DNA of 9,893 bases, taken from positions 1 to 9,893 of the forward strand of contig JBEPZZ010000064.1 in assembly GCA_041640575.1 (NCBI GenBank). Reading direction: 5' to 3'. The notes beneath the pieces are model-generated. The model was given only the letters and a program-made list of their open reading frames with translations, made no database searches and was not told where the DNA came from. Below are positions 1-9,893 of this stretch, one piece after another. Both the position numbers and the translations under genes were made by a program. This stretch comes from Pseudothermotoga sp. Lineage in GTDB: Bacteria; Thermotogota; Thermotogae; Thermotogales; DSM-5069. The stretch's first letter is position 1; every line of letters starts with the position of its first letter.

Positions 1-1
1 G

Positions 2-133
2 ACATTGAAACCCAGAAGGCTCAAAATATGCCGTTGCAATCCGTATGACGTTTGCTGGGGCAAGCGTGGTGCTGATGCAGTTGAGCGCGGCACTATTTCC
101 GCGGAAGAAGCGCTTACTGATATCGCTAGCTGA
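2..133 (+). CDS. Possible 3' end of a convergent gene entering from the left edge (unidentified)
   Basis: Frame +2 is open from the edge: TLKPRRLKICRCNPYDVCWGKRGADAVERGTISAEEALTDIAS, stop at 131-133. No family recognised; may be chance. Confidence 0.2.
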   Translation, partial: TLKPRRLKICRCNPYDVCWGKRGADAVERGTISAEEALTDIAS

Positions 134-246
134 TAATTTCATACATCCAGCATTCGGTAACTTTAAAGAACTAGCTCATCTCAAAAAGCTGTGTTGGCGT
201 GTTTGTGTTTTCTGTGAGGTAATGACGTGCAGAGGAAATTATCCGA

Positions 247-2514
247 CTAATGGATTAATCTCTCTAAACTAGCTGCAGCGCTCTCTAAGTCTATGTGATT
301 GCTACAATATGCAGTGCGCAGCAAGCTCTCAGGCACGTAACGATCATACTTGTTCATTTGCAGCATCTGGCGAGTTAGTTTCTTAATAAGTTCATGTGGT
401 TGCGGGATGTTCCGCAAAATAGCTTTGATTCGTTCCTTGAGAAGGTCGAGTGAGCTGATTTCAGCTTCTAAATAAAATGGATGAGAAAGTATCTTGATAC
501 CACCGTACTCCAACAGCAGCTTGATCGTGTTGATTTCCCGGGTCCCTTGCCACGGAAGCAGCATAAATCGCCCCCCGCCCAAATCTAGAATTGGCTGCGT
601 GGTCATATGGCTGGAATGTGCTAATTCACGGGCAGATTTCAATCGGCGGATGGCTTTGGTATGGAGATAGCTGTAAATGGTATCTTCTTTCAAGATACGG
701 CAAATGCTCTGGGAAATCCGTGTATGGATTGTTCTATCACCTCCAGTCCAATGGGCTTGTGCTTTTCCTCTTACACGTTCAACATGGATGATCTTTTTAT
801 CTTCATCAACATCAATGACTTTCCATGCACGACCAGCTAGCCGAAACCGGTCTCCAACAATGGGAAGCGACTGAACACTACCAATTTCCCGTGTTCCCTC
901 CCGCACCATATAGCCGGTTTCATCTTCAAATGTTGCATAGAAACGGTAATGGTTGACAAGACGTTCACCAGCCCTGCCGATAATCAGTCCACCACCCTCA
1001 ACGCGTTCTAGATGTTCAATTTGAAGAAGGTAACGAAGTAGTTCACGAAAATGGTCGAGAGACACTTGGTTAAAAGGAGACAAAGAGAGAACTTGTTCAG
1101 CCAGCTCAGGTGGTGTAAGCTCTGTTTGGGCCGTAATGATGCTCATTGTCTGGTGGTACAGGATACTTGTTGGTAAAGTGGGAATGTCGGGTGGCTCTAT
1201 CCATTTCTCTTCAATATAGAGTTGGATAATAGCTATTGTCTGTAGCAATCCCCATGGAATACGTTCTCCCAGAGTTGCATTTGGTTTTGGTTCATTCTCC
1301 GAAGAATAAAAAAACATTTTGGCATCGCCACCTCGACGTCCAGATCGACCCAAGCGTTGAACAAAACTGGAAACGGTGTTAGTTGCGTTTAATTGCAGTA
1401 CCTGATCCAAACTGCCTATATCAATACCCAATTCAAGCGTAACGGTCGCTGCAACACATGCCTTTTTGTTCGGGTCACGCATATCTTGTTCAGCGCGTTC
1501 CCGAAGCGTGGCCGAAATACTACCGTGATGGACATAATAACTGTCCTCATCTTCACCTTCCACACCCGCGAGGCGACGCAGGTTATGTATAATTTCCTCA
1601 GCAGCATTACGGCTGTTGGCAAAAATAAGTGTTTTGCGGTTACTATCAACTAATTTCGCCATATGTTGAAACATTTCAGCTGTTTCATCGACTACAGGCT
1701 CATCTGATAGCTCCTCCTCTGATGCAGGCTGTATCGTCAAAGATGCGCTTGCGTCTCCTACATCCGTCTGTGGTGATTCTTCATCAGATCCATCCACCCA
1801 ATCATCTTCTCTTGCTCTGATGAAGTGTTCCAGACCAAGCATGACTTTGCGGCGGCTCACAATATCATTAATATGAGTAACCTGACAATCAGTTCCACCA
1901 GCTAGCCATGCCGATGCTAATGTAGGTTCGCCAAGTGTGGCAGAAAGACCAATGCGACGCGCTGGTCTCGTCTGATATCGAGCCAGTCGCTGTAGTTGGC
2001 ACAAAACCTGCCGTCCTCGATCACTGCCAATGAGCGCATGGACTTCGTCCAGAACGACATAGCGCAAATCACCAAATAAACGGCTCAACTCTGTCTGGCG
2101 ATTAATGAGCATTGCTTCGAGAGATTCGGGGGTAATTTGGAGAATGCCTTGCCCGCTGCGAAGAAATCGTTGTTTTTTGCTCTGTGAAACATCTCCGTGC
2201 CAGCTTTGAACAGGTATGCTGCTGTCTTCTAGTAACCTTTCCAGTCGATGAAATTGATCGTTGATAAGCGCTTTGAGCGGGCCAATATACATTGCACCAA
2301 TTGATGACGATGGACGCTCAAACAGATCTGTCAGTATCGGCAAGAATGCAGCTTCAGTTTTGCCGCTGGCTGTTCCACTTGTAATCAAGACATGGTTTGG
2401 CGTGTCAAGGATGGCGCTGATGGCATCAACCTGTATGGGACGCAATTCCTCCCATTTTTCTCGGTAGATGAAATCCTGTATGAACGGAGCCAAGCGATAA
2501 AACGGATTCGTCAT
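247..2514 (-). CDS. sngC: Lhr-like DEAD/DEAH-box SF2 helicase, Shango SngC-like (755 aa)
   Basis: Full SF2 motif set: Q motif WEELRPIQ, I SGTASGKT, Ia PLKALINDQ, Ib ITPESL, II VVLDEVH, III GLSAT, IV LIFANSR, HHGS, V ATVTLELGIDIG, VI QRLGRSGRR. The ATG overlaps the upstream ATPase stop (ATGA at 2511-2514). The sngC symbol rests on context (downstream of DUF2791-like and TerB_N/C-like genes). Confidence 0.9.
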   Translation of the reverse strand: MTNPFYRLAPFIQDFIYREKWEELRPIQVDAISAILDTPNHVLITSGTASGKTEAAFLPILTDLFERPSSSIGAMYIGPLKALINDQFHRLERLLEDSSIPVQSWHGDVSQSKKQRFLRSGQGILQITPESLEAMLINRQTELSRLFGDLRYVVLDEVHALIGSDRGRQVLCQLQRLARYQTRPARRIGLSATLGEPTLASAWLAGGTDCQVTHINDIVSRRKVMLGLEHFIRAREDDWVDGSDEESPQTDVGDASASLTIQPASEEELSDEPVVDETAEMFQHMAKLVDSNRKTLIFANSRNAAEEIIHNLRRLAGVEGEDEDSYYVHHGSISATLRERAEQDMRDPNKKACVAATVTLELGIDIGSLDQVLQLNATNTVSSFVQRLGRSGRRGGDAKMFFYSSENEPKPNATLGERIPWGLLQTIAIIQLYIEEKWIEPPDIPTLPTSILYHQTMSIITAQTELTPPELAEQVLSLSPFNQVSLDHFRELLRYLLQIEHLERVEGGGLIIGRAGERLVNHYRFYATFEDETGYMVREGTREIGSVQSLPIVGDRFRLAGRAWKVIDVDEDKKIIHVERVRGKAQAHWTGGDRTIHTRISQSICRILKEDTIYSYLHTKAIRRLKSARELAHSSHMTTQPILDLGGGRFMLLPWQGTREINTIKLLLEYGGIKILSHPFYLEAEISSLDLLKERIKAILRNIPQPHELIKKLTRQMLQMNKYDRYVPESLLRTAYCSNHIDLESAAASLERLIH

Positions 2515-3878
2515 AACTCGAAGCTCTTGTAAGGTGATGCTGCGCTATCATCTTCATCGACTATCTCAGTTTCTGCTGTGACGGCTTCAGGATCACGTTC
2601 TACCCGTGAGGGTGTGAAGTCTTTATCAGCGACAACACCATCAAAAGATAAATCGGAATTTTGATACAATACATTTAATACTGCAATGAAATCCCGAACA
2701 ATCTCACGAGGCGTAAGTCTTTGCTCAGCGCCTAAGCGCTTACGAACCTCGTTAAGAAAAAACTCGATCTGCTTGTCTGTAACCGCGGATGTGTAAGAAT
2801 AGTGCAAAGCATGAATTCCACGGATACGTTGAAGAAGCACGAAAATTTCTTCAGGAGTCAGTGGTTCCAGCCGGAGTAATGGCCCTGAAAGATCCCGAAG
2901 ACCATTACGAGCGAAGCGGCTTTCCTCCAGTCGGGTGCGCAGCGCCTCGTAACTGAACAAACCGCGTCGAGTGTCCTCAACCATTTGAGGGGTCGCTCCC
3001 AAGATAACGCCGAGGTATTGAGCCTTTCCCTGCATTATATCGTTGAAAATTGACAGTAACCGTTCGTAGTTGTTATTTCGCGATGCTGTATGGCTGATCT
3101 TGTAAAGGTTGACAGCTTCGTCGATAAAGATTACAAGCCCTTTGTAGCCAATATCTTTCACAAAATGCGCGAGCAGCTTGATGTAGTCATACCAAGAAGA
3201 GTCCTCGATGATGACACGAACTCCAAGTGCCTCACGTGCTTCACCCTTGGTGCTGTACTCTCCGCGTAGCCAACGCATTGCCGCCGCTTTTTTTGTATCA
3301 TCTCCGCTCCGGTGTCCATGCCAATAAGCTAAAATGACTGTCGAAAAATCGAAGCCATGAACCATCCCTTCCATTTGATTAACTGTCGCACGGATACGAC
3401 TATCGACAGCTGATTCAAACTTGGGATCATTAGGCTGAATACCATCGTCTTGAATGACCAGTTGTTGGAGATCACTGATCCAACGTTCCAGTAAGGCACT
3501 AAAAGCACCACCATCAGAGCGGACTTTTGTCGCTGCATTGGTTAGCAACTCACGGTAGAGATTAAGTCCCTGATTCTTGGTTCCGGTCAAGCGTGCTTCT
3601 GGGCTGAGATCAGCGTCCATCACAACAAAGTTGCGCTGTAATGCGTAGTTACGAATTAGTTGGCACAGGAAGCTTTTCCCTGAGCCATAACGTCCTAGGA
3701 TCATTCGAAAGCTCGCACCACCTTCAGAAACAATATCATCAATATCTCTAAGCAGCACCTCAATCTCAGATTTACGCCCTACAGCGATATGTTCGAGACC
3801 AGTACGCGGGACAACACCGGCACTCAGCGAGTGAATGATGGCAGCCGAGACGCGTTTCGGCATTGTCATTGAAGTCAT
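2511..3878 (-). CDS. sngB: DUF2791 / BrxD-like P-loop ATPase, Shango SngB-like (455 aa)
   Basis: N-terminal SLSAGVVPRTGLEHIAVGR, Walker A GRYGSGKS, Walker B LVIFIDEA, WLRGE and RGLFSYEALRTRL segments typical of DUF2791 ATPases. SD-like GGGGAG lies 6 nt upstream of the ATG. Coupled to the helicase by an ATGA overlap. Confidence 0.88.
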   Translation of the reverse strand: MTSMTMPKRVSAAIIHSLSAGVVPRTGLEHIAVGRKSEIEVLLRDIDDIVSEGGASFRMILGRYGSGKSFLCQLIRNYALQRNFVVMDADLSPEARLTGTKNQGLNLYRELLTNAATKVRSDGGAFSALLERWISDLQQLVIQDDGIQPNDPKFESAVDSRIRATVNQMEGMVHGFDFSTVILAYWHGHRSGDDTKKAAAMRWLRGEYSTKGEAREALGVRVIIEDSSWYDYIKLLAHFVKDIGYKGLVIFIDEAVNLYKISHTASRNNNYERLLSIFNDIMQGKAQYLGVILGATPQMVEDTRRGLFSYEALRTRLEESRFARNGLRDLSGPLLRLEPLTPEEIFVLLQRIRGIHALHYSYTSAVTDKQIEFFLNEVRKRLGAEQRLTPREIVRDFIAVLNVLYQNSDLSFDGVVADKDFTPSRVERDPEAVTAETEIVDEDDSAASPYKSFEL

Positions 3879-3884
3879 TTGTAA

Positions 3885-3890
3885 CTCCCC
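3885..3890 (-). promoter_or_regulatory. Shine-Dalgarno GGGGAG for the DUF2791-like ATPase
   Basis: Lies in the 16-bp gap; 6-nt spacer to ATG at 3878. Confidence 0.65.
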
Positions 3891-3894
3891 TAAG

Positions 3895-6800
3895 TCAGTT
3901 TTGGTCGACGTCTGTACTTGTCGGATCGATCTTTGAGACTAGCGCTTGCCTGAGAAAATAACTCAGTAATGGACGATATTCTTCTGTGACGATTAGGTGT
4001 TCATTCTCGATACGTATCAATTGATCGCCGAGAATATCAAGTGAACGATTGTTGAGGTCGTCTAGAATGACGTTCAAGAACTGCCCCTGTAAAATGCTAT
4101 GAAAGTCAGATTCGTGCTGTTCCCAACCAGACTGCTTAAGTAATACCAGTATTTTTATGGCTGTTTCATCAGATGACAGCACATCAAGGAGACCTTGAAG
4201 TATTTTCTCGGACGAGTCGGGTATTTCTTGAGGGCTGTCGATCATGATTTCTTCTGAGACTGAAGACGATGAAGTCGCATCTTCTGTATTTAAGCCAACT
4301 GGCATTTCCTTGCTTTCGCCAACTGCTAGCAACCTCTCGCGCACAGCCTCTGACTGAGCTATCAAGTTATTAACCAAAGTGTAGTCGATAGTCATGTTTT
4401 CGTTATAAGACATGACAATTGTGTTACAGTTAGGATAATTCGTATTGAGCCAGTTGAGCGTCCAGTCATCTTGAGTGAAGAGAATGAACTGCATGTTAGA
4501 AGATTGATTAATTAAATAGGTCAAAATATTAACTTTGCGATTACGATCACAGTGTACAAATGGATCGTCCAACAGCATCGGTAGCGGCTCAGCTGATTGG
4601 CTCATCAACTGTGCAATACTAAACCGTAGGAGGAGATACACCAGATCGCGTGTGCCCGTGCTTAGTTGATCGACGTAAACCCACTGTTGGGTTTCAGGGG
4701 CAAGTAATCTAACAATAAGCGTCTCAGGATCAACGAGACTTTCAGTATAACGTCCTCCAGTGGCGTGGCTCAGACCACTATTCAGATAAGCTTGCAAACG
4801 AGGTGTAAATTGCTTCTGAAAAGTTGTGGATGCTTTCGCCAGTTCAGTCTGGGCTGTTTGCAGAGCTTCACCGAACCATTCCAGCCTTTTTAGTTCGGCA
4901 GTAGCCTCAGCATACTCTTCAAGGAGGCTTGCAAGATCAATCATGCTCTCTGACGCCTGTTTGGCTTCATTTGTCAGCATGACTTGTCTTTGCTTCATAT
5001 CTTGAATTTGTTGTTGTAATTTCTCGACTATGCTTTGGTAGTAATCGGTTGCTTCAACAGGCTTTAAAGATTCTGCATCAGGATTTTGATCGACAAGTGT
5101 TTGGAGTTGGCGTTCCAAATCTTCACGTTGTTTGGTTAGTTTATCAGGTTGGAAGGGAAATTCTTGGAGACGCCTCTCAGCCACCCGTGCCTCACGATCT
5201 GCGTTCTGCCAAGCAACATAGTTTTCGCGTTCAGATTTGTAATGCTCTAATTTTTCTTCCCAGCTCAGAGTGTCGTTGATTTTCGCCTCTTTATACAGTT
5301 CATGCAAATTTTGAAGAACTTGCTCATACTCCTCATTTTTGCGTCGCCTTTTAGCATCCTCATCAGCAGCATCCTTAATTTGAGTCTCAACATCTGAGAG
5401 ACGTTGCCTCAGCATATGGATTTGTTGATGCTCAACCTCAATGTCTTGGTCATGTCGAATTCCTTCAGGTAGAATGTCGTTAAGTTGTTCTTCCAAAGAT
5501 TTGAGTAACCTTTCAGCTTCCTGTGAAGCTGTTCTCGCCTCTTCCAGATTGTGACTAGCAACTTCGCTTGCTGTGACATTTTTCAGGTATTCGTCAATTT
5601 TAGCCGAAGCCTGCTCAAAGATTTTTGCTTCAATGGGAATATCGTCAACGCATAGTTCACGTCTCACTCTAGCTTCAACATCATTTTTTAACTGTTCAGA
5701 CTTCTTTACTGATTCTTGTGCATTCTTCCACTGAGTGTAAATGGGTAGCAAGTCGTTATATATAGCTATCTCACTCGGCGCAGAATTCTCTGTTTTGGCT
5801 TTGCGCTTTAGTGGATTGCATCCCTTTTTGTGGGGAACATCTAGAGGAGTATTTTTTAGGGCAAGAAATGCTGATTCTTCGATGTTTGCCCGTTTCCATT
5901 CTGCTGTATAAAACTCTACATCTGCCAATGATTTAGCTACATCTTTTTGAGCCGATTCATACAACTGCTGAAGTTTAGCCAGAGAGCTATGACCCATTTC
6001 GACATATCTGAATTCGCTTTGTAGCCTCGCCACAACGGATTGGGCTTTATCGACTTCAGCTTGAAGTTTTTCAACTTGTCTGTGAGCAGCCTCTACGGCT
6101 TGAGTGGCTTTTTCAATTTCCTTTTTCTTGGCGCTAATCCTATGAATAAGTTCAACTGGTAGGCTTTTGAAATTCTCAATTTGGGCAGTTAGATTCTGTT
6201 GTTCTTTTCTGAGTATCTCAAGTTTGTTTGATAGATTTGGACGTTCTGCGTCAGCCTCCAATGAAATGCGTCTAGCATCAAGGTCTAGTAATTGCTCGTA
6301 GATGTCATAGCGAAAATCACTCCACTTCTGAAGATCAGTGACTTTCCGTTTGGCTTCATCAGCTTCTAGTTGCAAGCTTGCAATGCGGTTGAGGGTTTCG
6401 GTAATATCGCTTAGCCTAGATTTCAATAAAAGTATTTGAGAGTCGGAATATTGCTTTTCTAACTGGGTTATATCCGCTTCACTCGTATTGACAGACGTTA
6501 AAACTTCCCAACTTTTTTTACGAGTTGCTCTTGCATCGTCTATGGCTTTTTTGAGTTGTTCAACACGTTTTTTAGTTACTGCAAGAGGTTTAGAGTGGGC
6601 ACGGGGTGTGCCTACTTTTTGCTTGAGGGTTATTTCGAGAAGTTCAAGGGCTTTATTTACAGTAAATCCATCTTTGGCCATTGTTGATGAAAGCCGCATA
6701 ATGGTTTCTGCAATCGGAATCGCGGATTGTTCAAGCAAAGCGAGTTCAGACTGCCGAACTATACAAACGTTTTCGAAGACATACTTGCCAATACCAAGTT

Positions 6801-7191
6801 GCTCCTCTGCAAAATAGAGCCGTCCGTGACTCTCAGCTCGAAACGTATCTGTAAGATTTCGCTGGTCGGACATTCGTATGAGAGTGGTTGAGATTTCTGG
6901 GGCAAAAGTACGTCGAATCTCAAAGGCTTCCCCGTTACTTAATCTGTATTTCAGTGTACCGCCGAAAGCTTCCATGTGAGACCATGGTTTATATCGATTG
7001 AGGGTATCATGATCCTTGGACGATATACGTCCAGTATCGAAAAAGCCGTAAAGCATTATTGCAACGGCTTCCATCAACGTTGATTTTCCTACTTCGTTTG
7101 GGCCATATACAAGATTCAAGCCTGATTTAAAGTCAAACGAACGATCTACCAGTTGGCGAAATCCCAACAGATCAATCTGGGTCAATTGCAT
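3895..7191 (-). CDS. Rad50/SbcC/YhaN-like coiled-coil ABC-ATPase fused to a C-terminal TerB_C-like domain (1098 aa)
   Basis: Walker A GPNEVGKST, Q-loop region CIVRQSEL, about 600 aa of heptad-rich helical sequence, signature QLSTGTRD, Walker B/D-loop PMLLDDPFVHCD. The last ~166 aa (3895-4395) are homologous to the C-terminus of the ORF at 8503-9891. SD GAGGTGAT upstream; 20-bp overlap with the phosphoesterase gene. Confidence 0.88.
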   Translation of the reverse strand: MQLTQIDLLGFRQLVDRSFDFKSGLNLVYGPNEVGKSTLMEAVAIMLYGFFDTGRISSKDHDTLNRYKPWSHMEAFGGTLKYRLSNGEAFEIRRTFAPEISTTLIRMSDQRNLTDTFRAESHGRLYFAEEQLGIGKYVFENVCIVRQSELALLEQSAIPIAETIMRLSSTMAKDGFTVNKALELLEITLKQKVGTPRAHSKPLAVTKKRVEQLKKAIDDARATRKKSWEVLTSVNTSEADITQLEKQYSDSQILLLKSRLSDITETLNRIASLQLEADEAKRKVTDLQKWSDFRYDIYEQLLDLDARRISLEADAERPNLSNKLEILRKEQQNLTAQIENFKSLPVELIHRISAKKKEIEKATQAVEAAHRQVEKLQAEVDKAQSVVARLQSEFRYVEMGHSSLAKLQQLYESAQKDVAKSLADVEFYTAEWKRANIEESAFLALKNTPLDVPHKKGCNPLKRKAKTENSAPSEIAIYNDLLPIYTQWKNAQESVKKSEQLKNDVEARVRRELCVDDIPIEAKIFEQASAKIDEYLKNVTASEVASHNLEEARTASQEAERLLKSLEEQLNDILPEGIRHDQDIEVEHQQIHMLRQRLSDVETQIKDAADEDAKRRRKNEEYEQVLQNLHELYKEAKINDTLSWEEKLEHYKSERENYVAWQNADREARVAERRLQEFPFQPDKLTKQREDLERQLQTLVDQNPDAESLKPVEATDYYQSIVEKLQQQIQDMKQRQVMLTNEAKQASESMIDLASLLEEYAEATAELKRLEWFGEALQTAQTELAKASTTFQKQFTPRLQAYLNSGLSHATGGRYTESLVDPETLIVRLLAPETQQWVYVDQLSTGTRDLVYLLLRFSIAQLMSQSAEPLPMLLDDPFVHCDRNRKVNILTYLINQSSNMQFILFTQDDWTLNWLNTNYPNCNTIVMSYNENMTIDYTLVNNLIAQSEAVRERLLAVGESKEMPVGLNTEDATSSSSVSEEIMIDSPQEIPDSSEKILQGLLDVLSSDETAIKILVLLKQSGWEQHESDFHSILQGQFLNVILDDLNNRSLDILGDQLIRIENEHLIVTEEYRPLLSYFLRQALVSKIDPTSTDVDQN
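3974..3996. repeat. 23-bp perfect direct repeat, copy 1 (cgatattcttctgtgacgattag)
   Basis: Identical to 8531-8553. Encodes LIVTEEY(R) on the minus strand, inside the duplicated TerB_C-like domain. Confidence 0.95.
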
Positions 7192-8266
7192 TTGTTATCA
7201 CCTCTACACCATCTAGTGCTTGCATAGCGACATGCAAAGCATTATGAATCCGAGACCGATCTTCTGGATTTGTTTCTTGCAAACAATCCAAGAATTGCTT
7301 TGCAAGAAAGCCGCGTACAGTCGGTTCCTTTGCAAGCATTTCTAGATCATAAGGAACGTTTAATCGTGTGACAAATCTTATAGGTTCTTCAATTATTTCA
7401 CCCAAGTAAGAAACATCAATTGCACATTGCGGTGCACCTGTGAGCATAATTGTAAGATGGTGTGGCTGTTTCATATGGTTTCTAATCACTTTACGAACCT
7501 TTTCTTCAACACAACCCATATCTTTGCATCCCGATAAATCCACATCTACTGAGTAATACTGCCAACGGCCAGTTTGGATAAATTCAGTCCGAGTGTTACC
7601 CTGCTCGACAGTAATTAATGTAATGCCATGCTCTCTACTATCAGCTGCAGGTTCAATAGATTCAGGACTGCCTGACATGACACCGTTTGGGAAAGTATGG
7701 TGTTGGTGCTCTCCACCAAGAAGAGCAAAATCCATACCACTGTGTTTTAGTATCTCCTGATTGAGAAAAGAATCATTTGGATTTTGAGCACTAGGATAAT
7801 GAAGAAGGAGCAGATTTATTCCTTCGTTTCGCTCCCACGAACCTAGAAGATCAGTCAAGGGTATATATGGATAAGCCGCTCCCCACACAGTCATTTCAGG
7901 ATTCAATCGGAATGGACTCAGTGTTTGGGTAGTAAAGATATGAACATTGGCTGGGAAACGCCAACGAGAATATAAAGAGTCTTGGCCGTATGTATCTGCG
8001 CTTCCGGGGGAAATTAGCACAGGTATTGGAGCAATTTGTTCGAACTGCTCTGAAAGGATCTTCAAAGTTGATGGAGTAACCGTATCTTGTTCAAACAAAT
8101 CACCCGCAATCGTCACCACATCGACGGTTCTGTCAATCGCAATGTCAAAAATTAGTTTTAGAACCTGAATTAGTCCCTCACGTCGAGTCTTTCCAACTGA
8201 AGGAGTTAGGCCAGCATCTGCAAACGAACGATCTAGATGTAGATCTGCAAAATGTAAAATTTTCAA
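7172..8266 (-). CDS. Mre11/SbcD/YhaO-like calcineurin-type metallophosphoesterase with degenerate active-site motifs (364 aa)
   Basis: MKILHFADLHLD (motif I), AGDLFE (II), PGSAD (III, canonical GNHD), LLLLH (IV), ALLGGEH (V, canonical GHxH), SGSPE. TTG start with SD GAGGTG 8 nt upstream. Lies directly upstream of the Rad50-like gene, as in sbcD-sbcC and yhaO-yhaN pairs. Confidence 0.87.
   Translation of the reverse strand: MKILHFADLHLDRSFADAGLTPSVGKTRREGLIQVLKLIFDIAIDRTVDVVTIAGDLFEQDTVTPSTLKILSEQFEQIAPIPVLISPGSADTYGQDSLYSRWRFPANVHIFTTQTLSPFRLNPEMTVWGAAYPYIPLTDLLGSWERNEGINLLLLHYPSAQNPNDSFLNQEILKHSGMDFALLGGEHQHHTFPNGVMSGSPESIEPAADSREHGITLITVEQGNTRTEFIQTGRWQYYSVDVDLSGCKDMGCVEEKVRKVIRNHMKQPHHLTIMLTGAPQCAIDVSYLGEIIEEPIRFVTRLNVPYDLEMLAKEPTVRGFLAKQFLDCLQETNPEDRSRIHNALHVAMQALDGVEVITNAIDPD
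7197..7204 (-). promoter_or_regulatory. Shine-Dalgarno GAGGTGAT for the Rad50-like gene
   Basis: gaggtgataacaaATG, inside the 3' end of the phosphoesterase gene. Confidence 0.7.
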
Positions 8267-8274
8267 ATCCTTCG

Positions 8275-8280
8275 CACCTC
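8275..8280 (-). promoter_or_regulatory. Shine-Dalgarno GAGGTG for the metallophosphoesterase
   Basis: 8-nt spacer to TTG at 8266. Confidence 0.7.
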
Positions 8281-8336
8281 AAGCACGTTTTCCAACCGAG
8301 TCTTAGTCTTCTGAAGATAGATCACCTATCTCGACG

Positions 8337-8365
8337 ATATTTCCTAATAACTATATTTCCTAATA
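8337..8365. repeat. Tandem 13-bp direct repeat atatttcctaata x2 (period 16 bp)
   Basis: Exact copies at 8337-8349 and 8353-8365, separated by act, in the 236-bp intergenic region. Confidence 0.9.
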
Positions 8366-8378
8366 CTAAGGAACGCAA
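8350..8378 (-). promoter_or_regulatory. Candidate sigma70-type promoter for the phosphoesterase-to-helicase genes
   Basis: Minus strand TTGCGT (8378-8373), 17-nt spacer, TATAGT (8355-8350). About 83 nt upstream of the TTG start and overlapped by the 13-bp repeats. Consensus match only. Confidence 0.45.
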
Positions 8379-8502
8379 ATTCGTTAATTTTGTTAATCAA
8401 CAAATCAGACGTAGTGCGTACACTTTGTGCAATACCATCCAAGCGCATCATGACATCATCTTTCAATAGCAAAGCGTTGACTCAATGTCCAGCATGAGTG
8501 GG

Positions 8503-9891
8503 CTAATTAAGTAAATGCTCGATTTCACCTCGATATTCTTCTGTGACGATTAGTTCATCATCTTCAATAAAGATCAACTGATCGCCTAGTAATTCAATAG
8601 CGCGTTCGTTGATACGATCAAGCACAACGTTCAGAAACTCACCATTCAAGATATTCTGAGCAAGATCACTGCGCATCTTCCAATTATTTGTCCGTAAATT
8701 ACGTAGCAGATTAATTGCTACCTTGCTTCCTCTTATGACTTTGGCAACTCCTTCAAATTCAGTTGGCAAATGAACAGGCGTATCTGGAGAACGCTCAGTG
8801 TCTAAAACAACAGGAAGGCGTTCATCAGCTTTTTCTAGGCCGTTTTCAGTCACCAGAGCCTTGTTGGCAGTAATCTCACTTTCTTCGTTTACCTGAAGGC
8901 GATTACGGACAGTATCTGACTCTAAGGTAAGTAATTCAACCTTGGCATAATCAATAACCAAGGGCTTATCTGTGGTAATTGTTATTCTATCCTCTATAGA
9001 TGCATCTGATTGTTTACGGATTTTCTGGTCTTGGACAGGGAAGGCTGAATCTAGAATGGCTATCCATTCCGACGGTAATTCGATGCCTTTTAATGTTCCT
9101 CGATAGTTTTGCTGACGTCTCAATCGGTTTTCGATATATTTCAAAGTCGAGGCCATAGCGTTACGCAGATCACTGGCGTTGAGCCAAGCTGGCACATTGG
9201 CAACAGTGATCATTCCATGCTTTCCTTCATAAATAGCTCCTGTAAATGGATAGCGTTTGATTTGGTGTACATCGACCGGACGGTAATAGTTGAACAAAGT
9301 TTTTCCATGCTTTTGACGGAGATATTTATCAATGATATCTAATCCGCGACGGAGTTCCCGATCTATAACTCCGTTGTTATTATGCTGTTGATAGAATTTA
9401 CTATTTGTGTATTTATGACCGCTGATTAATTCGAGCATATCACTAGATAAGTGCATTAAGTTTGCACTACCATCAGACAATAAAGCTTCTATCAAAAGAT
9501 TCCGATCAGTTAGGTGTCCACCGCGTTTAATGGCATAGGAATACCAGTTCATCGGTGTCTGCGGTAGTCTATAGACAACTATAAAGTCTGCTAACCAGTC
9601 GATAAGGTAGCTATCCAGTTCTGGATGCTTTACTCGATAGCGCCTCCAGATATTTGCTAGATGCTCAAAAGCATCCTCCGCTGAGTCAAACCCAATAAGA
9701 TGTATAACCTCGTAAACGTGCAGAAATATATAACTTAGGTCAGTGGGTAAATAGCTGCTGTGCCTTACTTGTGAGCGCCAGTAAAAATACCATTTGCGTT
9801 GAGCACTATTCATGGACTCATATGTGGGCCAGTATTGCTTAAAAGGCGCTGGGTCAGCCTGTCGTTCAGTCGTATTAACAAATTTTTTCGC
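8503..9891 (-). CDS. sngA: TerB_N + TerB_C domain protein, Shango SngA-like (5'-partial; frame open to the window edge)
   Basis: The frame stays open upstream of the tracked Met at 9813 and reads AKKFVNTTERQADPAPFKQYWPTYESMNSAQRKWYFYWR. The YWPtY...Q...Y..W segment and TDLSYIFLHVYE are typical of TerB_N. C-terminal IDY..V..L..ES..VR.RL and LDRINERAIELLGDQLI are typical of TerB_C. The true start is outside the window. Confidence 0.85.
   Translation of the reverse strand, partial: AKKFVNTTERQADPAPFKQYWPTYESMNSAQRKWYFYWRSQVRHSSYLPTDLSYIFLHVYEVIHLIGFDSAEDAFEHLANIWRRYRVKHPELDSYLIDWLADFIVVYRLPQTPMNWYSYAIKRGGHLTDRNLLIEALLSDGSANLMHLSSDMLELISGHKYTNSKFYQQHNNNGVIDRELRRGLDIIDKYLRQKHGKTLFNYYRPVDVHQIKRYPFTGAIYEGKHGMITVANVPAWLNASDLRNAMASTLKYIENRLRRQQNYRGTLKGIELPSEWIAILDSAFPVQDQKIRKQSDASIEDRITITTDKPLVIDYAKVELLTLESDTVRNRLQVNEESEITANKALVTENGLEKADERLPVVLDTERSPDTPVHLPTEFEGVAKVIRGSKVAINLLRNLRTNNWKMRSDLAQNILNGEFLNVVLDRINERAIELLGDQLIFIEDDELIVTEEYRGEIEHLLN
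8531..8553. repeat. 23-bp perfect direct repeat, copy 2 (cgatattcttctgtgacgattag)
   Basis: Identical to 3974-3996; offset 4557 bp. Confidence 0.95.
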
Positions 9892-9893
9892 CT

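Follow-up and report, generated by a model that had tools for sequence, protein, structure and literature searches.

The genes on this contig probably form a new variant of the Shango defence system into which a repair-type Mre11-Rad50 pair has been co-opted; judged from the sequences, the pair probably serves as a DNA-end sensor or clamp that is docked via a TerB_C domain. The window, that is, the whole stretch of DNA analysed here, is one entire contig of 9.9 kb (C64 of its assembly). It contains five long ORFs, which share the minus strand and encode SngA, an Mre11/SbcD-like protein, a Rad50/YhaN-like SMC ATPase, SngB, and SngC (Table 1). As part of the best explanation of this layout, the five genes are likely to constitute a single operon, in which a complete Mre11-Rad50-like pair is built into a Shango system between sngA and sngB.

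Table 1. Features of the window and the evidence for their assignment.
Feature	Position	Strand	Evidence
sngA, partial: TerB_N and first TerB_C module	8503..9891	-	PADLOC SngA 5.3e-55
Decayed remnant of the sngA 3′ end	8267..8502	-	Translations, tblastn, nucleotide alignment against L002
Mre11/SbcD-like phosphoesterase, 364 aa	7172..8266	-	Pfam Metallophos 2.7e-7, PDB profile, Foldseek
Rad50/SbcC/YhaN-like SMC-type ABC ATPase, 1098 aa	3895..7191	-	Pfam AAA_23, AAA_27, SMC_N
TerB_C tail of the ATPase, residues 921-1098	3895..4431	-	BLASTP to SngA tail, E 1e-21
sngB, BrxD-like ORC/Cdc6-type AAA+ ATPase, 455 aa	2511..3878	-	PADLOC SngB 4.8e-184
sngC, Lhr/BrxHI-like SF2 helicase, 755 aa	247..2514	-	PADLOC SngC 3.8e-236

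The first-pass annotation had described five co-oriented genes, the last four of them tightly coupled, and the ORF coordinates reproduced this description at every junction. The genes for the Mre11-like protein and the ATPase overlap by 20 nt (7172-7191), a 16-nt gap with a GGGGAG Shine-Dalgarno inside separates the ATPase gene from sngB (3879-3894), and sngB and sngC share an ATGA overlap (2511-2514). The 237-nt “intergenic” stretch at 8267-8502, however, turned out to be a remnant of the sngA 3′ end and not a spacer. No terminator-like sites were detected in the inter-gene stretches 8267-8502 and 3879-3894, promoter-like and terminator-like counts were no higher than in shuffled sequence, and a comparison with Rfam yielded 0 matches.

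Shango protects against phages (Johnson et al., 2023, PMC10250203; Millman et al., 2022, preprint 10.1101/2022.05.11.491447); in the accessible parts of these sources, it is a validated system whose mechanism is taken no further than a guess of membrane surveillance. The PADLOC and Pfam searches bore out the earlier assignment of the outer genes to this system, as all three products matched the Sng models best (SngA 5.3e-55, with SngB and SngC given below). They correspond to the TerB_N/TerB_C protein SngA, the BrxD-like (DUF2791) ATPase SngB, and the DEAD/DEAH helicase SngC. The order A...B-C and the ATGA coupling of sngB and sngC are likewise shared with Shango. In the canonical loci L173 and L174, sngA, sngB, and sngC are directly adjacent, whereas in the window two added genes spanning 4.4 kb separate sngA from sngB, so that the three-gene adjacency typical of Shango is absent. 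The locus differs further by its second TerB_C-bearing protein, by the hydrophobic N-termini of the SngA relatives in its clade, and by the lack of the second TerB_C repeat in the window copy of SngA. SngB and SngC are homologous to BrxD and BrxHI, the tightly linked dyad of type 2 BREX, in which BrxD, an ORC/Cdc6 AAA+ ATPase that has no further domains, is proposed to load or activate its partner BrxHI (PMC12839542, accessible part). The Sng models, however, outscored the Brx models by far, with 4.8e-184 for SngB versus 1.1e-53 for BrxD, and 3.8e-236 for SngC versus 4.8e-137 for BrxHI. Furthermore, PglZ, PglX, BrxC, and PglW are all absent from the 9.9-kb contig, beyond whose ends nothing is visible, and type 2 BREX was rejected as the identity of the locus on these grounds. 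The sngB product also matched Pfam BrxC_BrxD (PF10923) at 5e-163 and ends in a conserved SPYxSFxL peptide after an acidic linker (alignment A4), and the sngC product matched DEAD (2.1e-30) and Helicase_C (3.9e-17).

The sngA copy of the window is incomplete at both ends. The listed ORF (9813..8503) starts at an internal ATG of a frame that is open from 9891, and the 5′ end is lost at the contig end. Residue 217 of the homologue from a related locus, L002, aligns to window position 9891, which corresponds to at least 216 extra N-terminal residues; in this homologue (P0040), residues 1-40 and 54-77 are hydrophobic segments near the N-terminus. The domains TerB_N and TerB_C were reportedly defined by Anantharaman and coworkers in 2012. 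The 5′-truncated SngA of the window covers positions 111-526 of the 528 positions of the PADLOC profile and matches Pfam TerB_N at 2.5e-20; its TerB_C match reaches 23.4 bits, which is under the gathering score of 26.3, versus 50.4 bits for the L002 orthologue. Pfam TerB proper (PF05099) was found neither in the window SngA nor in two canonical Anaerolineae SngA proteins. In relatives, the counterpart of the stretch 8267-8502 encodes a second TerB_C-like repeat, and this repeat is present in other SngA C-termini. Alignment with L002, which retains a complete sngA 3′ end, revealed four lesions in the window: a +1 frameshift, which gives rise to the stop codon of sngA, a 91-nt deletion, a tandem duplication of ~17 nt, and a 29-nt deletion. 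Going by this alignment, the 3′ end of the window sngA has decayed and the second TerB_C repeat is gone. The stop codon of the L002 sngA and the start codon of the Mre11-like gene that follows it overlap (GTGA). As this GTG reads GCG in the window, the start of the Mre11-like gene was placed at a TTG at position 8266, with GAGG upstream.

The central observation concerns the C-terminus of the ATPase, which, as the first-pass annotation had claimed, carries an SngA-derived domain. Residues 925-1080 of the ATPase (P0003) and residues 277-435 of SngA (P0001) share 55/161 identities (34%, E 1e-21, BLASTP). In the structural model of the tail (pLDDT 79.6), an acidic disordered linker connects a long helix to a winged-helix-like domain. 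The tail gave only weak matches, of the MarR/ArsR winged-helix type and none of them at E <= 0.001, and the winged helix could have DNA rather than protein as its binding partner. All six full-length relatives, the most distant of which (P0010) is 45% identical, keep the tail on the ATPase, and so does the fragment P0161; P0010 is known from the protein and not from its gene neighbourhood. In a tree of 63 rows, the seven SMC tails form one group, nested together with the cognate SngA tails in a clade of 16 rows (support 90/90). A tail search of 1.84 billion representatives found 90 proteins. All long tail matches that were scanned (28/28) were TerB_N+TerB_C proteins without an SMC domain and, therefore, the SMC-TerB_C fusion is specific to this clade.

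Apart from its tail, the ATPase has the split ABC head of Rad50/SbcC/YhaN proteins, with the two halves at residues ~1-200 and 780-915 and a long middle region between them. The Walker A, Q-loop, signature, and Walker B residues (K36, Q147, S844/G846, and D875/D876, respectively) are invariant in the family, and the H-loop position is occupied by Q, not H, in the alignment to M. jannaschii Rad50 (PDB; 2.9e-8). Matches to the NCBIfam Rad50 models were at ~1e-13, every one of them below its cut-off. A CxxC zinc hook was not found anywhere in the sequence; the single invariant cysteine belongs to a GC at 457-458, halfway along the chain.

The family profile of the Mre11-like protein retrieved exclusively Mre11/SbcD from the PDB (27/27 matches, best 3.3e-18). 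A Foldseek search with the structural model (pLDDT 87.2, pTM 0.80) matched 3tho_B best (4.1e-15 across 388 columns), with Mre11/SbcD throughout the top listed matches. The modelled fold is full length, with a phosphoesterase domain, a capping domain, and a C-terminal Rad50-binding helix pair. Motifs I, II, and IV are retained, while motif III reads GSAD for GNHD and motif V reads GGEH for GHxH; the protein thus lacks the full set of metal and catalytic residues of the five Mre11/SbcD phosphoesterase motifs, whose individual roles we presume from the P. furiosus structures. The motif III histidine is absent in 8/8 embedded Mre11-like sequences, motif V is GG(E/N)H in all eight, and a quick tree unites the eight (SH-aLRT 99). 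As GNHD and GHxH have each lost a histidine in the alignments, the members of this clade are probably weak or dead nucleases. The pair shares with Mre11-Rad50/SbcCD and with YhaO-YhaN, which we take to be SbcF-SbcE in B. subtilis, the nuclease gene in first and the ATPase gene in second place, the full-length Mre11 fold, the ABC motifs, and Pfam AAA_27. It differs from them in that the Mre11-like protein lacks the Asn/His of motif III and the first His of motif V, in that the ATPase lacks the CxxC hook, in the added C-terminal TerB_C, and in its position inside a defence operon.

The arrangement is rare, yet no one-off. It occurs in one of the best 80 loci from 185,579 species genomes. The order sngA, Mre11-like, SMC is directly visible in L002, which ends within the ATPase gene, and on five further contigs (14361, 10586, 10954, 12911, and 29101 nt) the arrangement is inferred, family members having been placed together by equal contig sizes, not by sequence. 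SngB was not found with the window query in the 1.1-Mb genome containing L002, a negative that carries no weight, as L002 stops inside the ATPase gene. The split of that gene in L002 was ruled out as decay, since the break is a scaffold gap of 100 N. Searched with generic N-terminal patterns, metagenome contigs gave 80 loci, none with the arrangement, the tail, SngA, or SngB, and no relative was found on viral contigs. The nearest stand-alone Mre11-Rad50-like pairs are from Chloroflexota MAGs (~28-37% identity). SngB was detected at E <= 1e-50 in 4/401 genomes of one sampled Chloroflexota class (45-58% identity) and in 6/401 genomes of one sampled family (48-50% identity), in both cases in canonical distant Shango loci only. 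Closer SngB relatives (78-89% identity) are known as proteins alone.

In 71 of the best 80 related genome loci, an Mre11-like gene lies beside an SMC-like gene without a Shango gene within 10 kb. The pair can therefore work alone, and it might be a self-sufficient module for repair or its own defence that landed in a Shango operon and shares its transcription without any joint work. That nesting of defence genes is frequent, and that the pair is intact next to a damaged sngA, would fit such a passenger. We nevertheless consider this unlikely, as the ATPase has a Shango-specific domain that elsewhere occurred only in TerB_N+TerB_C proteins (28/28 scanned), the embedded Mre11-like sequences cluster as one group and so do the SMC tails, translational overlaps occur on either side, and the order is retained in relatives (directly in L002, indirectly in the others).

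The window copy, and perhaps its whole small clade, might also be a dying locus, with the fusion and the insert as neutral accidents en route to loss. Signs of decay are indeed present in this recurring arrangement: the four lesions in sngA, the lost GTG start of the Mre11-like gene, the catalytic residues gone from all eight Mre11-like members, the rarity of the family, and P0154, a deletion fusion of an Mre11-like protein to SngB residues 98-455 in which the ATPase gene and the SngB Walker A are missing. However, the four long frames of the window (364, 1098, 455, and 755 aa) are uninterrupted, the ATPase and helicase motifs are invariant in the alignments, L002 has its sngA 3′ end complete, and the fusion is maintained down to 45% identity. 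Between the window and L002, dN/dS was 0.38 for SngA, 0.32 for the Mre11-like protein, and 0.21 and 0.15 for the SMC protein, at a dS of ~0.3; by this sequence measure, the middle genes are under purifying selection (0.15-0.32). Thus, a decaying locus appears improbable. The Shango-type TerB_C on the ATPase, the recurring order, and the purifying selection support the earlier proposal that the phosphoesterase and the SMC-like protein are part of the Shango system.

The window contig is a compositional outlier within its bin, and its host is therefore uncertain. In B. subtilis, SbcE/YhaN is associated with break repair and with competence, and no second Mre11-like gene was found in the genome (tblastn E <= 1e-3; assembly 93.7% complete), both of which would suit a membrane-tethered DNA-end processing machine for the cell's own repair or for incoming transforming DNA, with the Shango-type parts as helicase engine. 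Such a role outside immunity is very unlikely given the foreign composition of the contig, the absence of the tail domain from 150 other genomes of the phylum (0/150), which fits a mobile accessory locus and not a housekeeping one, and the protection against phages by Shango itself (PMC10250203; 10.1101/2022.05.11.491447).

Among immune systems, Lamassu (LmuABC/DdmABC) offers a parallel in kind. According to the accessible part of its description, SbcCD is its ancestor and dsDNA ends are what it senses; common to both are an SMC-like sensor of Rad50/SbcC descent that was recruited to immunity, a putative role in the window, and a functionally reduced Mre11/SbcD partner (PMC12663957). In contrast to Lamassu, the Mre11-like protein of the window is still full length, an LmuA effector and LmuC are missing, and the partner is a loader-helicase pair. 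LmuB HMM matches were weak and partial (best 1.6e-15) and no contig protein matched LmuA or LmuC, for which reason Lamassu was rejected as the identity of the locus. In the literature searched, we found no paper joining Shango to Mre11, Rad50, SbcCD, or SMC proteins; this agrees with the first-pass annotation, which knew of no Shango subtype with this architecture.

In the Shango variant that we favour, the Mre11-Rad50-like pair would have a single origin among the YhaO/YhaN (SbcF/SbcE)-like repair genes that Chloroflexota commonly carry. When the pair became part of Shango, its Rad50-like ATPase would have gained one copy of the C-terminal TerB_C module of SngA (helix, acidic linker, and winged helix), and the Mre11-like subunit would have lost key nuclease residues. 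Modelled on SbcCD and Lamassu, the Rad50-like dimer and its Mre11-like partner may act as an ATP-driven clamp or sensor that recognises an incoming element by its DNA ends or unusual DNA. The TerB_C tail of the ATPase would plug into the same socket that is used by the TerB_C of SngA, most likely on SngB, an ORC/Cdc6-type ATPase without a winged helix of its own, or else on SngC or DNA. The SngB loader and the SngC helicase would then be engaged on the foreign DNA, with SngA presumably tethering the assembly to the membrane.

More tentatively, the locus might represent a second, independent co-option of Mre11-Rad50 into immunity, seen at a stage that Lamassu has already passed (full-length Mre11 with an eroded active site), with TerB_C as a portable docking module through which different sensors, the membrane-bound SngA and a Rad50-like clamp for DNA ends, are coupled to the loader-helicase engine of SngB and SngC; we regard this wider reading as possible and rather doubtful. 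If the pair were only a passenger, the finding would be a curiosity of operon nesting. If the proposal is true, there would be, beside Lamassu, a second case of repair proteins made into immune sensors, here with a half-eroded nuclease subunit, and Shango would gain a testable trigger, namely DNA ends. The variant suggests that TerB_C may provide the link to the ATPase-helicase pair, and that Shango may act on DNA ends or on odd structures in DNA.

The window covers the complete contig C64 (9,893 nt) of an assembly with 1.97 Mb in 123 contigs, rated 93.7% complete. It contains eight open reading frames (ORFs) of at least 80 aa, and the five long ones are co-oriented, as claimed in the first-pass annotation, all of them on the minus strand. 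The tight coupling proposed for the last four genes was also found, with a 20-nt overlap of genes 2 and 3, a 16-nt gap between genes 3 and 4 that contains a GGGGAG Shine-Dalgarno sequence before gene 4, and an ATGA overlap of genes 4 and 5. No terminator-like site was detected in the two non-coding intergenic stretches, promoter-like and terminator-like sites in the window were not more numerous than in shuffled sequence, and an Rfam search of the window returned nothing.

Genes and features of the window and of related loci (gene coordinates from the ORF listing)
Feature	Position	Strand	Details
Gene 1, sngA	9813..8503, frame open to 9891	-	PADLOC SngA 5.3e-55; Pfam TerB_N 2.5e-20; TerB_C 23.4 bits, just under 26.3 cut-off
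Gene 2, Mre11-like	8266..7172	-	Metallophos 2.7e-7; TIGR00619 (sbcd) 1.6e-10, below its cut-off
Gene 3, SMC-type ABC ATPase	7191..3895	-	Pfam AAA_23, AAA_27, SMC_N; archaeal Rad50 models ~1e-13, all below cut-offs; M. jannaschii Rad50 2.9e-8
Gene 4, sngB	3878..2511	-	PADLOC SngB 4.8e-184; Pfam BrxC_BrxD 5e-163
Gene 5, sngC	2514..247	-	PADLOC SngC 3.8e-236
Intergenic, sngA to Mre11-like	8267-8502		~237 nt
Intergenic, genes 3/4	3879-3894
KKGC of ATPase	5815-5826		P0003 residues 456-459
H-loop position of ATPase	4468-4482		P0003 residues 904-908
SPYxSFxL of SngB	2514-2537		last 8 residues of P0004
N-terminus of L002 SngA	L002:2-730		P0040 residues 1-100
UvrD-type helicase	L174:4026-7361		same strand as Shango
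SngC/Lhr-like helicase	L101:76-783		37% identity to SngC
SngC/Lhr-like helicase	L136:7385-8503		28% identity to SngC

The outer genes had been assigned to Shango, and the PADLOC check clearly agreed for all three. The BrxD and BrxHI models of BREX, in contrast, scored far below the Sng models on genes 4 and 5. SngB and 23 relatives (alignment A4) share a conserved SPYxSFxL C-terminus after an acidic linker, a peptide that could be a short docking motif. The SngA orthologue of the related contig L002 is probably membrane-anchored, because it starts with hydrophobic segments at residues 1-40 and 54-77 (Kyte-Doolittle); the counterpart of this part in the sngA of the window lies beyond the contig end. 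In a canonical Anaerolineae Shango locus (L174), the gene located ~170 nt upstream encodes a UvrD-type helicase of 1111 aa that carries a PD-(D/E)XK nuclease domain at its C-terminus.

Gene 2 encodes a calcineurin-like phosphoesterase. Its family profile (42 members) matched 27 PDB sequences, all of which were Mre11 or SbcD (best 3.3e-18). The top listed Foldseek matches of its AlphaFold2 model (pLDDT 87.2, pTM 0.80) were likewise all Mre11 or SbcD, including T. maritima Mre11 in the Rad50 complex (E 4.1e-15, 388 columns), and the model also has two C-terminal helices at the position of the Rad50-binding helices of Mre11. A second Mre11-like gene was not found in the genome by tblastn (E <= 1e-3). 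Alignment with the P. furiosus and T. maritima proteins revealed that motifs I (DLH), II (GD), and IV (H) are kept, whereas motifs III and V, GNHD and GHxH in Mre11 enzymes, read GSAD and GGEH. In the eight Shango-embedded Mre11-like proteins, the motif III histidine is absent throughout, the asparagine is missing as well in seven, and glycine replaces the first motif V histidine in all eight. More distant stand-alone relatives have canonical GNHD and GHYH, and among the closest stand-alone relatives these motifs already vary. In the P. furiosus structures, the residues at the altered positions bind the second metal and contribute to transition-state stabilisation. PDB entry 3dsd, by its title an H85S mutant, reads GNSD at the motif III position. 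On the basis of these losses, residue roles, and the H85S entry, we read the subunit as a nuclease that is probably impaired or inactive and has been retained for a different role. In a quick tree of 65 rows, into which every other stand-alone sequence from P0256-P0368 was taken, the eight embedded sequences formed a single long-stemmed group (SH-aLRT 99); the tree is subject to long-branch warnings.

In the ATPase encoded by gene 3, Walker A (K36), Q-loop (Q147), signature (S844, G846), and Walker B (D875, D876) residues are invariant in 17 relatives. Unlike Rad50 with its CxxC zinc hook, the family (alignment A1) has no CxxC. Mid-chain, G457-C458 (KKGC) is invariant, together with W432, I477, and P483; its place instead of the hook suggests a different apex. 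The ABC H-loop position is occupied by Q (FTQDD), while M. jannaschii Rad50 has H and the stand-alone consensus K.

That the ATPase carries an SngA-derived domain was confirmed: residues 925-1080 of P0003 align with residues 277-435 of SngA (P0001; 34% identity, E 1e-21), that is, its last ~170 residues with the SngA C-terminus. Among 1.84 billion representatives, this TerB_C tail matched 90 proteins at E <= 0.001. All 28 long matches scanned had TerB_N plus TerB_C, and none had an SMC or ABC domain; a short match, P0161, represents a C-terminal fragment of a further ATPase-TerB_C fusion. In many of the SngA-like proteins retrieved (among P0162-P0236; 1,160-1,400 aa), TerB_N and TerB_C are preceded by ~630 N-terminal residues that match no Pfam family; these proteins appear to represent a long class of SngA that has not been described. 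In a tree of TerB_C segments (63 rows), the seven ATPase tails formed one group inside a 16-row clade (support 90/90) with two cognate SngA tails. The topology fits a single capture of TerB_C from a related SngA and not a recent copy. The tail was modelled (pLDDT 79.6) as a long helix and an acidic, disordered linker plus a domain of a helix and a hairpin. The latter is only tentatively predicted as a winged helix, since the MarR/ArsR-type Foldseek matches of the tail were weak, none reaching E <= 0.001.

Full-length relatives of the fusion are scarce: five clusters (P0006-P0010) among 35 matches have 45-84% identity, 98-100% coverage, and the tail; the next relatives cover 83-84% and lack it. 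A scan of one genome per species (185,579 species) yielded 238 relatives. In the 80 best loci, an Mre11-like gene adjoins the ATPase gene in 71, and sngA plus the tail occur in one, L002; the fetched flanks of the other 79 contain no SngA, SngB, SngC, or tail (E <= 1e-5). Tail, SngA, or SngB was found in none of 80 metagenome loci, scanned by generic patterns, and viral contigs gave no match. Stand-alone pairs on the metagenome contigs L101 and L136 have an SngC/Lhr-like helicase gene nearby, a hint that Lhr-type helicases are more widely linked to pairs of the Mre11-like kind.

The same gene order in other genomes was recovered in part. On the 6,077-nt contig L002, which has a 100-N gap, sngA is followed by the Mre11-like gene and the ATPase gene, after which the contig stops. 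Five further contigs presumably carry family members together, as judged from identical longest-contig sizes and sources of ATPase, SngB, and Mre11-like relatives: 14,361 nt (P0008, P0041, P0252), 10,586 nt (P0006, P0042), 10,954 nt (P0007, P0044), 12,911 nt (P0254, P0049), and 29,101 nt (P0253, P0370). In canonical Shango (L173 and L174, Anaerolineae genomes), sngA, sngB, and sngC directly adjoin, whereas in the window the pair lies between sngA and sngB. Therefore, the Mre11-Rad50-like pair is an insertion at the sngA-sngB junction.

Signs of decay are present. Compared to L002, the stretch between sngA and the Mre11-like gene has a +1 frameshift creating the stop, a 91-nt deletion, a ~17-nt tandem duplication, and a 29-nt deletion. 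By sequence comparison, it is what remains of a degraded second TerB_C-like repeat, present in the SngA of L002 and many other SngA proteins, and not a spacer. In L002, the Mre11-like gene starts with a GTG that overlaps the sngA stop. The corresponding codon in the window is GCG, and translation there likely starts two codons further at a TTG preceded by GAGG. P0154 (715 aa, 10,470-nt contig) joins an Mre11-like part (40% identity to P0002) to SngB residues 98-455 (79% identity), with loss of both the ATPase gene and the SngB Walker A. It represents a deletion derivative or else an artefact of assembly. The sngA lesions and P0154 count against a healthy system. Against decay stand the dN/dS values between the window and L002 (dS ~0.3), which were 0.32 for the Mre11-like gene and 0.21 and 0.15 for the N- and C-terminal pieces of the ATPase (SngA, 0.38). 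Judged by these values of 0.15-0.32, the middle genes are maintained by purifying selection.

C64 is foreign to the bin and stands out strongly in composition. The GC content is 43.8%, compared to 39.6% in the genome as a whole (z = +3.6; rank 2 from the top among 99 contigs of at least 5 kb), and none of the 139 other 9.9-kb chunks lies as far from the genome centroid in tetranucleotide distance. The tail found no match (E <= 1e-5) in any of the 150 remaining genomes of the phylum. The C64 proteins look Chloroflexota-like: the named SngB relatives at 78-80% identity are from Anaerolineaceae MAGs, and an ATPase relative at 45% identity belongs to a Chloroflexota MAG. Either horizontal acquisition as an island or mis-binning would account for the contig.

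In the literature searched, Shango has three genes and no known mechanism (PMC10250203; 10.1101/2022.05.11.491447), Lamassu descends from SbcCD and binds DNA ends or unusual DNA (PMC12663957), and BrxD, the BREX homologue of SngB, is an ORC/Cdc6-type ATPase without further domains, helicase-paired and perhaps a helicase loader (PMC12839542). By analogy with SbcCD and Lamassu, the Rad50-like dimer and its Mre11-like partner might bind DNA ends or unusual DNA, and the TerB_C tail would give the ATPase the same connection to the rest of Shango as SngA has. SngB is a good candidate socket for the tail because of the domain poverty and helicase pairing of BrxD and its own SPYxSFxL end; SngC, a contact between the SngA and ATPase tails, or DNA itself could serve instead. 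We hold these details with less confidence than the unit itself. Full-text literature searches, with the 2012 paper defining TerB_N/TerB_C, which may bear on the point, lying outside, retrieved no paper combining Shango with an Mre11-Rad50-like pair, in agreement with the first-pass annotation, which knew of no described subtype of this architecture. We class the locus as a Shango variant new to the searched literature, and consider it more likely than not that its five genes form one working unit of a sensor-plus-Shango kind.

Follow-up and report, generated by a model that had tools for sequence, protein, structure and literature searches.

The Rad50-like ATPase encoded in the window, by which we mean the whole 9893-nt contig (C64) from a genome bin of 1.97 Mb in 123 contigs, ends in a TerB_C domain that is paralogous to the one found at the C-terminus of the SngA-like protein of the same operon. 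This operon is a five-gene variant of Shango with the gene order sngA - sbcD-like - rad50-like::TerB_C - sngB - sngC. The presence of the SngA tail on a Rad50-like ATPase suggests that this domain is a plug that links different sensors to the same defence motor.

Organization of the Operon

All large open reading frames of the window share the minus strand and are packed into a single tight operon. The sngA gene (8503..9891), of which the 5' end is cut by the contig end, is recognized by the PADLOC SngA profile (2.3e-65) and encodes a TerB_N domain (Pfam, 2e-28) followed by one TerB_C unit, i.e., a helix, a linker and a first winged helix. The C-terminal 160 amino acids of this protein score 26.8 bits on Pfam TerB_C, which is above the cut-off. 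A point of reference is a metagenome locus with the full five-gene order of the window (L003), whose 804-amino-acid SngA is 71% identical to the SngA of the window. A gap of 236 nt separates sngA from the sbcD-like gene, and this gap (8267..8502, minus strand) contains the decayed remnant of a second winged-helix unit of SngA. Based on tblastn with the SngA tail of L003 and on three-frame translation, the remnant has stops, a deletion of about 30 codons and a frameshift in comparison to L003 and L014, in both of which the second unit is intact. The latter locus, on a contig labelled Candidatus Saccharibacteria, shows 91% identity and carries sngA, sbcD-like and rad50-like genes in this order until the contig ends.

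The second gene of the operon (7172..8266, minus strand) encodes an SbcD/Mre11-like metallophosphoesterase of 364 amino acids (Pfam Metallophos, 9.9e-8; NCBIfam sbcd, 5.5e-11, below the cut-off of that profile). It overlaps by 20 nt with the Rad50-like open reading frame (3895-7191, minus strand; 1098 amino acids). The Rad50/SbcC-like ABC ATPase part of the latter (4417..7191) is composed of an N-lobe, a coiled coil of about 520 amino acids and a C-lobe, with Pfam matches to AAA_23, AAA_27 and SMC_N, and is followed by the TerB_C tail (3895..4416, amino acids 926-1098), which is delimited by the SngA alignment, Pfam TerB_C and an AlphaFold2 model. Only 16 nt lie between the stop codon of the Rad50-like gene and the start of sngB (2511..3878, minus strand), which encodes a BrxD-like ATPase (PADLOC SngB, 4.8e-184; Pfam BrxC_BrxD, 5e-163). 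The operon ends with sngC (247..2514, minus strand), encoding an Lhr/BrxHI-like SF2 helicase (PADLOC SngC, 3.8e-236; Pfam DEAD and Helicase_C), and the two motor genes overlap by 4 nt. Promoter-like and terminator-like matches in the window are no more frequent than expected by chance.

The Tail of the Rad50-Like Protein Is a TerB_C Domain

The initial annotation had proposed a second copy of the SngA C-terminal domain on the Rad50-like protein, and this is borne out by alignment of the Rad50-like protein with the C-terminus of the SngA-like open reading frame. The aligned part comprises the last 181 amino acids and shows 35% identity (57/164) with an E-value of 9e-24. As a control, 200 shuffles of the tail yielded a top score of 22.3 bits, compared to 90.5 bits observed. 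The identities counted earlier between 3973-4095 and 8530-8652 (27/41) and the lengths of the IDY-to-EEYR spans in both copies (139 vs. 142 codons) were reproduced exactly, and the IDY helix itself has 10 identities over 20 positions between the tail and SngA. The proposed domain limits (amino acids 933-1098) needed a small correction at the N-terminal side, as the IDY start is found at amino acid 935 (nt 4389) instead of 933.

The suggested search against TerB_C gave the expected hit as well: when submitted alone, the tail matches Pfam TerB_C (PF15615) with 27.4 bits (E 4.5e-6) over profile positions 15-147 of 148, just 1.1 bits above the cut-off of 26.3. A whole-genome profile scan similarly locates TerB_C at 3964-4401 with 26.8 bits, and the domain is absent from the Pfam listing of the full-length Rad50-like protein at E<=0.01. 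An exhaustive phmmer search of 1.84 billion representatives, with the tail as a query, gave 90 matches including the query. Pfam TerB_C is recognized at the thresholds used in 82 of the 89 other proteins, and TerB_N in 59; many contain two TerB_C stretches. Matches of about 1200 amino acids were considered as possible SMC fusions and rejected, since all 28 of them combine TerB_N and TerB_C with long N-terminal extensions. Three other matches (P0073, P0075 and P0093) are coiled-coil proteins that comprise a TerB_C but no TerB_N domain.

In an alignment of 60 sequences, the tail keeps the invariant N122 and the near-invariant D11, L29, W98, D131, L133, E137 and R148. Of the RPxDTPxxLLTDL motif in canonical TerB_C linkers, the tail has kept only a part (SPQEIPD...). 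If this motif is the docking element, binding by the tail may differ from that of canonical TerB_C domains.

Structure of the Tail and of the SngA C-Terminus

The AlphaFold2 model of the tail, built from the same 60-sequence alignment, predicts a helix for model residues 12-32, disorder for 37-61 and a core at pLDDT >90 for 68-162. On the minus strand of the window, these parts correspond to approximately 4321-4383 (helix), 4234-4308 (disordered acidic linker) and 3931-4215 (winged-helix core). The order of elements in the modelled core is helix-helix-strand-helix-helix-hairpin-helix. Its top structural matches are winged-helix proteins of the ArsR/SmtB type (Z 9.1; rmsd 2.9 A over 88 amino acids), and Z values of this size reflect a common fold and give no indication of function. 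Foldseek against the PDB returned nothing at E<=0.001, with a MarR-family protein as the best match (E 0.03). The winged-helix core is acidic in all 60 aligned sequences, with a pI of 4.05-4.81 and a median net charge of -14 over 98 amino acids. Because of this consistent acidity, the TerB_C winged helix seems unlikely to be a classical DNA binder.

The model of the SngA C-terminus of L003 displays a TerB_C unit as in the tail, followed by a second, shorter winged-helix-like unit. The Rad50-like tail has the first TerB_C unit only. A wide structural search with the two-unit model of SngA did not retrieve a template with tandem winged helices; the matches cover single units.

Continuity of the Fusion and Its Relatives

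A stop codon or frameshift between ATPase and tail, which would split the fusion into two genes, is absent from P0002-P0005, P0216, P0008 and L003, as it is from the window. The reading frame is also continuous in the contig-end piece of L014. Four protein clusters with 75-84% identity all have lengths of 1097-1102 amino acids and an uninterrupted tail. More remote is P0216 (NCBI MFO7322387.1, from a Chloroflexota MAG), a protein of 1088 amino acids that is present on 33 contigs. Its identity to the query is 45% over 98% of the query length, and 39% in the tail (E 5e-32). P0008 is a contig-end fragment of 371 amino acids with 50% identity over amino acids 718-1082, and includes the signature motif and Walker B along with the tail. 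The junction at 4395-4440, for which confirmation in reads had been advised, is bridged by Logan contigs from four hot-spring metagenome runs in two studies; these are assembled contigs, not raw reads. Inside the tail, the only indels in the contigs of the four runs measure 6 nt and 9 nt and are in frame. An assembly or frameshift artefact, in which ATPase and TerB_C would be separate genes, has a negligible probability given the continuity of the frame in the window, L003, the L014 piece and six protein clusters from other assemblies, along with the bridged junction in four runs of two studies. On the basis of these assembled data, an artefact is effectively excluded.

The variant is rare in the databases searched, where it is represented by one close clade and two divergent lineages. 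A first scan of genome contigs with the Rad50-like protein as the sole query gave no match, no relative was detected on viral contigs, and only generic P-loop matches, without a homologue, were obtained in 60 relatives. With P0216 as a query (E<=1e-30), 150 other genomes from the phylum of the bin gave no homologue.

Features of the ATPase and Its Nuclease Partner

The Rad50-like protein has a Walker A motif (GPNEVGKS), a variant signature motif (LSTGTRD) and a Walker B motif (MLLDDP) with an Asp where Rad50 has a Glu. The DD form is common to the wider family (PMLLDDPF pattern). The His of the H-loop is replaced by Gln (FTQD). A CxxC hook is not present in P0001-P0005 or P0216; a single conserved cysteine (Cys458) is located at the midpoint of the coiled coil. 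When compared to the PDB, the protein matches Rad50 heads at 2.9e-8. The AAA_27 match reaches 39.7 bits (cut-off 22) and covers only profile positions 1-54 of 206, while positions 1-204 are matched in the distant relatives P0217 and P0235.

Motifs I (DLH) and II (GD) are intact in the SbcD-like protein. Motif III, which is GNHD in Mre11, reads GSAD in the window, GRSD in L003, GGAD in L014 and GNSD in P0210, and in an alignment with Pyrococcus furiosus Mre11, SPGSAD of the window falls on EGNHD. Among the distant relatives, 31 out of 54 keep GNH. The best PDB match of the SbcD-like protein is the H85S crystal form of P. furiosus Mre11, in which the His of motif III is replaced. This His is needed for the exonuclease activity of Mre11. 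A weakened nuclease, as predicted from motif III, would fit a role in sensing rather than degrading.

Selection on the Tail and Its Origin

Omega values were estimated by the Nei-Gojobori method for a single sequence pair, the window and L003. For this pair, omega of the tail is 0.29 as a whole, 0.22 for the winged helix and about 1.0 for the linker, compared to 0.20 for the TerB_C domain of SngA and 0.225 for SngA as a whole. The initial annotation had suspected that both TerB_C copies are under selection while the linker drifts, and the low values for the two folded parts against that for the linker agree with this. The same pair yields values of 0.075 for SngB, 0.092 for SngC, 0.248 for the SbcD-like protein and 0.170 for the Rad50-like protein. 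SngB and SngC thus appear far more constrained than SngA and the SbcD-like and Rad50-like proteins, a pattern that fits a putative fixed motor with faster-evolving inputs.

A maximum likelihood tree was computed from the helix and winged-helix columns, with six tails included and P0216 left out. The six tails form a single clade (97/94) that is nested in a supported clade that includes the cognate SngA; the branching of the tails relative to the cognate SngA is left unsettled by this tree. A single clade of tails within the clade of the SngA subfamily argues that the tail has a single and old origin in an SngA of this subfamily. The tail would then be a copy of the first TerB_C unit of such an SngA, and duplication within the operon is a possible source.

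Origin of the SbcD-Like/Rad50-Like Pair

Relatives of the pair were collected by scanning species-representative genomes with conserved C-lobe patterns, which delivered 67 loci, among them L014 and two loci (L079 and L080) that gave no tblastn match. The other 64 loci belong to Hydrogenedentota, Nitrospirales, Actinomycetota and others and have ATPases with 26-43% identity. In 55 of these 64, an SbcD-like gene is located directly upstream of the ATPase gene. None of the 64 distant loci has a match to the tail, SngA or SngB. One of them (L017) has a weak match to SngC (25% identity, E 5e-7) at a distance of about 2 kb on the opposite strand, which looks like a generic helicase. The C-termini of three distant ATPases were read (L015-L017) and these proteins end soon after the ATPase. 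The gene context of tailed copies is covered by three loci, namely the window, L003 and L014. As the distant relatives of the pair have neither tail nor Shango neighbours, the pair was a free-standing nuclease-ATPase module that Shango captured and that gained a TerB_C domain.

Comparison with Known Systems

Shango has been described as a system of three genes that encode the TerB-type protein SngA, the ATPase SngB and the helicase SngC, with a protection that ranges from modest to strong; mechanism, trigger and assembly are given as unknown in these accounts (Millman et al. 2022, 10.1101/2022.05.11.491447; Johnson et al. 2022, 10.1101/2022.11.11.516204). SngC is grouped with the helicases BrxHI, DruE and DpdJ. 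The window operon resembles Shango in that sngA, sngB and sngC all occur on one strand with strong PADLOC scores, that sngB and sngC overlap, and that a 3' end coding for TerB_C lies directly upstream of sngB, as in the canonical sngA-sngB arrangement. It differs in that the three genes are not contiguous, with the sbcD-like and rad50-like genes placed between sngA and sngB in both the window and L003, and in that TerB_C occurs twice in the window operon, on two different proteins.

The inserted pair resembles SbcCD/Mre11-Rad50 in that the phosphoesterase gene overlaps the ABC ATPase gene, a long coiled coil splits the ATPase head, and Rad50 heads and Mre11 are the sequence matches. On the other hand, the pair of the window lacks the CxxC zinc hook, has DD instead of DE in Walker B, a Gln in the H-loop and GSAD as motif III, and carries a C-terminal TerB_C tail. 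Bacillus subtilis possesses a second SbcCD-like pair, SbcE(YhaN)/SbcF(YhaO), of which the ATPase is described as lacking CxxC and the SbcD-like gene is adjacent (PMC2811018). The window shares with this pair, likened here by description, an SMC-like ATPase without CxxC next to an SbcD-like gene, and the N-terminus of the window ATPase matches AAA_27, although over positions 1-54 of 206 only. The B. subtilis genes differ by the order yhaO-yhaN-yhaM, and the description consulted reports neither Shango genes nor TerB_C (PMC2811018). Our literature search yielded no account of this architecture, of an SbcCD-like insertion in Shango or of partners of TerB_C, with the proviso that the paper defining TerB-N and TerB-C (Anantharaman, Iyer and Aravind 2012) may list an SMC-type fusion. 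The three-gene Shango is a validated anti-phage system.

A Proposed Role for TerB_C

The best explanation, to which we attach slightly better than even confidence, is that a Mre11/Rad50-type module has been captured and that TerB_C couples it as a second input to the SngB-SngC motor. TerB_C, in which a disordered acidic linker joins an amphipathic helix to an acidic winged helix, would be the coupling module that attaches an input protein to the conserved SngB-SngC ATPase-helicase motor. The complex of the Rad50-like and SbcD-like proteins would form a second input arm beside SngA. Most probably, this arm senses or clamps DNA ends or unusual DNA, and its nuclease is weakened. We propose a coupling function because the same tail occurs on unrelated N-terminal modules (TerB_N, long extensions with TerB_N, coiled-coil proteins and a Rad50-like ATPase), because the segment that encodes it immediately precedes sngB in canonical and variant operons alike, and because constraint is much stronger on the genes of the motor than on those of the inputs. 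The earlier idea of two sensors that feed one motor would fit this anatomy.

The fold of the tail also allows for a different partner. TerB_C could be a winged-helix pairing module, with the tail pairing either with the TerB_C of SngA or with the tail of a second Rad50-like chain, by which the SbcCD-like complex would be tethered to SngA and not to SngB/SngC. ArsR/SmtB-type proteins, which are the top fold matches (Z 9.1), form obligate dimers via helices 1 and 5. Moreover, canonical SngA has two tandem winged-helix units compared to one in the tail, and the second unit of SngA is decayed in the window. Yet Z values of 8-9 are common for the winged-helix fold, and L003 and L014 have the tail while retaining the second unit of SngA, so that we regard pairing as an unlikely alternative. 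An action in cis or as a sensor of a small ligand or metal, where the acidic domain regulates the Rad50-like head without bridging to other Shango proteins, is improbable in our view. The strong acidity of the domain (median net charge of -14 over 98 amino acids) speaks for it; metal chelation by conserved acidic residues was reportedly proposed when TerB_C was defined, and kleisins provide examples of winged helices that bind to SMC heads. However, TerB_C is also found on TerB_N and coiled-coil proteins that have no ATPase head, which makes an ancestral role specific to the head unlikely, and the ATPase relatives outside Shango have no tail.

The pair might also be a mere passenger, i.e., a repair or independent defence module, and the tail a leftover of a recombination into sngA. 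The 55 of 64 distant loci with a free-standing pair are in line with this, as is P0210, an example of the gene-fusing deletions that occur at such loci. A leftover would nonetheless be difficult to reconcile with a tail that remains in frame at 45-50% divergence, has an omega of 0.22 in its folded part, keeps every near-invariant TerB_C residue and shows in-frame indels only among strain variants, and we consider the passenger reading highly improbable.

Coupling to the motor thus remains the preferred reading, and it bears on both families involved. For the Mre11/Rad50 family, the operon is a case of such a pair being taken up by a defence operon, and its nuclease motif has changed in all four operon-linked copies examined. 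For Shango, the recurrence of the SngA tail on an unrelated and mechanistically well-understood machine that binds DNA ends points to TerB_C as the link between inputs and SngB-SngC. A broader version of this reading, which we put forward only tentatively, is that TerB_C is the universal plug of Shango, that any protein carrying it is wired to SngB-SngC, and that Shango in this lineage responds to, or works on, DNA ends or hairpins that the Rad50-like clamp recognizes. If true, this would be a first handle on what Shango senses and how its parts assemble.

Motifs of the SbcD-like and Rad50-like proteins

Mre11 motif III of the SbcD-like protein (aa 87-90; window ~7997-8008) reads GSAD in place of GNHD. 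The histidine of this motif is also absent from the three further operon-linked SbcD-like copies examined (GRSD, GGAD and GNSD), and GNH is retained in 31 out of 54 distant SbcD-like relatives. Judged by this motif, the operon-linked SbcD-like protein may be an attenuated nuclease. At the midpoint of its coiled coil, the Rad50-like protein carries a lone cysteine, Cys458 (window ~5818-5820), within KKGC[NK]PL. Each of the five close relatives has its cysteine at this position (458), as does P0216, a 1088-aa Chloroflexota relative with 45% identity, and CxxC is absent from all of these proteins.

Architecture of SngA and of other TerB_C carriers

The SngA of the window stops after one TerB_C unit because its second winged-helix unit has decayed. 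This unit is intact in L003, a metagenome locus with the full five-gene order, and in L014, a contig carrying the operon up to the rad50-like gene, whereas only a remnant persists in the window (8267-8502, minus strand), marked by a stop directly after ...EHLLN, a deletion of ~30 codons, another stop and a frameshift. Full-length SngA of this clade comprises 804 aa, of which the N-terminal part lies beyond the window end and was read in L003. There, the first 230 residues (L003 3600-4290) have a hydrophobic start, with hydrophobic stretches at aa 1-43 and 65-88 (Kyte-Doolittle ≥1.6), and the SngA of L014 begins likewise. These predicted features suggest a membrane anchor at the SngA N-terminus.

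P0073, P0075 and P0093 are additional non-SngA proteins bearing a TerB_C tail. All three are complete, combining coiled-coil N-terminal parts with a C-terminal TerB_C-like region, and TerB_N was not found in any of them. Another composite protein, P0210 (715 aa; JGI contig of 10,470 nt), consists of a complete SbcD-like protein followed directly by SngB from approximately residue 94 of the SngB profile; neither the N-terminal part of SngB nor the Rad50-like gene is present. Its SbcD-like part shares 40% identity with that of the window, and P0210 looks like a deletion chimera from a third lineage.

Origin and genomic context of the operon

The operon looks foreign to the genome bin in which it was found. 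No homologue was found among 60 relatives or 150 other genomes of the same phylum, the nearest named relatives of the window SngB belong to Chloroflexota (78-79% identity), and the 91% identical L014 contig is labelled Saccharibacteria, which together suggests that the operon was transferred horizontally or that short contigs were mis-binned. In L003, the region upstream of the operon (L003 1-3065) encodes part of a DDE_3 transposase as well as a DUF4357 protein that matches GIY-YIG weakly, suggesting a mobile or defence-island setting at that locus.

Follow-up and report, generated by a model that had tools for sequence, protein, structure and literature searches.

An Mre11/SbcD-like protein with a degenerate active site and its SbcC/Rad50-like partner in a five-gene Shango locus of Pseudothermotoga

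We analysed a 9,893-nucleotide stretch of DNA from Pseudothermotoga sp. (GenBank assembly GCA_041640575.1, contig JBEPZZ010000064.1, positions 1 to 9,893; the whole stretch is called the window below). Five genes are found there in the order sngA, an SbcD-like gene (product P0001), an SbcC-like gene (product P0002), sngB and sngC (Table 1). SngA, SngB and SngC all match their PADLOC models very strongly and carry the corresponding Pfam domains, and their relative order is that of canonical Shango; the assignment to this system made in a preliminary description of the DNA is thereby upheld. However, the locus departs from the three-gene Shango operon, since two extra genes are set between sngA and sngB and the SbcC-like protein carries a second TerB-C domain. 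The accessible part of the published account describes Shango as three genes, gives no mechanism, and lists no recognised nuclease in the canonical system.

Table 1. Positions of the genes, domains and active-site motifs in the window, in order along the forward strand.
Feature	Position	Strand	Evidence or remark
SngC, DEAD/DEAH Lhr-like helicase (P0004)	247..2514	(-)	PADLOC E 3.8e-236
SngB, BrxC/BrxD-type ATPase (P0003)	2511..3878	(-)	PADLOC E 4.8e-184; Pfam PF10923
SbcC/Rad50-like SMC-type ATPase (P0002), 1098 aa	3895..7191	(-)	Pfam AAA_23, AAA_27, SMC_N
TerB-C domain at the C-terminus of P0002, residues 925-1098	3898..4419	(-)	Pfam TerB_C; SngA homology
Mre11/SbcD-like metallophosphoesterase subunit with degenerate active site (P0001)	7172..8266	(-)	364 aa, TTG start
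H189 of P0001, clade-specific H/Y position two residues past H187; might be a substitute ligand	7700..7702	(-)	
Motif V, G184 G185 E186 H187 (GGEH for GHxH); first His replaced by Gly, second His kept	7706..7717	(-)	
Motif IV, H156, intact	7799..7801	(-)	
Motif III, G88 S89 A90 D91 (GSAD for GNHD); metal-ligand Asn and catalytic His gone	7994..8005	(-)	
Motif II, G55-D56-L-F-E59, intact	8090..8104	(-)	Direct reading and family alignment
Motif I, D8-L-H10, intact	8237..8245	(-)	Invariant in 9/9 clade rows
Decayed remnant of the sngA 3' end, resembling an intergenic spacer	8267..8502	(-)	Alignment to L001 SngA
SngA-like TerB-N/TerB-C protein (P0005), 5' end past the window edge	8503..9891	(-)	PADLOC SngA E 2.3e-65

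The region between the sngA reading frame and the SbcD-like gene aligns to the SngA protein of a related locus, L001, and the alignment runs on through stops, a deletion and a frameshift. Because the 3' end of sngA is decayed, the window copy of the five-gene system may not be fully functional. The order in L001 is likewise SngA, SbcD-like and SbcC-like; the apparent split in its SbcC-like gene comes from a stretch of 100 N and is no lesion. For the other orthologs the gene order is linked indirectly, by matching contig sizes only: clusters of degenerate SbcD-like proteins are tied to SngB through equal longest-contig sizes of 14361, 10954, 10586, 12911 and 29101, and clusters of SbcC-like proteins with a TerB-C domain are tied in on three of these five. 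The window DNA gave no megablast match to plasmids, and a tblastn search of plasmids with P0001 hit 114 records, all below 60% identity and at most 29% among the 25 matches listed.

P0001 is encoded by an intact reading frame with a good ribosome binding site (GAGGTG, 8 nt upstream of the start codon), as had been described. The AlphaFold2 model (pLDDT 89.4, pTM 0.84) and Foldseek matches indicate a complete fold, consisting of a calcineurin-like phosphoesterase domain, the Mre11 capping domain and the C-terminal helices that bind Rad50. Every top Foldseek match listed from the PDB is an Mre11 or SbcD protein at a TM-score of about 0.55-0.64, the best being Mre11 3tho_B (E 4e-15), and E. coli SbcD 7yzo_B has an E of 6.5e-12. 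Sequence identity to the solved Mre11/SbcD structures is only 13-20%. Residues 1-188 match Pfam Metallophos with 31.6 bits (cut-off 21.5). As in Mre11-Rad50 and E. coli SbcCD, the protein has this three-part architecture and retains motifs I, II and IV together with the second motif V His, and its gene is translationally coupled to that of an SMC-like ATPase with long coiled coils. It differs from them in scoring under the NCBIfam SbcD (TIGR00619) cut-off, with 41.2 bits against 77.65 over residues 1-113 only, and in lacking the Asn and His of motif III and the first His of motif V.

Both direct reading and the alignments confirm the altered motifs III and V, the intact motifs I, II and IV, and the segment G199-S-P-E202, all of which had been noted from the sequence. 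In a phmmer search of the PDB the GSAD of P0001 aligns to the GNHD of P. furiosus Mre11 (1ii7 and 4hd0). The family profile aligns its 'lGhyH' to the LGHIH of T. maritima Mre11 (E 1.2e-17), which places G185 of P0001 at the position of the first His. We take the lost residues to be the counterparts of Asn84, His206 and His85 of P. furiosus Mre11. Directly after GGEH, residues Q188-H189-H190 create an H-x-H string, H187-Q-H189, two residues out of register. This string is doubtful as a shifted motif V, as position 189 is not conserved as His and is H in six and Y in three of the nine rows of the close clade described below.

The close clade of P0001 has a support of 100 in both FastTree and IQ-TREE quick and contains nine rows, made up of the window protein and seven other distinct proteins of 37-81% identity (the L001 reading frame and P0007 are one gene, and the nine rows are thus eight distinct proteins). 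All nine carry a variable GxxD and GG[E/Q]H: position 89 is K, G, S, R, Q or L, position 90 is T, A or S, and Gly185 is fixed. D8, H10, D56, D91, H156 and H187 are invariant. Canonical motif III is present in 196 of the 320 relatives, and in none of these nine. The enclosing clade of 58 rows (support 99) includes no row with the motif III Asn at position 89, the most frequent replacement being Glu (29 of 58), and D8, H10, D56, H156 and H187 are kept in 56-57 of its rows. Across relatives, a possible ligand at position 89 (N, E, D or H) and the first motif V His (His185) mostly go together: among the 320 proteins, both are present in 272, both are absent in 38, and 10 are discordant. The motif loss is common to every close ortholog examined, so that decay specific to this strain, an alternative raised at the outset, is ruled out. 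Measured against the positions conserved in at least 85% of the 196 canonical relatives, the close clade departs only at 89, 90, 185, 206/208/211, 321 and 347, a count that leaves out columns in which the clade has insertions and the canonical relatives mostly show gaps.

The canonical metal ligands that the P0001 clade strictly keeps number five of seven. Four of D8, H10, D56, H156 and H187 presumably make up all the ligands of one of the two metals in Mre11, and P0001 therefore probably retains a pocket that binds metal or phosphate. A pure scaffold would not need five of the seven ligands, and the clade-specific H/Y189 and E/Q186 could rebuild the site; both observations sit uneasily with a role in sensing alone. 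One relative, P0136, lacks nearly all metal ligands, and full decay is therefore possible among the relatives of P0001. The pseudo-nuclease scaffold of the preliminary description holds insofar as the site is degenerate at the positions it named, but a dead scaffold is too simple a picture for a protein in which these five ligands are invariant in the clade.

It is conceivable, although we consider it rather unlikely, that P0001 is still an enzyme working through the retained site (D8, H10, D56 and H187, with H156), perhaps aided by H/Y189 or E186. It would then be a one-metal or rebuilt phosphoesterase or nuclease that differs in substrate or regulation, and would supply the DNA cleavage for which three-gene Shango, as far as the published account extends, has no effector. 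The invariance of the five ligands in the close clade and their near-invariance in the larger one are in keeping with this, as are H/Y189 and E/Q186, each present in all nine rows and unlike canonical relatives; position 189 is G or A in most other rows of the 58-row clade. In addition, Glu is a possible ligand, and its frequent substitution for the motif III Asn suggests graded remodelling of the site and not simple death. However, nothing is conserved in the clade at the position of the catalytic His or at that of the Asn, and residue 186 corresponds to the 'x' of GHxH, which presumably faces away from the metals. Moreover, replacing the motif III His alone (H84Q) yields an E. coli SbcCD complex that, in the portion of the report available (PMC6265447), is nuclease-deficient and keeps DNA binding and ~85% of the ATPase activity.

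An association between Shango and SbcD-like proteins is also seen in L046, from an Actinomycetes MAG, where SngA, SngB, SngC and an SbcD-like/SbcC-like pair are encoded on one strand. In contrast to the window, the pair there follows SngA-B-C, and its SbcC-like protein, of 910 aa, has no Pfam TerB_C match at E<=0.001. The SbcD-like protein is 33% identical to P0001, lies far from the window clade in the tree, and keeps GNHD and GHLH. Since a complete Shango stands beside this canonical pair, the association is not tied to the degenerate state, and Shango in the L046 lineage may use a working nuclease.

The start of the gene for P0002 overlaps the stop of the P0001 gene by 20 nt, and this overlap is preserved. 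P0002 has an ABC head split by a long coiled coil, with the Walker A motif GPNEVGKST, the signature LSTGTRD and the Walker B motif LLDDP. Compared with the partners in Mre11-Rad50 and E. coli SbcCD, it lacks the CxxC zinc hook, reads LLDDP at Walker B and FTQD at the H-loop, and ends in a TerB-C tail. We considered whether P0002 is a specifically degenerate partner and rejected this, as LSTGTRD, LLDDP and FTQD are the family norm and its ATPase motifs are the same as those in partners of canonical SbcD-like proteins. No C..C pair is present anywhere in P0002 or in P0269-P0272, and none of 66 locus ORFs has a CxxC within 120 residues of its midpoint. PADLOC reported partial matches of P0002, covering the head domain only, to Lamassu LmuB (E 1.6e-15) and PARIS AriA (4.2e-14). 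With these systems and with Gabija (GajA), the locus would share the general principle that an SMC-like protein senses DNA and is coupled to further effectors, as put forward in the available discussion of Lamassu. However, in none of the three does the ATPase have an Mre11-like partner or a TerB-C domain.

The TerB-C domain of P0002 was not reported in the whole-protein scan, but residues 925-1098 scanned alone match PF15615 with 27.5 bits (gathering threshold 26.3), and BLASTP aligns them to the C-terminus of SngA at 34% identity (E 1e-21). The fusion is rare, as only four other protein clusters have it (five hits including the query, among 915 candidates), at 61-80% identity. Complex prediction for SngB with this tail gave an ipSAE of 0.76, and the best of three controls gave 0.00. 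This mark is reached by 116 of 157 solved complexes and by 2 of 215 mismatched pairs, counts that hold only roughly here because we used our own alignments, that of the tail having five rows only. The prediction runs share at least 67% of contacts, with a partner pLDDT of at least 66. The predicted interface segments of P0002, residues 932-957 and 1035-1057, are the blocks common to SngA. The model thus supports, rather than shows, docking of the tail on SngB.

The two inserted genes might be a functionless passenger between sngA and sngB that is heading for loss. The decayed end of sngA in the window is consistent with this, as is P0386, in which an SbcD-like gene is fused to a 5'-truncated sngB in what looks like a deletion derivative. 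The dN/dS of P0001 against its 81%-identical ortholog in L001 is 0.32 (dS 0.29), which is not very low. However, that ratio equals the one for SngA (0.35), the SbcC-like gene being at 0.13-0.24, and on these values P0001 is under purifying selection. The SbcD-like reading frame is intact in both the window and L001, the clade retains its motif pattern together with some 40 further conserved positions across 37-81% identity, the overlap with the partner gene is preserved, and the TerB-C fusion is conserved in the four other clusters. A passenger module is, in our judgement, improbable.

In the preliminary description the pair was also proposed to serve as bait, in which a dead SbcCD-like complex mimics the host SbcCD, phage Gam-like inhibitors bind it, and binding triggers Shango. 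Phage inhibitors of SbcCD do exist: Gam inhibits the complex, and TelN reportedly does so as well (PMC12624138). An inactive, well-conserved DNA-repair look-alike that is tethered to SngB, as the complex model predicts, would fit such a role. However, with its low identity to the solved proteins and its score far under the SbcD cut-off, P0001 would be a poor mimic. The SMC/Mre11-like family forms a lineage of its own that lacks the hook, with no CxxC in any of the five fusion proteins or near the midpoint of the 66 locus ORFs. In addition, some relatives without the motif III Asn form stand-alone pairs remote from Shango. The neighbours of those in Anaerolineae are mixed (a kinase with large unknown proteins, NB-ARC/TPR, RNase HII/RnlA, glycosidases and AFOR), and no common gene context was found among the neighbours compared. 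Nothing in the analysis speaks for the bait proposal, which we regard as highly improbable.

We favour, with a probability of roughly 0.5, the interpretation that P0001 and P0002 together act as a DNA sensor of the Mre11/Rad50 type that lacks nuclease activity and is connected to Shango. In P0001 the catalytic histidine and one side of the two-metal centre have disappeared as a unit, and the remainder is kept under purifying selection, with the second metal site, the architecture of dimer and cap, and the C-terminal helices for binding the Rad50-like partner. P0001 would no longer cut DNA by the canonical two-metal mechanism of Mre11, and would act as a non-catalytic, or only phosphate- or metal-binding, partner of the ATPase. 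The pair could work as a clamp, driven by ATP, for the recognition of DNA ends or structures. If the TerB-C domain of P0002, apparently copied from SngA, docks on SngB as predicted, the clamp would pass on to SngB and the helicase SngC either the DNA or a signal that DNA is foreign or broken. The loss of cutting, the sensor or adaptor role and the direction of signalling are what we infer here.

Inactive scaffolds with a calcineurin-like phosphoesterase fold are found in the small subunits of DNA polymerases and in Vps29, which resemble P0001 in keeping the fold and losing catalytic residues. However, these proteins have presumably lost most of their metal ligands, of which P0001 strictly keeps five of seven. 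The engineered nuclease-dead SbcD H84Q and P. furiosus Mre11 H85S, the latter solved with DNA and manganese according to the title of its entry (PDB 3dsd), likewise lack the motif III His. The change in P0001 differs in being natural, clade-wide and triple, and in also removing two ligands of one metal. More tentatively, the locus may hold a natural Mre11-Rad50-like complex that has turned into a pure DNA sensor and is linked to the ATPase and helicase of Shango by a duplicated TerB-C domain that serves for docking. In such a complex one metal or phosphate pocket, the ATPase clamp and the coiled coils would be kept, with cleavage given up.

In our literature search no account of Shango with an SbcCD/Mre11-like pair came up. 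In the available text of the one paper that covers Shango as well as SbcCD, the latter appears solely in connection with Lamassu, and a 2025 preprint, in its accessible part, still calls unclear how TerB-domain defence proteins such as SngA protect. In the rare five-gene variant, a copy of the TerB-C domain of SngA is predicted to tie the Mre11/Rad50-like clamp to SngB, which points to two ideas: TerB-C may be the module that docks on SngB, and DNA ends or structures may provide input to Shango. If these are true, Shango would use TerB-C as its adaptor for binding SngB and would respond to DNA ends or structures as a trigger. The sensing role, if true, would offer a first mechanistic handle on Shango, as the mechanism of this system is still undescribed. 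The Mre11-like relatives, in which one metal half-site has been lost as a unit, repeatedly, and the other kept, are in turn a natural experiment on a non-cutting Mre11 fold.

Five genes of the window (GC content 43.8%) run in one direction on the minus strand, among them those for the Mre11/SbcD-like protein P0001 and its SbcC/Rad50-like partner P0002. P0001 has no match among the PADLOC models, and matches of P0002 to these models are confined to the head domain (LmuB, AriA and others). What looks like a 236-bp spacer separating sngA from the SbcD-like gene (8267-8502, minus strand) consists of sngA 3'-end sequence that has decayed. In L001, the only close genome match, SngA is about 115 aa longer and overlaps the start of the SbcD-like gene. 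The frame in the window stops right after ...EIEHLLN and also bears a deletion and a frameshift, and the remnants still align to L001 SngA (tblastn, 73% identity across the region). Pfam finds two TerB_C stretches in L001 SngA, and the part missing from the window looks like a second TerB-C-type repeat.

Genes of the window
Gene	Position	Strand	Features
SngA-like	8503..9891	-	5' end beyond the window; PADLOC SngA, E 2.3e-65
Mre11/SbcD-like (P0001)	7172..8266	-	364 aa; TTG start, GAGGTG 8 nt upstream
SbcC/Rad50-like (P0002)	3895..7191	-	1098 aa; 20-nt overlap with the P0001 gene
SngB	2511..3878	-	PADLOC SngB, E 4.8e-184
SngC	247..2514	-	PADLOC SngC, E 3.8e-236

Read directly from the DNA, motif III of P0001 is G88-S-A-D91 (8005..7994, minus strand) and motif V is G184-G-E-H187 (7717..7706, minus strand). 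GSAD aligns on GNHD of P. furiosus Mre11 (phmmer), and in a profile of 120 relatives the 'lGhyH' of the family matches T. maritima Mre11 at LGHIH (E 1.2e-17). D8 and H10 of motif I, D56 of motif II, H156 of motif IV and the second motif V histidine, H187, are unchanged. The DNA and the Mre11 alignments thus agree with the preliminary description, which had both motifs degenerate and the others kept. An AlphaFold2 model of P0001 (120-row alignment) is confident (pLDDT 89.4, pTM 0.84), and each of its top PDB hits is an Mre11/SbcD structure matched from end to end, C-terminal helices included (3tho_B, E 4e-15; E. coli SbcD 7yzo_B, E 6.5e-12). The protein thus resembles Mre11 in modelled fold, and may do so in its way of working. 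With the NCBIfam SbcD model, P0001 reaches 41.2 bits, short of the 77.65 cut-off, in an alignment confined to residues 1-113. Judged by its sequence, P0001 is no orthodox SbcD, and because it departs from two of the motifs that define catalysis in the family and misses the curated score, we call it Mre11/SbcD-like and not SbcD.

In P. furiosus Mre11 we take the first Mn to be held by D8, H10, D49 and H208, and the second by D49, N84, H173 and H206. If these assignments are right, P0001 would keep one metal site whole and would lack two of the four ligands of the other, as well as the catalytic histidine. Of this, a published study confirms only which motifs Mre11 has and that His173, His206 and His208 are involved (PMC3175470). 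Another reports that E. coli SbcD H84Q, in which the motif III histidine alone is changed, is nuclease-deficient but retains DNA binding and about 85% of its ATPase activity (PMC6265447), and P. furiosus Mre11 H85S has, according to its entry title, a crystal structure with DNA and Mn. P0001 has naturally lost this histidine and would also be short of two ligands for one of the metals.

Relatives numbered 176 in a word-indexed search (the best 120 listed) and 3373 in an exhaustive representative search (E<=0.001); a scan of one genome per species confirmed 499, and its best 80 loci were kept. For a motif census we pooled full-length rows, accepting proteins between 300 and 450 aa long and, from the loci, ORFs between 300 and 500 aa, and excluding shorter or longer rows and two duplicates. 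Among the resulting 320 rows, 196 are canonical, with NH in motif III and GH in motif V; Asn89 and His185 are both missing in 46, Asn89 is replaced and His185 kept in 66, Asn89 is kept and the catalytic histidine missing in 11, and one has another motif state. When Asn, Glu, Asp or His at position 89, each a possible ligand, is scored together with His185, 272/320 rows have both, 38 have neither and 10 have just one of the two; in this alignment the two positions evidently act as one unit.

Trees were computed without the motif columns (FastTree, 320 rows; IQ-TREE quick, LG+G4, 108 rows). Both place P0001 in a nine-row clade with support 100, comprising the window, L001/P0007 (one gene), P0008, P0009, P0010, P0011, P0126 and P0128, at 37-81% identity. 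Every member has GxxD (xx being K/G/S/R/Q/L followed by T/A/S) and GG[E/Q]H, and the partial P0012 is consistent with this pattern (GQSD, GGEH). No row of the enclosing 58-row clade (support 99) has Asn at position 89, and 29 have Glu. Six further Asn-less rows form two other groups outside it, so the change arose more than once. One protein of the 58-row clade, P0136, retains hardly any metal ligand (DVM / S / GAAD / D / GGRM), and complete degeneration of the site therefore does happen in the family.

D8, H10, D56, H156 and H187 are invariant in the nine-row clade and near-invariant overall (320 rows). Against columns at least 85% conserved in canonical relatives, those mostly gapped in these relatives left out, the close clade departs only at 89, 90, 185, 206/208/211, 321 and 347. 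The strict conservation of the five ligands, together with clade-specific H/Y189 and E/Q186, favours the main rival to a non-cutting protein, altered catalysis at the retained metal site, which we nevertheless consider rather unlikely. Compared with the 81%-identical L001 ortholog, the P0001 gene has a dN/dS of 0.32 (dS 0.29, Nei-Gojobori); sngA has 0.35 in this comparison and the SbcC-like gene 0.13-0.24. These values indicate that the P0001 gene is maintained. The loss is thus shared by orthologs and is not strain-specific decay. That the module is a functionless relic would fit the decayed 3' end of this copy's sngA, but is contradicted by the conservation, and we think it improbable.

The Walker A, signature LSTGTRD, Walker B LLDDP and 'FTQD' of P0002 are the family norm, found also beside canonical SbcD-like proteins, so the partner is not specially degenerate. 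A CxxC zinc hook is present in none of 66 locus ORFs of partner ATPases, nor in P0002 or its four close relatives. The preliminary proposal that the pair is a decoy for Gam found no evidence and poorly fits so divergent and hook-less a family; we regard it as highly improbable. At the coiled-coil midpoint of P0002 (residues 454-459; 5815-5832, minus strand), a conserved KKGC(N/K)P has a single Cys in place of CxxC. In some canonical relatives (e.g. L032) the midpoint has long hydrophobic stretches, as if membrane-inserted. The seeming split of the L001 SbcC-like gene into two ORFs (~4376-4479) reflects 100 consecutive N in the record, which rules it out as a real lesion.

The 174-residue C-terminal tail of P0002, scanned alone, matches Pfam TerB_C (27.5 bits; threshold 26.3) and shares 34% identity with the SngA C-terminus encoded in the window (E 1e-21). 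Apart from P0002, such SbcC-TerB-C fusions were found in only four clusters, with tails 61-80% identical (915 candidates gave 5 hits, the query among them). When SngB (104-row alignment) and the tail (5-row alignment) were modelled as a complex, the score was 0.76, and that of the best of three controls 0.00. That mark is reached by 116/157 solved complexes and 2/215 mismatched pairs, counts that are rough here as we used our own alignments. Runs agreed on at least 67% of contacts, with partner pLDDT of at least 66, and the contacts predicted with confidence involve tail residues 932-957 and 1035-1057, the two blocks common to the tail and SngA. The prediction supports, without showing, binding of the tail to SngB; by analogy, SngA would dock on SngB likewise.

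Among the best 80 loci, GNHD is found in 68 and the first motif V histidine is missing in two. Shango genes lie near the SbcD-like gene in only two. L001 has SngA, SbcD-like (GGAD, GGEH) and SbcC-like genes, its contig stopping before the expected sngB; L046, an Actinomycetes MAG, has SngA-SngB-SngC followed by a distant SbcD-like protein with GNHD/GHLH and a 910-aa SbcC-like protein. L021 and L052 have weak helicase matches only, and the remaining 76 have the pair alone. Asn-less Anaerolineae relatives have mixed neighbourhoods without Shango. Equal longest-contig sizes of protein clusters suggest, indirectly, that SngB accompanies the degenerate clade: 14361 (SbcD-like P0009, SbcC-like P0271, SngB P0273), 10954 (P0394, P0269, P0276), 10586 (P0395 fragment, P0270, P0274), 12911 (P0011, P0281) and 29101 (P0010, P0393).

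The L001 record is a 6-kb contig labelled as a Candidatus Saccharibacteria MAG; among named SngB relatives the nearest (78-79% identity) are from Anaerolineae/Chloroflexota MAGs, as are most SbcD-like relatives, and the binning of this short contig may be unreliable. P0386, a 715-aa metagenome protein, joins an SbcD-like domain (GNSD and GGNH) in-frame with an SngB lacking its first ~100 residues, Walker A region included, and looks like a deletion derivative minus the SbcC-like gene or an assembly chimera. In two Anaerolineae loci (L003, 1-9891; L011, 2-9981), a conserved trio, a ~900-aa Ser/Thr kinase and ~570-aa and ~1850-aa proteins of no assigned type, lies upstream of two Asn-to-Glu SbcD-like/SbcC-like pairs. 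L011 also has a downstream integrase and an unusually long SbcC-like protein (1531 aa). This gene set may be another defence-type operon using the module.

Published work on Shango describes three genes and no mechanism, and full-text searches of the literature, a 2012 Ter-system paper not covered, returned nothing that assigns an Mre11/SbcD-like or SbcC-like component to Shango. In contrast to the three genes of canonical Shango, the window has five, the SbcD-like and SbcC-like genes being extra, and we file the locus as a Shango variant with a nuclease-site-degenerate Mre11/Rad50-like module. The most economical reading, to which we give a probability of about 50%, is that P0001 and P0002 form an Mre11/Rad50-like clamp that would still recognise DNA and hydrolyse ATP, would not cut DNA, and would be tethered by its TerB-C tail to SngB/SngC.
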